Shown: positions 1 through 64,000 of the stretch, one piece after another
Layout of the letters: each line of letters begins with the position of its first letter
How positions within the stretch are numbered: the stretch's first letter is position 1
DNA from: Gammaproteobacteria bacterium
GTDB lineage: Bacteria > Pseudomonadota > Gammaproteobacteria > GCA-001735895
Reading direction: 5' to 3'
Assembly (NCBI GenBank): GCA_050298595.1
Contig: JBNKUM010000085.1
Location: 128,001-192,000 of the forward strand
Length of the DNA stretch: 64,000 nucleotides
Made by a program: the position numbers and the translations under genes
Notes under the pieces: model-generated
The model's input: only the letters and a program-made list of their open reading frames with translations
What the model was told of the DNA's origin: nothing
Databases searched by the model: none

Positions 1-111
1 TGCAATCGACTGATACAACGCATTCATCTGCTCACCCGAATTCGAACAAAGCGATTCGATATCTTTTATGCCACGCAGTTGATCAGCAGAAATTTCAGGT
101 AATAAATTCAT
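1..111 (-). CDS. N-terminal fragment (runs off window) of an ORF downstream of the GcvPA-like gene; possibly divergent GcvPB
   Basis: ATG at 111, open to window edge: MNLLPEISADQLRGIKDIESLCSNSGEQMNALYQSIA; identity inferred from position only. Confidence 0.35.
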   Translation of the reverse strand, partial: MNLLPEISADQLRGIKDIESLCSNSGEQMNALYQSIA

Positions 112-141
112 GAATTAGTCATCGCATCTAATGCCGATATT

Positions 142-1458
142 TCATGTGAATTTTGGTTTAACGGGGCAACCCGCAGTAGAAAGGTTTTTAACCACGGTAG
201 CCATCTTTTGTACAAAGCGATCAATCATCGATAGATCGTGTTGATCAGTACAGTGAATCAATAAACAGTTCTCCAGCTCAGGGAATTCATCCCCCAAAGG
301 GTAGCCAGCCAGGATATTGTGACCAGCCAGAATTTGCAGGGCACGGTTCAGGTCGATGCTATCGAAATGGATTACACACTCATGGGTAAACGCTGATTCA
401 AACTTCAAGCTGACAGCAGGAATCTGGACTAATTTCTCTATCAGACTGGTTAAATTTTGCTGCGCCAGTTTACCTGCTTGCTGGATTTGATTAGCAGATT
501 GGCAGGCGAAAAACGACTGGATAGTCATCAACTCGTTTATTAATAAGCCAGGCTCTATAGTTTTATCTAGCCTAGCTTTATCTACATTGGCTTTTTCTGA
601 GTTAGCAGAATCAGCTCGCAGCGTAAGCGCATTACCTTTCCTGCTCAAAGGGAAGCCAAGGGGTTGTAAATCGCACAAGGTATAATCAATATATTCACTC
701 AACTGGGCAGGAGGTTTCAGATAAGTAAGTGATAAAGCATCAGACAGCACGATGGTTTTAATGCCGTATTGTTGCGCCCAATCTGCAACGTCAGCGACAT
801 TTTCCAGTACACCGAAAAAATTTGGATAAGGCAATAAGATAGCCAACAGGTCATCAGCAACCAACTCTTCTAGCTGTGACCGGGAAACCTGCCCTGTTAG
901 CGTATCAAAACCGATAACTACAGTCTCTATACACTGGTATTTTAACTGTGTTCGTAGCGCCGAACGCAGGCCTGGCGGCATGCTTGCTGCGAGCAAAACC
1001 TTTTGTCTTATCCCTGTGCCAGCCTGCTGCTCATGACTATACAGCTCAAGCAGTAAATCTTTTAACACCTGGCTTAGACACTCACCCAGCACTTTAGCAT
1101 TTTCCATGCCTACGAGTTGCGCAAGTTTCGACTCGACCCCCTTTTTTATTTCCTGATAACTTTCCAGTGAGGCCCCACAAGCTGGGTATGGCATTAATCG
1201 AGAGATTGAATCCAGGGCTTGAAGCGCAACCGGTCTGTAGAAATCATAAGATCCTGCAGCAAGAAAGTTCATACCAGCTCCATCCCGAGACAATAGCTCA
1301 ACACAGGAAAGAACGAGATCTTTTTCTGTTTCAACAGGGCGAATTTGTTCTGCTGGCAACTTCAATCTGGGCAGTGATATACCGCTTTCAGATGCCAGCT
1401 TCTGCAGTTGATTTTCGGTTAACATAAAGGCATATATTGTCAGTGTGTTAAGAAGCAA
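142..1458 (-). CDS. Highly divergent glycine dehydrogenase subunit 1 (GcvPA)-like protein; likely start near 1425
   Basis: FLAAGSYDFYRP (cf. FLGAGAYxHxIP), YPNFFGVLE, QPLGFPLS and C-terminal LLIHCTD recognisable; conserved REQHIRREKATSNIC segment absent. Confidence 0.7.
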   Translation of the reverse strand: MLLNTLTIYAFMLTENQLQKLASESGISLPRLKLPAEQIRPVETEKDLVLSCVELLSRDGAGMNFLAAGSYDFYRPVALQALDSISRLMPYPACGASLESYQEIKKGVESKLAQLVGMENAKVLGECLSQVLKDLLLELYSHEQQAGTGIRQKVLLAASMPPGLRSALRTQLKYQCIETVVIGFDTLTGQVSRSQLEELVADDLLAILLPYPNFFGVLENVADVADWAQQYGIKTIVLSDALSLTYLKPPAQLSEYIDYTLCDLQPLGFPLSRKGNALTLRADSANSEKANVDKARLDKTIEPGLLINELMTIQSFFACQSANQIQQAGKLAQQNLTSLIEKLVQIPAVSLKFESAFTHECVIHFDSIDLNRALQILAGHNILAGYPLGDEFPELENCLLIHCTDQHDLSMIDRFVQKMATVVKNLSTAGCPVKPKFT

Positions 1459-1462
1459 ACAT

Positions 1463-1487
1463 AAAAGCCCTGAAAACAGGGCTTTTT
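1463..1487. terminator. Intrinsic terminator after tpsA
   Basis: AAAAGCCCTG-AAAA-CAGGGCTTTT hairpin. Confidence 0.75.
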
Positions 1488-1517
1488 GTTAATCGACATG
1501 CCATCTGAATAGATCAA

Positions 1518-4500
1518 CTACTTACACACCAGCCTGGGAGCGCGCTTTTTCTCGTCATCTTCTTCATCCTCAGTTTCAATACTGGCAACCTTGTCAACAA
1601 AGCTCATTGTCTTAACCATCTGTTGATGATCTAGCTCTCCACTATCAAACAACGTTTCAAGCAGATTCGAAACTTTATCCATATCTTCATTAGAAACCAC
1701 AACCGTATCTTTAAATGTAAACGTCCCCTGATTGATTATTCTGAAAGGATTATTGATTTGTAAAATAGAAGTATCGGGAGAAAACCAGTTAACCGTCCCG
1801 GTAGGTGTGATCAGCCAGTCAGTACCTAAAACTCCACTAACCAAATCTACGCGACCAGAAGTTGTCAAACCTGTACCATTAATAGTTCCCGTATCCCACA
1901 ACATGTCGCCCGCATAGTTTAGGTTATTAGCTTTAAGCGTCCCTCCTACAAGTTCTATCCTGGCAATTTGGAGTGGCGTATTGGCAACTAAAGACGACCC
2001 TGATGAAATCGATATACTTCCTCCACCGGTCAAGCTTGACATAGCATTAACAGTTAACTCAGTGTTATTTAGAGCTAAAACTTTACCTTGCTGCACCTGT
2101 ATTGATGAAGCCTGGACAGCAACTAACAGAGGATTTTGTGTATTGCTACCTATAAAACTACCCCCATCGACGATTACGGATGTAGATGCAGAAATCACCA
2201 GATTCCCTTCAGCCTGAATTTCGCTACTACCCGACATCGTCACGCTCGTTGGCAAGACAGGAATGTTCTGCACTCTGGAAACCACTCCATCAACCAACTC
2301 CCAGTTTATGGTCGTATCGTAAACAAGGGGATGAATATCTACAGCAAACTCAGAAGTATTGTTTAAGGATAAAAGTCCTGAACCTAAAAACTGGGCGTTA
2401 CTGCTGGCTGATGACAGGGAGACACCATCTGATAAGGAAAGTTGTGCGCCATTCGCCCAGGACATAATGCCTTTATTGTCTATAGAGCCTGTACCGGTAA
2501 AGACATTAGTTCCACTACTGGCATCTATCGCAAACAATGCATTGTTCACCAGATTGCCATTTATCTGAAAGGGAGTACCTACACTGGTTTGAATTTCACC
2601 CCAGTTAACAGCGTCAGCAGACAGGGTGCCCTGATCAAGTTTAAGCGTTGCACCTAAATTATATAAAACACCTGTACCCGTTCTGGACACTAAGGCATCG
2701 GATGCAGAAATGGCTAACCCACCACTACCATTGAACGGATCAAGTATAAAAGCATTGCCACTTATATCAAGGCTACCACCAGCGCCTACTTTGATCTGGC
2801 CATGCGCCTGAATTCCTCTAACAGCAGCAGTAGAGGTGATATCAACAACTGGGGTAGTTGTTCCATCAATAAATACATCCGTGCTTGAATCAGGCGCCAC
2901 CGTCGCAGTAAGCCCAGTAGAGAGATCCATCCAGTTATCTAGATCACTCCAACTGGTTGGAGAAGTAGATGATAACCCCGTCCATTGATAGATATTACTG
3001 GTATCTATGCTACCAATTGTATAACTGGCCGTATCAGCAATAACTGATCCATAATCAACAGTGCCTGCTGAAGTTGTCGCAATAGGGTCAACAATGGTGT
3101 CAAAGCCACTCCCTGAAAAACAACCAGTACCCGTGCAACCAACTACCGATACAGTGTTGCTAGAACTATCAGCAGCTAGTACAGCTGAGCTATCTTGCCA
3201 GTTCAAAATCAAATCACCACCATTAATAGCAACAGTATTCGCACTCACATAACTTGACACCATGCCATCTGATGCCGCCAGGACTGAATATAAGCCCCCA
3301 GAATTAAACACTAGATCACCATTAATAGTTAATGTGCCTGGGCTTGTTGAGTCATCTCCACCAGCGATCACGCCACCATTCACGGTTACACTGCTGTTTA
3401 TAGCAGCCCATCCAGAACTACTGAGACCTGAACCAGGTCCGAGCTCAAGCACTCCTCCAGTTAAAGTCAGCGTATTGTTATCCTGTATGTCGATCCATCC
3501 TGGATTTTTGAAATTTATAAACTGAGTATCTATAGTCGAGATAGAAGTAGTAAAGCTATTAAGATTAATATTCCCCTTATTATAAAACTGCCCTGTACCT
3601 GTGATACTGGCATTCTCCATATTGATATCACCGCCATTGGTCAACATTGAAGTGGCGTCTAAATCTAGTGTTGTAAACTGCATATCGATCGAATGTCCCT
3701 GCTGCACATTCCAGCTGGTATTTTGTAGTTTTAGAGCACCGCCTCCGGTTATTGATGTATTACCATTTACCATTAAGCTACCAGCATTGGTAGCAAGATC
3801 TACATTAAAACTTGCGGTTGAAGCAAACGTTTTAAAGTTAACCAGACCTGAGCCATCATTATCTATGTCTGGATTCAATATAAGGTTTAATGCACCGGTG
3901 CCTGTTGCAGAGATAGTGAGATTACTAGCAGCTGCATCAAAAATAATGTCATTGTGTGCATTTAACGTAAGTGAAACAGCGCTACTCGATAGAGAATTGA
4001 TATCCGCCAGGATGGTAATATCACCTGCTTGACTATTACCCCCAGCTGTAGCTGTTGAAACAGTGACATTTGTGCCTGCGTTGAGAGCAGCTTCTATAGA
4101 TGCGACACTCAAATAAGCACTGTCACCCGTTGAAATAAAATCAGGGTCACCTGTGATGAGAGCATCTGCAGTCGAACTAATTGTTATATTATTTGGATCA
4201 ATCAACCACTCACCTGCATTACCATTAAGTGCCGAGGCATCCGGCACCGATGTAATATCCAGATAGTGTTTACCAGAGGTTTCTATAAACCCACCATCAC
4301 CACTAACCGCACCACCACGCGCAGTTACTTCACCATGTACGTGCACATCTTTCTCTGCAAATACGATGACTTTGCCTCCATTTCCTGTCGTGTCGGCATC
4401 AGCATTGACACTGGCACCGGCAGCTATCGTGGTTGAGCTTGCATTGTGGATCTCGGGATTCAACCCCTGCTGATCACCACCGATAAGAATCTCTCCACCA

Positions 4501-5384
4501 GCAGTATCACCAGATGCATTGATATTCGCACCCTCATCAATGTTGACTGTATCGCCAAGTATCTCGATATACCCGCCCTGAATACCTGAGGCGTCTACGC
4601 GGCCACTAACCTGATTGGTAGCTTTGGCAACCAGGCTGATACTTCCATCAGCATTCTGCACCAGACCTCCAGCACGAATTGAACCACTGTGCTTCAAGGC
4701 CCCTGCAAACAAACTGGCACTACCCTGATTCGCTAAAATTTTACCCAGATTGGTCACCGTGTTTTCACTTCCAGTAACTTCAAACTGTATGGCCGGATTC
4801 TCCAGACTGCTGATGGTAATCGATTGCCCTGCCGCCAGTATGATATTTCCATTATCGACTTCGATAACGCCACCGTTTTCGATATTCGGTGCGATCAATA
4901 CAATATTGCCATTATCTCCTGCATGGATATAGCCCTGATTGCTAATTCCAGCTGAGCTATCACCTTCAAACTTTAGATTTCCATTCAGGTAATCACTATC
5001 TGTTATATTCAATGTGGAAGCGAAAAAACCGGCTGTATTGATTTGCGCACCAGCCCCAACAAGGAGGCCATGTTGATTAATCAGAAATACCTTACCATTT
5101 GAATTCAAATTACCCAGCAACTGGCTAGGGTTATTGGATATCACGCGATTTAATACGGAACTCGCCGCAGAGGGCTGAATAAAATTGGTGGTTTGTCCGG
5201 CGCCGATATTGAACGATTGCCAGTTGATGATGGCATTATTACTGTTCGTAACATTTAAAACATTTACACTGGGATTAGAAAAGGTAGCCGAGCCGTGAAC
5301 AACCTGCCCACCCGCAGGGTTGGCGTTGGCCATTTGACTACTCAGAATCAGACTGATGGTAAAAGCTAGCGTATTGTATTTCAT
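1518..5384 (-). CDS. Two-partner secretion exoprotein (TpsA) with filamentous haemagglutinin N-terminal domain
   Basis: Signal peptide; NPAGGQVVHG, IINWQSFNIG, VLNRV, NGKVFLIN TPS motifs; G/N/S/T-rich beta-helix repeats; GEWLIDP. Confidence 0.9.
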   Translation of the reverse strand: MKYNTLAFTISLILSSQMANANPAGGQVVHGSATFSNPSVNVLNVTNSNNAIINWQSFNIGAGQTTNFIQPSAASSVLNRVISNNPSQLLGNLNSNGKVFLINQHGLLVGAGAQINTAGFFASTLNITDSDYLNGNLKFEGDSSAGISNQGYIHAGDNGNIVLIAPNIENGGVIEVDNGNIILAAGQSITISSLENPAIQFEVTGSENTVTNLGKILANQGSASLFAGALKHSGSIRAGGLVQNADGSISLVAKATNQVSGRVDASGIQGGYIEILGDTVNIDEGANINASGDTAGGEILIGGDQQGLNPEIHNASSTTIAAGASVNADADTTGNGGKVIVFAEKDVHVHGEVTARGGAVSGDGGFIETSGKHYLDITSVPDASALNGNAGEWLIDPNNITISSTADALITGDPDFISTGDSAYLSVASIEAALNAGTNVTVSTATAGGNSQAGDITILADINSLSSSAVSLTLNAHNDIIFDAAASNLTISATGTGALNLILNPDIDNDGSGLVNFKTFASTASFNVDLATNAGSLMVNGNTSITGGGALKLQNTSWNVQQGHSIDMQFTTLDLDATSMLTNGGDINMENASITGTGQFYNKGNINLNSFTTSISTIDTQFINFKNPGWIDIQDNNTLTLTGGVLELGPGSGLSSSGWAAINSSVTVNGGVIAGGDDSTSPGTLTINGDLVFNSGGLYSVLAASDGMVSSYVSANTVAINGGDLILNWQDSSAVLAADSSSNTVSVVGCTGTGCFSGSGFDTIVDPIATTSAGTVDYGSVIADTASYTIGSIDTSNIYQWTGLSSTSPTSWSDLDNWMDLSTGLTATVAPDSSTDVFIDGTTTPVVDITSTAAVRGIQAHGQIKVGAGGSLDISGNAFILDPFNGSGGLAISASDALVSRTGTGVLYNLGATLKLDQGTLSADAVNWGEIQTSVGTPFQINGNLVNNALFAIDASSGTNVFTGTGSIDNKGIMSWANGAQLSLSDGVSLSSASSNAQFLGSGLLSLNNTSEFAVDIHPLVYDTTINWELVDGVVSRVQNIPVLPTSVTMSGSSEIQAEGNLVISASTSVIVDGGSFIGSNTQNPLLVAVQASSIQVQQGKVLALNNTELTVNAMSSLTGGGSISISSGSSLVANTPLQIARIELVGGTLKANNLNYAGDMLWDTGTINGTGLTTSGRVDLVSGVLGTDWLITPTGTVNWFSPDTSILQINNPFRIINQGTFTFKDTVVVSNEDMDKVSNLLETLFDSGELDHQQMVKTMSFVDKVASIETEDEEDDEKKRAPRLVCK

Positions 5385-5412
5385 AATGATGGCTCCTCTG
5401 GTCTACAGTAAA

Positions 5413-6879
5413 TTACTGCAGACGGCATTCAAACTCCTCTTTATCACTACCTTTGGCACCAAACAAATTAATCTTTTTCTGCATTTTCAGTGACAACTGT
5501 GAAGGCACAGGGATCTTGTCAAACTTCTGGAAAGGCGGAACAAAGTTCAGGCGTATGGTCTTCCCGGCAAGCCCTGCTAAACCAGCCTCACCCTTACCCA
5601 GATTAACAACACTGCCATCGACACCCTCAACCGCAACATCACCGTCTCGCACATTAACATATAACCCCGGCTCAATATTCTGTCTATCTGAGCCACTAAA
5701 CAGATCATCTCTAATTGTGATTCGATCAGGTCTGGGCGCATTACCCATGGTACGAAGATGGACCGGAAAATCAGGTATGATCACCGGTTTGGTGAATCCA
5801 TTTTTGACAAATGCTGCCTTACCATTTTCCAGTAGCATTTTGCCGCCTTCAAATTGCAACTCTATGGCACCACTCCACACCCTGGCATACATGCCACTGC
5901 CGCTTAAGGCATAAGCTGGTTTCAAAAAGAATTGCAACAGTTTTGCAACCACCGTTTCACTCAGTGGGTCCTGCAATGCCGTGTTGTCCACACAATCACC
6001 ATCACAGGCCAGGTCAAAGCCAGTACCACGGATACCTATGGTTGCTGTTGGCGTTGCCACTCGATAGGAGCGCTCATTCAAGCGCCCAATAGCGCCAGTG
6101 ATCAGACGCAAGCCACCTCGAATAAACCTTAAAAATGCATTATTCTCTGCTGGCACTTCAGGCTTATAGTAATGTTCTTCAATCTTAAAGGCTGAAGACG
6201 GACTCATCGTGATACGGCTTTTATCGTTAAACACTAAAACAGCAAACGATTTAATTCCGGTTTGTATTTGATCAAGCTCGTATACTGCTGCACCAGTCGA
6301 TAAGGGGCGTGATTTATTATTAGCGTCCAGTGCACTGGCCTTACCCTGCATTAAAGCAATACGGCCGATAACCTTTGATTCATTCTGCGAATTCTTATTC
6401 AGTGCTCGATTTTCTTCATCACACTCAGCACTTTCACACAGTCGGGCGTCAAATTCAGTACCCCGAATACCGATGGTGGCTACTCGAGTATTGATACGAA
6501 AAGCACTGGGGCGACTTTTACTGATGAGACCTGTTATGGCTCGAAAGCCGCCTCGAATCAAATTCATCAATGCGCTTTCACTACCCTTAGTCGTATTTAC
6601 GTCCTCAATTTTAAACGTTGTATTAGGTCGAAGCGTCATGCGCGTACCGTCTTCCAGTTTGATCACGGCAAAGCTGCTAGTGCCTGTATTCAAAGTTTCA
6701 CCTTTATACAATGACCCACCTTTGCCCAGAATCTGGAGAGCATCATTGCCAACCTGCCCTGTTAGCACTCCTCGGGTATAAGCCACCTCACCTACTTCAG
6801 TCGCGGCAAATACAGAACCTTGCAGGCACAGTAAAAATGAGAAAAACAAACTACGGTGAATCATGCTTTTTCTATCCAT
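5413..6879 (-). CDS. Exported protein with two FecR-like domains
   Basis: Signal peptide; two copies of the ...LxRGG(F/L)RxITG...ATIGIRGTxF module. Confidence 0.85.
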   Translation of the reverse strand: MDRKSMIHRSLFFSFLLCLQGSVFAATEVGEVAYTRGVLTGQVGNDALQILGKGGSLYKGETLNTGTSSFAVIKLEDGTRMTLRPNTTFKIEDVNTTKGSESALMNLIRGGFRAITGLISKSRPSAFRINTRVATIGIRGTEFDARLCESAECDEENRALNKNSQNESKVIGRIALMQGKASALDANNKSRPLSTGAAVYELDQIQTGIKSFAVLVFNDKSRITMSPSSAFKIEEHYYKPEVPAENNAFLRFIRGGLRLITGAIGRLNERSYRVATPTATIGIRGTGFDLACDGDCVDNTALQDPLSETVVAKLLQFFLKPAYALSGSGMYARVWSGAIELQFEGGKMLLENGKAAFVKNGFTKPVIIPDFPVHLRTMGNAPRPDRITIRDDLFSGSDRQNIEPGLYVNVRDGDVAVEGVDGSVVNLGKGEAGLAGLAGKTIRLNFVPPFQKFDKIPVPSQLSLKMQKKINLFGAKGSDKEEFECRLQ

Positions 6880-6887
6880 AGCCTGCC

Positions 6888-8435
6888 TCAGAATCGGTAA
6901 ATCAAGTTAAAGTGGGCCTTATCGTCACCATCCTGGTTGATCGTGGCATCAGGACCACCACCTTTATTGATGACAGCATAATCAAGCGCAACACTTAGCT
7001 GTTCTTTCCAGCTCCAGCGTAACCCGACTCCATAGGAAGAAAGATCGTAATCTCCACTGTCGTTAAATTTGACCTTAGCCTGATCAATAAAAACCAGATA
7101 GCGCATATTTGCAAAGGCCGGGGTCCAGATTTCAAAAGAAGTTTGATAGCCGCTATCACCGATTACGGAACGTTCTTCAAAACCACGCAGCGTAGAACTA
7201 CCACCCACACCAAATTGTTCGCCTGAAATCAGTAAATCACTACTACTTTGCCCACTTAAACCCGCGTGCAAGAGCCAGTCTTTAGAGAAAATCAGATCAT
7301 AAGCAAGGTTGTATCGTATAGCAGTCCAGTCATTTTTGGCGCCTGTACGGAGCAGTTCATAATCCTCATCACTATTGTTACTGCCAGAATCAATATTCAA
7401 ATCATAGAAAAAATCACCACTAATGGAGCTTGATTTGGCTGTATAGGTAAAACCATAACCCAGTTCTAGAGGAAAACTCCCTACATCGGCATTTGATACG
7501 TTCCCATTAATATCAATCTCATTCTCGAAGAGTTTATTTTGAAACCCAACAGACCACTGGTGATTAAAGTTGGTATCGGTCAACATCGGACGCGAATAAG
7601 TAAAACCAAATACCGAGCCCTTTCCGGTAATAGCTACACCTCCACCCACTTCACCAGAATTGACCTCCGAATCTGAAAATATAAAATCCAGATTGGCACC
7701 ATGTGAATATAGCGGTATATGGTAGCTCAGACCAAACTGATTGGTGGCATCCGGGTCTTCTGGAGCTACGGTCAAGGTTGCGGTTATCGTGTGATCGCGG
7801 TTGAATAGATTGCCATTCTGATATCCCAGAGTACTGCGGAATTCACTGGTATCTTTGCTACCAGTATTATCCAGCGTCAGGAAAAAAAGCTGCGGGTTAC
7901 GATCATTGACGGTTAAATTAGCATCAATGGTATCTCCCTCGTCACCTTCCTTAAACTTAAGCACCATATTCTTGGAAGCGTGATTATTAGCAAGTTTCAA
8001 AGAACGCGACAATTCCCTGGTATTTGGTGTACTACCAACACTTAACTCAGGAAGAGAGCTACGGATATTCCGTTCATTAAAGAACTTATTACCCGATATA
8101 TTTATCGCCCCGATAGTAAAATGAATAACATTCAACTCGACGGTACCAGAGATTAATTGCTGAGGAGGCAGGGACACTCGGTGAAAACTATAACCCTGTT
8201 TAATAATTTCCTGTTCCAGGGCATCAGCCGCAGCAGATAACCCATCCAGACCATAATGCTCACCTAGATAGGATTGCAGTACTTTTTGCGCTTTGTCCGC
8301 TATTGGGTTATCACCAGTGACGTCAAAGCTAGAAACCGTAAAACGCATTGGCGTATAAGTAGTTTGGGCATACCCTACCATTGGCAACAGAGTAACAAAA
8401 AATAAAACAAAGGCACTTCCCTGAGGTATTCGCAT
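6888..8435 (-). CDS. ShlB/FhaC/HecB-family TpsB outer-membrane transporter
   Basis: POTRA-like N-terminus (VSLPPQQLISGTVEL), LDNTGS, GGSSTLRGFEE (VRGY-like loop), C-terminal YRF. Confidence 0.9.
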   Translation of the reverse strand: MRIPQGSAFVLFFVTLLPMVGYAQTTYTPMRFTVSSFDVTGDNPIADKAQKVLQSYLGEHYGLDGLSAAADALEQEIIKQGYSFHRVSLPPQQLISGTVELNVIHFTIGAINISGNKFFNERNIRSSLPELSVGSTPNTRELSRSLKLANNHASKNMVLKFKEGDEGDTIDANLTVNDRNPQLFFLTLDNTGSKDTSEFRSTLGYQNGNLFNRDHTITATLTVAPEDPDATNQFGLSYHIPLYSHGANLDFIFSDSEVNSGEVGGGVAITGKGSVFGFTYSRPMLTDTNFNHQWSVGFQNKLFENEIDINGNVSNADVGSFPLELGYGFTYTAKSSSISGDFFYDLNIDSGSNNSDEDYELLRTGAKNDWTAIRYNLAYDLIFSKDWLLHAGLSGQSSSDLLISGEQFGVGGSSTLRGFEERSVIGDSGYQTSFEIWTPAFANMRYLVFIDQAKVKFNDSGDYDLSSYGVGLRWSWKEQLSVALDYAVINKGGGPDATINQDGDDKAHFNLIYRF

Positions 8436-8958
8436 GACTATAAATTCTTCATTCTCGAATTTAAAATCATATCGACTGGTGATTACATTGTCCATGATAA
8501 ACTGGCTCAGGACATGCTATTTAGAGTACTTTCTATTAACTTGGACTTAATAAAGGATACTCTGTCTAGAATTATCATACCCACATGACAAATCTAAATA
8601 GTAAAACCATTTTGCTGCGCATAAACATGCTTTAACGCAGTAATAAACATACTTTGCCATAACTGTTTCGGCTTTGCGCTGACTCTCAAAACCTCTCAAA
8701 CACTTCGATTGATACAGGTAATCACCAGCATCCAATAATAGCCCAGCCTGCAGATCCAGAGCCTGAAACATTTTTACCAATAACAGCGATAGCGCTATAG
8801 AAGGAACATCTAGTGCACTTTTCCAGGATCCTGTCGGATTTAGGGTGAATCTACTGCGGAAAAGGCATTTTGGCCAACAATCCGATCATTTTCGTTAAAT
8901 AGGCTCACTATTCGCCTCAAATGATCGAAATATTTCGACTCAAAATACCGTTCCTTCG

Positions 8959-10290
8959 CTACGATAACCTAAACCCGACAGACTCCTGGCTCGCCATCAA
9001 TGCTTCAATATCCTTTACACTGCTAGGCACCCCAGCGGTCAGCACTTCATGCCCTTTTGGCGTTACCAGAACATCATCTTCAATACGAATACCGATATCC
9101 CACCATTTACGATGCACCCCTTTACTCTGAGCAGGGATATAGATACCCGGTTCAACGGTCAGAACCATCCCCGGCTCCAGTAAACGCCATTGATCACCCA
9201 CTTTATAGTCCCCAACATCGTGCACATCGAGCCCTAACCAGTGCCCCGTGCGATGCATGTAAAAACGTCGGCAAGCATGTTCTTTCAACAGCTTGGGCAG
9301 CGTACCTTTGAGTATCTTAAGCTCCAGCAAACCTTTGGTAATGACACGTACTGCTGCATTATGCGGATCGTTCCAGTGATTCCCTGGCATTACCTTTTTA
9401 ATTGCCGCCTGTTGCGCCTGTAAAACAATTTCATAAACATCTCTCTGCGCCGAAGAAAACTTCCCATTTACAGGGAAAGTTCGTGTGATATCGGAAGCAT
9501 AACCATCAACCTCACAACCGGCATCGATTAGCAATAAATCACCATCTTTCAGAGCATCGGTATTTTCAGTGTAATGCAGAATGCAGCCATTGCGCCCACC
9601 ACCCACTATCGGTGGATAGGCATGCTCTGCTCCATTTCGACTGAATTCATAGTTATATTCTGCTTCGATACTGTACTCAAACAGTCCCGGCTTACAAGCT
9701 TGCATAGCCTTTGTATGAGCCGCAACGCTAATTTTCGCCGCCTTTTTCATCGCACTTAGCTCAGCGCGGCTCTTATACAAACGCATATCGTGCAAAAGAT
9801 GGTCTAGCGAAACGAATTCGTAGGGTACATGTACACCGGAACGCGATTGCGCCTTAATTTGATTCACCCACCCCATCAGCCGTGCATCAAACTCCGGATA
9901 ACGCCCCATCACCTGAAAAACCTTTTCTCGATCCTCCAGTAGCCCCGGCAGAATATCGTCGATATCATCAATGGGGAAAGAGTCATCAGCACCATATTGC
10001 TCAATCGCACCCTGCTGGCCTGCACGGCGGCCGTGCCAGGTTTCCTGCTCAGGGTCATTTTCACGGCAAAACAGGATGAATTCTCCGTGCTTACGCCCAG
10101 GTACAAGCACCAGTACCGAATCGGGTTCTCTAAAACCAGTTAAATACAGAAAATCACTATCCTGACGAAACGGGTATTCGACATCGCGATTTCTAACCTG
10201 TGAGGACGCCGAAGAAACGATAGCTATGCTGCCTTTACCGATCATCTTCATTAACTGTGCACGACGGCGCTTAAATTCACTTGCATTCAT
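8959..10290 (-). CDS. pepP: Xaa-Pro aminopeptidase
   Basis: FRQDSDFLYLTG, YASDITRTFP, HWLGLDVHD, TVEPGIY, GIRIEDD. Confidence 0.97.
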   Translation of the reverse strand: MNASEFKRRRAQLMKMIGKGSIAIVSSASSQVRNRDVEYPFRQDSDFLYLTGFREPDSVLVLVPGRKHGEFILFCRENDPEQETWHGRRAGQQGAIEQYGADDSFPIDDIDDILPGLLEDREKVFQVMGRYPEFDARLMGWVNQIKAQSRSGVHVPYEFVSLDHLLHDMRLYKSRAELSAMKKAAKISVAAHTKAMQACKPGLFEYSIEAEYNYEFSRNGAEHAYPPIVGGGRNGCILHYTENTDALKDGDLLLIDAGCEVDGYASDITRTFPVNGKFSSAQRDVYEIVLQAQQAAIKKVMPGNHWNDPHNAAVRVITKGLLELKILKGTLPKLLKEHACRRFYMHRTGHWLGLDVHDVGDYKVGDQWRLLEPGMVLTVEPGIYIPAQSKGVHRKWWDIGIRIEDDVLVTPKGHEVLTAGVPSSVKDIEALMASQESVGFRLS

Positions 10291-10292
10291 TA

Positions 10293-10835
10293 TTAATGGA
10301 CCTGTGTGTTCACTGCTATAGGATTCATCTCTTCATTCATAAAAATCACCGACAACCGAACATGTTCGACTACCTCTGCATAAACCGTTTCCGCGTCATC
10401 CGTTTCTTCCTCATCGTGACTCAATTGACTGATCTGAAGTAGATCATCCATGCATTCCCGCCCCTGCTCAGACAGATTGTTCAATCTGGCCTCGCCATTT
10501 ACCGCCAGGCCATAAAGATACCCCTGACACCAGCTACCCAGTCCCAGCAAGCGCAGGGCAAACTCCTGATCCTCATCGGGCAGCAATAACTCGAATGTCA
10601 TATCATCCGAATTTAACTGTACCTTAGTTTGATTAAATAATTCCTGTAGTATTTCTAGCGACTCTTTGGCTAGCAGGTCATTCGGGTCGGGAAGCTTTTC
10701 TAGCGTAAACCCTAACCAACGAGCAAAATCATCCCCGCCCAGTAATAAACCACATAAAGTACCGTGGGCTTCGGCTGCGTCGGTCATTGCATCCAGTTGC
10801 TGCAAACTATTTTGTACCTGATCAAAATCTATCAT
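10293..10835 (-). CDS. ygfB: UPF0149 family protein (YgfB/YecA)
   Basis: AAEAHGTLCGLL, WCQGYLYG; upstream of pepP. Confidence 0.9.
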   Translation of the reverse strand: MIDFDQVQNSLQQLDAMTDAAEAHGTLCGLLLGGDDFARWLGFTLEKLPDPNDLLAKESLEILQELFNQTKVQLNSDDMTFELLLPDEDQEFALRLLGLGSWCQGYLYGLAVNGEARLNNLSEQGRECMDDLLQISQLSHDEEETDDAETVYAEVVEHVRLSVIFMNEEMNPIAVNTQVH

Positions 10836-11003
10836 TGTGTAAATTCAACTTGTTCGTATAATTTTCGCATTCTATCACCCGGGTATGCTTTTCTCATTAG
10901 TACCAGGCCTGAAGTGGCTCTGTTTAATGATAAATCAGAATCCTGATGATTATGGATTATAATCAGCTGTTGACAGTTAATCTTTCATCCCCAAAAATGC
11001 GCT

Positions 11004-11234
11004 ATGGATTCAGATAATAAAGCTTTTACAGAATCAGACCTGCTCAAACTGGAAAATCAGATCGATGCCCTGATTGATACCGTTAGCCAACTGAAGCAGG
11101 AAAACAGTAACCTCCGCCACCAGCAGGACAGCCTGATGTCTGAGCGATCCCAATTGATAGAAAAAACCGAGTTAGCGCGCAGCCGCGTTGAAGCGATGAT
11201 CACTCGCCTCAGATCTCTGGAATTACATTCATGA
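11004..11234 (+). CDS. TIGR02449-type ZapB-like coiled-coil protein
   Basis: Coiled coil ending ARSRVEAMITRLRSLE; overlaps zapA start. Confidence 0.85.
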   Translation: MDSDNKAFTESDLLKLENQIDALIDTVSQLKQENSNLRHQQDSLMSERSQLIEKTELARSRVEAMITRLRSLELHS

Positions 11235-11542
11235 GCAAACCATTAGCGATTAATATCTCCATTCTGGATAAAGAATACAAGATTGCCTGCCCATCTGGTG
11301 AACAACCAGCACTACTGGCATCGGCTGAATATCTGGACAGCAAGATGCGAGAAGTACGTGATAGTGGAAGCATTATTGGCTCGGAAAGGATTGCAGTAAT
11401 AACCGCACTAAACATTGCACATGAGCTTTTAAACTCCAGCCAGCAGAGCGACAAACTTGACAAGGGCCTGTCTCCGCGCCTTAAAAATCTGGAAATCAAG
11501 ATCAGTGATGCCTTGCAGAAAGTGCGCCAGCTTGAAATCTAA
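11231..11542 (+). CDS. zapA: Cell division protein ZapA
   Basis: ILDKEYKIAC, ERIAVITALNIAHELL. Confidence 0.93.
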   Translation: MSKPLAINISILDKEYKIACPSGEQPALLASAEYLDSKMREVRDSGSIIGSERIAVITALNIAHELLNSSQQSDKLDKGLSPRLKNLEIKISDALQKVRQLEI

Positions 11543-11671
11543 CCCACCAATTAACTCTAATTATGCGCTTGCCCCGCAAATTTTATAAATTTAATTTGAC
11601 ACTCAGGGTCATAAAAAAAATCTACAACATAGCCGGTGCAATTATTTTAGAAGTGTCGTATAGTTTATTAA

Positions 11672-11851
11672 ACCAACTGCGGTGTTAGTTAGCTTCTATA
11701 AGATCCTTGAGCCTAATTATCAACTTCGGGGCGATCAGTGTCATACTGGTGTGCATGCCCGAGATTTTTCGGGAAGCCTGATGGATGCCCTCTTGCCCCA
11801 CCTGAACCTTCTGGTTCAAGGTTGATAGTCTGCGACGGCATCGCGGTTGGT
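11672..11851 (+). ncRNA. ssrS: 6S RNA
   Basis: ~180 nt between zapA and fau; ends ACCAACTGCGGTGTT / GGCATCGCGGTTGGT pair; internal CCTTGAGCC and CTGAACC...GGTTCAAGG motifs. Confidence 0.9.
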
Positions 11852-11875
11852 ATTTTCTCCTTCTAATAATAAAGT

Positions 11876-12460
11876 ATGCTGCCGCAACAGATTCGCCAAC
11901 ATTACCGCCGTCTACGTAAAAACCTCTCTTACCTGGAACAGCAGTCCAACGCTCAGCGCCTGGCTGACAATATCAATGATTACCTGGGTAATTATAAGCG
12001 CTATAAGATTGCCGCTTATCTGGCTGTGCAGGGAGAGATTTCTTTAGCAAACTGGATGGCATCGCAATTGCTGCATAGTATTTATCTTCCAAAACTCTAC
12101 GAACCCATTCAGCCGAATTTACGTTTTGCCCCATTAACCGAGCAAACTGCCTGGGTTAAAAATCGATTTAACATCATAGAACCTAAAGCTCACTGGGGTG
12201 AGACACTGCACTCCAGAGAACTGGATATCATCCTGATGCCGTTAGTGGCCTTCGACAGGTCTGGAAATAGAATGGGTATGGGAGCCGGCTATTATGATCG
12301 AGCGCTCGCATTTAAACGCGCTCGTCAACACTATACTAAACCCATTCTTATCGGGGTGGCTCATAGCATACAGGAGCACCCGGAATTAATAAGCAATAAA
12401 TGGGACATAGGCATGGATTACATTATCACCGAAAAAGAGGTTATTCAGCCAACCACCTGA
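11876..12460 (+). CDS. fau: 5-formyltetrahydrofolate cyclo-ligase
   Basis: PLVAFDRSGNRMGMGAGYYDR; follows 6S RNA. Confidence 0.93.
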   Translation: MLPQQIRQHYRRLRKNLSYLEQQSNAQRLADNINDYLGNYKRYKIAAYLAVQGEISLANWMASQLLHSIYLPKLYEPIQPNLRFAPLTEQTAWVKNRFNIIEPKAHWGETLHSRELDIILMPLVAFDRSGNRMGMGAGYYDRALAFKRARQHYTKPILIGVAHSIQEHPELISNKWDIGMDYIITEKEVIQPTT

Positions 12461-12473
12461 CCTTTGAAAACGC

Positions 12474-13997
12474 TTATTGCAGGAATAAGCGATAGGCTGA
12501 GTTATCACTTTCATCCCAATAAGGAAACTCCAGTGACGCAAGGCAATGCCTGAATTCCTGATATTCAGCCCTATCCACCTGTATACCCATCAGGACACGA
12601 CCATAGTCTGCGCCATGATTTCTATAGTGAAAAAGGCTGATATTCCAACGCCTGCCAATCTCTGAGAGAAACTTTAATAACGCGCCAGGCTTTTCCGGGA
12701 ACTGAAAACGGTAAAGCAGCTCATTATCGACCCCAGGACCTGGATGGCCACCGACCATATAACGCGTATGCAGTTTGGCAACCTCGTTATCGGTCATATC
12801 CTCGACCAGATAATTCCTGTCCGTCAAATGCTTGATAATCTGCTCTTTTTCTTCAATACCCCGAGATAACTGTATCCCCGCAAACACTCTTGCCTTTTTC
12901 GAGTCGGCATATCGATAATTGAATTCGGTAATCTGACGCTTGCCAATAATCTGGCAAAACTGCTTAAAACTGCCTGGCTTTTCTGGAATTTCTACAGCAA
13001 TTAAAGCTTCGCGCTGCTCACCAATCTCCGCACGCTCAGAAACATGGCGCAAACGATCAAAGTTCATATTGGCGCCACTATTGATAGCGACCAATGTTTT
13101 ACCTGATAGCTTTTTCTTCTCCACATACTTTTTCAACCCGGCCAAAGACACTGCCCCAGCAGGTTCACAGATTGCACGAGTATTATCATAGGTATCCTTG
13201 ATTGCTGCACAGATTTGATCAGTCGAAACCGTCATCACTTCATCAACCAGATTGCGGATCATTTTAAAAGTATTCTGGCCAACCTGACGCACTGCAACAC
13301 CATCAGCAAATATACCGACTTCATTTAGGCACACTCGTCGTTTTGCTTTCATCGCGGCATACAGGCACGCCGCATCTTCAGGCTCCACACCTATCACTTT
13401 GATAGAAGGTTTGACGGCTTTTATAAATCCAACAATACCGGCGAGCAAACCACCACCACCTACCGGCACAAATATCGCATCGATGTTATCGGGGTTCTGA
13501 CGAATTATTTCATGCGCAATGGTCGCCTGACCGGCCATCACATCAATATCGTCATATGGATGAATAAAAGATAAACTTTCCTGTTCGGCCAATTCCAGTG
13601 AGTGCTCATAAGCCTCATCAAAATTCTCCCCGAACAAAACCGTTTTTGCACCGCGTGATTTTACTGCATTGACCTTAATAGTCGGCGTTGTTGCTGGCAT
13701 AACAATCACCGCCTGCATATTTAACTTGTTAGCTGCCAGCGCCACCCCCTGAGCATGATTCCCTGCTGAAGCTGCAATCACGCCTTTTAAATCAGGGTTT
13801 TGTCGCTTCATCTGATAGGCTTTATTAAATGCACCACGCAATTTAAAAGAAAAAACGGGCTGCAAATCCTCCCTTTTCAACAACACCTCATTATTCAATC
13901 TCAGTGATAGCTCTGGCATAGGATCCAATGGCGTTTCATTAGCCACATCATAGACTCGGGCAGTGAGCACTTTTTCGAGAAATTTAGCAGGTGTCAT
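12474..13997 (-). CDS. ilvA: Threonine ammonia-lyase, biosynthetic
   Basis: KREDLQPVFSFKLRGA, SAGNHAQG, C-terminal regulatory domains. Confidence 0.97.
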   Translation of the reverse strand: MTPAKFLEKVLTARVYDVANETPLDPMPELSLRLNNEVLLKREDLQPVFSFKLRGAFNKAYQMKRQNPDLKGVIAASAGNHAQGVALAANKLNMQAVIVMPATTPTIKVNAVKSRGAKTVLFGENFDEAYEHSLELAEQESLSFIHPYDDIDVMAGQATIAHEIIRQNPDNIDAIFVPVGGGGLLAGIVGFIKAVKPSIKVIGVEPEDAACLYAAMKAKRRVCLNEVGIFADGVAVRQVGQNTFKMIRNLVDEVMTVSTDQICAAIKDTYDNTRAICEPAGAVSLAGLKKYVEKKKLSGKTLVAINSGANMNFDRLRHVSERAEIGEQREALIAVEIPEKPGSFKQFCQIIGKRQITEFNYRYADSKKARVFAGIQLSRGIEEKEQIIKHLTDRNYLVEDMTDNEVAKLHTRYMVGGHPGPGVDNELLYRFQFPEKPGALLKFLSEIGRRWNISLFHYRNHGADYGRVLMGIQVDRAEYQEFRHCLASLEFPYWDESDNSAYRLFLQ

Positions 13998-14177
13998 GGA
14001 GTAACCTCAAATAACGATCTGGCATTATCAGGAAACACTTGTAATTAGGCAATAGCCGCGGCCTTAAGATTCAGAATGAACAGGTTGTGTAAAACTTACC
14101 TCATGATTCCTGATTACCGATGACATTTCCCACCGCTATCGTTACTATTCACATTTTTATAATAAGGTTATAAATTT

Positions 14178-14840
14178 ATGGATGCTGACGCTAAAAAGAA
14201 AATGGCTGCACAGGCTGCTCTGGATTATGTGATACCCGGCACGATAATAGGCGTGGGTACCGGCTCCACGGTCAACCACTTTATCGACGCCCTGGCTGAA
14301 AAAATGAAAACCGCTGTCGAGGCTGCGGTATCCAGTTCTGAAGCCTCAACAGAGCGACTCAAGCAGCACGGCATTCCAGTCATTGATTTAAATTCAGCCG
14401 GGCAACTTTCCATTTACGTGGATGGCGCTGATGAATCAAATCGACAACTGCATCTGATAAAAGGTGGTGGTGGCGCACTCACCCGTGAGAAAATTGTCGC
14501 TGCCGCCAGTGACACCTTCGTTTGTATTGCGGACGAAAGTAAACTGGTCGATCACCTTGGCGCATTTCCATTACCGGTTGAAGTTATCCCTATGGCCAGA
14601 AGTCTGGTTGCTCGAGAACTGACCAAGCTCGGCGGACAACCCAAATGGCGGGAAAACTTTGTAACCGATAATGGCAATGACATACTCGATGTGCACAATT
14701 TAAAAATTATGGACCCGATGAAAATTGAGACACTGATTAATCAGATTGCTGGTGTTGTAACCGTTGGCATTTTTGCTCATCGCCCGGCCGACGTCCTGCT
14801 ACTAGGCGGTGACAATGGTATTACCACAATAAAACCCTGA
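14178..14840 (+). CDS. rpiA: Ribose-5-phosphate isomerase A
   Basis: [25 protein letters not shown]. Confidence 0.97.
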
Positions 14841-14845
14841 ATAAC

Positions 14846-14882
14846 AAAAGCCCCCCTGACCCGACCTGCGGGGGCTTTTTTA
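14846..14882. terminator. Bidirectional terminator between rpiA and rhodanese gene
   Basis: AAAAGCCCCC...GGGGCTTTTTT. Confidence 0.7.
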
Positions 14883-14894
14883 GAATAAAACCAT

Positions 14895-15602
14895 CTATTC
14901 TTCCGGCACCACAACCGTCAGACCCAGTGACTGCCAGGCCTGCATACCACCGCGATAGTAATATAGTTTCTCGGCTGGATAGCCTAACTTCAATAACCCT
15001 TGTAGAGCATGTGGGGACTGAGCACACCACATGCCGTTGCACCAAAGCATCAGCTTCTTGACATTGGTAAAATCCCATTCATCATTTTTCTGGTTTCCAC
15101 CCAATAAACCCAGGGTTTCAATACTACGCGTAAAGTCGCTAACATCTCCGCGTCTTTTTGCACCTAATTCGTGCATAGTTTCTATCAGCAGCGGGTCATC
15201 TCTATCCAGTGTAAATACTGTAAATGGAATATTCACTGAACCAGGGATAGTACCTCGCTTCCACCAGGCAGGAGTTCTCGCATCAATAATTACCCCAGTC
15301 CCATCCAGCAATTCATGCTCCATAAAATCAAACATCTCAAGCTGACCGACCGTTGTGACCCCGTCACCAGCAGACATTGGCTGTATACAGAAGGGCGGGC
15401 ATTTGCGTGATGTCCTGGCAAACCCACCCTCAAGAATATGATCCTGATCTTGAATACGTTCGATTTTAATCAGCTTGCTTTGATGGATGACCTCAACAAA
15501 TTCCTTGTCAGGGGTAAGTTTGACATCTAGCGCCTGGACACTTGCAACTGAAGTTATAGATACAAGTAGAAACAACCATTTAGTTATTGAGTACCTCATC
15601 AT
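14895..15602 (-). CDS. Exported rhodanese-like sulfurtransferase
   Basis: Signal peptide, CPPFC, IIDAR, IPGSVNIP, WCNGMWCAQS active-site loop, YYRGGMQAW. Confidence 0.85.
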   Translation of the reverse strand: MMRYSITKWLFLLVSITSVASVQALDVKLTPDKEFVEVIHQSKLIKIERIQDQDHILEGGFARTSRKCPPFCIQPMSAGDGVTTVGQLEMFDFMEHELLDGTGVIIDARTPAWWKRGTIPGSVNIPFTVFTLDRDDPLLIETMHELGAKRRGDVSDFTRSIETLGLLGGNQKNDEWDFTNVKKLMLWCNGMWCAQSPHALQGLLKLGYPAEKLYYYRGGMQAWQSLGLTVVVPEE

Positions 15603-16015
15603 TTTTTGCTCACCTTTTGAATTATATCTCGCACCGAATCTGGATCCGGATTTCCCTGATAAGACGCGTAAACTTCGTCTTTCTGGCCATTATTGAGGCG
15701 CTTATAAAACAGATAACTACCTATATAGTTTTGCTGCAGGACTTTTTCAAACTGTTCAATGGTTAATCCGCTAACCAATCTACCGGGTGAACCGCCTGAG
15801 TCCAATTTACTAGCAACAGTCTTTGAAACACTGCTCGTAGAGCCAGCCTTTGTTTGCTTATCCAGAGTTACGCTTTCAGCTTCCCCCTTCAGCGACTTTA
15901 AATAATCTGCATTTGACTGGGCCACAGCAGAACCCACAACAAACCCCAGAGCGACAAATAGCATAAAGCGCACACTCCCTTTCCTCAAGCACATGTCCAA
16001 AGTTACACTCAACAA
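15599..16015 (-). CDS. Exported hypothetical protein, overlapping the rhodanese start
   Basis: Signal-like N-terminus; 4-bp overlap with downstream gene. Confidence 0.7.
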   Translation of the reverse strand: MLSVTLDMCLRKGSVRFMLFVALGFVVGSAVAQSNADYLKSLKGEAESVTLDKQTKAGSTSSVSKTVASKLDSGGSPGRLVSGLTIEQFEKVLQQNYIGSYLFYKRLNNGQKDEVYASYQGNPDPDSVRDIIQKVSKK

Positions 16016-16226
16016 GTAAACACCTTTTTTTATTTTTATGGGAATAATACCAGCCCATTTTTATAGATTTTGTGGCTTTTAATAATTTTTTTTACTTTGA
16101 TAAATTCAGATTAGTCGCTTGCCAGGCCTGTGTCAAGAAGTCACAGACTCATTAATATCTTTAATTACATAATGTTACATCACCTATTTCGACTTCATAT
16201 TAACAAAATAACAATTTTGACGTGGA

Positions 16227-16258
16227 CAAAAAAAACCCGCTAAAAAGCAGGCTTTTTT
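16227..16258 (-). terminator. Terminator of rplM-rpsI
   Basis: Imperfect GC stem flanked by A and T runs just after rpsI stop. Confidence 0.55.
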
Positions 16259-16283
16259 AGAATAAACAGCTTTAAAAAACTGA

Positions 16284-16676
16284 TTAACGTTTGGAAAACT
16301 GGGTCGCTCTACGAGCTTTTCTTAGACCAACTTTCTTACGTTCAACTTCTCTTGCATCACGAGTAACAAAGCCTTCTTTTCTCAGTGCCGATCTAAATGT
16401 TTCATCATACTGCATCAGGGCACGAGTAATACCCAGGCGAATCGCGCCAGCTTGTCCACTTGGACCACCACCAGAAACATTTACATTAATATCAAACTTT
16501 GAAACCAGATCAACCGTTTCTAATGGCTGGCGAACAACCATACGAGAAGTTTCACGTCCGAAATAATCTTCAATAGATTTTTTGTTGACGGTAATGTTTC
16601 CACTGCCTTCAGTCATATACACACGAGCTGCTGAGCTTTTGCGACGACCTGTTCCGTAATACTGTTCTGCAGACAT
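16284..16676 (-). CDS. rpsI: 30S ribosomal protein S9
   Basis: YYGTGRRK...QFSKR. Confidence 0.99.
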
Positions 16677-16687
16677 ATCTGATTCTC

Positions 16688-17116
16688 TTAAATATCTAGT
16701 ATCTGAGGCTGTTGTGCAGAGTGATTATGATTTTCACCCGCATACACCTTAAGTTTCTTAAACATGGCTCGACCCAGTGGATTCTTTGGCAACATACCTT
16801 TTACAGCAGTTTCCAGAATTCGCTCAGGATGAGTCGCACGTAACTTTGACAGGTTAACAGACTTCAGGTTACCAATGTATCCAGTATGATGATGATACAT
16901 TTTATCCTGCTCTTTATTACCAGTCACTTTCACCTTCTCAGCATTAACCACGACGATATAATCACCTGTGTCTACATGCGGTGTATATTCAGGCTTGTGT
17001 TTACCACGCAGTCTGCGTGCAATTTCAGTCGAAAGACGGCCTAACGTCTTATCTGTAGCATCAACTAGGAACCAGTCACGTTTTACCGATTCGGGTTTTG
17101 CACTAAAGGTTTTCAT
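16688..17116 (-). CDS. rplM: 50S ribosomal protein L13
   Basis: MKTFSAK...[17 protein letters not shown]. Confidence 0.99.
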
Positions 17117-17291
17117 AATTTTTCCTAAACTCGCTTAAATGCGTTTGTCTTCTCGAAGAAAGGGCGCGAATACTAACGGATTCATCCGCAATTGACAAGG
17201 TCTATCAAACGCTTTATTCAGATTTTCTCTCTCATTGAGCTGAATCGGCTTGGATAACTAATATTTATTGATTCTGAAGTAAAAAATTGTT

Positions 17292-17387
17292 AAAAAAAGG
17301 CGTGGCTGGTAGGCCACGCCAATACCACCAAAGGAGGATGGAGGAGTTATGCTGGGGAGGCCAAAGGGCGCCTCCTGATTCAGCATA
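17292..17387 (-). ncRNA. Putative ~95-nt sRNA with single-stranded CUCCUCC/CCUCCU motifs
   Basis: Promoter directly upstream; 5' stem ATGCTG..GGAGGC/GCCTCC..CAGCAT; ACTCCTCCATCCTCCTTTGG; terminator GGCGTGGC/GCCACGCC+T7. Confidence 0.7.
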
Positions 17388-17392
17388 TAAGG

Positions 17393-17421
17393 ATTATCTA
17401 ATGCAGATACCTTATTGTCAA
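17393..17421 (-). promoter_or_regulatory. Sigma70 promoter of the putative sRNA
   Basis: TTGACA (17421-17416)-N17-GATAAT (17398-17393). Confidence 0.7.
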
Positions 17422-17584
17422 CCTGGACACTCCCTCATTTGCGCCTACCAGCCCACAGTTAACAAATGTTTTACTTATATCGATAACAATTCATAACCTC
17501 AAACACTTTCGCTCTACTGCGACTTACACTTCCACCCAACCGGATGGACATCCTTAATTCTATAAGTTAAGCATAGAGCCCACT

Positions 17585-18013
17585 TTATTCAGCTGCCCCA
17601 CTTTGGCGAATCTCAAAATCATGGGTAATGACTGCAGTTTTGCCCAGCATCACAGAAGCAGAGCAATATTTCTCGGCAGAAAGGTTTATTGCCTTTTCCA
17701 CCTTGCTTGCATCCAGGTTGTTTCCAGTGACCACAAAGTGCATATGAATCTTTGTGAAAACCTTCGGCTCCACATCTGCGCGCTCATATTCTAGTTCAAG
17801 CTCGCAATTCTCCACCTGCTGCCTGGATTTTTTCAGGATCAAAATAACATCAAAGGAGCTACACCCGCCTAAGCCCAGTATCAACATTTCCATTGGCCGA
17901 ATCCCAAGATTGCGCCCACCAAACTCGGGGGGGCCATCCATCACTACCGCATGACCACTCGCCGATTCCCCGACAAATGTCATGTTATCTAGCCACTTTA
18001 CTTTTGATTTCAT
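17585..18013 (-). CDS. OsmC family protein (YhfA-like)
   Basis: RPMEMLILGLGGCSSFDV, LSAEKYCSAS; divergent from crp. Confidence 0.92.
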   Translation of the reverse strand: MKSKVKWLDNMTFVGESASGHAVVMDGPPEFGGRNLGIRPMEMLILGLGGCSSFDVILILKKSRQQVENCELELEYERADVEPKVFTKIHMHFVVTGNNLDASKVEKAINLSAEKYCSASVMLGKTAVITHDFEIRQSGAAE

Positions 18014-18064
18014 TAATCTCGCCTATTCTCGTCTTGTTAAACAACTGAATTATGGTATGTTATC

Positions 18065-18745
18065 GTGAATTTAGAATTTATAAAAAAAGGAACTGTTGTG
18101 AGCTTAGAGCCTATCCAAAAAATACCACCGACAGAAAACCCCGCCCTGGACAGTTTTCTTAAACATTGCCACCGCAAAACTCTGCCCGCTCGACAAACAA
18201 TCATCCATGCTCGCGATGAATCGCATACATTGTATTACATTATCGATGGCTCGGTTAGCGTGGTCATCGAGGATGAAGACTGCAACGAAATTGTGCTGGC
18301 TTATCTAAACTCGGGTGACTTTTTTGGAGAAATGGGACTTTTTGAAGAAAACCTGAAACGCAGCGCCTGGGTCATCACCCGAACTCAATGTGAAATTGCT
18401 GAAATTCATTACAATCAGTTCATGCAACTAGCCAGAGACACCCCTGAAATTCTGTTCCAACTATCTGCTCAGCTTGCCGCCCGATTACGCAATACCAGTC
18501 GCAAGGTCAGCAACCTGGCGTTTATGGATGTGACAGGTCGTGTAGCAAGAACTTTACTTGATCTGGCCAAACAGCCAGACGCTATGACCCATCCTGACGG
18601 CATGCAAATCAAGGTTACACGTCAGGAAATTGCAAAGATTGTGGGTTGTTCAAGAGAAATGGCTGGCCGTGTGATCAAGACACTGGAAGAGGACAACCTG
18701 ATCTCTGCTCATGGTAAAACTATAGTAGTTTTTGGTACTCGCTAA
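18065..18745 (+). CDS. crp: cAMP receptor protein; likely start GTG 18098
   Basis: [39 protein letters not shown]. Confidence 0.95.
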
Positions 18746-18760
18746 CGCAATAAGCGCCTT

Positions 18761-19564
18761 CTAAACAGAGAATATTGCAGCCAGTTCGCTTCCAGGATCT
18801 GGCGCTCGCATAAAAGCTTCACCTACTAGAAAAGCATTCACCTGATGACTTCGCATCAAAGCGACATCTGCTTGACTATGAATTCCACTCTCAGTAACCA
18901 CAAAACAATTGTCAGGCACCATACTTAGCATATTGATCGTAGTCTGCAAACTGGTTTCGAAGGTTCGTAGATTTCGATTATTGATGCCAACCATAGGTAG
19001 ATCAATCCGCAAGGCCCGTTCCATTTCCGCCTCATCGTGTACCTCAACCAGTACATCCAGTGATAGCTCTTGCGCGCACTGATAAAGATCCAGTAATTGA
19101 GGCTGATCTAACGCTGCAACAATCAACAGGATACAGTCTGCCTCTAATGCACGCGCCTCATGTATCTGATAGGTATCGATGATAAAGTCCTTGCGAATAA
19201 CCGGTAGAGAACAGGCTGCACGTGCCTGCTGCAGGTATGCATCACTACCCTGGAAAAAATCCACATCGGTTAATACTGAAAGGCAGGCAGCCCCACCTTG
19301 CTGGTAGGACCTGGCTATCTCTGGCGGATTAAAGTCTGGCCGAATGACACCTTTACTGGGTGAGGCCTTTTTAATTTCCGCAATTACCGCTGACTGATTG
19401 CTGGAAATTTTATTTTGAAGCGCATTGACAAAACCTCGCACTGTTGAAGCCTGCTGAATGCGTTGCTGTAACTCATTTATCGAGGTTTGAGATTGACGCT
19501 GAGTTATTTCCTCGACCTTACGTGCGAGAATTTTAGTGAGGATATTAGACACTGGTTTGCTCAA
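18761..19564 (-). CDS. trpC: Indole-3-glycerol phosphate synthase
   Basis: [26 protein letters not shown]. Confidence 0.97.
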
Positions 19565-20573
19565 TCAGCTTCTTAAGAACTTCGGAAGCGGATCCATCAT
19601 CTATAACTTTAGCCGCCATTTCGACGCCCTGATGGTGCGAATCTGCAAGCCCGGAAACATAGATAGCAGCCCCTGCATTGAGGCAAACAATATCTCGTGC
19701 CGGCCCGGGCTGCTTATCAAATACCGAGTGAATCATCGCCAGGCTTTGCTCAACACCATCGACTCGAATGCCTTCGATATCGGCTATTTGCATACCAAAA
19801 TCCTGTGGAGAAATAGTATAGGTACTAACAACACCATCCTTCAGCTCGGCAACTTGAGTAGTAGTTGAAATACTGATTTCATCCATCCCATCATCGGCAT
19901 GCACCACCATCACATGACGGCTACCTAACTGCTTGAGTACCTGCGCCATGGTTTCTACCAGCTCGGCATCGAATACACCAATAACCTGATTAGGCGCTGA
20001 TGCAGGATTGGTCAAAGGGCCTAATACGTTAAATATGGTACGCACTGCCATTTCTTTACGCGGACCAATGGCATGACGCATAGCACTGTGATGTTTTTGT
20101 GCGAATAAAAAACCAACCCCTACTTCATCGATACAGCGCCCGACAGCCTCGGCATCTATATCCAGATTTACCCCTGCCGCTTCCAGCACATCGGCACTAC
20201 CTGATTTACTGGATACCGAACGGTTACCATGCTTGGCTACATGTGCACCTGCTGCGGCAGCGACAATAGCACTAGCAGTTGAGATATTAAAGCTACCCGA
20301 TGAATCACCACCAGTACCACAAGTGTCCACCAGATGATCTGAATGGGTTTCTACCCGAGTAGCGAGATCACGCATAACACTTGCAGCGGCAGTAATCTCA
20401 TCCACTGTCTCACCTTTCATACGCAGACCAATCAGAAAGCCACCAATCTGGGATGGCGTTGCCTCTCCGGTCATAATCTGCTGCATGACGCTCGCCATTT
20501 CCTCATGGCTCAGATCCTGTCTTGCAATAACTGCTTTAATCGCTTGCTGTATATCCAATGTGCTAGCCCTCAA
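19545..20573 (-). CDS. trpD: Anthranilate phosphoribosyltransferase
   Basis: [28 protein letters not shown]. Confidence 0.97.
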
Positions 20574-21156
20574 TCTTTGTATTCAGAAAATTCTGTAGTA
20601 AGTCATATCCATGCTCGGTCAGGATAGATTCAGGATGAAACTGCACGCCTTCGACTGCCAGGGTTTTATGCTTCACCCCCATAATCTCATCAAAACTTCC
20701 ATCCTCGAATTCAGTCCAGGCAGTGACTTCCAGACAATCAGGCAGACTTGAGTGTTGAATCACCAATGAATGATAACGTGTAGCTATGAATGGATTGTCC
20801 AGCCCTTTGAAAACACCGCTTGCATTATGATGAATCATTGAAGTTTTGCCATGCATAATTTCCCGTGCATGCACCACCAGTCCACCAAAAACCTGCCCAA
20901 TACTCTGATGCCCAAGACAGACACCCAGCAAAGGCTTAACCCCTGCCATAGCCTGAATCACCTGCATAGAGATACCTGCTTCATTCGGGGTACAGGGTCC
21001 GGGTGAAATCATAATATGGCTGGCATCATTATTTTTCACAAACTCAACGTCGACCTCGTCATTACGCACGACCTCAACATCAACCTTTAATTCACCCAGA
21101 TATTGCACCAGGTTATAGGTAAAGGAGTCATAATTATCGATCATCAATACTTTCAT
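20563..21156 (-). CDS. trpG: Anthranilate synthase component II
   Basis: [21 protein letters not shown]. Confidence 0.95.
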
Positions 21157-22670
21157 GACTTAACACCCTCTCCCTCAACTAATTCTAAGGGATCTTTGGG
21201 AGTCAATCCCGACTCTGCAAGTGATACGGCACGAAAGATGGCGCGCCCCTTATTCATGGTTTCAGCCCATTCATTTTCTGGTACTGAATCATAGACAATC
21301 CCGGCACCAGCCTGAATATATAATTTTTTATCCTTGATCACGGCAGTACGAATGGCGATTGCTGTATCCATGTTACCACTCCATGACAGATAGCCCACCG
21401 CACCGGAGTAGATACCGCGTTTCACAGGTTCCAGCTCATCGATAATTTCCATCGCACGAATCTTGGGTGCACCGGAAACAGTTCCGGCAGGAAAGGTGGC
21501 TCTCAGCACATCCATTGCGGTTAAACCGTTTTTCAGTTTGCCAGTAACATTGGAAACAATATGCATCACGTGAGAGTAACGCTCGATGATCATCTTGTCG
21601 GTTAATTCAATACTGCCGGTTTCACTCACTCGGCCTGCATCATTACGCCCCAGATCGATCAGCATTAAATGCTCAGCCAATTCTTTAGGATCACTTAATA
21701 GTTCCCGTTCCAGCGCGCGATCTTCAGCCTCTGTATAACCTCTAGGACGCGTGCCTGCGATCGGTCTGACTGTTAACTCCCCCTGCTCCAGTCGCACCAG
21801 AATTTCTGGCGACGAGCCGACCACATAATGATCACCCAGATTCAAATAGTACATATAAGGAGAAGGGTTGAGCCCACGTAGCGCACGATATAAATTTAGC
21901 GGGTCTGAATTAAATGGAACGGAAAGACGTTGTGACAACACAATCTGCATCGCATCACCATCAATAATATACTGACGCGCCTTTTCTACCGCATCCATAT
22001 AGCCTTCGCGAGTGAATTCAGATTCAAAATCCTGCTCATTGACTATGGCCCCGTTTGACTGCTGCGGCACGTCGGCAGTATCCCGCTGAATTTTATTCAC
22101 CAACTGTTCCAGCCTTACCTGCCCGCGCTGATAGGAGCCCCGCTCATTCGGATCGGCATAAACAATGATATACATACGCGATGCCAGGTTATCGAAAACC
22201 ACCAACTGATCACTTAGCATTAACAGGATATCAGGCGTGCCATGTTTGTCAGGATTAGGATTTTTGGCAAGTTTGGGCTCTACATAGCGAATAGTGTCAT
22301 ATCCAAAATACCCCACCAGCCCGCCATTAAAGCGCGGCAGGAAATCCAGCTCAACCACCTTGAAAGATTGCAGATAATCTTCGATATACTGCAATGGATC
22401 ATCCACCGTCTGCTGGTCAACAATCTGATCATAGGTTTGCAGAGTCACTTCATGATCATAAACCTTTAAATGGGTATGACAGCCCAGGCCTATGATGGAA
22501 TAACGCCCCCACTTTTCGCCACCCTGAACGGACTCAAAAAGATAACTATAGGGATTATTGGCAAGCTTAAGGTAAACGCTTAAGGGAGTATCTAGATCAG
22601 CAAACACCTCTTTAACCAGAGGTACGCGATTATAGGAATATTTTAATTTTTCAAATTGTTCCGGGTTCAT
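21153..22670 (-). CDS. trpE: Anthranilate synthase component I
   Basis: [32 protein letters not shown]. Confidence 0.97.
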
Positions 22671-22724
22671 AATAATGACTCAGCAAATAATTAATAGGCA
22701 ATACACAGTTAGGACGAGAGTGTT

Positions 22725-22793
22725 TCACCATCGCCAGCAGGTATATGCTTTAACATTAATTATTTGTTGGTCAGTCATCATGCTTCGAATCAT
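22725..22793 (-). CDS. trpL: Trp leader peptide MIRSMMTDQQIINVKAYTCWRW (alternative starts 22781/22778)
   Basis: Short ORF ending TGG CGA TGG TGA, 54 nt upstream of trpE; resembles Pseudomonas-type KAxxxWRW leaders. Confidence 0.75.
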   Translation of the reverse strand: MIRSMMTDQQIINVKAYTCWRW

Positions 22794-23468
22794 TTAAAGG
22801 TATTGCGGTAATTCTGCAAAGGAATCTAACACAGCATCGGGATTGAAGCTACGAATATCTTCACCATGATTGTAACCATAACTCATACACACAATCTGGA
22901 ACCCCGCAGCTCTTGCGGCTTTCACATCGCTTTGTGAATCTCCTATCATGAGTGACTTCTGTGGATCGATAGACAGGCGCTCTGCCGCAGTCAATAACGG
23001 AAGAGGATCGGGCTTTTTGCGCGCAGTATCATCACCACAGATGATCACTTCAAAATATTCATAAATACTCAGATCGCGTAAAATCGGCAGGGTAAATTCA
23101 CCGGCTTTATTGGTCACACAACCTAATGTGTAGCCCGCGTTTTTCAGATAATCCAGGCCCGTGATTACGCCATCATACAGATGGCTGCGCTTTGAAGTAT
23201 TCTCTGCATACAGTTCACGGAATACAGCTAAAGCTTTCTGGTATAGCGCCTCTTCCGGCTCACCATCCATGGAATCAGTGAGTGCACGCTTTACCAGTCG
23301 CTCCACACCATTACCGACCCACTGCCTGACCGAGGCTTCACCACGTTCAGGCAAATCCAGAGCTTTTTGCATCTCGTCGACACAAAAAGACAGATCAGGC
23401 ACACTATCGACCAGCGTACCATCAACATCGATCAGGATCATGTCAGGTTTGCGCAGAAGCATACCCAC
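22794..23468 (-). CDS. gph: Phosphoglycolate phosphatase
   Basis: HAD DVDGTLVDS, KKPDP, MIGDS; rpe-gph-trpE synteny. Confidence 0.93.
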   Translation of the reverse strand: MGMLLRKPDMILIDVDGTLVDSVPDLSFCVDEMQKALDLPERGEASVRQWVGNGVERLVKRALTDSMDGEPEEALYQKALAVFRELYAENTSKRSHLYDGVITGLDYLKNAGYTLGCVTNKAGEFTLPILRDLSIYEYFEVIICGDDTARKKPDPLPLLTAAERLSIDPQKSLMIGDSQSDVKAARAAGFQIVCMSYGYNHGEDIRSFNPDAVLDSFAELPQYL

Positions 23469-24155
23469 TTATACCGTTGCTAACTGCTCACGCATTTCAG
23501 CGACAATACTATTGTATTTATTCGCGTCACTGTCTTTAGCCTTACCAAAGATGCCCGAACCAGAAACAAACATATCAGCACCGGCAGCAGCGATTTCAGA
23601 GATATTATCGGCTTTCACGCCACCATCTATCTCAAGCAGAATGTCATAACCAGACTCATCGATCATTTTTCTCGCCTGGCGCAGCTTATCCAGAGTAGCT
23701 GGAATAAAGCTCTGTCCACCAAAACCAGGGTTAACCGACATCAGCAAAATCACATCCACCTTATCCATCACATAATCCAGATAACTTAATGGAGTTGCCG
23801 GATTAAACACCAGACCAGATTTACAGCCACTTTCACGAATCAATGAAAGACTTCGATCAATATGCTCAGAAGCTTCTGGGTGAAAAGTAATGTAGCTTGC
23901 GCCCGCTGCAGCAAAATCAGGAATAATACGATCTACAGGCTTCACCATAAGGTGCACATCGATAGGAGCAGTAACACCATGCTTTCTCAACGCTTCGCAA
24001 ACCAGCGGACCTATCGTCAGGTTTGGAACGTAATGATTGTCCATTACATCGAAATGAACCACATCAGCACCGGAAGCGAGTACATTGTCCACTTCTTCTC
24101 CCAGTTTCGCGAAATCAGCCGACAGAATTGACGGCGCAATCAAATAATCAGTCAT
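23469..24155 (-). CDS. rpe: Ribulose-phosphate 3-epimerase
   Basis: [31 protein letters not shown]. Confidence 0.97.
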
Positions 24156-24292
24156 AACATTCCCCATTAGCGCTTAAAATTAGATCCGCGAATGTACACG
24201 AATCACGTGCAAATTTCAGCTCCTATATAAACAAATGCATACCTGCTTATAATAAAACGTTAAAATATCTCAAAATTTAAAAAGGTAGAACA

Positions 24293-24751
24293 ATGGCAAT
24301 TAATTTAGGTTTACACGCTATATCAATGATGATCTGGGTTGGTGGAATGTTTTTCGCCCATATGATTTTACGTCCAGCAGCAGTCAGTCAGCTTGAACCA
24401 CCCTTACGCCTGAATCTATGGCGTCATGTATTTAATCGGTTTTTCCCAGTAGTCTGGGCAATCATCTTAATCATCCCTATTACAGGTATCGGCTTAACTC
24501 ACCCTTACGGTGGATTTGCAAAAGCTCCTCTATATATACACATTATGACCGGACTAGGTACGGTTATGATCATGATTTTTCTGTATATTTACTTCGGCCC
24601 TTTTAAACGTCTCAAGCAACGACTGGACCAGAATGATATACCCGGCGCAGCCAAACAACTGAATCAAATTAGAATGCTGGTCGGGCTGAATACCTTGATA
24701 GGCTTTCTGACTATCGCTATTGCTACTGCAGGTAAGTATTACCTGACATAG
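24293..24751 (+). CDS. CopD-like four-helix membrane protein
   Basis: LH...IWVGGMFFA, hydrophobic helices, YIHIM. Confidence 0.7.
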   Translation: MAINLGLHAISMMIWVGGMFFAHMILRPAAVSQLEPPLRLNLWRHVFNRFFPVVWAIILIIPITGIGLTHPYGGFAKAPLYIHIMTGLGTVMIMIFLYIYFGPFKRLKQRLDQNDIPGAAKQLNQIRMLVGLNTLIGFLTIAIATAGKYYLT

Positions 24752-24773
24752 CCGATAAATAAATGACTGGCAC

Positions 24774-24799
24774 AAAAAAACCGGGGTAACCCGGTTTTT
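24774..24799. terminator. Bidirectional terminator
   Basis: AAAAAAACCGGG-GTAA-CCCGGTTTTT between convergent genes. Confidence 0.8.
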
Positions 24800-24821
24800 C
24801 CAACTTTAGATTTCGAAAATC

Positions 24822-25127
24822 TTACAGGCTACCAATATAAGCAGCCAGGTTCTCGATATCATCATCCGACAAACCCGCAGCCATAGCATTCATGGTTGGA
24901 TTTTGTCGAGTACCGCTACGGAAATTAGTCAGATTCTCCTGAACAAAAGCTTCATTCCTGCCTTTCAATGAGGGGTAGGTAGGTACTACACTGACACCTC
25001 CGGCACCATGACAACCGATACAGCCTTTAGCGGCAAAAGCAGACTTTCCAGAGGCCACATCACCAGCAAATACCTGACCAGAAGCAACAAGTGCAGATGC
25101 TAGAACTACAGATGAAAACAGATTCAT
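24822..25127 (-). CDS. Monoheme cytochrome c (c553/c554-like)
   Basis: Signal peptide, CIGCH, YPSLKG, NPTMNAMA. Confidence 0.92.
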   Translation of the reverse strand: MNLFSSVVLASALVASGQVFAGDVASGKSAFAAKGCIGCHGAGGVSVVPTYPSLKGRNEAFVQENLTNFRSGTRQNPTMNAMAAGLSDDDIENLAAYIGSL

Positions 25128-25270
25128 TAAACAACCCCCGAACTATAGTAGAACAACCACCACCAAAAATAATGGCTTGCTAAAGCAGCTCGGCATTGTT
25201 ACAAAGCCACCAGATTTTGTAAAGTCTACCAATATTAACTGAATAAAAGCTGAATACCGGTGCCCCAGCC

Positions 25271-25864
25271 ATGAATGATTTCAAAGAATTTAACCAAAAG
25301 ATTCGGCAGGATATTACTCTGCAAACCACACAGCGTGGACATACGCTTAACCTGAAAACCACCTGGGGCTTATTCTCACCAAAAACGATTGATGAAGGCT
25401 CCAGCATGCTGCTGAAATATCTAGAGATCGAACCCGATGATGACTGTCTCGATCTAGGCTGTGGCTATGGAATTTTAGGATTAAATATGGCGCAATGCGC
25501 TCCACAGGGAAAGACCCTGATGGTAGATAAGGATTTTGTAGCGGTGGAATATGCGGAAAAAAACTGTCGTCTGAATAATATTAATAATGCCGAGTGCCTG
25601 CTCAGCAATGGCTTTAACCAGATTCCACCACAAAAGTTTGACCTGATTGTTTCCAACATACCCGCCAAGGTCGGCAAGGAAATGTTGTATCTGTATCTGT
25701 TCGACGCGCTTAAATATTTAAAACCTGGCGGTTCATTTTATATTGTCACCATCACTGGACTAAGACAGTTTTTCAAACGTGGATTTACAGAAGTTTTCGG
25801 GCATTACGAGAAAATCAAACAAGGAAAAACCTATACCGTTGCCAGAGGCGTCAAGCAAAGGTAG
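25271..25864 (+). CDS. Small class I SAM-dependent methyltransferase (RsmC/MTS domain)
   Basis: GLFSPKTIDEGS, LDLGCGYG, IVSNIP. Confidence 0.88.
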   Translation: MNDFKEFNQKIRQDITLQTTQRGHTLNLKTTWGLFSPKTIDEGSSMLLKYLEIEPDDDCLDLGCGYGILGLNMAQCAPQGKTLMVDKDFVAVEYAEKNCRLNNINNAECLLSNGFNQIPPQKFDLIVSNIPAKVGKEMLYLYLFDALKYLKPGGSFYIVTITGLRQFFKRGFTEVFGHYEKIKQGKTYTVARGVKQR

Positions 25865-25891
25865 CACTTAAAACCATACATTGCTAAAACA

Positions 25892-25916
25892 AAAAAGGCA
25901 GCCGAGGCTGCCTTTT
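25892..25916. terminator. Bidirectional terminator
   Basis: AAAAAAGGCAGCC-GA-GGCTGCCTTTT. Confidence 0.8.
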
Positions 25917-25931
25917 AAGTTTCGATATTTA

Positions 25932-26474
25932 CTATTGTTGAGCTGCTGGTGCAGCAGGTGGCTGCTGAACAGGTGGTGGCTGATAGCCGTATTGGCCATA
26001 GCCATAGTATGGGTTTGAACCGTAAGGAGCAGGACCTCCCCATGGGTTTCCACCCCATCCTCTGTTACCCCATCCTCTGTTACCCCATCCATTATTACCC
26101 CAGCCGCCATTATTGTTGTAATAGTTACCCTGGTAATCACCACGACCATCGCCGTAGCCACTGCCATAGCCATAACTATTGCCACGCCAGTCGGTATTGC
26201 CATCAAAGTCTGAATCTGCATCCATGTTTGCTTTACCACGACCACTGAAATTCAGATCAAATGAACCTTCACCATTACCTGTGCCTCGCCCACGCCCTGT
26301 GCCGCGCCCAGATCCTCTTCCATCTCCATAATAATTACCATATCCATTACCATAACCATTGTAGTTACCATATCCGTATCCACTTCCATCGTTATTATCC
26401 CAGGCTGCACTGGCTGAAACAGAAACTCCCATACATGCTGCTATTGCAGATGCGATCAATATTTTCTTCATCAC
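25932..26474 (-). CDS. Sulfur globule envelope protein (SgpA/B-like)
   Basis: Signal peptide; G/Y/N/W-rich low complexity; GEGSFDLNFSGRG core; PWGG/PYYGY; P/A/Q tail. Confidence 0.7.
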   Translation of the reverse strand: MMKKILIASAIAACMGVSVSASAAWDNNDGSGYGYGNYNGYGNGYGNYYGDGRGSGRGTGRGRGTGNGEGSFDLNFSGRGKANMDADSDFDGNTDWRGNSYGYGSGYGDGRGDYQGNYYNNNGGWGNNGWGNRGWGNRGWGGNPWGGPAPYGSNPYYGYGQYGYQPPPVQQPPAAPAAQQ

Positions 26475-26699
26475 TCAATCTCCAGTTTTTTAATGGCATT
26501 TACCATATTTTTTATTCATTGGGATTGCTATGCCGAGCTGATGAACTGCTTTCAGATAAGCAAAACACCCCTTGCAAGAGCTTTTATAACGCAACTCAAA
26601 AAAAGAAGCAAAGCCTCAATTTAATTTGAATGGCTTTAACAGTGGAAAAAAGCGGATTTAAATGGGAAAACCCCAGTGAAAAGATTAAAGAGAACAAGC

Positions 26700-27824
26700 T
26701 CAGGATAAAATATTTCTAGCCCTGGCTAAATTTTCCAGGGCATCCTTTACGTTGTCAGCAAGAAAATTGATATGCCCCATTTTTCGGCCAATGCGCGCCG
26801 CTTTCTTTCCATACAGGTGCAACTTCGCACGATCAATTTCAATGACTTCATCCCATGCAGGCTGTCCCTGGAGAGGCCAGACATTGCCCAGCACATTCAG
26901 CATGGCAACCGGGGTATGCAACTCCCCATTACCTGCAGGCAAACCACAAACCATACGAACCTGTTGTTCGAACTGTGAGCAATAACAGGCATCCAGGGTA
27001 AAATGCCCAGAGTTATGTGGGCGAGGAGCCACCTCATTCACCAGCAACTGCCCCGTGTTTGAGATAAAAAACTCAACCGCCAACACGCCACAATAATTCA
27101 AACCTCTGGCGATAATCTGAGCAGCCTGCTGTGCTTTTCCCTGTAATTCATCGTTAATATCTGCAGGGGCCACAGTTACATCCAGAATACCATTCACATG
27201 CTCATTCTGTGCCACAGGAAAACAAAAACATTCTCCCGTTTCGCTACGCGCCAGTACGACTGAAATTTCCAGTTTCAGATTGATACGCTGTTCCAGCACA
27301 CAGGGCGTATTCAGTGTTTTATAAGCTGCCGCAACCGACTCAGCATTCGGGCAAACAATCTGTCCCTTTCCATCGTAGCCCAGTGTGGCTGTTTTCAATA
27401 TTGCAGGATAGACAACCTCATCCACCTGGGCAAGATCAGCTTCAGATTCAATCGCAATAAAGGGCGAGGTAGCAAGTCCCAGAGACTGGATAAATCTTTT
27501 TTCAGAGATTCGATTCTGTGTAACCGCAAGTGCCTGAGCAGAAGGGTGAACCGGTAACTTGCTGGACAGATAATCCAGTGCATCAGCAGGTACATTTTCA
27601 AACTCGGTCGTAATCACAGCACAATGTTGAGCCATACGCTCAAGTGCTCGACGATCGGTATATTCAGCCTGAAAATGTTCAGTCGCCATGCTACCAGCTG
27701 GACTATGTGGATCAGGATCCAGCACCATAACTTCATAACCCATGGTTCTGGCGGCTGTGACAAACATACGGCCCAGCTGCCCCCCCCCAAGAATGCCAAG
27801 AGTACTACCTGGAAGAATAGCCAT
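26700..27824 (-). CDS. purK: N5-CAIR synthase
   Basis: GGGQLGRM, GYDGKGQ, NEVAPRPHNSGH, RKMGH. Confidence 0.96.
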   Translation of the reverse strand: MAILPGSTLGILGGGQLGRMFVTAARTMGYEVMVLDPDPHSPAGSMATEHFQAEYTDRRALERMAQHCAVITTEFENVPADALDYLSSKLPVHPSAQALAVTQNRISEKRFIQSLGLATSPFIAIESEADLAQVDEVVYPAILKTATLGYDGKGQIVCPNAESVAAAYKTLNTPCVLEQRINLKLEISVVLARSETGECFCFPVAQNEHVNGILDVTVAPADINDELQGKAQQAAQIIARGLNYCGVLAVEFFISNTGQLLVNEVAPRPHNSGHFTLDACYCSQFEQQVRMVCGLPAGNGELHTPVAMLNVLGNVWPLQGQPAWDEVIEIDRAKLHLYGKKAARIGRKMGHINFLADNVKDALENLARARNILS

Positions 27825-27836
27825 GAGTGTCAGCCT

Positions 27837-28331
27837 TTAATCTTTTGGTGGTAAAACCATATCAAAAACACTACGTTTTTGATCTTCACGAAACTGTTCC
27901 AGCTTTTCACGCTGATCAGCATTGGTATTCGCCAGCAGAGCAACCGCAAATAAACCGGCATTGATCGCCCCTGCCTCGCCGATAGCAAAGGTTGCTACTG
28001 GTATACCCTTGGGCATCTGAACAATAGAAAGAAGGCTATCTTCACCTTTGAGGTATTTTGAAGGCACCGGAACCCCAAGCACGGGAACCGTAGTATGCGC
28101 TGCCAGCATGCCAGGTAGATGAGCTGCACCACCAGCACCTGCAATAATACAGGCCAGGCCTTCAGCACGCGCTGATTTGGCAAATTCAGCCAATAGATCG
28201 GGAGTTCTATGCGCAGAAACAACCTGTGCCTTATAAGGCACGCCAAACTTCTCCAGCTGTTCTACTGCAAGCTTCATGATGGGCCAGTCACTATCGCTAC
28301 CCATGACTACAGCGACTACAGGTTTAGTCAC
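27837..28331 (-). CDS. purE: N5-CAIR mutase
   Basis: [22 protein letters not shown]. Confidence 0.97.
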
Positions 28332-28501
28332 GATATTTCTCCGGTAAACTCAGAAAAAACGGCGCATTCTACGCTGTTTCTTAACGAAAAAAACCCTTAA
28401 ATGGCTAATGCCTTGGTTTTCAGCGCATAATCTTATTCTAATCCATCATCTTTCGGAGTAAAATCTCGCTCCTTTTGCAGACTCAGATGAGCCAGATCAA
28501 T

Positions 28502-29386
28502 ATGTCTCAAGCGGTATACCAATCCAACATAGACAACTTGCCCCTGATTGCCAGAGGCAAGGTGCGCGATATTTACCAGATCGACGAACAACACCTACTG
28601 TTTGTCACCACCGACCGCATATCTGCTTTTGACGTCATCATGCCCGACCCGATTCCCGGCAAAGGTATTCTGCTTACTCAGATATCCAATTTCTGGTTCA
28701 AAAAATCTGCAAAACTGATTCCAAATCACCTGACTGATCTTGATCTGGCCGATTATGTCAGTGTCGAAGATTATGCGCTGTTGAAAGATCGCTCTGTCAT
28801 CGTCAAAAAGCTCAGACAACTGCCCGTAGAAGCCATCGTTCGTGGCTACATCATCGGTTCCGGCTGGAAGGATTATCTGGCTAGCGGTGCAATTTGCGGC
28901 ATCGAACTACCCGCTGGATTACAACAGGCCGAGCAATTACCACAACCGATTTACACCCCATCGAGTAAGGCCGAGGTTGGTGATCATGATATTAATATCT
29001 CATTCGATAAAACCGTCGAGCTGATTGGGCTGGAACTTGCTAATCAGATACGTGATGTAAGTATTGCTTTATACAAGATGGCGGCAGAGTATGCTCTGGA
29101 ACGAGGCATTATAATTGCCGATACCAAGTTTGAGTTTGGGCTGGATGAGAATAACCAACTGGTACTGGCGGATGAGGTGTTAACACCCGACTCATCGCGC
29201 TTCTGGCCACGACTTCAGTATCAGCCAGGCACCAGTCCGATGAGTTTTGATAAACAGTTTATACGTGACTATCTGGAGACTCTAGATTGGGATAAGACAG
29301 CTCCAGGGCCAGTGATACCGGCAGATATTCTGGAGAAAACACGTGCTAAGTATCAGGAAGCGTTTGAGATTTTGACGGAGCGATAA
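28502..29386 (+). CDS. purC: SAICAR synthase
   Basis: GKVRDIY, DRISAFD, ADTKFEFG, DEVLTPDSSRFW. Confidence 0.97.
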   Translation: MSQAVYQSNIDNLPLIARGKVRDIYQIDEQHLLFVTTDRISAFDVIMPDPIPGKGILLTQISNFWFKKSAKLIPNHLTDLDLADYVSVEDYALLKDRSVIVKKLRQLPVEAIVRGYIIGSGWKDYLASGAICGIELPAGLQQAEQLPQPIYTPSSKAEVGDHDINISFDKTVELIGLELANQIRDVSIALYKMAAEYALERGIIIADTKFEFGLDENNQLVLADEVLTPDSSRFWPRLQYQPGTSPMSFDKQFIRDYLETLDWDKTAPGPVIPADILEKTRAKYQEAFEILTER

Positions 29387-29516
29387 TTTGGTGCAGGCTA
29401 GCAACTGTCTTGTGTTGTTTCGCACATCGGAGCAATTAGGACCCTGCAGCCAACGAGCACGCGCCCAAAACTTTTCCCACGGTAAATCGCGCCTTATTTA
29501 TAACTACAAAGCGTTA

Positions 29517-30350
29517 TTAAGACGCGTGAAACCTGGTTTTTGGCAAAAAGCCTTTCCCTGTTGTGAGCAAAGCTGTAATCCAGTGAATTAGATCGGATAA
29601 ATGCCTGTGTGGAGGCCGTCTCTGACAATGTGACTTTTCCAGGTGTTTAATCATCGACTTCATCAAGCGCTTATTATCCGGTGAAAGTTCAGTAAAACGA
29701 GCACCATAGCCTTCGTGTCCATCAACCATGAATTTGTACACCACTTTAGCCCTGGATTTGATATCAAATGTAGTAGGAGCAGCATTTAGTATAAATTCGA
29801 GATTAATATCAGAATCGATCGGCAAATCTATATCTGCTGTTATGAATACTCCACTCTGCGAAATATTTCTGACTGTAGATTGTATCTTACCGTCGATTTC
29901 ACATGGGATATGTGCGGAATATCTCGGCTTAGCCTCCCACCAGCGGATGCGAGGATCCAGGTAAGCTATTCTGACAGCAGGTAAAAGCAGATAAGTAACC
30001 ATCGCAATATTCAACAGCCCGAATCCGATAAAGGATAGCAGCAACCATGCCTGATTGGTCTGATACAGCTCAATCAGGTAAGGGACATTGACGATAAAAA
30101 CCCAGGCTTGAACGGCTAAAAATACAAAATAACTCCATTTTTTTACCGCAAACAATGCTAATCCAGCAACTGGGAACAATAAGAAAAATTCAAAGTTAGT
30201 AATCATCGAGCCCCCATTATGTTCGATTACGACTCGAACAAACTCGAAGGGACTGATGTGCCAGTAAAAACTATAGAATACGATTTTAGTCAGGGGCTCT
30301 ATGAAGTGAAAAAAGGCTAATATTAGTAAAGGCCAGGGTTTGTTTTCCAT
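29517..30350 (-). CDS. Membrane protein with C-terminal PilZ domain
   Basis: Four TM segments, RWWEAKPRY and NISQSG motifs, YGARF. Confidence 0.8.
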   Translation of the reverse strand: MENKPWPLLILAFFHFIEPLTKIVFYSFYWHISPFEFVRVVIEHNGGSMITNFEFFLLFPVAGLALFAVKKWSYFVFLAVQAWVFIVNVPYLIELYQTNQAWLLLSFIGFGLLNIAMVTYLLLPAVRIAYLDPRIRWWEAKPRYSAHIPCEIDGKIQSTVRNISQSGVFITADIDLPIDSDINLEFILNAAPTTFDIKSRAKVVYKFMVDGHEGYGARFTELSPDNKRLMKSMIKHLEKSHCQRRPPHRHLSDLIHWITALLTTGKGFLPKTRFHAS

Positions 30351-30407
30351 GATTCTATCTCCATAGTCTTGGTTAAACTCAAAAGCAGAGAGCTGTTTAG
30401 ACTTATC

Positions 30408-30812
30408 TTAAAGCTCCTTACTCACCACGCTTGACATAGCGCTCTCCACACCATCATTGTTAACAGCTGTCATACCAAAGTAATATGTTGTGCCAGTAAC
30501 TAAACCTTCGATAGTATATTCCGATAGATTTGCACCAACATCATCACTGTCGAGCAGTAAATTTACAACCTCATCTGAAGCATATCCATAATAGATTCTA
30601 TAGCCCAGCAGATCATTCAGAGGAGAGCCATCTGTATTTTCAGCCGGGGGGGTCCAGCTAAGGGTCGCCACACCAACATCAGCACCAACATCAGAACCAG
30701 CACCAACATCAGAACCCGAGGGCTCCGCACTGGAACCTGCGCCACAGCCGGATAAACATAAAGCTATAAACAAAATTGTTATCGATATAAAAATATTTTT
30801 CATCCTTGTCAC
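30408..30812 (-). CDS. Lipoprotein with fibronectin type III domain
   Basis: Lipobox LSGC; LSWTPP, GYRIYYG, TYYFGMTAVN. Confidence 0.85.
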   Translation of the reverse strand: MTRMKNIFISITILFIALCLSGCGAGSSAEPSGSDVGAGSDVGADVGVATLSWTPPAENTDGSPLNDLLGYRIYYGYASDEVVNLLLDSDDVGANLSEYTIEGLVTGTTYYFGMTAVNNDGVESAMSSVVSKEL

Positions 30813-31166
30813 CTGAATAAATAATGATAACCAGAAAGGATTATGTTACCACCTTACGAGTAAATAGGATGCAAAAAGTTACTCAATCACATGACATCTT
30901 TATAAAGTATAGTGTATATAGACGTGCTGATATTACCGCCTGTCGCCCGATATATTCTCAATTTGTTACATGACTTAATCGTTAAAACTCATGTTTTCAG
31001 CCAGAAAAATACAAAATAGATGCATAGCCAGAGTAGAGCCTGAATTAACATAAATCCCTCATCAAATATCTCTGTAAGATACTTTTTTTACCTACCAGAA
31101 TTTACCTGCAGCACAATACCTGATGACAGCAAATGCCAATTTATTATCCAGCAATATTAAATCACC

Positions 31167-32486
31167 ATGAGTAAACGCACTCAGCCTGGGCTATTGAGCC
31201 ATCGACGGGTTCTAAAAATTGCACTACCTATAGTGCTGTCTAACGCAACTGTTCCCATCCTTGGAGCCGTGGATACTGGCGTGGTGGGTCAGATGGGTGC
31301 TGCTACGCCCATTGGTGCAGTGGGTATAGGAGCTGTGATTGTTGCCTCTATTTACTGGATCTTCGGTTTTCTGCGCATGGGGACGACCGGAATGGTTGCG
31401 CAGACACTAGGGGCTGGAAACCAGGCGGAGGTTTCTGCCCTACTGACGCGGGCACTCATGATTGCCTTCGCAGGCGGTCTACTGCTGATTGTGTTTCAGA
31501 TCCCCATCCTGTGGCTGGTTTTTCAAATTTCACCGGCTTCCGCTGAAGTAGAAACTCTGGCGCGTGCCTATATCAATATCCGCATCTGGTCCGCGCCCTT
31601 TGCCATTTCTATCTATGGCCTTACCGGCTGGCTGATCGCACATGAACGCACTCGCTCAGTGCTGTTATTACAGCTATGGATGAACGGGCTAAATATACTG
31701 CTCGATCTATGCTTCGTACTGGGCCTGGATTGGGGCGTCGAAGGCGTAGCAATAGCGACAGTCATCGCCGAGGTTTCTGGAGCCGCTATGGGACTGTGGC
31801 TGTGTCGAGAGGCAATGACCCACCCCGCCTGGCGTATGGCAGAAAGGATATTTGATCGTGAGCGACTTATACACATGGCGCAGGTAAACACCGACATCCT
31901 GATTCGTTCCGTACTACTGCTATCGATCATCGTAAGCTTCACCTTTTTCGGCTCCAGTTTTGGTGACCTGACACTAGCTGCCAATCAGATACTCATGCAA
32001 TTTGTTGAAATCACCGCCTATGCACTAGATGGCTTTGCCTTTGCTGCTGAAGCCATTGTAGGTCAGGCATTTGGTGCTAGATCACGCTCCACATTACGCC
32101 GAGCTTCCTTGCTCACTTCCTGGTGGGGGCTGATCATGTCTGGGCTTCTGGCGGTCGCGTTTGCATTATTTGGCGGGGTGATCATTGACACGATGGCTAC
32201 GGCGGCAGATGTTCGATTGGAGGCCAGAGATTATCTGCCATGGATGATAGCCACGCCTTTGTTAGGTCTACCCGCCTGGATGCTGGATGGGATTTTTATT
32301 GGTGCAACTCGTACGCGGGATATGCGGAATATGATGGTGGTCAGTATCATTATTTACCTGCTGTCTGTTGCTATTTTGATGCCGATGTTCGGCAATCATG
32401 GGCTTTGGATGGCTTTGAGTATTAGTTATCTGGCGAGAGGCTCGACTTTGTTTTGGAAGTATTTTGGGCTGGAAGCAGAGGTTTAA
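31167..32486 (+). CDS. MATE efflux transporter (DinF-like)
   Basis: ALPIVLSNATVPILGAVDTGVVG, FLRMGTTG, ALDGFAFAAE. Confidence 0.92.
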   Translation: MSKRTQPGLLSHRRVLKIALPIVLSNATVPILGAVDTGVVGQMGAATPIGAVGIGAVIVASIYWIFGFLRMGTTGMVAQTLGAGNQAEVSALLTRALMIAFAGGLLLIVFQIPILWLVFQISPASAEVETLARAYINIRIWSAPFAISIYGLTGWLIAHERTRSVLLLQLWMNGLNILLDLCFVLGLDWGVEGVAIATVIAEVSGAAMGLWLCREAMTHPAWRMAERIFDRERLIHMAQVNTDILIRSVLLLSIIVSFTFFGSSFGDLTLAANQILMQFVEITAYALDGFAFAAEAIVGQAFGARSRSTLRRASLLTSWWGLIMSGLLAVAFALFGGVIIDTMATAADVRLEARDYLPWMIATPLLGLPAWMLDGIFIGATRTRDMRNMMVVSIIIYLLSVAILMPMFGNHGLWMALSISYLARGSTLFWKYFGLEAEV

Positions 32487-32504
32487 TATTTGCCTCTATC
32501 CAGA

Positions 32505-32570
32505 GCATGATTTCATATGCCCAGGCTTTCCTTGCTGCACAGCATCTTTCTTGTAGGTGTACGAGCCTCT
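32505..32570 (+). repeat. Truncated degenerate copy of the composite repeat at 33996 and 40578
   Basis: ATGATTTCATATGCCCAGGCTTTCCTTGC...TCTTTCTTGTAGGTGTACGAGCC aligns with reverse complement of ~40510-40572. Confidence 0.65.
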
Positions 32571-32612
32571 GCTCGATGAAGTTGTATCCCTAAATTAAGC
32601 AAATCCATCTAG

Positions 32613-32652
32613 TCACATATCACAGATGCGCTTCACATATCACAGATGCGCT
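32613..32652. repeat. Perfect 20-bp tandem duplication at hemG 3' end
   Basis: TCACATATCACAGATGCGCT x2. Confidence 0.9.
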
Positions 32653-33160
32653 GACCAAATGCTTCAACCTGAGACCAGTCGGTAAAATCTATATTGGTGT
32701 CTGGATCTGTTGGGCCTTTGGTCATCCACATAATCATCCTGATCATGGTGCGGTCAAACAGGCTGTATTTTTGATAATCGATCTTGCCAGCAAACACAGC
32801 AAGATTTTTTGGCTGCCAGCTAATTTGCTTAAGAAACTTTTTTAAATACGGATTGGTGTCAGGCAGCCTTTTTTCAGCTTTGCGCGCTACAACATTCACC
32901 GAAAAGAAAGCATTAGACTTGCTATCTAGCACCGACTCATTTTGCTTAATAAAATGATATATTTTATTACTGTGCTTGCCGTAACGAATACTCGCACCTA
33001 TGACAATCTTATCGTATTTATTTAACTCGGAAGGATTAACCTCGTCTACAGAAACAAGCGTCACCTGATTATTCTGCTTTTGTATAATTTGCCTGAGGCG
33101 TAAGCAGATCTCTCGAGTATGCCCATCGGTGGTTGAATAAATTATTAGAATGTTAGCCAT
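32633..33160 (-). CDS. hemG: Menaquinone-dependent protoporphyrinogen IX dehydrogenase (flavodoxin type)
   Basis: YSTTDGHT, GASIRYG, FFSVN, FAGKIDY, TKGPTD, FTDW. Confidence 0.92.
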   Translation of the reverse strand: MANILIIYSTTDGHTREICLRLRQIIQKQNNQVTLVSVDEVNPSELNKYDKIVIGASIRYGKHSNKIYHFIKQNESVLDSKSNAFFSVNVVARKAEKRLPDTNPYLKKFLKQISWQPKNLAVFAGKIDYQKYSLFDRTMIRMIMWMTKGPTDPDTNIDFTDWSQVEAFGQRICDM

Positions 33161-33594
33161 TGATTGCAAATTGTGTATTAGTCAAGCTACCACCTGATTC
33201 CCTTCCAGAAGCCAGGACCGTACTCATCTGATAACTGGACGCGTAGCGGGCACCGCGTCCGACCGCAATATATCTATTAAGCCTTCTTTATTGTCGCAGA
33301 AAACCTGTAGGGCAGGTCAAATATTTAGCCCTCATACAGAGAGACACTCAGGAAAATCATTAATTTAGATTCTACGAAATCCACTTATACTCATTCATAG
33401 TTTTTGTCATTTGAGCTCAGAAAAACGAGTCATTTTGCAGGATCTGAGCAAACTACAGCAGAGATATGGGCGAAGCTATATCAATCAATTCTGCTCTTAT
33501 TGATTGAGACTTATTGTTATATCTGGCCACCAACCTCGATATTAATTTATCAATGTGAGATGATAAATTCTAGAAATCACTAAAAGAGGAAATC

Positions 33595-33963
33595 ATGCAA
33601 ACCAATGTCTTCTTAGGAGAAAGAATCACAAATGCTCGTTTGGCGAAAGGCATCAGTCAGGAAAAGCTGGCCGAACTGACCGGAGTTAAGAAATCTACTC
33701 TCATCAAATGGGAAACAGATCGGAGTTCTCCTCGTATAAACCGATTAAACCAATTGGCAGGAATCCTGGGTGTATCTATAGTTTGGTTACTTGCCGGTGA
33801 TAAATCGCCGCTGGACGTTGACCCTCCCTCATTAAACGAAACCATGATGCTAGAAAACAAACTGGATGCTGCAGAAGCGACGATAGACCAGCTAAAGGAC
33901 ATCATCAGGGATATTCGTCATCAGTCAAAAAGAATCCAGAATGAATTTGATCAGGAAGACTAA
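33595..33963 (+). CDS. XRE-family HTH regulator with coiled-coil tail
   Basis: LGERITNAR...SQEKLAELTGV...KWETDRSSP...VSIVWLL. Confidence 0.88.
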   Translation: MQTNVFLGERITNARLAKGISQEKLAELTGVKKSTLIKWETDRSSPRINRLNQLAGILGVSIVWLLAGDKSPLDVDPPSLNETMMLENKLDAAEATIDQLKDIIRDIRHQSKRIQNEFDQED

Positions 33964-33995
33964 TAAGCCTGTATAGGCTATTTAATAAGTACGGA

Positions 33996-34421
33996 CCGGA
34001 TTATGGTTTCACACCCCTTAGCTTTCCTGGCGCCGTAGTATCTGACGAGTACGTGTGCGAGTGGCTTTCTTTTTTCGCGAAAAGAAAGCTACCAAAAAAT
34101 TTACAGGATTAATTTTGAACAGCTCTGCTGGCCCGAAGGGTAGTGGGCAGGACACCCGGAATAACGACGTTCCACAGAAGTGGCCTGCGGCTTCTCGAAA
34201 CACAGCCATTTTCACAGAAAATTGCTCGGCTCTGGCACCCTAGGCTCAGGCATCCTGCTTCGCTCTATCTCCTCCCTCCCTGGAGTCGTGCTTCGCCCTA
34301 CCATCTAAGTCCCTTTAGGCGTCCTGCATTTTCTGCATACATGCCATCCCTGGCAATAAGGGCGATATAAAACCTCACCCTTCGATTCTGATTTTTGATT
34401 AAAGTTTTGAAGCCCGAACTT
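33996..34421 (+). repeat. Composite palindromic/MITE-like repeat at left island border
   Basis: Blocks CCGGATTATGGTTTCACAC, AGTGGCCTGCGGCTT, AGCCATTTT, CAATAAGGGCGAT shared in inverted orientation with 40321-40578. Confidence 0.8.
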
Positions 34422-34647
34422 GCACGATTCCTTCCTGAAAACAGTCGCTCCCGGTTAATGAGTGTACCAATATCAGTCATTCAATACTGCGGTAAATCTT
34501 ATGAAATACCATAGTAATCTCACCTGACTTCTTCCCAAAAGGCATATATCTCTAGTGTCACGAAATTCTCACCATGTATGACGAAACAGCAGTTTGCCAA
34601 CTCATTGATTTCAAAACGCTTACAGTGATATAAAGAGGTCTTACAAT

Positions 34648-34692
34648 AAATGTATAACGAGACAAGGGGTCTCGTTAAGATAACTGTTAAGT
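34648..34692 (+). other. Palindromic attI-like cassette entry site A
   Basis: TAACGAGAC-N5-GTCTCGTTA then GTTAAGT (34686), complementary to R'' ACTTAAC of first attC; near-identical inverted copy at 39590-39634. Confidence 0.7.
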
Positions 34693-34700
34693 GTAAAACA

Positions 34701-35060
34701 ATGGGTAAGTATCGAAACTCTAAACTCTTTCCAAACGAACGTCAGGAAAAGACATTCCTTTATCCTCATGTTTGCCTAAGCTGTAGAAAGAGTTTTAAAA
34801 AAAGTCATTCTGAACAGCCTAGGTTGTGCCCTGATTGTCAGCAGCCTTTAATTCTGTTGAGTCGAAATTTTTCTGCACCTAAAACTAATGACGAGAAACA
34901 GTGGAAGAAAGTTGCTTTTCTAATTGAACAAGGGTTCCTATTTCAGCACGTTTACCAGAATGAATGGGGTGGTCAGTATGCGGCTTACCCAAAAACTTTG
35001 GCAGAGGCCAGAGAATTTGTCGTTAAGTACAAGAAATGGGCAATACAAAATGACACTTAA
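34701..35060 (+). CDS. Cassette A1: zinc-ribbon hypothetical protein
   Basis: CLSC and CPDC pairs; ATG just after GTT core; stop overlaps attC R''. Confidence 0.8.
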   Translation: MGKYRNSKLFPNERQEKTFLYPHVCLSCRKSFKKSHSEQPRLCPDCQQPLILLSRNFSAPKTNDEKQWKKVAFLIEQGFLFQHVYQNEWGGQYAAYPKTLAEAREFVVKYKKWAIQNDT

Positions 35061-35113
35061 CAAAAACATCAACCCAGACCCAGTAAAGCGGTCCGGTTAT
35101 ATTGGCGTTATGC
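35055..35113 (+). mobile_element. Integron attC site (59 bp)
   Basis: ACTTAAC...CAACCCAGACC/GGTCCGGTT...GTTATGC imperfect palindrome. Confidence 0.85.
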
Positions 35114-35119
35114 ACTGAA

Positions 35120-35725
35120 ATGAGAAAACCAATAAGAAGAAGCAGGAATATCGGGAAAACCCAAGGTGGCAGGGTCAAGGATGGTCGTGCCGAAGAAAAG
35201 TGGAGCCGCCTTTTCCCTGAGAATAAATGGAGGCAAATATCCGAAGCAGAAATGTCTTGGCAGGCCTTCATTGAAAACCCGTCAAGAGATTTTTATCACC
35301 CCTGTAGTCCTGCTGACTACCTGGCCGTCCTAAGAAGGCTTCCTAATCATCAAACGGAAGATATTAAAGGAATTATTTTACGACGAACCCCCAAAAGAGA
35401 TTCACAGCTTGGAATTGATGCATGGCGAAGGTGGTCATGCATCATTATGAATGCGTTTCCATCAAACAACACATTTACTTACGAATACAAGCCAAAGCAA
35501 TCTCAGATCAGCTATTTCAAACCTTTCTGCAACAGGTGGAGAGAAGAAAATGGTGTTTGGTCATTAGAGTGGGAGGAAGAAGAAGTTCGTCGATACTATT
35601 TGTACCACGTATTTTTACACGAAATAGGTCACATCAACGATTTGTCAAAAACATCGCAAACGAAAAGGGAAAACTATGCTAATTCATTTGCAAGAGATAT
35701 GGCTGAATATCTTGGAGAGCGGTAA
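35120..35725 (+). CDS. Cassette A2: hypothetical protein with HExxH zinc-peptidase motif
   Basis: VFLHEIGH...ENYAN; bounded by GTTATGC and GCATAAC. Confidence 0.75.
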   Translation: MRKPIRRSRNIGKTQGGRVKDGRAEEKWSRLFPENKWRQISEAEMSWQAFIENPSRDFYHPCSPADYLAVLRRLPNHQTEDIKGIILRRTPKRDSQLGIDAWRRWSCIIMNAFPSNNTFTYEYKPKQSQISYFKPFCNRWREENGVWSLEWEEEEVRRYYLYHVFLHEIGHINDLSKTSQTKRENYANSFARDMAEYLGER

Positions 35726-35729
35726 TAAT

Positions 35730-35800
35730 GCATAACATAACAATCAGATACATAGTACTCGCTCGCTGCCCTCACACTCCTGTGAGCCTGGCCGTTATGT
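35730..35800 (+). mobile_element. Integron attC site (degenerate)
   Basis: GCATAAC (complement of the cassette's GTTATGC) ... GTTATGT. Confidence 0.65.
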
Positions 35801-35878
35801 TCTTTTTTAATACAGTGAAGAACTATGAAAGTAGTGATCAATAATTTTCACACATATAAACAACAGTATTAATAGCTT

Positions 35879-36592
35879 ATGGAATGGTATACTGAAATTG
35901 ATCTTTATTGTGAACGAATTGATCCAGGTTTTTGGGCAGAGCCTTTAAATGCTATTACAAATATTGCTTTCATAGTTGCATCTTTTTGGGCCTGGCATAC
36001 GGCATATAAGCTCGGAAAGTTAGATATCACAATAAAATTACTTTGTATTATGGCTGCAAGTATTGGCATTGGTTCGTTTCTATTTCATACCTATGCAAAC
36101 TTATGGTCTTATTTTGCTGATGTGATTCCTATTTGGAGTTTTGTCGCCTTATATGTGGTGGTCTTAATAATTAGAACATCCGCTAAATCACCATTACGAG
36201 TCGATGGAATTGCAGCTGGTATTATAGCTATTATTGGCGTTGTATGGATTATAGGATCAGGCAGTGCCACCCAAACTAAAGCATCCCCTGATGTGCTAAA
36301 TGGATCTGAACAGTATGCTCCAGCCTTAATTGCTTTATATTTCTTTGCATTCATGAGTGTTCGTAAGAAAAATCCAATTAGACTATGGATTGTAAGTGCA
36401 GCAATGATTTTTACATTATCGTTAATTGCGCGCACAGTAGATTTACATTTATGCGAAACATTTCCTCACGGCACACACTTTTATTGGCATCTATTAGATG
36501 GGTTAATGGTTGGGCTTTTATTACAGGGGCTTATTCGAATTGAAAGGAAAGAAACGAACCTCAAATATGATCGTGTAACAGGAGGGCTCTAA
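35879..36592 (+). CDS. Cassette A3: ceramidase-domain (CREST-like) membrane hydrolase
   Basis: YCER..FWAEPLNAITN, GSFLFH, HFYWH; multiple TM helices; AT-rich. Confidence 0.82.
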   Translation: MEWYTEIDLYCERIDPGFWAEPLNAITNIAFIVASFWAWHTAYKLGKLDITIKLLCIMAASIGIGSFLFHTYANLWSYFADVIPIWSFVALYVVVLIIRTSAKSPLRVDGIAAGIIAIIGVVWIIGSGSATQTKASPDVLNGSEQYAPALIALYFFAFMSVRKKNPIRLWIVSAAMIFTLSLIARTVDLHLCETFPHGTHFYWHLLDGLMVGLLLQGLIRIERKETNLKYDRVTGGL

Positions 36593-36634
36593 TGGTCTGT
36601 CCCCACAACACCCTGAATACGGGTCCACACACGA
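36570..36634 (-). mobile_element. Degenerate group IIC-attC intron 3' end (domains V-VI)
   Basis: Minus strand CGTGTGTGGACCCGTATTCAGGGTGTTGTGGGG...CCTCCTGTTACACGAT, similar to 38716-38783. Confidence 0.6.
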
Positions 36635-36639
36635 CTGAG

Positions 36640-36870
36640 GGGATTCAGGAAGTAGAGCGAAGCAAGATGCCTGAGCCGAGGAAGCCAGAACCGAGGGTGT
36701 TTCCCAAAGATGTTAAAGCAAGCTAAAGAAAATCAAACACAGAATATTCTAATATTAGAGTAATTTGTGACCCCGGATTGGCGCTTGCCATCCCTGACAA
36801 TAAGGGCGATAAAAAACCTCACTCTTCAGTGCTGATTTTTGATTAAACTTTTTTGATGCCCGAACTTGCC
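36640..36870. repeat. Two fragments of the composite repeat family
   Basis: ~36650-36697 is the reverse complement of ~34226-34272; ~36786-36869 matches ~34342-34423. Confidence 0.75.
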
Positions 36871-36970
36871 ATTCCTGACATCCTACGTATGTCTTTTTAA
36901 TGCACGTTAAGAGCTCTCAATATAATTCAGCTGATACCGCACACCTCCCATCAATGTGAAAACTTTTGTC

Positions 36971-37070
36971 GTAGGTCGGATAAGCAAAGCGCCATCCGAC
37001 ATAAACGATACAAGCACATTACCAAACTAAAAGTACGTCAATGTTGGAAGGCGTCGTTCCTCCTTTTCCA
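36971..37070 (+). repeat. GTAG-type REP doublet, second unit interrupted by IS
   Basis: GTAGGTCGGATAAGC...ATCCGAC; second unit TGTTGGAAGG...TTTTC continues as CAACCTAC at 38489-38496. Confidence 0.8.
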
Positions 37071-37147
37071 ATGACATGGACTCCTCCCCACTAAAGCGGT
37101 GATCCGTTAAAGTGAGAGGTCAACGAAACCAAAACAGGAGCCATGCC

Positions 37148-38177
37148 ATGAAAAATGATACAACAATTTGCATCGATTTATCGAAAGAGGTTTTTCAAGT
37201 AGCCGTATTCAACCGAGGAGGTAAAACCCTCATCAATAAAGCGATGTCATGCAAAAAAATGGTGAAAACCATCCACGAATACCCTGGCGCAAAAATCTAC
37301 ATGGAAGCATGCGGTTCAGCGCATTATTGGGGTCGATATTTTGTCGGGAAGGGATTTGAGGTAGGCCTGATCCCTCCTCATATTGCAGCCAGGTACCGTA
37401 CAGGAAATAAGAGTGACAAAAATGATGTGTTAGCGATCTTCGAAGCGAGTAAAAACCCAAAAATCCACTGTGTCCCCATCAGGACTGTGGAGCAGCAGGA
37501 TATTGCCTTGCTGCATAAACAGCGAGAAGGCTTCAAAAAGGAGCGTAATCAGGTGGTTAACCGGATCAGAAGTTTTTGCTCGGGAGTACGGTGTTCATTT
37601 CGCCATTGGAATCAAGCCTCTTTTAAGGCAGGTTCCTGAGGCTTTAGAGGATGCGGAAAACGAGCTCAGTGTGATGGCTCGGGAAATACTCTCAGAACTG
37701 CTCGTTCATCTCAGAGAGCTCATCTAACGGCTTGACAGTATGAGCCACACAATAGAGACCTATGCAAGAACGATAGAACCTTGCCGGCGATTGGTTATGC
37801 TGCCAGGTATATCCTGGCTGATCGCTAGTATGCTATATGCAAAATTTGGCGATTGTCATGCCTTTCAACGAGGGCGAGACACCAGCGCGAGTATAGGAAT
37901 CGTACACGCCCATTCAGAAAGCGGGGGGAAGATCAAGATCGGCAGCATCACAAAGCGAGGGGACATTTACCTTCGAAGTCTTGTGGTGAATGGCGCTCGA
38001 TCCGTGGTGAGTCATATCCAGGAGAAAGCCGATGGCTTAAGCTGCTGGATCAGGAAGTTGCTTGCGACAAAGAAATTTAACCAGGTCGTCATCGCGGTGG
38101 CCAACAAAGTGATCAGGATGGCTTGTGCCATGCTGAAAAGTGGCGATGAATACCGCCAGCCTGTCACCCAGGCATAA
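37148..38177 (+). pseudogene. IS110-family recombinase with frameshift (~37578) and internal stop (37725-27)
   Basis: IDLSKEVFQ, MEACGSAHYW, KSDKND (DEDD), SESGGK, ITKRGDIYLR, AVANK across split ORFs. Confidence 0.9.
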
Positions 38178-38219
38178 CGGTATTCTTTAGCCTGTGTTTA
38201 ACGATAACAGTACCTATCA

Positions 38220-38400
38220 TGTAGTTAGCTAATGAAGTAACGGATCATTATAGCTGGTAGCAGACCAGGCAAACCCTGAGTAGGTTGAAGGCCCTTTGAG
38301 GCCTCTTTTCCAATAAGGAGTTTGGTCTTCACGGCAAATAGCCGTACAGGTCTGGAGTAGCTCTCCATAACAAAGACCGAATATACGACAGCTAACACAG
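38220..38400 (+). ncRNA. Putative bridge/seek RNA of the IS1111 element; boundaries approximate
   Basis: GTAGGTTG (38280-87) and CTTTTCCAA (38305-13) match both halves of empty target CTTTTCCAACCTAC and flank an AGGCC/GGCCT hairpin. Confidence 0.75.
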
Positions 38401-38534
38401 CTTATAAGAGCGTTGCAACACAATGCCAACGAAGTGGAGTACTTGTAAGTTTTCTCAATAGTATTGCAAAACAGGAGGAGTCCATATACAACCTACGATT
38501 CCGGGTTACGGGTTTACAGGTTATAGAAGGCAGC

Positions 38535-38783
38535 TGACTGGTGGAAACAGAAGTCCTACCACCAACGCCGGTTTGAACAATGCACATTTCGAAAAGACAA
38601 GTCTCATATCCATGCGAAAGCTATGGTGCAAGATTCACCATCCGGCTACGGCCCGATAGACACTTGATATGAATTCGATTTACCCGATGAAGTATCTCAG
38701 TTAATAACTGGTCAGGCACCGTATACGGACCCGTATCTACGGTGTTGTGGCAAGGGGCTACTTGAGTAGCTCCCTATCCCGAT
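38535..38783 (+). mobile_element. 3' remnant of group IIC-attC intron (IEP C-terminus plus domains V-VI)
   Basis: NAGLNNAHFEKTSLISMRKLWCKIHHPATAR* (38564-38659); CCGTATACGGACCCGTATCTACGGTGTTGTGG...CTATCCCGAT|TAGC, antisense to cassette just after its stop. Confidence 0.8.
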
Positions 38784-38789
38784 TAGCTT

Positions 38790-39122
38790 TTATCCTTTTA
38801 CGCCAAGCTCAAGAATATGACAAAAGATTTTTCCATTTCCATAGAAATCCTTTGGCTCTACCTTAAGATATACATCTTTTCCAGCTGCGTAAGCGCTCAA
38901 TAGTGTTGATATTTTCCCCTTTTCTCCTGAATCTTTTTCATCAACATATGCCCATGCGGGACCATCAGGGCAGTAACTCATGGATGCCATACCATATACT
39001 CTAAAGTAAAGGTTGTTACCACTAGATACAAACACTTGATTGATCTTAAACCAGCCTGTTGACTCAGCTGCATATGAAATACTAGATAATAATATCATTA
39101 CCGTTACTAATAAAACTCTCAT
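38790..39122 (-). CDS. Cassette B2: small secreted two-Cys protein
   Basis: Signal peptide, RBS AGGAG, starts after attC GTTAGTT. Confidence 0.8.
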   Translation of the reverse strand: MRVLLVTVMILLSSISYAAESTGWFKINQVFVSSGNNLYFRVYGMASMSYCPDGPAWAYVDEKDSGEKGKISTLLSAYAAGKDVYLKVEPKDFYGNGKIFCHILELGVKG

Positions 39123-39144
39123 ACTTCCTACTCCTTTAAATTTA

Positions 39145-39228
39145 AACTAACGCTGCAAACACCGGAGGCAAAGCCATAGCGACGTAGGAGCGACAGCTTT
39201 TCCTTCCGTGTGATTTGCTTTGTTATAA
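39145..39228 (-). mobile_element. Integron attC site (84 bp)
   Basis: TTATAAC AAAGCAAATCACACGGAAGGAAAAGC...GCTTTGCCTCCGGTGTTTGCAGC GTTAGTT long imperfect hairpin. Confidence 0.88.
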
Positions 39229-39229
39229 A

Positions 39230-39571
39230 TTATCTGATTCCGGCTCCCTGACTTGCTGTTGATGAGGCAGAGCAGATATCTTCGGCCATGGGGAGGTCTA
39301 TAACAACACCCCAGTCTTTATTGGCTGCAAATGCGGTCATCACCATTGATAAAGCCGCTTTAGCTCTCTCGGCCCCCATATCTGATACTTTGAAATACAC
39401 TCTATCCCACTTACAGAAGCCTTTAATATCTTGATTATCCAAGTCGACTTCAAAGCTACCATCAGGTCCAATAGTTCGAACAGATGTTACTTTTCCCCAA
39501 TACCATGCATTAGAAGCATAGGAATTAGAGGCTGCAATTATCAATAATAAAGTGGTGATGATTTTCAACAT
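39230..39571 (-). CDS. Cassette B1: small secreted two-Cys protein
   Basis: Signal peptide, RBS GGAG, bounded by GTTATAA and TTATAAC. Confidence 0.8.
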   Translation of the reverse strand: MLKIITTLLLIIAASNSYASNAWYWGKVTSVRTIGPDGSFEVDLDNQDIKGFCKWDRVYFKVSDMGAERAKAALSMVMTAFAANKDWGVVIDLPMAEDICSASSTASQGAGIR

Positions 39572-39589
39572 AAACTATTTCTCCAAAAT

Positions 39590-39634
39590 TTATAACAGAT
39601 GTATTAACGAGACTTCATGTCTCGTTATACATTT
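39590..39634 (-). other. Palindromic attI-like cassette entry site B
   Basis: Reverse complement AAATGTATAACGAGACATGAAGTCTCGTTAATACATCTGTTATAA; 36/42 identical to site A. Confidence 0.7.
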
Positions 39635-39790
39635 TAAAAAAGCATTAGTAAAACAGAGTCGACAAGAAAAATATATAATCACTTTAGCGTACGACACTCA
39701 TAGTCATCTCTACCATATTCCAAAGGAAACCAGAGCTATTTTTTTTTAATATAAAGTAAAAATACGGCAATGTAGTAATGGCCTACAAAA

Positions 39791-39847
39791 ATGGACAATG
39801 CATTAAGGATACTTATTGTTGACGATCATAGTCTCGACAGAGTAGGG
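39791..39847 (+). pseudogene. N-terminal fragment of a response-regulator receiver domain
   Basis: MDNALRILIVDDHSL then runs into repeat sequence. Confidence 0.4.
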
Positions 39848-39885
39848 TCAGGCCTGAATGGTACTTACTTAAGGCTGTTATGCTG

Positions 39886-39976
39886 TTCATTGCGAGGAAC
39901 TAGCGACGTGGCAATCCCTTTGGGCAGATGGTTTCAGCACGGTTTAGAGATCGCCGCGCTGACGCTCGCAATGACA
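39886..39976. repeat. TCATTGCGAG...CTCGCAATGAC palindromic element; half copy near 40600-40628
   Basis: TCATTGCGAGGAACTAGCGACGTGGCAATC ... GAGATCGCCGCGCTGACGCTCGCAATGAC; flanked by GGGTCAGGCCT at 39845 and 40002. Confidence 0.75.
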
Positions 39977-40320
39977 TTTTTCTCTTAAGCAAGCTCCATT
40001 CGGGTCAGGCCTTAATGACACACATAAATATCCCAAATCAGTAACGACTGCTATTGGCACCAACTTGCCTTTTTGCACCGCACAACGCGAACGTCGGCTT
40101 TATCAACTAACTTTCCATTCCCTGCAAACTGTCAGGAAGGGTAGAAATGGGTCGACACTAGCCAAATAAGCTAAAACTACAAATATCGCCTATGAATTCG
40201 AGCGCAAGGTCTGGCCTTATATTTAGAGCCCAAGGATTAGTAGAATCAAAATCCACACATTTAAATTCAAATTTTTCCCTTATTAAGATTTCAAGCACTG
40301 CTTGAAATCTCTGTCTTTTA

Positions 40321-40578
40321 ATCGCCCTTATTGAGTGCCGAAAATCGAGCCATTTTGCAGGGTCAGAGCACATAGATGTGCGATGAGGACAGTCGAGCGG
40401 GGATGCGAGTCTGTCCGTGTCTTGCAAAATGGCTTGATTTTCGGGAAGCCGCAGGCCACTCAAATCGGGCTGGCCTTTTTTGCGCCTCTTTTTTGGCCAA
40501 ACAAAAAAGGGGCTCGCACGCCTACTAGAAAGACACTACGAAGCAAGGAAAGCCCGGGCGTGTGAAACCATAATCCGG
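40321..40578 (-). repeat. Composite palindromic/MITE-like repeat at right island border, inverted relative to 33996
   Basis: Reverse complement begins CCGGATTATGGTTTCACAC; contains AGTGGCCTGCGGCTT and CAATAAGGGCGAT. Confidence 0.8.
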
Positions 40579-40659
40579 GAAGTTGCTAATTTTTCAAGAG
40601 AGATTACTTCACTACGTTTGTAATGACATAGCCAAAGGTTATGAAGTGGGTGAAAGCCC

Positions 40660-41856
40660 TTAAAAATACCTAGCCAATTCCACCAACAAATAATCATCCC
40701 TCTCATAAGCCTGTAACGGATCAGCAGCATCAATATCCGTAAAAACCTGCAACTCCCCACTCAACTTCCAGCTATCCCCCAAACGCCGACTGGCTTCCAC
40801 ACGCAGGGTCTTCGACTGGTTATCCGTATCCACTATCAACCCCGCCAGAACCTCACTACTTTGAACATCATTAAAAGCAAATCGAAAGCCCGTAAATAAA
40901 TCGTTATTAAACATCCCTGCCTCAGCTGCATCCCGATCATCATAGGAATACTCCATCAAAACACCAAAGTCGGTGTCTGTGTCCATTATTCCGTATAAGG
41001 TGTATTCAAACCCTGCCGTGGTGGCATTATAGGAGCCAGAGTCCTGTTCTCGATGTATGAACTCCCATTTCCACAACCAGTCTTCGACGATGGATTGCAA
41101 ATCGATACCAAATTGCTCGATAAGCGCATAGTAAGGTATCAACACCGGCTGTCCATTGCCATCCAGACCAATTTGCATTTCAGGCTCGCGATTGGTGCCA
41201 CTAAAATAGGAAAGACCTAACTCAGTATCACCAAATGCCTGCGTATACCGTAGCGCATAGTCAACATGGTTCTCCTTATCTGACGATTCAAAGCTTGCCT
41301 GACTATCATCAACCGGTAACGGAAATCTCAAACGTCCTTCTTTAGAGTGATACTCAGACTCTCGTAATCCGGGCAGGATAAAAACATGAAACACACCCCA
41401 GTCCTGAATAGTCGTGTAATGCAGCATTGGCTGGCCCAGTTTATCTTCACCATCTATACCCTCAACTTTGTCGATTGAATTGATAACATCCACCAGATGC
41501 TGTGATTCGGTAACCCCCCAGAACACGGTGTCTATTCCCACTCGCCATTCATCATTACCACTGAGGTGTAGCCATTTAAGTTCATGAATATCAGCATGTT
41601 GTCGATTATCATCTCCACCATCGGCTCGCATGAATAATTCTGCACTGAAGGCGTCGTCACCGTCGTTCCAGTCATGACTGACTTTAGGTTGAAAAGATAG
41701 CGACAAACTTTCATCCTGCTGATCCGGATACTGCCCATCCTCTGAGTAGAGCTGAAGCTCGGCAGCGATATTTCCCGAATACTCCCAGGCCGATGCTGTG
41801 CTTAACCACGCTGCCGTTAGGATGAGCGGCAGCATAGTTTTATTCGCTTTGATCAT
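40660..41856 (-). CDS. Outer-membrane beta-barrel partner of the RND/LolA-like operon
   Basis: Signal peptide, VFWGVTES, C-terminal ARYF. Confidence 0.75.
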   Translation of the reverse strand: MIKANKTMLPLILTAAWLSTASAWEYSGNIAAELQLYSEDGQYPDQQDESLSLSFQPKVSHDWNDGDDAFSAELFMRADGGDDNRQHADIHELKWLHLSGNDEWRVGIDTVFWGVTESQHLVDVINSIDKVEGIDGEDKLGQPMLHYTTIQDWGVFHVFILPGLRESEYHSKEGRLRFPLPVDDSQASFESSDKENHVDYALRYTQAFGDTELGLSYFSGTNREPEMQIGLDGNGQPVLIPYYALIEQFGIDLQSIVEDWLWKWEFIHREQDSGSYNATTAGFEYTLYGIMDTDTDFGVLMEYSYDDRDAAEAGMFNNDLFTGFRFAFNDVQSSEVLAGLIVDTDNQSKTLRVEASRRLGDSWKLSGELQVFTDIDAADPLQAYERDDYLLVELARYF

Positions 41857-42632
41857 CTTGCTCTTTTTAAGGTTTGTGAATTAAAGTCACCATCTTGCAG
41901 TCCTGTCCTGAATTTATAATTACTCCATTCCAGCTCAGTAGATTTGCCATTTTGATGATTCACCATCTGCATTTTTCCCGCACGCCAGTAGTGATCCAGA
42001 TACTGTTTGTAATCACTCGACTTTAGCGTTTTTAGTGGTTCATCCTTACGATCAAAGAAATCAATCTGAACCATTCTATAGGCCTCCTTATCGAGCCATA
42101 CGACCTGCCGCTTGTAGCCAGAATATTCATAGGCAGGAAAACGTTCGATGACATAGCATTGATATTCACCACAAGCTTCATCGCGCAGGTATTTGTAGCT
42201 GTATTTCTCGACTTCCTGTGAGCTGAGATCTTCGAATGCAAACTCACTGCCCATAAACGGGCCAGATTTGTTTCTTGAGCTGATGCGTTTTACTCGCTTT
42301 ATCGCAGGCAGATACAGCCATTGGTCATCGGGCTTTAAGCCGTGTGAAAAAGTCAGCATGGCGGTTCCTTTCACATCTGCAGGCTCATCAAAAATTGACA
42401 TACTTTTATCACCGTCACCTTCTACTTCTAGTGATCGAATTCTGATTTTTCTGGTGGAGGTGTCGCCCATTTTATTTTTCAACGTCATCTTCATATCAGC
42501 AATAAAGTCAACAAAGCCTTTATCGTAAGCCTTGGCATCCTTTGCAATCTGCAAGCCTTTTTCTTCTGCAGTTTGAGCATTTGCCAGAAGCGGCAGACAC
42601 AATACCGCTGCCATTAAAATCTTTTTAAACAT
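41853..42632 (-). CDS. Outer-membrane lipoprotein-sorting (LolA-like) protein
   Basis: FDEPADVKGTA, DDQWLYLPAIKRVKRI, FMGSEFAFED. Confidence 0.88.
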   Translation of the reverse strand: MFKKILMAAVLCLPLLANAQTAEEKGLQIAKDAKAYDKGFVDFIADMKMTLKNKMGDTSTRKIRIRSLEVEGDGDKSMSIFDEPADVKGTAMLTFSHGLKPDDQWLYLPAIKRVKRISSRNKSGPFMGSEFAFEDLSSQEVEKYSYKYLRDEACGEYQCYVIERFPAYEYSGYKRQVVWLDKEAYRMVQIDFFDRKDEPLKTLKSSDYKQYLDHYWRAGKMQMVNHQNGKSTELEWSNYKFRTGLQDGDFNSQTLKRAR

Positions 42633-44922
42633 GTTTAATCTCCTTCTTATCCAGCGCCATCAATAATGGCGGTAACAGTAAAAAATCAGCTAACAAAGCA
42701 AATACAATGGTAGCAGCAGTCATCAACCCCATATCTGCATTCAGCGTAAAGGCAGATTTAGTCAGCACCAGAAATCCAAAGGCCAGTATCACCGAGGTGG
42801 CTACCAATGCCAGTCCAACCGTTCTAAAAGCGTAACGTGTTGCATCCTGCGGGCTAAGGCCTTTCTCACGCCGGGCACGCAGGTATTTACTTAGAAAGTG
42901 CACAGTATCATCAACCACAATACCTAGTGTCATCCCGGTAACTACCGATAAAGCGAGACCTACCTGACCCACTGCTAATCCCCATACTCCAAACGCCATG
43001 GCTGCTGGAATCAGGTTAGGTACCAGGCTGATCAGGCCAAGACGGAACGAACGTAAGGCTACAATCAAAATCAATGAAATCAGTACCAGTGCCACGGTAG
43101 TCCCCATCAACATGGCTCTAATATTTCTGTAACCGATATGACTAAACATCACTGCCGGGCTGGCACCAGCACTCCGCATTGACTCTGGTACATTATCTTT
43201 GAGCCATTGCTGTGCGCGCTCCTCAAGCGATAGTAGAGCAGTCGTCGATGTGTTATATAACATCACTGTCATTCTGGTTGCCGATTTATCCACATTGATC
43301 TGGTTATTCAGATCAAGGCCATAGGGCAGGGACATCTCATACAGCAGCAAGTACTGTGCCGCCAGATCTCGTTGATCAGGTATTTTATACCAGCTTTCAT
43401 CATCACCATGCATATTACGGTTGAGGCGCTTGAAGATATCGGTCAACACATTGACATGAATAACTTCTGGCTGGGCACGAAACCAGTTGGCAAACTTCTC
43501 CAGGTTGGCCAGAAACTCTGGATCACTCACCCCTCCATTCTCACCAGATTCTAACGCATAATCGATCAGGTAAAGGCCACTCAGGTTTTCCGAGGCAAAA
43601 TCTGCATCACGCCTGAATTCAATCTGAGTGCTAAAGTATTTGGTGAATTCATCGTTTAAATCATTCCTCGGGACAAAGCTAATCAGACCCACCGTCAACA
43701 GCCCCATTAAGATCAACAGACCTTTGCGTCTTGCAATAACAAACTCCGCCATATTGATCATTAATTTGCTGGAGCGGGTTTCAACTATATGCTCCTTAAC
43801 AGGTAGAATCATCATCAACGAGGGTAGAAAAGTAATGCTCAACGCCCAGGCGATAACCACGCCCATAGCCACGATATTACCCAGATCACGAAACGGCGGC
43901 GCATCGGAAAAATTCAGACTCAGAAAACCAATACAGGTGGTAACGGTAGTTAAAAATACCGGTTGCATATTGATGCGCAAGCTATCTACCATTGCTTCCT
44001 GTTTGCTTTCTCCCTGATGCATGGCGATCAGAAAGTTCATCAGTATGTGCACCGAATGCGCTATCGACATGGTGGGAATAATCATGATGGCGGAAAACGA
44101 GGGGGGTGTTAACGCTATTCCCAGCCAGCCCGCCATACCCATCGCGCCTACGATGGAAAAGATAATGACAAAAAAGGTGGTAATGGTCCCACTGAATCCC
44201 TTCACCCAGAAGAACAGTATGATGGCAAACACCAGAAACATAAAAGGTACCAGATGAGTCATGTCATAGATGCTGGCTTCAGGAAAAGCCTGGTTCATAA
44301 CGATGATGCCAGTGAGCTTGACATCGATATCGGGAAATTTCTGCTCAAACCTGGTACGCAGATCACGCACAAATTCGACCACCTGTGGATTCTCTTTTGT
44401 TAAATCAATTCCTTTTAATTCAATGGTGATATTCACCCCAGTGACATGCCCGCTTTTTGAAACCAGTCGATTCACCAGTAGTGGCTCATGTAGCGCGATA
44501 TCCCGCACTTCCTGCAGACGTTGGTCATTCAGTTCATCGTCTGCAAATACCAGATCCTCAACGATCAGGTCATCGCCTTCGGCATAGGTGTGCTGGAAGT
44601 TAGTTATTGAATCGACACGAGTTGAAAACGGTGTTTGCCAGGCCTGCTCGGTTAACCAGGTGATGGCCTTGAGTGTTTTTTCGGTAAACACATTGCCATC
44701 CTTCGGTACCAGCACCATCATTACGTTATCGTTTTTTGAATAGGTATCCTGTAGATTTTCAAACGCCAGTAACTGGGGGTTTTCCTTACTGAAAAAGGCT
44801 CGATAATCATTGGTAAAAGTTAAAAACTGAGCGCCATAACTCATCGTTAGCACTGCCAGTACACTGAGCATGACGGCCAGCCATTTAAAACGAATAACCA
44901 TCTCTGAATATCCCTTGGCCAT
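42625..44922 (-). CDS. MMPL/RND family transporter
   Basis: Two membrane repeats with periplasmic loops, GIVVDDTVHF. Confidence 0.9.
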   Translation of the reverse strand: MAKGYSEMVIRFKWLAVMLSVLAVLTMSYGAQFLTFTNDYRAFFSKENPQLLAFENLQDTYSKNDNVMMVLVPKDGNVFTEKTLKAITWLTEQAWQTPFSTRVDSITNFQHTYAEGDDLIVEDLVFADDELNDQRLQEVRDIALHEPLLVNRLVSKSGHVTGVNITIELKGIDLTKENPQVVEFVRDLRTRFEQKFPDIDVKLTGIIVMNQAFPEASIYDMTHLVPFMFLVFAIILFFWVKGFSGTITTFFVIIFSIVGAMGMAGWLGIALTPPSFSAIMIIPTMSIAHSVHILMNFLIAMHQGESKQEAMVDSLRINMQPVFLTTVTTCIGFLSLNFSDAPPFRDLGNIVAMGVVIAWALSITFLPSLMMILPVKEHIVETRSSKLMINMAEFVIARRKGLLILMGLLTVGLISFVPRNDLNDEFTKYFSTQIEFRRDADFASENLSGLYLIDYALESGENGGVSDPEFLANLEKFANWFRAQPEVIHVNVLTDIFKRLNRNMHGDDESWYKIPDQRDLAAQYLLLYEMSLPYGLDLNNQINVDKSATRMTVMLYNTSTTALLSLEERAQQWLKDNVPESMRSAGASPAVMFSHIGYRNIRAMLMGTTVALVLISLILIVALRSFRLGLISLVPNLIPAAMAFGVWGLAVGQVGLALSVVTGMTLGIVVDDTVHFLSKYLRARREKGLSPQDATRYAFRTVGLALVATSVILAFGFLVLTKSAFTLNADMGLMTAATIVFALLADFLLLPPLLMALDKKEIKHV

Positions 44923-44927
44923 TATTA

Positions 44928-45578
44928 TTATTCCTCTTTTTTATGAATTAAATTGAGATATTGAATCAGACCAGCTCCACAACACTTTAGCTTATCAATA
45001 TCCTGTGAAATCATGCCTGCGCTCAGGCATCCCTCCATTGTTGCAACAATCATCACCGCAGCCTGCTGGGGGTTTACTTCATCAATAATCATTCCGGCTT
45101 GCTGTGCACGGGTAAATGAGCGAATAATCACGTCATACCATTGCTGATAAATACTATCCAGACGTAAACGAAACCCTTCATCGATTGGCGCCATCTCCTG
45201 CGCCAGGTTGCCAAGTGGGCAGCCTAGTTGAACATCCGCTATCGAAAAAGCATAACCCGCCTGTTCAATGAGCTCTATCAATGCCTCGATTGGATTTTCG
45301 GCATTTTCTAGCGGGCTTATAAAGCTGAGCAGGATACGCTTGGCAATCACCTCTTCTATCACTGCATAACCGAGCGCAGTCTTATTCGGAAAATGATGAT
45401 AAAGCGCACCTTTGGTGACCCCGGTACGCGCCAGAATACGATTTAAACTGGCAGCCTGAAATCCATTCACATGTATTTCCTTATACGCAGCAAACAGAAT
45501 TTTGTCTCGCGTATCAGGCTTTGCCTCATTTTCCAGCAGACGCCACCAATATATTTGTTTGTCGTCGTATTCTGTCAT
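44928..45578 (-). CDS. TetR/AcrR family regulator
   Basis: GVTKGALYHHFPNK, GCPLGN. Confidence 0.9.
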   Translation of the reverse strand: MTEYDDKQIYWWRLLENEAKPDTRDKILFAAYKEIHVNGFQAASLNRILARTGVTKGALYHHFPNKTALGYAVIEEVIAKRILLSFISPLENAENPIEALIELIEQAGYAFSIADVQLGCPLGNLAQEMAPIDEGFRLRLDSIYQQWYDVIIRSFTRAQQAGMIIDEVNPQQAAVMIVATMEGCLSAGMISQDIDKLKCCGAGLIQYLNLIHKKEE

Positions 45579-45588
45579 ATCATGTCCA

Positions 45589-45635
45589 CCATACCGACCG
45601 GTATGTTTTATAATACCGACCAGTCGGTTTGTCAA
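45589..45635. promoter_or_regulatory. Two TetR-type operator palindromes overlapping divergent promoters
   Basis: CATACC-GACC-GGTATG and ACCGAC-CA-GTCGGT; minus-strand TTGACA-N17-TATAAA; plus-strand TATAAT at 45609. Confidence 0.7.
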
Positions 45636-45686
45636 TTATTATTTATATCGATAGCCATAAAAGTTTTAAAACTTCAGGGAACATCT

Positions 45687-46115
45687 ATGATCAATCAAGA
45701 TTTATCGGTAATCTTTTCAACCCATATATCAATACGCTGGGGAGATATGGATGCCTATGGACATGTCAACAATACGCTTTATTTACGATTTATGGAGGAG
45801 GCTCGAATACAGCTGCTGTTGCAGATGGGGTATCCACTGGATAACGATGAAGAGGGGCCTGTGGTCATCAATGTTCAAAGCACCTTCCTGCGACCGGTAA
45901 TCTATCCCGATACCCTGAACATAGACTGCTACGCCGCCGCCCCCGGCAACTCAAGCTTTATGACCTATTACAAATTATACAGCCAGCAACAGGATTGCCT
46001 GGTGTGTGAAGGCTCAGCCAAAGTGGTATGGATCAACAAGCAAAGCAACCGTTCAAGCCCACTGCCCGCAAGCCTGAGAACGATGCTGGAAGAGCAGGAT
46101 ATTAGCGCTGATTAA
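45687..46115 (+). CDS. Acyl-CoA thioesterase (4HBT/YbgC-like)
   Basis: RWGDMDAYGHVNNTLY. Confidence 0.9.
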   Translation: MINQDLSVIFSTHISIRWGDMDAYGHVNNTLYLRFMEEARIQLLLQMGYPLDNDEEGPVVINVQSTFLRPVIYPDTLNIDCYAAAPGNSSFMTYYKLYSQQQDCLVCEGSAKVVWINKQSNRSSPLPASLRTMLEEQDISAD

Positions 46116-49018
46116 ACAGCCACCAGCACACGCACTGCATCCAGGCGCAGGTTGGCCTGGGCGATTTGCTGTTCTACCTGTGCCAGTTGCTGGCGGAAAA
46201 AATCCACCTCTTCATCACGCACATTGGGGTTGATAGTTTGCAGAGCAAGCAGTCGCTCAATTTCTTTATTCAGGGCCTGTTGTGCAGATTGCTGTGCCTG
46301 ATCGAGCTTTTGAGGCATAGCTTCGGTAGCCTTCATTTCGGCCTTGCTTAACAGCTTTTTGATCACATCTTCACGCGATTTAATCACCTTGATGGCTGTA
46401 TCTATATCCACATATTGCGAAGTTTGAGCAATCACATCAGGGGTCAGTTTCCGCTGATGTAGCTGATCATATTCATCGATGCATAGTCGCATCAGATTAT
46501 CTGGCAGATAGCGCTGAGCCTGCGCACCTTTGATATCGGCCACTTCGAGTCGGAAGAAGCAGTCCAGTATCAAAGTACCCGGTTTGGCTGCTGGATACTT
46601 CACGGCCAGTAAAGCGGTATTACCCAGTTCACTGCTTAGCACCATATCCATCAGGGTACGCACAAACGGGTGCTCCCAGGTGAGAAAGCGTACATCTTCA
46701 TTTGCCAGTGCCACCTGGCGAACATAGGTTACCGTCATACCATCCTCTGGTAGCCCAGGCACCTTGGCTAGCATCGTATTAGTGGGCTTAAGCACCCAGC
46801 AACCGGGGCCCTGGATTTCATAGCTAATGCCATAGCAATCATATAGCGACTCGATGTAGCGTGGTAAATCGAGCTTTAGATGGAGAGTCTCTGCCTTATC
46901 ACGCAGCTGTTCAGCTTTTGCCGGGCGACAGGAATTGTATTCCAGCAATCGATCACGTCCCTGTTGCACCTGCTGATTCAAGGTGTCGTGTAGCTGTGCA
47001 CTGCGCTGATAGAAGTCAGCATGATCCTGATCTCCCTGAGACAGGCATTGCAATAGCTCATGATGCATTTGCATGTATACGTTATGCCCTGCTGGGCAGG
47101 TTTGTTCGAAGGCGTTCAGACCCTGATGTAACCAGTTCATCATCACCTGTTGCGCAGTATTCGCCAGATAAGGCACATGAATCTGGATGGTACTCACCTG
47201 CCCGATACGATCCAGACGCCCGATACGTTGTTCCAGCAGATCCGGGTTTGCTGGTAAATCAAACATCACCATTTGATGCGCAAACTGAAAATTGCGCCCT
47301 TCGGAACCAATTTCAGAGCATATCAAGGCAGGGGCTCCGCTTTCTCTATCAGCAAACCAGGCCGCAGCTCGATCTCGTTCGATCAGGCTTAAGCCTTCGT
47401 GAAAAGCAGCCAAAGCAATTCCAGTTCGATCTTTTACTGCCTGCACCAGGCTTAATACAGTTTCTGCACTGGAGCAAATAACCAGCACTTTAAGTGAGCG
47501 ATTATCCTGTAAAAACTGACATAACCAGTCAACACGCGGATCGATACTGACCCACTTTTCGGGACTCTGACTGAGCGCACGTAACACCATCTCAGGCGAC
47601 AGTAGCCATTGGCTATTATTGGCTGCACCATCGTTCTCTACCAGCCCTTGATACAGCTCCTGATAAACCTGTGGGCAATCCAGTGCATAAGGATTTAATT
47701 CACGTCCGGGGAAACCCTGCACCACATGCCGGGTATTGCGGAATAACACGCGTCCGGTGCCGTGACGATCCAGCAAATGCTCTACCAATTGATTGCGAGC
47801 TGATTGCGCCAGCTCATCATCTCCATACTGCATGTCCTCAATTAGCAGCTGGTTATCTCCTTCTCCTACAGTTGCCTGCAATTCAGTCATCTGATCAGGG
47901 TTTAATTCGTTATTCTCCACCAGAGCCTGAACAATATCGGCAATCGGTTTGAAATTGATTTCGTCGGCAATGAAATGCTCCAGATCGACAAAGCGATCAG
48001 GGTCCAGCAAACGTAAACGTGCGAAATGACTTTCCTTACCCAACTGCTCAGGGGTGGCAGTTAATAACAGCACAGAAGGTATTTTTTTAGCCAGTTGTTC
48101 TACCAGTTGATATTCGATGCTGGGTTGTGCAGCTTCCCACACCAGATGATGCGCTTCATCCACCACCAGCATATCCCAGTCACCCTCGAGTGACTGACCG
48201 AATCGGTGGGGGTTGTTAACCAGAAATTCAAGACTGCATAACACCAGTTGTTCGCTATGGAATGGATTTTCCAGCGCATCTTCAGCATGTTCCTCATCTG
48301 TGCCATCCAGTGCTGAACAACGTTCTTCGTCGAATACGCTAAACAGCAGGTTAAAACGACGCATCATCTCCACCAGCCACTGGTGTAGCAGGCTTTCAGG
48401 CACCACGATCAACACACGGTTTGCGCGCTCGTTGAGTAATTGCTGGTGCATGATCAGACCAGCTTCGATGGTTTTGCCCAGACCTACTTCGTCTGCCAGT
48501 AGCACGCGTGGCGCAAAGCGACTGGCGACTTCATGTGCAATATACATTTGGTGATCTATCAGGCTGGTGCGGCAACCGGTCAATCCCTGCATGCTTGACT
48601 GGGTTAATAGACTGGCAATTTTTTGCGTACGCGCACGGACCTCAAACCATTTGTTTTTATCAACCTGTCCGTTTAATAGTCTCTGTAATGGATGGTTTAG
48701 TTTGAGGAAATTGCTGAGTTTACCTTCACTGAGCCGGACCTGTTGACCCGACCTGTCGACGCAATGGTAATACATGATGTCTGACTTGCTTTCGACTTCC
48801 TCAACCTTGAGTTCGCGGTTATCCTGATCAGTGATTTGATCACCGACTGCAAACAAAACACGCGACAAAGGCGCACTTTGCTTGGCATACATACGTGTTT
48901 CGCCAGTAGCCGGAAAGATGATACTCACCGTTCGAAATTCGACCTCCAGTACCAGCCCTATACCCAGATGTAACTCACCGGCGCTAACCCAGCGCTGTCC
49001 TACCGCAAACTGTTGCAT
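46112..49018 (-). CDS. rapA: RNA polymerase-associated protein RapA
   Basis: GQRWVS, LLADEVGLGKT, DEAHH, SEIGSEGRNFQ, QRIGRLDRIGQ. Confidence 0.96.
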   Translation of the reverse strand: MQQFAVGQRWVSAGELHLGIGLVLEVEFRTVSIIFPATGETRMYAKQSAPLSRVLFAVGDQITDQDNRELKVEEVESKSDIMYYHCVDRSGQQVRLSEGKLSNFLKLNHPLQRLLNGQVDKNKWFEVRARTQKIASLLTQSSMQGLTGCRTSLIDHQMYIAHEVASRFAPRVLLADEVGLGKTIEAGLIMHQQLLNERANRVLIVVPESLLHQWLVEMMRRFNLLFSVFDEERCSALDGTDEEHAEDALENPFHSEQLVLCSLEFLVNNPHRFGQSLEGDWDMLVVDEAHHLVWEAAQPSIEYQLVEQLAKKIPSVLLLTATPEQLGKESHFARLRLLDPDRFVDLEHFIADEINFKPIADIVQALVENNELNPDQMTELQATVGEGDNQLLIEDMQYGDDELAQSARNQLVEHLLDRHGTGRVLFRNTRHVVQGFPGRELNPYALDCPQVYQELYQGLVENDGAANNSQWLLSPEMVLRALSQSPEKWVSIDPRVDWLCQFLQDNRSLKVLVICSSAETVLSLVQAVKDRTGIALAAFHEGLSLIERDRAAAWFADRESGAPALICSEIGSEGRNFQFAHQMVMFDLPANPDLLEQRIGRLDRIGQVSTIQIHVPYLANTAQQVMMNWLHQGLNAFEQTCPAGHNVYMQMHHELLQCLSQGDQDHADFYQRSAQLHDTLNQQVQQGRDRLLEYNSCRPAKAEQLRDKAETLHLKLDLPRYIESLYDCYGISYEIQGPGCWVLKPTNTMLAKVPGLPEDGMTVTYVRQVALANEDVRFLTWEHPFVRTLMDMVLSSELGNTALLAVKYPAAKPGTLILDCFFRLEVADIKGAQAQRYLPDNLMRLCIDEYDQLHQRKLTPDVIAQTSQYVDIDTAIKVIKSREDVIKKLLSKAEMKATEAMPQKLDQAQQSAQQALNKEIERLLALQTINPNVRDEEVDFFRQQLAQVEQQIAQANLRLDAVRVLVAV

Positions 49019-49448
49019 TGTTAATCAAATCAATAGAAAGGACGGGCATTATACAGAGACCACAAAAGATGAAAACCTCGCTCTATCGGAAGTCACAAAA
49101 TTTAACAAAGGTAAAGCTTTAACTAAGCACTTCAACGCATTGAAGATAAATGATTTTTAAGTTAGTCTTTAATCCAGAAAAGGTGCTAACAATTATCTGC
49201 ACAAATTAAAGGGGCGCAATGGCATCTTTAACATCGGTATTGATAATCTTTACTCATTTACCTGTCTCCAAATCTCGTCCATTCTGTACAGATGAAACAA
49301 ACCATCCTTCTAACCCGCTTTAATAGAAAAATCCGGGCTGCTTGAATCAATTAAAAACGCCCCCTTTACAGAGATGCTGTAGCTGTTTCTGAGGTAAAAT
49401 GACTACTATTCAAGCCACGATTAACCAATAATATGCACCGGGCTGTGC

Positions 49449-52418
49449 ATGGAAGTACCGCCAAAATCATATTATCAGAGAACCAGAATGGGACAACCCG
49501 TAACACTTAAATATGTGCAACAGCATGACTCCAGAAGCGATTACTGGTTAATCATCGGGCGTATTTTATCTGTCGCAGCGCTTGTCAGTCTCCTGCTTAC
49601 TGTTTTATTTTACCTGCATCAAAAACAGAATCTCGACATGGCTCGTCAGCAGGAGCATCAACAGGATCTTCAGCTAATCCATACATTGACCAGCAAGTCT
49701 GGACTCCAGTTGCAAAAGCTTTTTTCGCTATTCACCTCTCTGGAAGGAGTTACTCCTGCTCTACAGTCAGGTAATAGAAGCCTGATCCATTCGGTTATCG
49801 ATAATCATTTGAATAAAATTCAGTTTGAATGGAATATGGATATGGTCGGCATTTACTCTATAAATAACGAAAAAATCGCTTCATGGTCATCCCATCCAAT
49901 AACTGAGGCACTGAATAATAAGATTGCCCAATGGGTTACACTTAGCAATGAGTCGATTAAGGAAATCAAGGCGATCAGCTGTCTACAAACCTGCAGCCAG
50001 TATCTGATTGCCCCTCTGCCAGAAAAAATCGGCCATCAGTCAGTGATGGTAATTTCAGTCTCATTACTTGAGATACTTGAACAATTTCACCAGGCAACCT
50101 CTAAAACTACCGGCATACTCATCGCTCCGCTAGATAAAGAAACATCTGATGACTTGCTGGTGAACCACTGGGGACTGACTCTGTACAGCCTGACTCAAGC
50201 TGACAGCTACGAGTCAATATTACACGGTTTCATGCGCGACTTTACACCACTAAAAGATGTTGAGCAGCATGTCCAACGCAGTATCCAGCAAAAATTCTTT
50301 GAACTCAGCCTGTATCCTTTATCCAGTTATGAGGATAGTATTCTGGTAATCATCCAGGACATAACTCATAGCATTGATGCGATACGACATCAAACATTGT
50401 TATTTGCCATATCCTTATTCACGGCCGTGTTGATATTGACTCTGTTACTGTATTTTGCGCTGCGCAGATTGATGCCGCGTACTAGATATAAATTTCATAG
50501 CCCTGACTCAAGCAGTAGCAAATTTGAAATTACCAATATCGACATAACAGACTGCGATGAGCTGTATACGGAAACTGTAACCCCGCTAGATTTTGACCTT
50601 ACCAATAGTGACGAAATGCCTATCCGAGACCGGCTGGATCAGTTACAAAAATATAATCACCGAATCAATCAGGAACTCGCTCATCAAATGCTGATGCTGG
50701 GACAGGAACGCGATCAGATTCGTAAAATCCTGGATAACACTCAGACTATTATTCTGACATTAACCCAAGATGGGAATATCACATCCATCAACCGTTATGG
50801 TGAGTCAATAACAGGATATTCCAGTAAAGAAATCATCGATAAGAACTTCATCGATCTTTACCCGGATCAGATACCCTATGCACTAAATGACCTGCACACC
50901 ATGTCATCTATAGCCGACGGCACTCAGGAGTCTTACCGTCACGAGGCGCGCCTGCGCTGCAAAGATGGTAAAGAACGCTCAATCCTGTGGTTACATTCTA
51001 GCCTGACCAATGAAAGTAGCATTCAGCTACTAGCTACGGGTCTGGATATCACAGAGAGTAAGCAACTGGAAAAGAATTTAAGCTGGCTGGCCGATCATGA
51101 TTCACTCACAGCATTATTTAACCGCAGGCGCTTTGAGAAGGAACTGGAAGACGCACTACTGTGGGCCAATAAACACGATGCTCAGGGTGCTCTACTCTAT
51201 CTGGACCTGGATAATTTTAAGGACATCAATGACTACTGCGGACATCAGATTGGCGATATCATCCTGCGTAAAGTAGCCAGCACTATAACGACCCTGACCA
51301 AAGATATAGACCCTTCAGCGCATTTGATCTGCGCCCGTCTGGGTGGAGATGAATTTGCCATCTTACTTAGAAATACCGATGAAGAAGCCGCCTGTATTCT
51401 CAGTAAGCGCATATTGGACATACTTTTCCAGATTCGCCATGAAGAAAACAATTTCAAATTTCAGCTTACCTGCAGTATCGGCGTTGCCACCTTTACGGGC
51501 ATGGAGTCGAGCGCTACCGAACTGCTTACCAATGCCGACTTTGCCATGTATCAGGCCAAGTTACTGGGGCGTAATCAATATAATGTTTTCAGAGAGGACG
51601 ACAGCCATCGTGAAAAAGTAAATCAAAGACTGATCTGGCGAGAAAAAATAGAAACCGCTTTAAGCAATGGCCGCTTTGTACTGCATTATCAGCCCATTCT
51701 TAACATTCAAACACGCACCATCTCCCATTATGAAACACTAATACGAATGAAGGATGATAATGATGAGCTGATTTCTCCCGGGTTATTTATCAATGTCGCT
51801 GAAAGGCTAGGGCTGATACAGGAAATAGATCATTTCATTTTAAAATCCAGCATAAAAAAACAGGCCGAACTGTTACGCCAGGGCTACGACATTAAGCTGG
51901 CCATCAACCTCTCCGGTAAGGCTTTTGATGATCCAGAGCTCACCAATATTGTGCAACAGACAATACAGGAAAATAACGCCCGAGCCGAAAACCTGATCTT
52001 TGAAATCACCGAAACGGCTGCTGTTACAGATATCGTATCAGCGGAAAAGATCATGGCAGAAATTCAGTCTTTGGGTTGCCAGTTTGCTCTCGATGATTTT
52101 GGGGTAGGCTTTTCTTCTTTCTATTATTTACGCGAACTTCCGGTCGAATACGTCAAAATCGATGGATCGTTCATCCATGAGCTGCCCGCCAATACTGACA
52201 ATCAAATTCTGGTTAAAGCATTAAGTGAAGTCGCCATTGGCTTTAACAAACTTACTGTCGCAGAATTTGTAGATTCACTTCAGACACTGAATATTCTTAG
52301 CGAAGCCAAGGTTAACTTTGCCCAGGGATATTTTATCGGCAAACCAAGTGAAAACATTCCGGTCAAACCGCCTAACTTTTATCAGGCATCTATCGCTAAA
52401 AACACTGCTTATCAATAA
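49449..52418 (+). CDS. Membrane sensor PAS-GGDEF-EAL protein; start may be 49488
   Basis: Two TMs around a periplasmic domain, PAS, RLGGDEF, YETLIRM, DDFGVG, KIDGSF. Confidence 0.92.
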   Translation: MEVPPKSYYQRTRMGQPVTLKYVQQHDSRSDYWLIIGRILSVAALVSLLLTVLFYLHQKQNLDMARQQEHQQDLQLIHTLTSKSGLQLQKLFSLFTSLEGVTPALQSGNRSLIHSVIDNHLNKIQFEWNMDMVGIYSINNEKIASWSSHPITEALNNKIAQWVTLSNESIKEIKAISCLQTCSQYLIAPLPEKIGHQSVMVISVSLLEILEQFHQATSKTTGILIAPLDKETSDDLLVNHWGLTLYSLTQADSYESILHGFMRDFTPLKDVEQHVQRSIQQKFFELSLYPLSSYEDSILVIIQDITHSIDAIRHQTLLFAISLFTAVLILTLLLYFALRRLMPRTRYKFHSPDSSSSKFEITNIDITDCDELYTETVTPLDFDLTNSDEMPIRDRLDQLQKYNHRINQELAHQMLMLGQERDQIRKILDNTQTIILTLTQDGNITSINRYGESITGYSSKEIIDKNFIDLYPDQIPYALNDLHTMSSIADGTQESYRHEARLRCKDGKERSILWLHSSLTNESSIQLLATGLDITESKQLEKNLSWLADHDSLTALFNRRRFEKELEDALLWANKHDAQGALLYLDLDNFKDINDYCGHQIGDIILRKVASTITTLTKDIDPSAHLICARLGGDEFAILLRNTDEEAACILSKRILDILFQIRHEENNFKFQLTCSIGVATFTGMESSATELLTNADFAMYQAKLLGRNQYNVFREDDSHREKVNQRLIWREKIETALSNGRFVLHYQPILNIQTRTISHYETLIRMKDDNDELISPGLFINVAERLGLIQEIDHFILKSSIKKQAELLRQGYDIKLAINLSGKAFDDPELTNIVQQTIQENNARAENLIFEITETAAVTDIVSAEKIMAEIQSLGCQFALDDFGVGFSSFYYLRELPVEYVKIDGSFIHELPANTDNQILVKALSEVAIGFNKLTVAEFVDSLQTLNILSEAKVNFAQGYFIGKPSENIPVKPPNFYQASIAKNTAYQ

Positions 52419-52424
52419 CCGACT

Positions 52425-53084
52425 ATGCAAACACCCAGTAAAGGCTATTTTATTACCGGCTCTGATACCGATGTTGGCAAAACATGGATTGCGTGTCAGA
52501 TCATCCAGCAATTACGTTCAAAATATGATTCAGTCAAGGTGAGAAAGCCAGTTGAGTCAGGCTGCAAGAAAATTGATGGTGAATACTTCCCTGCTGATGG
52601 CAGTGCTCTTTTCCAGGCCAATCTTCAGGCTGAAAATCTCACATTGGTAACACCTTATCGTTTTCATGCTGCTCTGGCACCTGATCGTGCAGCCCATATG
52701 GAAAATCACACGCTCACTCTGCAACAGTTACATCAGGCCTGTCTAAACCAGATAGAATCAGATGACACCCTACTTGTAGAGGGTGCCGGGGGGTTTTATT
52801 CACCTATATGCGAAGACGGATTGAACGCCGATCTTGCCAGAATATTAGGGTTAAAGGTCATCATCGTCTGTGAAGATCGTCTGGGCGCTATCAATCAGGC
52901 ACTATTAACCATTGCTGCGGTCAGGCGGGAAGGTCTGGATATTCAGGCCCTGGTTCTGAATCAAAACAAGCCACCAGAATTACCCACAGATAAACTCGAT
53001 AATTACCAGGATTTATGCCAGCGCAGCGATATCCCCGTTTATACCTGCGCTTACCAGTCCGAGATTAATGGTCAGGTCGTATAG
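52425..53084 (+). CDS. bioD: Dethiobiotin synthase
   Basis: TGSDTDVGKT, KPVESG, VEGAGG, LGAIN. Confidence 0.92.
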   Translation: MQTPSKGYFITGSDTDVGKTWIACQIIQQLRSKYDSVKVRKPVESGCKKIDGEYFPADGSALFQANLQAENLTLVTPYRFHAALAPDRAAHMENHTLTLQQLHQACLNQIESDDTLLVEGAGGFYSPICEDGLNADLARILGLKVIIVCEDRLGAINQALLTIAAVRREGLDIQALVLNQNKPPELPTDKLDNYQDLCQRSDIPVYTCAYQSEINGQVV

Positions 53085-53116
53085 CTGATTCTGACTAAAG
53101 GGAGTGGAAAGTGATC

Positions 53117-53488
53117 TTACGAGCTCCCGAAGCGTTGCTCTAGATAATGGATAATATCGGAAGATTCATACAACCAGGCATCTTCCCCCTGATCACTGAT
53201 CTTAAGACAGGGAACCTGTATTCGCCCTCCCCCCTGCTCCAGCTCCTGCCGATAGGGGCTTCCCTGATTCACGTTACGAATCTCAACAGGAAGATTCAAT
53301 CTACGTAAAGCACGACGTGTTTTGATGCAGAATGGACAGGCGTATAACTGATACAGGGTCATGGTTTTTAAAGCCTGCTCTACCTGCGCCTGTTGTTCTT
53401 CAGTACGTTGGACAGATGTGGGACGCGTCAGCCAGTCGATGAAAATAATCACCCTGCCCAGACCTTCACGAAGTAATTTAATTAGCAT
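53117..53488 (-). CDS. Glutaredoxin/GST N-terminal domain protein
   Basis: CPFC, QVPCL, LYESSDII. Confidence 0.88.
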   Translation of the reverse strand: MLIKLLREGLGRVIIFIDWLTRPTSVQRTEEQQAQVEQALKTMTLYQLYACPFCIKTRRALRRLNLPVEIRNVNQGSPYRQELEQGGGRIQVPCLKISDQGEDAWLYESSDIIHYLEQRFGSS

Positions 53489-53521
53489 AACCAGCTCCCA
53501 CCGCAGAATAAAAAAGCAAAG

Positions 53522-53547
53522 AAAAAAGGGAGCAAAGGCTCCCTTTT
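53522..53547 (-). terminator. Terminator after fba
   Basis: AAAAAAGGGGAGC-AAAG-GCTCCCTTTT. Confidence 0.8.
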
Positions 53548-53566
53548 AATCAAATTCTAAATCAAA

Positions 53567-54604
53567 TTACTTATAGAAAGAAAACATTTGTTCCAATGAT
53601 TTAACCTTGATTTTATCCGCATGACCAGCACTACCAAAGGCTTCGAAACGTGCCTTACAGATTCCTTTCATTCCTGCAGTTGACTCTTTAAGGAATTTAC
53701 GCGGATCAAAGTTACTTGGATTTTCTGCCAGGTGCTTACGAATCGAACCGGTAGATGCCATACGCAAATCGGTATCAATGTTAACCTTACGCACACCATT
53801 CTTGATGCCTTCCTGAATCTCTTCAACTGGTACACCGTAGGTTTGACCCATATCGCCGCCGTATGAATTGATCACCTTCAACCAGTCCTGAGGGACCGAG
53901 GAAGAGCCATGCATTACCAGGTGAGTATTTGGAATACGGGCATGAATTTCACGAATGCGGTCGATGCGCAGGATTTCGCCGGTAGGCTCCTTAGTGAATT
54001 TGTACGCACCATGAGAAGTACCAATCGCTATCGCCAGTGCATCGACACCGGTATCTTCTACGAAGCGAGCCGCTTCTTCAACGTCTGTCAGCAATTGATC
54101 CATGTCCAGCTTGCCTTCTGCGCCGTGACCATCTTCTTCACCCATTTCACCGGTTTCCAGCGAGCCCAGGCAACCCAGCTCACCCTCAACAGAAACGCCA
54201 CCCGCGTGTGCCATATCAACAACCGTTTTAGTGACCTTAACATTGTATTCGTAAGAAGCTGGAGTTTTCATATCTGCCATCAGGGAGCCATCCATCATGA
54301 CCGAGCTGAAACCAGACTGAATCGAACGCAGACATACAGCAGGCTCTGAACCATGATCCTGATGCATACAAACTGGAATATGCGGATACATTTCGATAGC
54401 TGCGCTAATCAGATGACGCAGGAAGGGTTCACCGGCGTATGAACGAGCACCTGCTGAACCTTGCAGAATAACTGGACTGTTGGTTTCATCGGCGGCCTGC
54501 ATGATGGCATGCACCTGTTCCATGTTGTTCACATTGAATGCAGGCATACCGAAATCGTTTTCTGCTGCATAGTCGAGTAACTGTCTTAATGATATAAGAG
54601 CCAT
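53567..54604 (-). CDS. fba: Fructose-bisphosphate aldolase class II (CbbA-like subtype)
   Basis: [33 protein letters not shown]. Confidence 0.96.
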
Positions 54605-54654
54605 GTTAACTTTCCTCAAAGTTGATATTGTTTATATAAAAATTGGAACCTTAA

Positions 54655-54690
54655 ACGTATGAGGTATGCTTTACAACATACCTCATACGT
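54655..54690. other. Stem-loop between pyk and fba
   Basis: ACGTATGAGGTATG...CATACCTCATACGT, 14-bp perfect inverted repeat. Confidence 0.7.
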
Positions 54691-54701
54691 CATGATCCCG
54701 G

Positions 54702-56165
54702 CTAATCGGCAAGTACCGGCATGTCGCCAACCTTGACTATCTTCATTGCATTAGTACCACCACCGGTCCCCATCAAATCGCCCTTGGTAATAATGACCAG
54801 ATCACCTTTGGTAACCACTCCTTCCTTTAACAGCACATCTATCACAATTTGATTGGCTGCCGCGTGATTATTGTTTTCAATCACCGGAATATCTACCGGC
54901 GTGACACCCCGGTACATAGAAACCCTACGATTGGTTTTTTCCTGCGTCGATAAGGAATATATCGGAATACCGGAACTGATACGCGACATCCATAACGGCG
55001 TTGCTCCAGATTCGGTCATAGCGGCTATAGCGCGTACATTCAGGTGATTGGCTGTATACATACTTGCCATGGCAATAGCCTCATCCACCTGTTCAAACAT
55101 CATATCCATTCGATGATGCGATCGTAATGCAGCCGCCTGTTGCTCTGCGTTACGACAGATGCGCGACATGGAGACAACGGTCTCTACCGGATAGGCTCCG
55201 GTTGCTGTTTCTGCCGACAACATGACTGCATCGGTACCATCCAGAACTGCATTGGCAACGTCGAATACTTCTGCTCGAGTTGGAATCGGGTTTTCACGCA
55301 TCGACTCCATCATCTGTGTCGCTGTTATCACCACGCGATTCATATCGCGCGCCATCTTAATCAGGCGTTTCTGTACTGCAGGTAATTGATCGTCTCCAAT
55401 CTCAACACCGAGATCTCCACGAGCAATCATAATGACATCAGAGGCATCGATAATGGATTCGATATTATCAAGCGCTTCCGCGCGCTCGATCTTGGAAACG
55501 ATAGCACCATGACCACCCGCCTGACGTAACAGGGTACGTGCGAGTTTAACGTCGCCTGCATTACGTGGAAATGAAATAGCAACATAATCGGCTTCGATAG
55601 CGGCAGCGACGAGTATATCTTCCCTATCCTTTTCGGTCAGTGCATCTGCCGATAAACCACCGCCTTTAAGGTTAATCCCCTTATTGTCAGAGAGTGTGCC
55701 GCCAACCATCACCGTAGTATTTATACTATTACCCTCTACCGAGACAACCTGCAACACGATACGCCCGTCATCCAGTACCAGAACATCGTGTTCTTTGACA
55801 TCACGGGGTAGCTCTGCATAGGTAATACCAACCTGTTTCTGGTCACCTTCGTCACGCGCCAGATCGGCATCCAGGCAAAACGAATCACCTTTAACCAGCT
55901 CAATAGAGCCTGACCTGAAACGTTGAGTACGAATCTTGGGTCCCTGCAAATCAACCAGAACCCCTACAAATCGTCCGTTAGCTTTTGCGATAGCCCGAAC
56001 CCGTTCAGCTCTGTTCTGATGCTCTTCAGGACTTCCGTGCGAAAAATTTAACCGCACCACATCGACACCGGCCTTAATCAGGCTATCGAGAACCTCTTCT
56101 GATTCAGTAGCCGGCCCTAAAGTAGCAAGAATTTTTGTACGACGTAAAACAACGTTATCCTTCAT
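54702..56165 (-). CDS. pyk: Pyruvate kinase
   Basis: RRTKILATLGP, RLNFSHG, ARGDLGVE, ATQMMESM. Confidence 0.97.
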   Translation of the reverse strand: MKDNVVLRRTKILATLGPATESEEVLDSLIKAGVDVVRLNFSHGSPEEHQNRAERVRAIAKANGRFVGVLVDLQGPKIRTQRFRSGSIELVKGDSFCLDADLARDEGDQKQVGITYAELPRDVKEHDVLVLDDGRIVLQVVSVEGNSINTTVMVGGTLSDNKGINLKGGGLSADALTEKDREDILVAAAIEADYVAISFPRNAGDVKLARTLLRQAGGHGAIVSKIERAEALDNIESIIDASDVIMIARGDLGVEIGDDQLPAVQKRLIKMARDMNRVVITATQMMESMRENPIPTRAEVFDVANAVLDGTDAVMLSAETATGAYPVETVVSMSRICRNAEQQAAALRSHHRMDMMFEQVDEAIAMASMYTANHLNVRAIAAMTESGATPLWMSRISSGIPIYSLSTQEKTNRRVSMYRGVTPVDIPVIENNNHAAANQIVIDVLLKEGVVTKGDLVIITKGDLMGTGGGTNAMKIVKVGDMPVLAD

Positions 56166-56170
56166 ATAGA

Positions 56171-57352
56171 CTATTTCGCTGCCTGCTCTTCCAGCATAGC
56201 AACAGCTGGCAGGGTTTTTCCTTCCAGGTATTCGAGGAAAGCACCACCAGCAGTGGAGATGTAAGAAACTCTATCGTAGATATCATACTTCTGAATCGCG
56301 GCAATCGTATCGCCACCACCAGCCAGACTGAAACAATCAGATTCGGCAATGGCCATAGAGACTGTTTTGGTACCTTCACCGAACTGGTCAAACTCAAATA
56401 CACCTACCGGGCCATTCCACACAACGGTGCCTGCATTTTTAATAATCTCAGCCAGCTCATTTGCAGAATCGGGGCCAATATCAAAAATCATATCGTCGTC
56501 TTCAACTTCGGTCACTGGTTTCAGGCTTGCTTCAGCTGTTTCAGAAAACTCCTTGCCGCATACAACATCTGTAGCGATTGGAATAATGGCTCCTCGTGCA
56601 GTCATTTTTTCGACCAGCGCTTTTGCAGTATCCACCAGGTCAACTTCACATAACGACTTACCTACGTTATGGCCCATGGCCTTCAAAAAGGTATTGGCAA
56701 TCCCACCACCAACAACCAGTTGATCAACCTTTTCAGACAGAGCTTCCAGCACGGTTAGCTTGGTAGATACTTTTGAACCACCCACGATTGCAACCATAGG
56801 ACGGGCGGGCTCAGCCAAAGCTTTAGCCAGACTGTCCAGCTCATTTGAAAGCAGGATTCCAGCGCAGGCTGTAGGCGCAAACTTGCCCACACCATGCGTT
56901 GATGCCTGTGCACGATGCGCTGTACCGAAAGCATCCATGACAAAAATATCGCACAATGCAGCATACTTTTGAGCCAGCTCTTCTTCGTCTTTCTTTTCGC
57001 CGACATTGAAGCGCACATTTTCAAACAGCACTACTTCGCCATCGGCAACCACCGGAGCAGTCTCAAGATAATCCTTGATCAGGCGTACGTTTTTGCCCAG
57101 CTTGCTGGATAGGTCATCGGCAATAGGCAGCATGGAGTTTTCTTCATCAACCTTACCTTCTTCAGGACGTCCACGGTGAGACATCACCTGAACCTTGGCA
57201 CCTGCTTTGACACAATGCTCAATGGTAGGCATAGATGCCGAAATACGTGCATCAGAAGTGACTTTGCCATCCTTTACCGGCACATTTAAATCCGCGCGGA
57301 TAAGTACACGTTTACCAGCAAGATCAAGATCAGTTAATTTGATAAAAGCCAT
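56171..57352 (-). CDS. pgk: Phosphoglycerate kinase
   Basis: [34 protein letters not shown]. Confidence 0.98.
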
Positions 57353-57477
57353 GAAGATTCTCCTTCAAGTATTTAGATTTTTAAAACGGTTTGTTAAATC
57401 TGAGTGATAAATTAATTTAACAAACAGTTCTGTGAGAGAAATCTGCCCGGATGATTCCGGACAGATTAATTACTCTG

Positions 57478-58620
<1,143 letters not shown>

Positions 58621-58643
58621 TTAACTTTTTATAGTGTTAATAA

Positions 58644-60629
58644 CTAAGCTACAGAATTAACAGCTTCTACGACCTTATCAACCGTGAAACCGAAGTATTC
58701 AAATAACTGACCCGCAGGGGCAGACTCCCCAAAGCGATCAATACCGATTACTGCACCATTCAATCCTACATACTTATACCAGCTGTCGGTTACCGCCGCT
58801 TCAACAGCTACACGTGCGGTGACTGAAGCAGGCAACACCGATTCGCGGTAGGCTGCATCCTGAGCATCAAACAGATTGGTAGATGGCATAGATACCACAC
58901 GAATCTTTTTATCAGACAGCTTTGCCGCCGCATCAACCGCCAGAGCAACCTCTGAACCAGTCGCAATAATAATGACTTCAGGTGTACCGTCACAGTCTTT
59001 CAATACATAACCACCTTTGGCGATGTCAGCAATTTGAGCACTGCTACGTGGCTGATGTGCCAGGCCCTGACGAGAGAAAATCAGACTGCTAGGGCCATCT
59101 TTACGTTCGATAGCCTGTTGCCATGCAACCGCAGACTCTACGGCATCACAGGGGCGCCATACTGCCATATTTGGAATCATACGTAATGTAGGAATTTGCT
59201 CTATAGGCTGATGAGTTGGGCCATCTTCTCCCAGACCGACAGAGTCGTGGGTATAGACGAAGATTGAACGCTGTTTCATCAATGCGGCCATACGCAGTGC
59301 ATTACGTGCATATTCCGAGAACATCAGGAAGGTCGCGCCAAAAGGAATCAGGCCACCATGTAGCGCAATACCATTCATAATGGCTGACATACCGAATTCG
59401 CGTACACCATAACGCACATAGTTAGCGTCTTCATTCGCATCCATTGGCTTGTAACCAGACCATTCGGTCAGGTTGGAACAACCCAGATCAGCCGATCCAC
59501 CAAACAGCTCTGGAACCATCGGAGAGTATGCTTCGATACAGGCTAAGGAAGCCTGACGAGTCGCTGGACTTTTAGCATCGGCGTTCACTGCTGCGATATA
59601 ATCTGCAGATTTCGCAGCCCAGTCTGCTGGTAATTCACCGGACATACGGCGTTCGAATTCCGCGGCCAGCTCTGGGTTATCTGCTTTATACGCTGCGAAT
59701 TTTTCATTCCACTCGGCTTCTACATGACTACCTTTAGCTTTGGCATCCCAACCGGCATAGATATCTTCTGGAACCACAAAAGCTTCATATTCCCAACCTA
59801 ATGCTTCCTTGGTTTGATCGATCTCTTCCTGACCCAATGGGGCACCGTGACAGGAGTGGCTACCCGCTTTATTTGGTGAACCAAAACCGATAGTCGTCTT
59901 ACAGCAAATTAGAGTGGGCTTATCAGTATTTGCTTTAGCCGCTTCAACTGCCTGAGCAATCGCTTCAGCATCATGCCCATCGACATTAGGAATAACATGC
60001 CAGCCATAGGCTTCAAAACGTTTTGGAGTATCGTCGGTAAACCAGCCATCAACATGACCATCTATAGAAATACCATTGTCATCCCAGAAAGCAATCAGCT
60101 TGCCGAGACCCAAAGTTCCTGCAAGCGAGCATGACTCATGCGAAATACCTTCCATCATGCAGCCATCGCCCAGGAACACGTAGGTATGATGATCGACTAC
60201 CGTATGACCGCCTTTATTGAATTCAGCAGCCAGTGCTTTTTCAGCAATCGCCATACCTACAGCATTGGTAATACCCTGGCCTAATGGACCGGTAGTAGTT
60301 TCAATGCCTGGGGCATAACCATGCTCTGGATGACCTGGAGTTTTGGAATGTAGTTGGCGGAAGTTTTTAAGATCGTCGATTGAAATATCGTAACCGGTTA
60401 AATGCAGCAAAGAATAAATCAGCATTGAACCATGTCCATTGGACAGGACAAATCTATCTCTGTCCACCCATCCAGGATTGGAAGGGTTGTGTTTCATATG
60501 GTCATTCCATAGCACTTCAGCAATGTCAGCCATACCCATTGGGGCACCTGGATGACCAGAATTCGCCTTCTGGACAGCGTCCATACTCAGCGCACGAACA
60601 GCATTTGCGAGATCTCTACGAGATGGCAT
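58644..60629 (-). CDS. tkt: Transketolase
   Basis: [25 protein letters not shown]. Confidence 0.98.
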
Positions 60630-60928
60630 AGCTTTCTCCTCACTTTTAAAAAAAATCATTGTCCTACTCAGCCATCGTGGCTAAGCAAAAAGCTTTATAA
60701 TCGTTATATATCGCTTTAAATAAACTAATAGTCTGTATTGAAAATACCATTAGCAGCGATTAAGGCGCGCTATTCTCGCCCAGAATCAATTTTTCAGCAA
60801 CTCAAAAAGGTTATTGCGGTATCAATTCACACTATTACGACTAAATGATGACCACTCTGCTATTGGCTTGTGAACTGTCTGTAAAAGCGCTATATAATGC
60901 GCGCTTTGCCTAGACCTTAAGGTAGATC

Positions 60929-62092
60929 ATGTCCAATACATTCATATTTACATCTGAGTCAGTCTCAGAAGGCCATCCTGACAAACTCTGCGACGCAGTA
61001 TCCGATGCGATACTGGATGCGGTTCTGGCTCAGGACAAGCACGCACGTGTCGCCTGCGAAACTCTTGCCAAAACAGGTATGGTGTTGCTAGCAGGTGAGT
61101 TAAGCACCACGGCTCGAGTCGATTTCGAATCTATTGTACGCAATACCGTCATCGAAATCGGATACGATAATTCAGATGTAGGATTTGATGGTAAGACCTG
61201 TGCCGTCATTAATGCGCTGGGGCATCAGTCGCCTGATATCGCCATGGGCGTTGATCGAAGCATTGACGAAGACCAGGGCGCTGGCGATCAGGGCCTGATG
61301 TTTGGTTACGCAACCAATGAAACCGATAATCTGATGCCTGCCCCTATAAGTTATGCCCACAAACTTGTAAAACGCCAGGCTGATGTGCGCCGTGCTGGGA
61401 CACTCAGCTGGTTAAGACCCGACGCCAAAAGTCAGCTAACTTTCCTGTACCGTGACGGCAAACCGGCAGCAGTTAATGCGATTGTATTATCCACCCAACA
61501 CTCTCCTGATGTTTCATTAGCTGACCTGAAAGAAGGCGTAATGGAAGAAATCATCAAGCCAGTCATCCCCGCAGAATGGATAAATCGAGATACCCAGATC
61601 CATATCAACCCAACCGGCAACTTTGTGATTGGAGGCCCTGTTGGCGATGCTGGTTTAACCGGGCGCAAAATCATTGTCGACACCTATGGCGGTATGGCTC
61701 GTCATGGTGGCGGAGCCTTCTCGGGCAAGGATCCTTCCAAAGTTGATCGCTCGGCTGCCTATGCCGGGCGCTATGTAGCCAAGAACATCGTCGCCGCGGG
61801 TTTAGCCAATCGCTGTGAAATCCAGATCAGTTATGCGATAGGCGTAGCCAAACCAACCTCTATCAGCATAGAAACCTTTGAAACCAATCATGTTGATGAA
61901 AAAATGATCGTTGATCTGGTACGTGAGCATTTTGATCTTAGGCCATGGGGCATCATTAACGGCCTGAATCTGCTCAACATGACCTATCGCGATACTGCGG
62001 CCTATGGTCACTTTGGTCGCGAAGATCTGGATCTGAGTTGGGAAAAAACAGATATAGCTAAATTGCTAAGAGCTGAAGCGGGTCTATCATAA
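60929..62092 (+). CDS. metK: S-adenosylmethionine synthetase
   Basis: [28 protein letters not shown]. Confidence 0.98.
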
Positions 62093-62172
62093 ATACACGT
62101 CGTGGCTTTACAAATTTAATTCTCAGGCTAGAATACACCATCTTGATTTGCCCGTAGCTCTACGGGCACTTT

Positions 62173-62241
62173 ATTTGAGGAGCGCTGCGACAGTCTTTAC
62201 TGCCAGGCTCGAATGAAGTTATACGGTCAACGGCGCTCATA
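62173..62241 (+). promoter_or_regulatory. SAH riboswitch
   Basis: GAGGAGCGCTGCGAC...CCAGGCTCG...CAACGGCGCTCA directly upstream of ahcY. Confidence 0.9.
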
Positions 62242-62265
62242 AATCAAACCCACGAGGTAAAATTT

Positions 62266-63672
62266 ATGAACACTGAAACATCCCCTGATTACATCATCAC
62301 CGACCTGTCACTCACCGACTGGGGTCGTAAAGAAATCCGCATTGCTGAAACCGAAATGCCAGGTCTGGTTTCATTACGCGGAAAATACGCAAACGAACTC
62401 CCGTTAAAAGGTGCCCGTATAGCTGGCAGCCTGCACATGACGATTCAAACAGCCGTACTCATCGAAACTTTAATCGCTTTAGGCGCAGAGGTTCGCTGGG
62501 CATCCTGCAACATTTTCTCCACTCAGGATCATGCTGCGGCTGCGATAGCGGCTAGTGGTATCCCTGTTTTTGCCTACAAGGGCGAATCACTGGAGGAATA
62601 CTGGCAATTCACTCACCGCATTATGGAATGGTCCGATGGCGGTACGCCGAATATGATTCTTGACGATGGCGGGGATGCAACCCTGCTGTTAATTCTTGGC
62701 GCAAAAGCAGAAAAAGATATCTCGGTGCTGGACAACCCTGGTAGTGAAGAAGAGACCGTTATGTACAATAGCATCAAGACCCGTCTCAAATCCTCGCCTA
62801 ACTGGTATTCAGAGCGCCTGGCTAATATCAAGGGTGTGACTGAAGAAACGACCACTGGAGTGCATCGACTTTATCAAATGCAGGCCAGGGGCGAACTGCC
62901 CTTCCCAGCTATCAATGTCAACGACTCTGTAACCAAGTCAAAATTCGACAACCTGTATGGCTGTCGCGAGTCTCTGGTCGACGGTATTAAACGCGCCACT
63001 GATGTCATGATTGCAGGCAAGATCGCATTAGTACTGGGTTATGGAGATGTGGGTAAAGGCTGCGCTCAATCACTACGTGGACTTGGGGCTACCGTATGGG
63101 TAACTGAGATTGATCCCATTTGCGCGCTACAGGCTGCAATGGAAGGTTACCGTGTGGTTACCATGGACCAAGCCTGCAAGCAGGCAGACATTTTCGTCAC
63201 TACTACGGGTAATTACCATGTCATTAACCACGACCACATGATTCAGATGAAAGATCAGTCGATTGTTTGTAATATCGGTCATTTTGATAATGAAATCGAT
63301 GTTGCCTCACTCAAACAATACCAGTGGGAAAATATCAAGCCTCAGGTTGATCATATTATCTTTCCTGATGGCAGGCGCATCATTCTTCTCGCCGAAGGGC
63401 GACTGGTAAACCTGGGGTGTGCTACGGGGCACCCTAGCTTCGTCATGTCTAACTCTTTTACCAATCAGACGCTGGCCCAGATTGAACTATTCAATAATAC
63501 CGGCAGCTATGAAAATCAGGTTTATACCTTACCTAAAAAGCTGGATGAAGAAGTAGCCCGACTGCATCTGGAAAAGATTGGCGTTCAACTGACCACCCTT
63601 ACGCAAGAACAGTCTGATTACATCGATGTTCCCGTTGAAGGCCCCTACAAGTCTGATCACTACCGTTATTAA
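62266..63672 (+). CDS. ahcY: Adenosylhomocysteinase
   Basis: [38 protein letters not shown]. Confidence 0.98.
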
Positions 63673-63690
63673 TACGGGCAGGGCTAACTT

Positions 63691-64000
63691 ATGTCTGTAA
63701 AAGTACTTGAACTCAGTTATGAGTTCTTTCCTCCGCGTACCGATGCAGGGAAAGAAACGCTTGCTCGAACTCGCAGAGATCTGGCAGAACTGAATCCTGC
63801 TTTTTACTCTGTCACCTTTGGGGCTGGCGGCTCTACTCGAGATAAGACTCTGGAAACAGTTATAGATATACAACAAAACTCTGAAGTCGACGCCTGCCCA
63901 CATATCACCTGTGTCGGCGCAAGCAATGATGAAATCATCGAGCTGCTTGAGATTTATCGCAGCAACGATATACACCGACTACTGGTGTTACGTGGAGACC
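63691..64000 (+). CDS. metF: Methylenetetrahydrofolate reductase (partial, runs off window)
   Basis: SYEFFPP, SVTFGAGGST, HITCV, LRGD. Confidence 0.93.
   Translation, partial: MSVKVLELSYEFFPPRTDAGKETLARTRRDLAELNPAFYSVTFGAGGSTRDKTLETVIDIQQNSEVDACPHITCVGASNDEIIELLEIYRSNDIHRLLVLRGD

Follow-up and report, generated by a model that had tools for sequence, protein, structure and literature searches.

The palindromic motif TAACGAGAC-N5-GTCTCGTTA-N8-GTT, which occurs twice in the 64,000-nt stretch of gammaproteobacterial DNA analysed here (hereafter the window), is probably the core ('simple site') of the attI of a distinct chromosomal integron lineage, reused without its leader as a cassette recombination site. 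Sequence comparison between genomes suggests that the complete attI comprises an ∼130-nt leader beside a divergent intI and a 39-nt core (AAATGTA-TAACGAGAC-N5-GTCTCGTTA-N8-G), and that the core would be cut between G and TT, where cassettes would enter. Hereafter, we call leader plus core the leader form, and cores without the leader the leaderless form. The preliminary description of the window had taken the motif as an attI-like primary recombination site. This interpretation is right for one of the two window copies (site A), which has leader and core and whose counterparts in relatives abut intI. It is too narrow overall, since it fits neither the other window copy (site B) nor most copies elsewhere.

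Two palindromic sites and their cassettes in the window

The motif occupies 34655-34692 on the forward strand (site A) and 39590-39627 on the reverse strand (site B). These are the only matches with at most two mismatches in the window, and 100 dinucleotide-preserving shuffles gave none, which confirms that the palindrome is present twice. A repeat finder returned the same pair as inverted arms of 42 nt (34648-34689 and 39593-39634; 86% complementary, i.e. 36/42). Direct reading bears out the earlier statement that the copies differ only in the palindrome spacer and the linker: the 5-nt loop and the linker account for three of the six differences each, and past GTTA the identity stops. It also bears out the complementarity of each GTT core to the R'' of the first downstream attC. 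GTTAAGT of site A (34686-34692) is the exact reverse complement of ACTTAAC (35055-61), and GTTATAA on the minus strand of site B (39596-39590) is that of TTATAAC (39228-39222). The features of the locus are collected in Table 1.

Table 1. Window coordinates of the two palindromic sites, their cassettes and the insertion between the opposed arrays
Feature	Position	Strand	Description
attI leader of site A	34523..34654	+	Profile match and alignment with 29 other copies; no intI attached
Site A core	34648..34692	+	AAATGTA, perfect 9-bp palindrome TAACGAGAC-N5-GTCTCGTTA with 5-nt loop (34655-34677), 8-nt linker, GTTAAGT
Cassette 1	34687..35107	+	ORF 34701-35060 (weak zinc-ribbon matches, under the Pfam cut-off); canonical attC 35055-35113, R'' ACTTAAC, R' GTTATGC
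Cassette 2	35108..35794	+	ORF 35120-35725 (no Pfam family); canonical attC 35730-35800, R'' GCATAAC, R' GTTATGT
Cassette 3	35795..36602	+	ORF 35879-36592, ceramidase-family membrane protein (Pfam PF05875, E 3.4e-11)
Insertion between opposed arrays	36603..38750	+	31-nt inverted repeats 36603-36633 / 38720-38750
Second cassette of opposed array	38790..39228	-	ORF 39122-38790 (no Pfam family); range includes the attC of cassette B1
attC of cassette B1	39228-39145	-	Canonical; R'' TTATAAC, R' GTTAGTT
Cassette B1	39230..39589	-	ORF 39571-39230 (no Pfam family); starts TTATAA directly after the G of site B
Site B	39590..39634	-	Leaderless core facing left; palindrome TAACGAGAC-N5-GTCTCGTTA at 39605-39627; G of GTT is the complement of 39596

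A profile built from 20 aligned leaders (nhmmer) matched C85:162523-162697, i.e. window 34523-34697, with an E value of 7.5e-44 (150.8 bits). In the leader of site A, the TGTCACGA box is accompanied by an upstream direct repeat (34573-34588) in which the left half-site recurs in degenerate form, with three mismatches to the family consensus, and by a promoter-like element, TTGATT-N18-TGATATAAA (34605-34634), which is directed into the cassettes and was read from conserved columns. A consensus promoter scanner chose other hexamers at this site (CTTACA-17-TACAAT, 34619-34647). Contig C85 gave no match to IntI, nor did the sequence within 1.5 kb of the site. Because the leader is present and intI is absent, site A appears by its sequence to be an orphan attI that kept its leader, lost its intI and still heads three cassettes.

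Two orthologous loci of the same genus, L024 (G073:C4) and L030 (G072:C45), place the crossover of site A at G34686|T34687. Both match the window to 34687 and resume at 35794 (94% identical). In the alignment, their copies of cassette 3 (L024 1532-2351 and L030 2605-1807, 94% identity) follow directly after the attI core. Since the relatives carry cassette 3 straight after the core, the window differs from them by cassettes 1 and 2 (34687-35794), with the boundary exactly at G|TT. This is the place at which IntI-type insertion had been proposed, and at site A the proposal agrees with the cassette content of related genomes. The two-cassette difference could be an insertion in the window, or a deletion or excision in the relatives; in the latter, GTT is mutated to GTC or GTA and one palindrome arm is changed. 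No R'' complementary to the start of cassette 3 was seen at the 3' end of that cassette. The ORF of cassette 2 includes an HEIGH stretch that, read from the DNA only, resembles a zinc-metalloprotease motif.

Site B heads two cassettes that run towards site A, and its locus is 99.9% identical over 1684 nt to one in genome G073 (L014). Upstream of it we found no attI leader, no R''-type box and no ORF, and the leader profile matched the core only (profile positions 128-171). A degenerate attI was considered and rejected here: the upstream 130 nt score 17 against the leader of site A, shuffles score 15.1 +/- 2.3, and 102/500 of them reach the observed score. Site B thus lacks both leader and R'', and matches neither the leader form nor the leaderless R'' form cleanly.

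The insertion between the two opposed arrays encodes an IS110-family transposase split in two frames (37112-37639 and 37740-38177; Pfam PF01548 and PF02371), with ∼500 nt of non-coding DNA upstream of it inside the 31-nt inverted repeats. The transposase body is single-copy in the genome, and the flanking pieces are repeated: the insertion borders (36567-36637 and 38563-38785) have further copies on several contigs, and one of them is also present at the end of a contig of genome G076. Other repeats surround the locus. A dispersed repeat of ∼55-65 nt is present at 36630-36695, at 34225-34290 and on about 15 other contigs, in both orientations and with copies 80-92% identical. Further repeats lie on both sides of the integron relic (33996-34098, 32485-32570 and 40476-40593). 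A 20-nt unit is exactly duplicated in tandem at 32613-32652, just downstream of a flavodoxin-domain gene (32633-33169, minus strand). Rfam, run over the whole window at gathering thresholds, gave no match at sites A and B or upstream of the IS110-family gene; its only matches at these thresholds were a 6S RNA at 11671-11853 (101 bits) and a SAH riboswitch at 62171-62245 (56.6 bits).

Leader and leaderless copies across genomes

In the whole genome, four core copies were found with at most one mismatch, and none with a reversed control pattern. When the genome was searched for other perfect palindromes arranged in this way (TAA[AC], then 5-8 nt, a stem of ≥8, 6-10 nt and GTT), only sites A and B fitted convincingly. 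Further leader copies of this genome lie on contigs C32 and C97, and a degenerate one on C30. The fourth core copy (L004, G000:C85:252311-255333) has on one side an ORF with a Cys-rich CPCC domain, to which no cassette start could be matched, and on the other a TipAS-domain cassette that carries an ordinary attC. Its neighbours include a CorA-like gene and a fragment that, read by eye, resembles a REP-associated (IS200-like) transposase.

In the family as sampled, the motif is present in 6/79 genomes, all of the window's genus (5/13 of the others there), and in 0/65 genomes of three other genera. A wider scan with one genome per species gave at least 133 matching stretches. Among the matches listed, most come from Candidatus Thiodiazotropha (lucinid-clam symbionts), Sedimenticolaceae and other marine or sediment Gammaproteobacteria. 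Actinobacterial matches (Mycolicibacterium, Streptomyces and others) lack the flanking AATGTA and CTGTT and were treated as unrelated. Oriented by its flanks, the consensus reads AAATGTA, TAACGAGAC, 5-nt loop, GTCTCGTTA, ATAnAnCT, GTT(A/G). In four contigs of Candidatus Thiodiazotropha MAGs (L063, L097, L108 and L135), the loop is CCCTT, the reverse complement of the common AAGGG, with the flank orientation unchanged; the loop of the palindrome is evidently flipped there. A regular-expression heuristic applied to the 22 nt upstream of the 133 unique oriented copies listed assigned a leader to ∼33 and none to ∼100, with a few copies mislabelled (e.g. L021).

The leader form is defined by a conserved block of ∼130 nt before the core in an alignment of 30 copies. 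The block contains, in order, the box TGTCACGAC, the left half-site as a direct repeat (GAATGTATAACGAGACAG), the element TTGAT-N18-TGnTATAnA facing the cassettes, and GAGGTCT. The direct repeat is likely, by analogy, to be an accessory IntI-binding site, and the leader would also provide an outward promoter-like element. The earlier contrast between direct repeats in attI1 and a palindrome here was therefore incomplete, as this site has both the palindrome and a conserved upstream direct repeat.

Whether any copy abuts intI had been left as a check, and in relatives the answer is positive. In G076:C339, the leader block runs directly into the start of intI on the opposite strand. Among the 19 leader copies with at least 700 nt of upstream flank, the upstream sequence of five (L027, L035, L042, L077 and L080) gives a divergent match to IntI whose end is 130-148 nt away; such a match lies at 137 nt in a sixth leader copy, with a short flank, and L165 is also intI-adjacent. 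The divergent intI that is absent at site A is thus present at these homologous loci. Three leader-linked integrases score 384-393 bits against TIGR02249 (cut-off 265). No intI lies beside the other 14/19 leader copies with enough flank, so that either intI is lost very frequently, or leader and core relocate by another route.

In a set of 151 genomes from the family to which one intI-linked locus belongs, we then examined the 30 best IntI loci. Leader and core stand beside both of the two integrases at ≥92% identity to the IntI of that locus and beside none of the 28 at ≤51%. Furthermore, the upstream 300 nt of L035, L042, L077, L080 and L098 are 84-92% identical, and the downstream cassettes are similar in no pair. 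As expected for the TTRRRY start of a first cassette at an attI, the cassettes joined at G|TT of sites A and B start with the complement of the R'' of their own attC; a complement of the GTT sequence in a downstream R'' was found in 64/82 copies against 31 expected, a high background. By sequence, the leader form appears to behave as an attI, i.e. a conserved site tied to one integrase clade and followed by a variable first cassette.

The genome of the window has an intI of the motif-linked clade on another contig (C99). Its start lies 55 nt away from the end of the contig, on which the start of a leader is also present; it shows 68% identity to the IntI of L080 and is interrupted by one TGA and one TAA. 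The two intact integrases of this genome (on C89 and C75) are 42% and 37% identical to the motif-linked clade. The stretch examined upstream of the C89 gene (L005) contains no palindrome, and that examined upstream of the C75 gene (L006) contains another ORF and no palindrome. Since the cognate integrase gene is a pseudogene on another contig, the window locus is probably frozen, a decaying relic.

In leaderless copies, the core is preceded by an R''-type hexamer (ACATAA, GCATAA, GCCTAA and the like) and then A. For the 72 leaderless copies with at least 400 nt upstream, we searched for the heptamer formed by G and the reverse complement of the hexamer, with the hexamers of other copies as a control. 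It was found 120-2500 nt upstream in 41/72 against 9.4 expected, which indicates that the hexamer pairs with the start of its own cassette. For instance, one cassette of L013 starts with TTATGT after an ordinary attC and ends with ACATAA plus core, and another starts with TTATGA and ends with TCATAA plus core. In 26/57 cases, a frame of ≥50 codons ends with the TAA of the hexamer as its stop codon (one and three in the shifted frames). The leaderless sites are ∼51 nt long and are interleaved with ordinary attCs in the same arrays. In the predicted fold of the segment L013:1133-1192 (-12.1 kcal/mol, z -6.3), a 7x9 internal loop separates an 8-bp outer stem from a 9-bp stem that is capped by a 5-nt loop, i.e. 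a hairpin with the unpaired central spacer of an attC. Relative to the attC pairing cores (RYYYAAC/GTTRRRY), the R'' hexamer outside the window is of RYYTAA type and its seventh base is A, not C, in 66/67 leaderless copies; neither window copy has such an R''. Taken together, leaderless copies appear to close cassettes and to act as cassette recombination sites, either attC-like or of ΔattI type.

Short sites at cassette boundaries of a second sequence family are built in a similar way, with an R''-type hexamer followed by AACATGA, TAATGAGACC, a loop, GGTCTCGTTTA, TCATTCT and GTT, and with a one-base bulge in the stem. In the genome of the window (G000), this family was seen in an array on C35:30510-34186 and at C110:37-705, C102:37118-37158 and C111:5689-5732.

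Origin of the leaderless form and alternative explanations

From AAATGTA to G, the leader form and the leaderless form have the same sequence. They differ only in the hexamer before it: RYYTAA precedes leaderless cores, and mostly TGCTAT stands before cores with a leader. Moreover, leaderless cores resemble the attI of their own array: they are at 0-1 mismatch from it in 10/15 cases, with a mean of 1.6 mismatches against 5.1 to other arrays, and in L027 the leaderless cores and the resident attI have a rare GTCTCGTTC arm in common. In a leaderless site, the R'' of the cassette itself thus continues into a 3' segment of attI that reaches as far as the crossover G and usually matches the attI of the array. 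This is the arrangement of the ΔattI-type cassettes found in integrons of classes 1 and 2, in which, according to PMC12901181, the 3' part of attI stands in place of the attC after the R'' of the cassette itself. That paper reports such cassettes to be functional with IntI1 and cites, for their origin, the model of Partridge, in which the L box of attI crosses over with the R'' of an attC.

Because the leaderless cores copy the resident attI and follow the ΔattI-type pattern, they probably derive from it, by analogy through a crossover of its left boundary with the R'' of an ordinary attC. The core fused behind a cassette R'' can fold into an attC-like hairpin in which an unpaired 7x9 spacer separates an R stem of 6-8 bp from the 9-bp stem with its 5-nt loop. 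We also considered that the core is part of the downstream cassette and is cut at its left boundary only, and rejected this as the sole mechanism, as in the mixed arrays of L013 cassettes start after an ordinary attC and end with the core.

A further step, which we put forward only tentatively, is that the integrase cuts the core not only at the usual G|TT but also at a left boundary that corresponds to the L box. As the hairpin is part of the core, DNA joined at the left boundary would gain a ready-made attC-like site. If both boundaries were cut, (i) ordinary genes would have a natural route to becoming new cassettes; (ii) attI would be mechanistically equivalent to attC and possibly recombined as a folded single strand; and (iii) site B, whose left boundary lies on unrelated non-coding DNA, and the copy at C85:253811, which lies behind the CPCC-domain ORF without a matching cassette start, would be products of such events.

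The direction of descent could be the reverse. The leaderless sites would then be an independent family of very short (∼51 nt) attCs from one of which the attI of this lineage evolved, and the hairpin would be primarily a single-strand attC structure. This would account for the attC-like geometry (R stem, unpaired spacer, L stem and short loop), for the excess of leaderless sites over the leader form (∼100 vs 33 among the copies listed) and for the second family (the C35 array, C110, C102 and C111), which has the same layout with a bulged stem and for which no leader copy was found. However, leaderless cores match the resident attI down to rare variants, and the seventh base of R'' is almost always A. 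In addition, the 9-bp stem is perfect and the two arms measure 22 and 24 nt, with the surplus unpaired bases on the L'-R' arm, whereas the extrahelical bases of attCs are defined on the R''-L'' arm in the part of PMC2727003 that deals with them. We consider an origin from short attCs unlikely, and derivation from the resident attI remains our preferred reading.

A chiefly transcriptional role of the hairpin, as an antisense intrinsic terminator or the operator of a dimeric regulator that lies near cassettes incidentally, is much less probable still. On the strand opposite the cassettes, and only there, the 9-bp stem is followed by a T run (TACATTT(T)(T)), both window copies were called terminator-like, and a gene for an XRE-type HTH protein lies 0.7 kb upstream of site A. 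Such a role nevertheless leaves unexplained the break at G|TT, the complementarity to R'', the link to one IntI clade and the cassette difference between genomes. A terminator function could coexist with recombination.

It is hardly credible that sites A and B are the terminal inverted repeats of an ∼5-kb transposon, IS or MITE-like element. They do lie in inverted orientation, separated by 4.9 kb, and an IS110-family transposase is encoded between them. Elsewhere, however, most copies follow one another as direct tandem repeats at the distances of cassettes (804 nt for G072:C22, 923 nt and 492 nt for G076:C541, and five copies on a contig of a Ctena symbiont), and similarity always stops at GTT on the inner side. 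The orthologues of site A in G073 and G072 keep the site without the two cassettes and so differ inside the supposed unit and not at its ends. No such ends are known for IS110-family elements. The preliminary description had named, as findings that would count against it, copies not enriched before cassettes and a motif that is an IS or MITE end or a known attI; the copies do precede cassettes, the motif is no IS or MITE end, and the literature searches described below returned no known attI with it.

Comparison with known recombination sites and significance

Like attI1 of class 1 integrons, the leader form lies between a divergent intI and the first cassette, has its crossover at G|TT of GTTRRRY and has upstream direct repeats that resemble part of the core. 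The left-boundary box ends in A and not C in both (TGCTAT-A here and CCCTAAA in attI1, as given in the part of PMC12901181 on these boundaries). By contrast, there is no sequence similarity between attI1 and the new attI. The left boundary is ∼5 nt from GTT in attI1 and 37 nt from it here, with the perfect 9-bp palindrome and the 5-nt loop between them, and a promoter-like element lies inside the site here.

Compared with ΔattI-type cassettes, the leaderless form retains a longer attI piece: mostly 8-12 nt there, according to the section of PMC12901181 that describes them, and 39 nt here, with a hairpin and an attC-like fold. They also differ in frequency, with 96 cases among 1,685 class 1 integrons in that section, whereas the leaderless form is common in many environmental gammaproteobacterial chromosomal arrays.

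Leaderless sites share with canonical attCs an R'' hexamer complementary to the first six bases of the cassette, the succession of stem, unpaired spacer, stem and loop, and a position at the 3' end of the ORF, often with the stop codon within R''. They differ in (i) a length of ∼51 nt, against 57-141 bp for attCs in the portion of PMC12901181 concerned; (ii) the A at the seventh R'' base, and an R''-L'' arm without an extrahelical base, with two extra bases on the L'-R' arm; and (iii) a sequence that is nearly invariant across taxa, while attCs are conserved in structure only.

CALINs are clusters of attCs that lack an integrase. The window locus resembles them in being a short cassette cluster with no intI within reach, and differs in that its cluster is still headed by a recognizable attI.

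Full-text literature searches with the motif strings (their matches inspected in part) and with attI, attC, hairpin and direct-repeat topics returned no attI or attC with such a structure, and searches on integrons together with Thiodiazotropha returned nothing relevant. Thirty attI families are described in PMC3146285, and neither 'palindrom' nor 'stem' turned up when its text was searched for these terms. Judging from these searches, in which no earlier description of such an attI class was found, an attI core with a hairpin appears to be new.

In brief, these results point to a whole chromosomal integron lineage that has a perfect hairpin in its attI core and reuses this core as the site of many cassettes. 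Detailed knowledge of attI sites is confined to very few integron classes, and these sites are viewed as double-stranded and unrelated to the folded single-stranded attCs of cassettes. The lineage would provide a natural and abundant counterpart to the rare ΔattI-type cassettes of clinical integrons. It would also offer a system for asking how an integrase handles a site that is half attI and half attC, and how genes gain a cassette recombination site.

What the first reader, a model, noticed from the sequence alone, without database searches (positions are those of the whole stretch)
37069..38496. REP-targeting IS1111 element with readable bridge/seek RNA guides
Seen: removing the element restores the REP arm CTTTTC-CA-ACCTAC. 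The right non-coding end holds GTAGGTTG (38280-87, reverse complement of CAACCTAC) and CTTTTCCAA (38305-13, left target half) around an AGGCC/GGCCT hairpin inside a GACCAGGC/GTTTGGTC stem. Weaker candidate donor guides TCATTATA (38245-52) and ATATAC (38381-86) match the circle junction ATATA-CA-ATGA and lie outside the target loop. Established: IS110/IS1111 recombinases are RNA-guided. Inference: a natural guide-target pair for a GTAG REP with the target loop nested in the donor loop; the recombinase here is broken.
Basis: partly seen in the sequence, partly recalled or inferred. Interest (0 to 1): 0.7.

Follow-up and report, generated by a model that had tools for sequence, protein, structure and literature searches.

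The report
Dead IS1111 element with readable guide RNA
A broken insertion sequence sits in a short genomic repeat and still carries the guide RNA gene that spells out that repeat, which is a clear but ordinary example of a mechanism described in 2024.

Summary
Window 37069-38488 (1420 bp) is an IS1111-family insertion sequence. It has 12-bp subterminal inverted repeats, terminal extensions of 7 nt on the left and 3 nt on the right, and no target duplication. It lies inside a GTAG-headed REP-like hairpin. The uninterrupted 14-mer CTTTTCCAACCTAC occurs elsewhere in this genome and in five relatives.

The 3' non-coding region matches a covariance model built only from 18 other family members (35.6 bits, E 1.4e-8). 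GUAGGUUG (38280-87) and CUUUUCCAA (38305-13) sit exactly where homologues carry guides matching their own, different flanks. The matched length was 13.4 nt for own flanks against 8.8 nt for foreign flanks, and 14 of 21 elements beat every foreign flank.

AUAUACGA(C) (38381-89) is the family-conserved right-end donor guide. GCCGU (38341-45) is the positional homologue of the left-end guide, but the evidence for it is weak.

The transposase gene carries an extra base, an in-frame stop and two substitutions in its conserved C-terminal motif. Copies 95-97% identical in three salt-marsh metagenome runs lack all four. No RNA data exist.

This is a new member of a known kind. One extra observation: four REP copies here carry right-end scars (CATATA) at the exact target position.

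The parts
36971..37000 (+). Partner REP (GTAG head with stem GTCGGAT/ATCCGAC) of the BIME-like composite repeat that holds the target
   Evidence: Read. The composite unit recurs at 13 other places in the genome.
37043..37068 (+). Left half of the target REP hairpin (GTTGGAAGG...CCTTTTC). Its last 6 nt, CTTTTC, are the left target.
   Evidence: uninterrupted paralogue on contig C56; alignment of repeat copies.
37069..38488 (+). The insertion sequence, 1420 bp, IS1111 family. The boundary is ambiguous by up to 3 nt because CAA is shared.
   Evidence: Empty-site comparison; joints that skip 1420 nt; 7/3-nt extension rule read in PMC11187229.
37069..37075 (+). Left terminal extension CAATGAC (7 nt). 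Position 37074 is G in a near-identical metagenome copy.
   Evidence: (run X5, 37074 A>G).
37076..37087 (+). Left subterminal inverted repeat ATGGACTCCTCC
   Evidence: 12-nt perfect inverted repeat.
37148..38177 (+). Broken transposase gene. It has an extra base in the T run 37573-77, an in-frame TAA at 37725-27, and His and Glu at two positions of the conserved C-terminal motif (37905-07, 37917-19).
   Evidence: open reading frames; PF01548 E 2.2e-11, PF02371 E 6.5e-14; tblastn frame change at 37575-79; runs X5-X7 lack all four differences.
38242..38398 (+). Core of the seekRNA / bridge RNA gene (long form)
   Evidence: Covariance model R1, built without this clade: 35.6 bits, E 1.4e-8, model positions 1-156. 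Conserved against the Algibacillus and Colwellia copies while the surroundings diverge.
38263..38327 (+). Target-binding stem-loop: outer stem 38263-70 / 38320-27, inner stem CCU 38275-77 / AGG 38316-18, apical hairpin 38289-304
   Evidence: 93.7% of cells paired against 71.4% when shuffled; 0 of 500 shuffles as high.
38280..38287 (+). T guide GUAGGUUG, complementary to the top strand of the right target CAACCTAC
38305..38314 (+). B guide CUUUUCCAA(U), same sense as the left target plus CA(A). The 10th nt matches the left end of the element (handshake-like).
   Evidence: 10-nt exact match to the left junction.
38341..38345 (+). Candidate left-end donor guide GCCGU. The evidence is weak, and it also forms the 3' arm of a possible hairpin with ACGGC 38331-35.
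   Evidence: Aligned with the family's xxCAU guide and with GCCAUU of the Pseudoalteromonas element. It pairs with ATGGT (relatives) and ATGGC (run X5 variant) but has one mismatch with the window's ATGAC.
38349..38378 (+). Conserved stem GGUC/GACC enclosing the hairpin UGGAG/CUCCA
   Evidence: helix 4: 97.6% paired, 2 pairs with compensatory change.
38381..38389 (+). Right-end donor guide AUAUACGAC, same sense as the element's last 5 nt plus CA plus AC (one G-T wobble)
   Evidence: motif in 25 of 28 elements; follows extension variants CTA, GTA, GTA, ACA in 4 of 4.
38464..38469 (+). -35 hexamer TTGCAA of the junction promoter. The -10 hexamer TA|CAAT forms only when the ends are joined (38487-88 plus 37069-72), with a 17-nt spacer.
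   Evidence: 9 of 12 consensus positions; the same arrangement in 18 of 19 elements.
38474..38485 (+). Right subterminal inverted repeat GGAGGAGTCCAT
38486..38488 (+). Right terminal extension ATA (3 nt)
38489..38496 (+). Right target CAACCTAC (the REP stem end plus the reverse complement of the GTAG head). This is not part of the element.

Best explanation
This is a decayed, single-copy IS1111-family insertion sequence that inserted, without duplicating its target, between CTTTTC and CAACCTAC on the 3' arm of a GTAG-headed REP-like hairpin.

Its 296-nt region downstream of the transposase gene encodes a seekRNA / bridge RNA of the family's usual design. A covarying stem carries an internal loop. 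On the 5' side of that loop, GUAGGUUG pairs with the top strand of the right target half. On the 3' side, CUUUUCCAA pairs with the bottom strand of the left target half. The two overlap on CAA.

Downstream, in a multiloop, AUAUACGA(C) matches the element's own right end. A less certain GCCGU would pair with the left end.

In an active copy the sequence of events would be as follows (inferred from the family's literature, not shown here):
1. The element excises as a circle.
2. The joined ends create a promoter, TTGCAA, a 17-nt spacer, then TA|CAAT.
3. That promoter transcribes the transposase gene and the non-coding region.
4. The RNA, bound to the DEDD/Ser recombinase, aligns the circle junction with a REP target.
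5. Strands are exchanged at the CA.

This copy cannot do that. Its gene has an extra base, a stop codon and two substitutions in the conserved C-terminal motif.
For: Family identity. PF01548 and PF02371 match the gene pieces. The subterminal repeat is 12 bp and perfect. The 7-nt left and 3-nt right extensions and the absence of duplication are fixed by the empty paralogue and by 1420-nt joints. All of this agrees with the family rule read in PMC11187229.

RNA gene. A model built from 18 other elements, without this clade, finds 38242-38398 at 35.6 bits, E 1.4e-8, full length. On 21 sequences the stems are 93.7% paired against 71.4% when shuffled (0 of 500), the covariation score is 0.579 against 0.161, and slid controls give 29-53%. 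Ten of 14 predicted pairs have compensatory changes.

Target guides. With anchored matches, a spacing of 15-45 nt and Watson-Crick pairs only, own flanks match over a mean of 13.4 nt against 8.8 nt (sd 1.4) for foreign flanks. Fourteen of 21 elements beat all 20 foreign flank pairs, and the window scores 18. The order (top-strand match 5' of bottom-strand match, overlapping on the target) is the order reported for IS1111 seekRNAs. Within the clade, the Colwellia copy has left target AAACCCAA and guide AAAUCCGA (two wobbles), and right target CGACCTAC against GUAGGUUG (one wobble).

Right-end guide. The motif CCGrAU+extension is found in 25 of 28 elements and follows the CTA, GTA, GTA and ACA variants.

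Junction promoter. It is present in 18 of 19 elements. No promoter-like site lies on the + strand inside the element.

Decay. Single copy in the genome. The frame change lies at 37575-79. Runs X5, X6 and X7 (three studies) hold copies 95-97% identical that lack the extra base, read A at 37725, and have Pro and Gly codons at 37905-07 and 37917-19.
Against: No RNA evidence exists: no RNA run holds the region, so transcription and processing are inferred.

Thermodynamics alone is weak. The 71-nt fold has z -1.3. The 160-nt minimum-energy fold pairs GUUUGGUCUU with the downstream AAAGACC instead of the target stem.

Seven of 21 elements did not beat all foreign flanks with Watson-Crick pairs only. 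These include both close relatives, COLW and L003, which need G-U pairs or a bulge.

The left-end guide is not secure. In the restricted window the own match is 5.08 nt against 3.98 nt for foreign left ends. The window's own left end has a mismatch with GCCGU, and that segment can also fold into a hairpin that shows no covariation.

Rfam has no matching family, so membership rests on my own model.
Confidence: 0.9

Rival explanations
1. The matches between the non-coding region and the flanks are not guides. They are a captured or rearranged REP fragment, or chance.
For: The target is a repeat, and GTAGGTTG...CTTTTCCAA superficially looks like a REP turned inside out. A whole-region, unanchored comparison separates own from foreign flanks only weakly: for the right-flank (T) guide 7.4 against 5.4 nt, and for the left-flank (B) guide 6.8 against 5.5 nt (Watson-Crick only).
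Against: The two halves are split and are in the opposite order to the REP, so a capture would not produce them. Elements whose targets are not REPs show the same arrangement at the same model positions with their own flank sequences. The region matches a family model built without it.
Confidence: 0.03
2. The downstream RNA module is a selfish small-RNA passenger. Ssr9 of ISPpu9, which was not required for transposition, is the precedent. Under this reading the module hitch-hikes on the transposase and does not guide it.
For: In a genome of the same genus (G001) only the last 337 bp survive, that is the non-coding region plus the right end, next to the same right target. This recalls the solo ssr9 modules (abstract of PMC12288879).
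Against: Only one such remnant was found, and it has no left end or left target at its boundary. The guides follow the targets across the family, which a passenger would not need. In ISEc11 the region was shown to be essential, by the section heading of PMC11187229 and the passages read.
Confidence: 0.05
3. The gene is not dead. The extra base and the stop are bypassed by programmed frameshifting or readthrough, so the element is still mobile.
For: The extra base lies in a run of five T (37573-77), the kind of site where slippage can happen.
Against: Near-identical natural copies have neither lesion, so the lesions are not a conserved feature. The window copy also carries two substitutions in the conserved C-terminal motif (motif as described). 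The element is single-copy, although one perfect target is free in the genome.
Confidence: 0.02

Closest known systems
ISEc11, ISKpn4 and ISPa11 (IS1111 family) with their seekRNAs (Siddiquee et al. 2024, PMC11187229; sections 6, 8, 9, 10, 13 and passages read)
   Same: DEDD plus PF02371 transposase. Subterminal repeats of 11-13 bp. Extensions of 7 and 3 nt. No duplication. Long non-coding region downstream of the gene. A top-strand match 5' of a bottom-strand match, overlapping on the target. Junction promoter. ISPa11 also targets a REP.
   Different: The transposase of the closest intact relative (L003) is under 50% identical to any plasmid-borne family member found (best 49%). The target is a different REP. 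This copy is broken. Nothing was tested at the bench.
IS621 bridge RNA (Durrant et al. 2024, PMC11208160; Hiraizumi et al. 2024, PMC11208158; passages read)
   Same: RNA-guided recombination with separate guides for target and donor, each reading both strands around a short core. It is REP-targeting in its host, by the title of its first description as cited. Extra 'handshake' bases match the partner DNA. Here the 10th nt of the B guide matches the left end, and the last 2 nt of the right-end guide match the right target.
   Different: In IS621 the RNA is encoded at the left end and the guide order is reversed. Here the donor guides lie in a multiloop and not in a simple internal loop, which Durrant et al. 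note for many IS1111 members. The subterminal repeats are long here.
ISPpu9 and ISPpu10 of Pseudomonas putida (PMC12288879; abstract and outline read)
   Same: IS110-superfamily elements inserted in REPs. A small-RNA gene lies downstream of the transposase gene. Solo copies of the RNA module exist, compare the G001 remnant.
   Different: Ssr9 was reported as not required for transposition, and ISPpu9 circles make no hybrid promoter. Here the ends would form one.
Element in Algibacillus agarilyticus NZ_QMED01000033 (L003), and the split copy in a Colwellia MAG (L004 plus L037)
   Same: These are the closest relatives found: 63% and 57% amino-acid identity over the N-terminal 141 residues. They have the same RNA architecture, the same T guide, and the same kind of GTAG-headed REP target.
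   Different: The gene is intact in L003, a 342-codon reading frame including its stop. The left targets and B guides differ. The left extension is CAATGGT instead of CAATGAC.

Membership tests
IS1111 family (within the IS110 superfamily) | Transposase with an N-terminal DEDD/RuvC-like domain (PF01548) | tested here: met
   E 2.2e-11, 44.2 bits (cut-off 29) on the first gene piece.
IS1111 family (within the IS110 superfamily) | C-terminal domain PF02371 with the G..P....S/TG motif | tested here: inconclusive
   The domain is present (E 6.5e-14). In this copy the motif reads GIVHAHSESG, so the Pro is replaced. Near-identical metagenome copies have the Pro codon. The motif is as described in PMC11187229.
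IS1111 family (within the IS110 superfamily) | Subterminal inverted repeats of about 11-13 bp | tested here: met
   12 bp, perfect, at 37076-87 and 38474-85.
IS1111 family (within the IS110 superfamily) | Asymmetric terminal extensions of 7 bp (left) and 3 bp (right), with no target duplication | tested here: met
   Empty paralogue and 1420-nt joints. The rule was read.
IS1111 family (within the IS110 superfamily) | The longer non-coding region lies downstream of the transposase gene | tested here: met
   296 nt downstream (38178-38473) against about 60 nt between the left repeat and the start codon.
IS1111 family (within the IS110 superfamily) | Circular intermediate whose joined ends form a promoter | not testable with these tools
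   Sequence only: TTGCAA, 17 nt, TA|CAAT, 9 of 12 positions, conserved in 18 of 19 relatives.
seekRNA / bridge RNA of IS1111 type | [quoted passage not shown] | tested here: met
   38280-87 and 38305-13; the overlap is CAA. The criterion was read.
seekRNA / bridge RNA of IS1111 type | Guides change with the target in related elements | tested here: met
   own 13.4 nt against foreign 8.8 nt; 14 of 21 beat all foreign flanks. L006 and L007 differ in B guide and in left flank.
seekRNA / bridge RNA of IS1111 type | Conserved secondary structure | tested here: met
seekRNA / bridge RNA of IS1111 type | Donor-binding nucleotides for both element ends | tested here: inconclusive
   The right-end guide is supported. 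The left-end guide is only a weak positional candidate.
seekRNA / bridge RNA of IS1111 type | The RNA is made and binds the transposase | not testable with these tools
   No RNA holder is listed. Rfam has no model that matches.
REP / BIME repeats | Short imperfect palindrome with a GTAG head, repeated in intergenic DNA | tested here: met
   On the lower strand the hairpin is GTAG+GTTGGAA...TTCCAAC. It is paired with a second GTAG REP at 36971-37000. There are 13 further copies of the unit, and 22 exact target 14-mers in 6 of 14 genomes of the genus.
REP / BIME repeats | Association with a RAYT (Y1) transposase | tested here: inconclusive
   The genome has 26 PF01797 matches, but none was linked to this repeat and IS200/IS605 genes match the same family.

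The most novel reading that the evidence does not exclude
Elements of this family do not always leave cleanly. Four REP copies of this genome carry the element's last six bases (CATATA) exactly between the left and right target halves. These are scars of mis-registered excision at the CA inside the right subterminal repeat (TC-CA on both sides). Such scars destroy the match to the B guide, so they would immunise the REP against re-insertion and would keep a countable record of past activity. A distant relative's genome (G173) shows the same kind of variants at its own target: 14 of the right-end type and 29 of a left-end type, beside 414 pristine sites.
Probability: 0.3. Interest if true: 0.55.

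Novelty: new member of a known kind. Interest (0 to 1): 0.3.

Why it matters
It adds a clean natural guide-target pair, and a small clade with an intact relative in Algibacillus, to the catalogue of RNA-guided IS1111 recombinases. These are being developed as programmable DNA insertion tools.

The comparison set assembled here comes from one little-studied order plus marine relatives. It shows all the expected parts in register: two target guides, the right-end guide that follows the terminal extension, and the junction promoter.

For the host, the element is a dead insertion in an intergenic repeat with no visible effect on neighbouring genes.

The possible excision scars would matter for judging the fidelity of these recombinases, if they are real.

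Tried and rejected
Rfam search of 36500-39000 at E up to 1: only a chance lncRNA match outside the element.

Closer relatives were sought five ways. All gave little or nothing closer than 57-63%:
- whole-element DNA in 61 related genomes: 1 remnant;
- protein patterns in genome contigs: 2 loci;
- 401 genomes of the order of L003: best 44%;
- Metagenome contigs: 11 loci at 40-46%;
- plasmids: best 49%.

The unanchored whole-region guide test was too noisy to use and was replaced by the anchored test.

Single-sequence folding is not decisive. The 319-nt fold has z -1.7. The 160-nt fold has z -2.9 but with an alternative pairing. The 71-nt fold has z -1.3.

RNA evidence: no RNA holder listed.

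TCATTATA as a donor guide was rejected.

A CA-core explanation for the scars does not transfer to G173, where the crossover bases differ. The scar mechanism therefore stays open.

The scar motif in G012 is not in a REP and is probably chance.

The RAYT link was not resolved.

The weak model hit at window 47065-47148 (E 0.17) was not pursued.

PMC219399 is not held. Figures and supplements of the 2024 papers (Durrant Extended Data Fig. 10c and Supplementary Table 5; Siddiquee supplementary figures) could not be seen, and ISfinder cannot be searched. This element, or the exact donor-guide positions of IS1111 members, may already be listed there.

Counts and dropped rows. My script found subterminal repeats in 39 of 50 loci examined. 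For one search I kept 19 of these 39 plus the window and the Colwellia composite, 21 in all. I dropped repeated copies of one element type (L009, L026, L014, L028, L036, L040, L041, L045, L048-L053, L059) and loci with cut flanks (L005, L019, L023, L025, L042). L022 never entered, because its best protein match was too short.
Full report
WHAT IS THERE

The element has perfect 12-bp inverted repeats, ATGGACTCCTCC (37076-87) and GGAGGAGTCCAT (38474-85). Seven bases (CAATGAC) precede the left repeat and three (ATA) follow the right one.

The same genome holds an uninterrupted paralogue of the surrounding repeat on contig C56. It reads ...cgtcgttcctcCTTTTCCAACCTACtattccgggttacggg.... The insertion is therefore 37069-38488, 1420 bp, with CAA shared between the left end and the right flank and no duplication. 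Contigs of run X2 join 37068 to 38489, skipping 1420 nt. Their sides are short, so they are REP paralogues and not a proven empty allele.

This geometry is the one given for the IS1111 family in PMC11187229: subterminal repeats of 11-13 bp, extensions of 7 and 3 bp, no added bases.

THE GENE

Three reading-frame pieces carry PF01548 (E 2.2e-11) and PF02371 (E 6.5e-14). Against the intact Algibacillus protein the frame changes at 37575-79, and an in-frame TAA stands at 37725-27.

Contigs from three salt-marsh metagenome runs of three different studies (X5, X6, X7), 95-97% identical to the element, differ from the window at four informative places where they cover them:
- they lack one base at 37573/4;
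- they read A at 37725;
- they have a Pro codon at 37905-07;
- they have a Gly codon at 37917-19.

In the window the last two positions give GIVHAHSESG in place of the conserved G..P....S/TG motif (motif read). Undamaged close relatives therefore exist in nature, and the window copy is decayed at four or more places. It is the only copy in its genome. A genome of the same genus keeps only the last 337 bp, at 97% identity, next to the same right target.

THE TARGET

On the lower strand the interrupted sequence reads GTAG+GTTGGAAAAGG...CCTTCCAAC. That is a GTAG-headed imperfect palindrome. It faces a second one (GTAGGTCGGATAAG...ATCCGAC, 36971-37000) in a composite unit that recurs at 13 other places in the genome.

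The exact 14-mer target occurs at 22 sites in 6 of 14 genomes of the genus, and the reversed control pattern at none. The genome has 26 Y1-transposase matches, but I could not link any to this repeat.

The element lies between a ceramidase-family gene and a small gene of unknown family. No resistance gene is nearby.

THE RNA GENE

Rfam has nothing for it. I collected IS1111-type loci from four sources: the window's order, the order of the Algibacillus relative, metagenomes and a Pseudoalteromonas plasmid. My script found subterminal repeats in 39 of 50 loci examined.

Their downstream regions share one plan:
1. a covarying stem;
2. the motif AAACCUG;
3. a segment complementary to the right flank, starting right after the 3-nt extension;
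4. a small hairpin;
5. a segment identical to the left flank plus the first bases of the element;
6. the motif AUAAGG and the closing strand of the stem;
7. a segment complementary to ATGxx of the left end;
8. a GGCC stem-loop;
9. CCGrAU followed by the right extension and two to four more bases.

A covariance model built from 18 of these, leaving out the window and its two close relatives, finds the window at 38242-38398 with 35.6 bits and E 1.4e-8 over its full length. It finds the relatives at 51 and 60 bits.

On the 21-sequence alignment, 93.7% of cells pair against 71.4% after shuffling (0 of 500 as high). The covariation score is 0.579 against 0.161, and slid controls give 29-53%. Ten of 14 predicted pairs show compensatory change. 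In the Algibacillus and Colwellia copies it is replaced by ACUCAAUC/GGUUGAGU.

Folding the window sequence alone is not decisive.

TARGET GUIDES

I scored anchored matches, with the right-flank match ending at the junction and the left-flank match 15-45 nt downstream. With Watson-Crick pairs only, elements match their own flanks over 13.4 nt on average, against 8.8 nt (sd 1.4) for the flanks of other elements. Fourteen of 21 beat all 20 foreign pairs.

The window scores 18 (GTAGGTTG plus CTTTTCCAAT). Its best foreign score is 15. The call did not say which element gave it, though two relatives share its right flank.

Seven elements did not beat all foreign pairs: COLW, L003, L013, L017, L038, L039 and L044. 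The first two recover when G-U pairs are allowed.

Within one element type, L006 and L007 differ in the left-flank guide (AGGAACA against CAAAGCAAT) and in the left flank (..aggaa|CA against ..caaag|CAAT). This is natural retargeting of the kind reported for ISEc11 and ISXne4. The order and overlap of the two matches are those reported for IS1111 seekRNAs.

DONOR GUIDES

The motif before the 3' closing strand is present in 25 of 28 elements. It reads AU plus the right extension. It follows that extension where it is CTA (L012), GTA (L019, L020) or ACA (L039). In the window it is AUAUACGAC (38381-89).
- It matches ATATA+CA+AC of the integrated right junction with one G-T wobble.
- It matches one base less of the inferred circle junction.

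Together with the tenth base of the left-flank guide, which matches the left end of the element, this resembles the handshake bases of IS621. That comparison is my inference.

- the relatives have unrelated letters at that place;
- the match is 5 nt;
- the family's left-end guide lies after the target stem.

At that position the window has ACGGCAAAUAGCCGUAC. The model and MAFFT align GCCGU (38341-45) with the xxCAU guides. The Pseudoalteromonas element, whose left end is CAATGGT, has GCCAUU there. GCCGU can pair with ATGGT (Algibacillus, Colwellia) and with ATGGC (the X5 variant, 37074 A>G). It has a mismatch with the window's ATGAC.

The own-versus-foreign contrast for this guide is small: 5.08 against 3.98 nt. 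The segment can also form a hairpin that shows no covariation. I rate this guide as unresolved.

The overall topology is a target stem-loop branching from a multiloop that carries the donor bases. Durrant et al. state this for many IS1111 members.

PROMOTER

Joining the ends gives TTGCAA (38464-69), a 17-nt spacer, then TA|CAAT. The same arrangement is the best -35/-10 pair in 18 of 19 elements. No promoter-like site lies on the + strand inside the element. This fits the published view that the junction promoter drives both the gene and the non-coding region.

No RNA run holds the region, so expression is untested.

SIDE OBSERVATIONS

The 12-mer ATATACAACCTA occurs five times in the genome. 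One is the element's right junction. The other four are in REP copies on contigs C47, C70 and C94 (two in tandem), where CATATA stands exactly between the left and right target halves. I estimate about 0.65 occurrences by chance.

In the other 13 genomes of the genus the motif is absent, apart from one site in G012 that is not in a REP. These look like scars of the element, possibly from deletion at TCCA...TCCA.

A distant relative's genome (G173) has 414 pristine targets, 3 elements, 14 right-end-type variants and 29 left-end-type variants. REP variants can spread as repeats, so these counts are not counts of events, and the mechanism is open.

The window's genome also has a second, apparently intact IS1111-type element split over contigs C108 and C53, with a remnant on C9. 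Its RNA genes score 106-112 bits.

VERDICT

One of the two proposed donor guides is right and one is not. The kind of system was described in 2024, and bridge RNAs were predicted in 93% of catalogued IS1111 elements. This is therefore a new, dead member of a known kind, with interest of about 0.3.

Noticed in passing
G000 contigs C47:52985-52997, C70:389-401, C94:149547-149573 (L066, L067, L069, L070): Four REP copies carry CATATA, the element's last six bases, exactly between the left and right target halves. On C94 the 14-mer CATATACAACCTA(C/A) is in tandem. These are possible excision or deletion scars. They are absent from REPs of the other 13 genomes of the genus.
   Followed up: partly
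G000 C108:7-693 (L033), C53:1-760 (L082), C9:4662-4817 (L081): A second IS1111-type element, a relative of L005 with repeat ATGGACCCAC. It is split over two overlapping contig ends and appears intact, and a truncated copy lies on C9. Its RNA genes score 106-112 bits with model R1.
   Followed up: partly
L002 1500-1838 (G001, same genus): A remnant made only of the last ~20 nt of the transposase gene, the non-coding region and the right end. It is 97% identical and lies next to the same right target. It has no left end, and the right repeat is mutated (GTCTAT).
   Followed up: partly
G173 chromosome (L043/L045-type element; L090-L107): The predicted empty target TTAATGCAAT|TGGTAT occurs 414 times. 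Beside 3 elements there are 14 sites with CATATA and 29 sites with TAA inserted at the junction. TAA would result from a deletion between the TGGTAT of the left end and the TGGTAT of the right target.
   Followed up: partly
L006, L007, L009, L026: Four copies of one element type in different genomes differ in the left-flank guide, and their left flanks differ accordingly. L026 carries the L007-type guide at a poorer site.
   Followed up: partly
Family loci, right-end guide: The right-end guide often continues into the right flank and not into the left end (for example L013 over 11 nt, L010, L015, L016, L027, L038, L058). It therefore matches the integrated junction better than the circle junction.
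   Followed up: partly
L108 (Pseudoalteromonas donghaensis plasmid NZ_CP032091, 540 kb region): A relative with 49% identity is inserted in a tandem array of a ~14-nt unit (cacttcgtaactcg), and its guides match that unit.
   Followed up: no
window 47065-47148 (-): A weak hit of RNA model R1 (10.1 bits, E 0.17), probably noise.
   Followed up: no
G000, whole genome: There are 26 matches to the Y1 transposase family PF01797, many with internal stops. Which of them, if any, are REP-associated was not examined.
   Followed up: no
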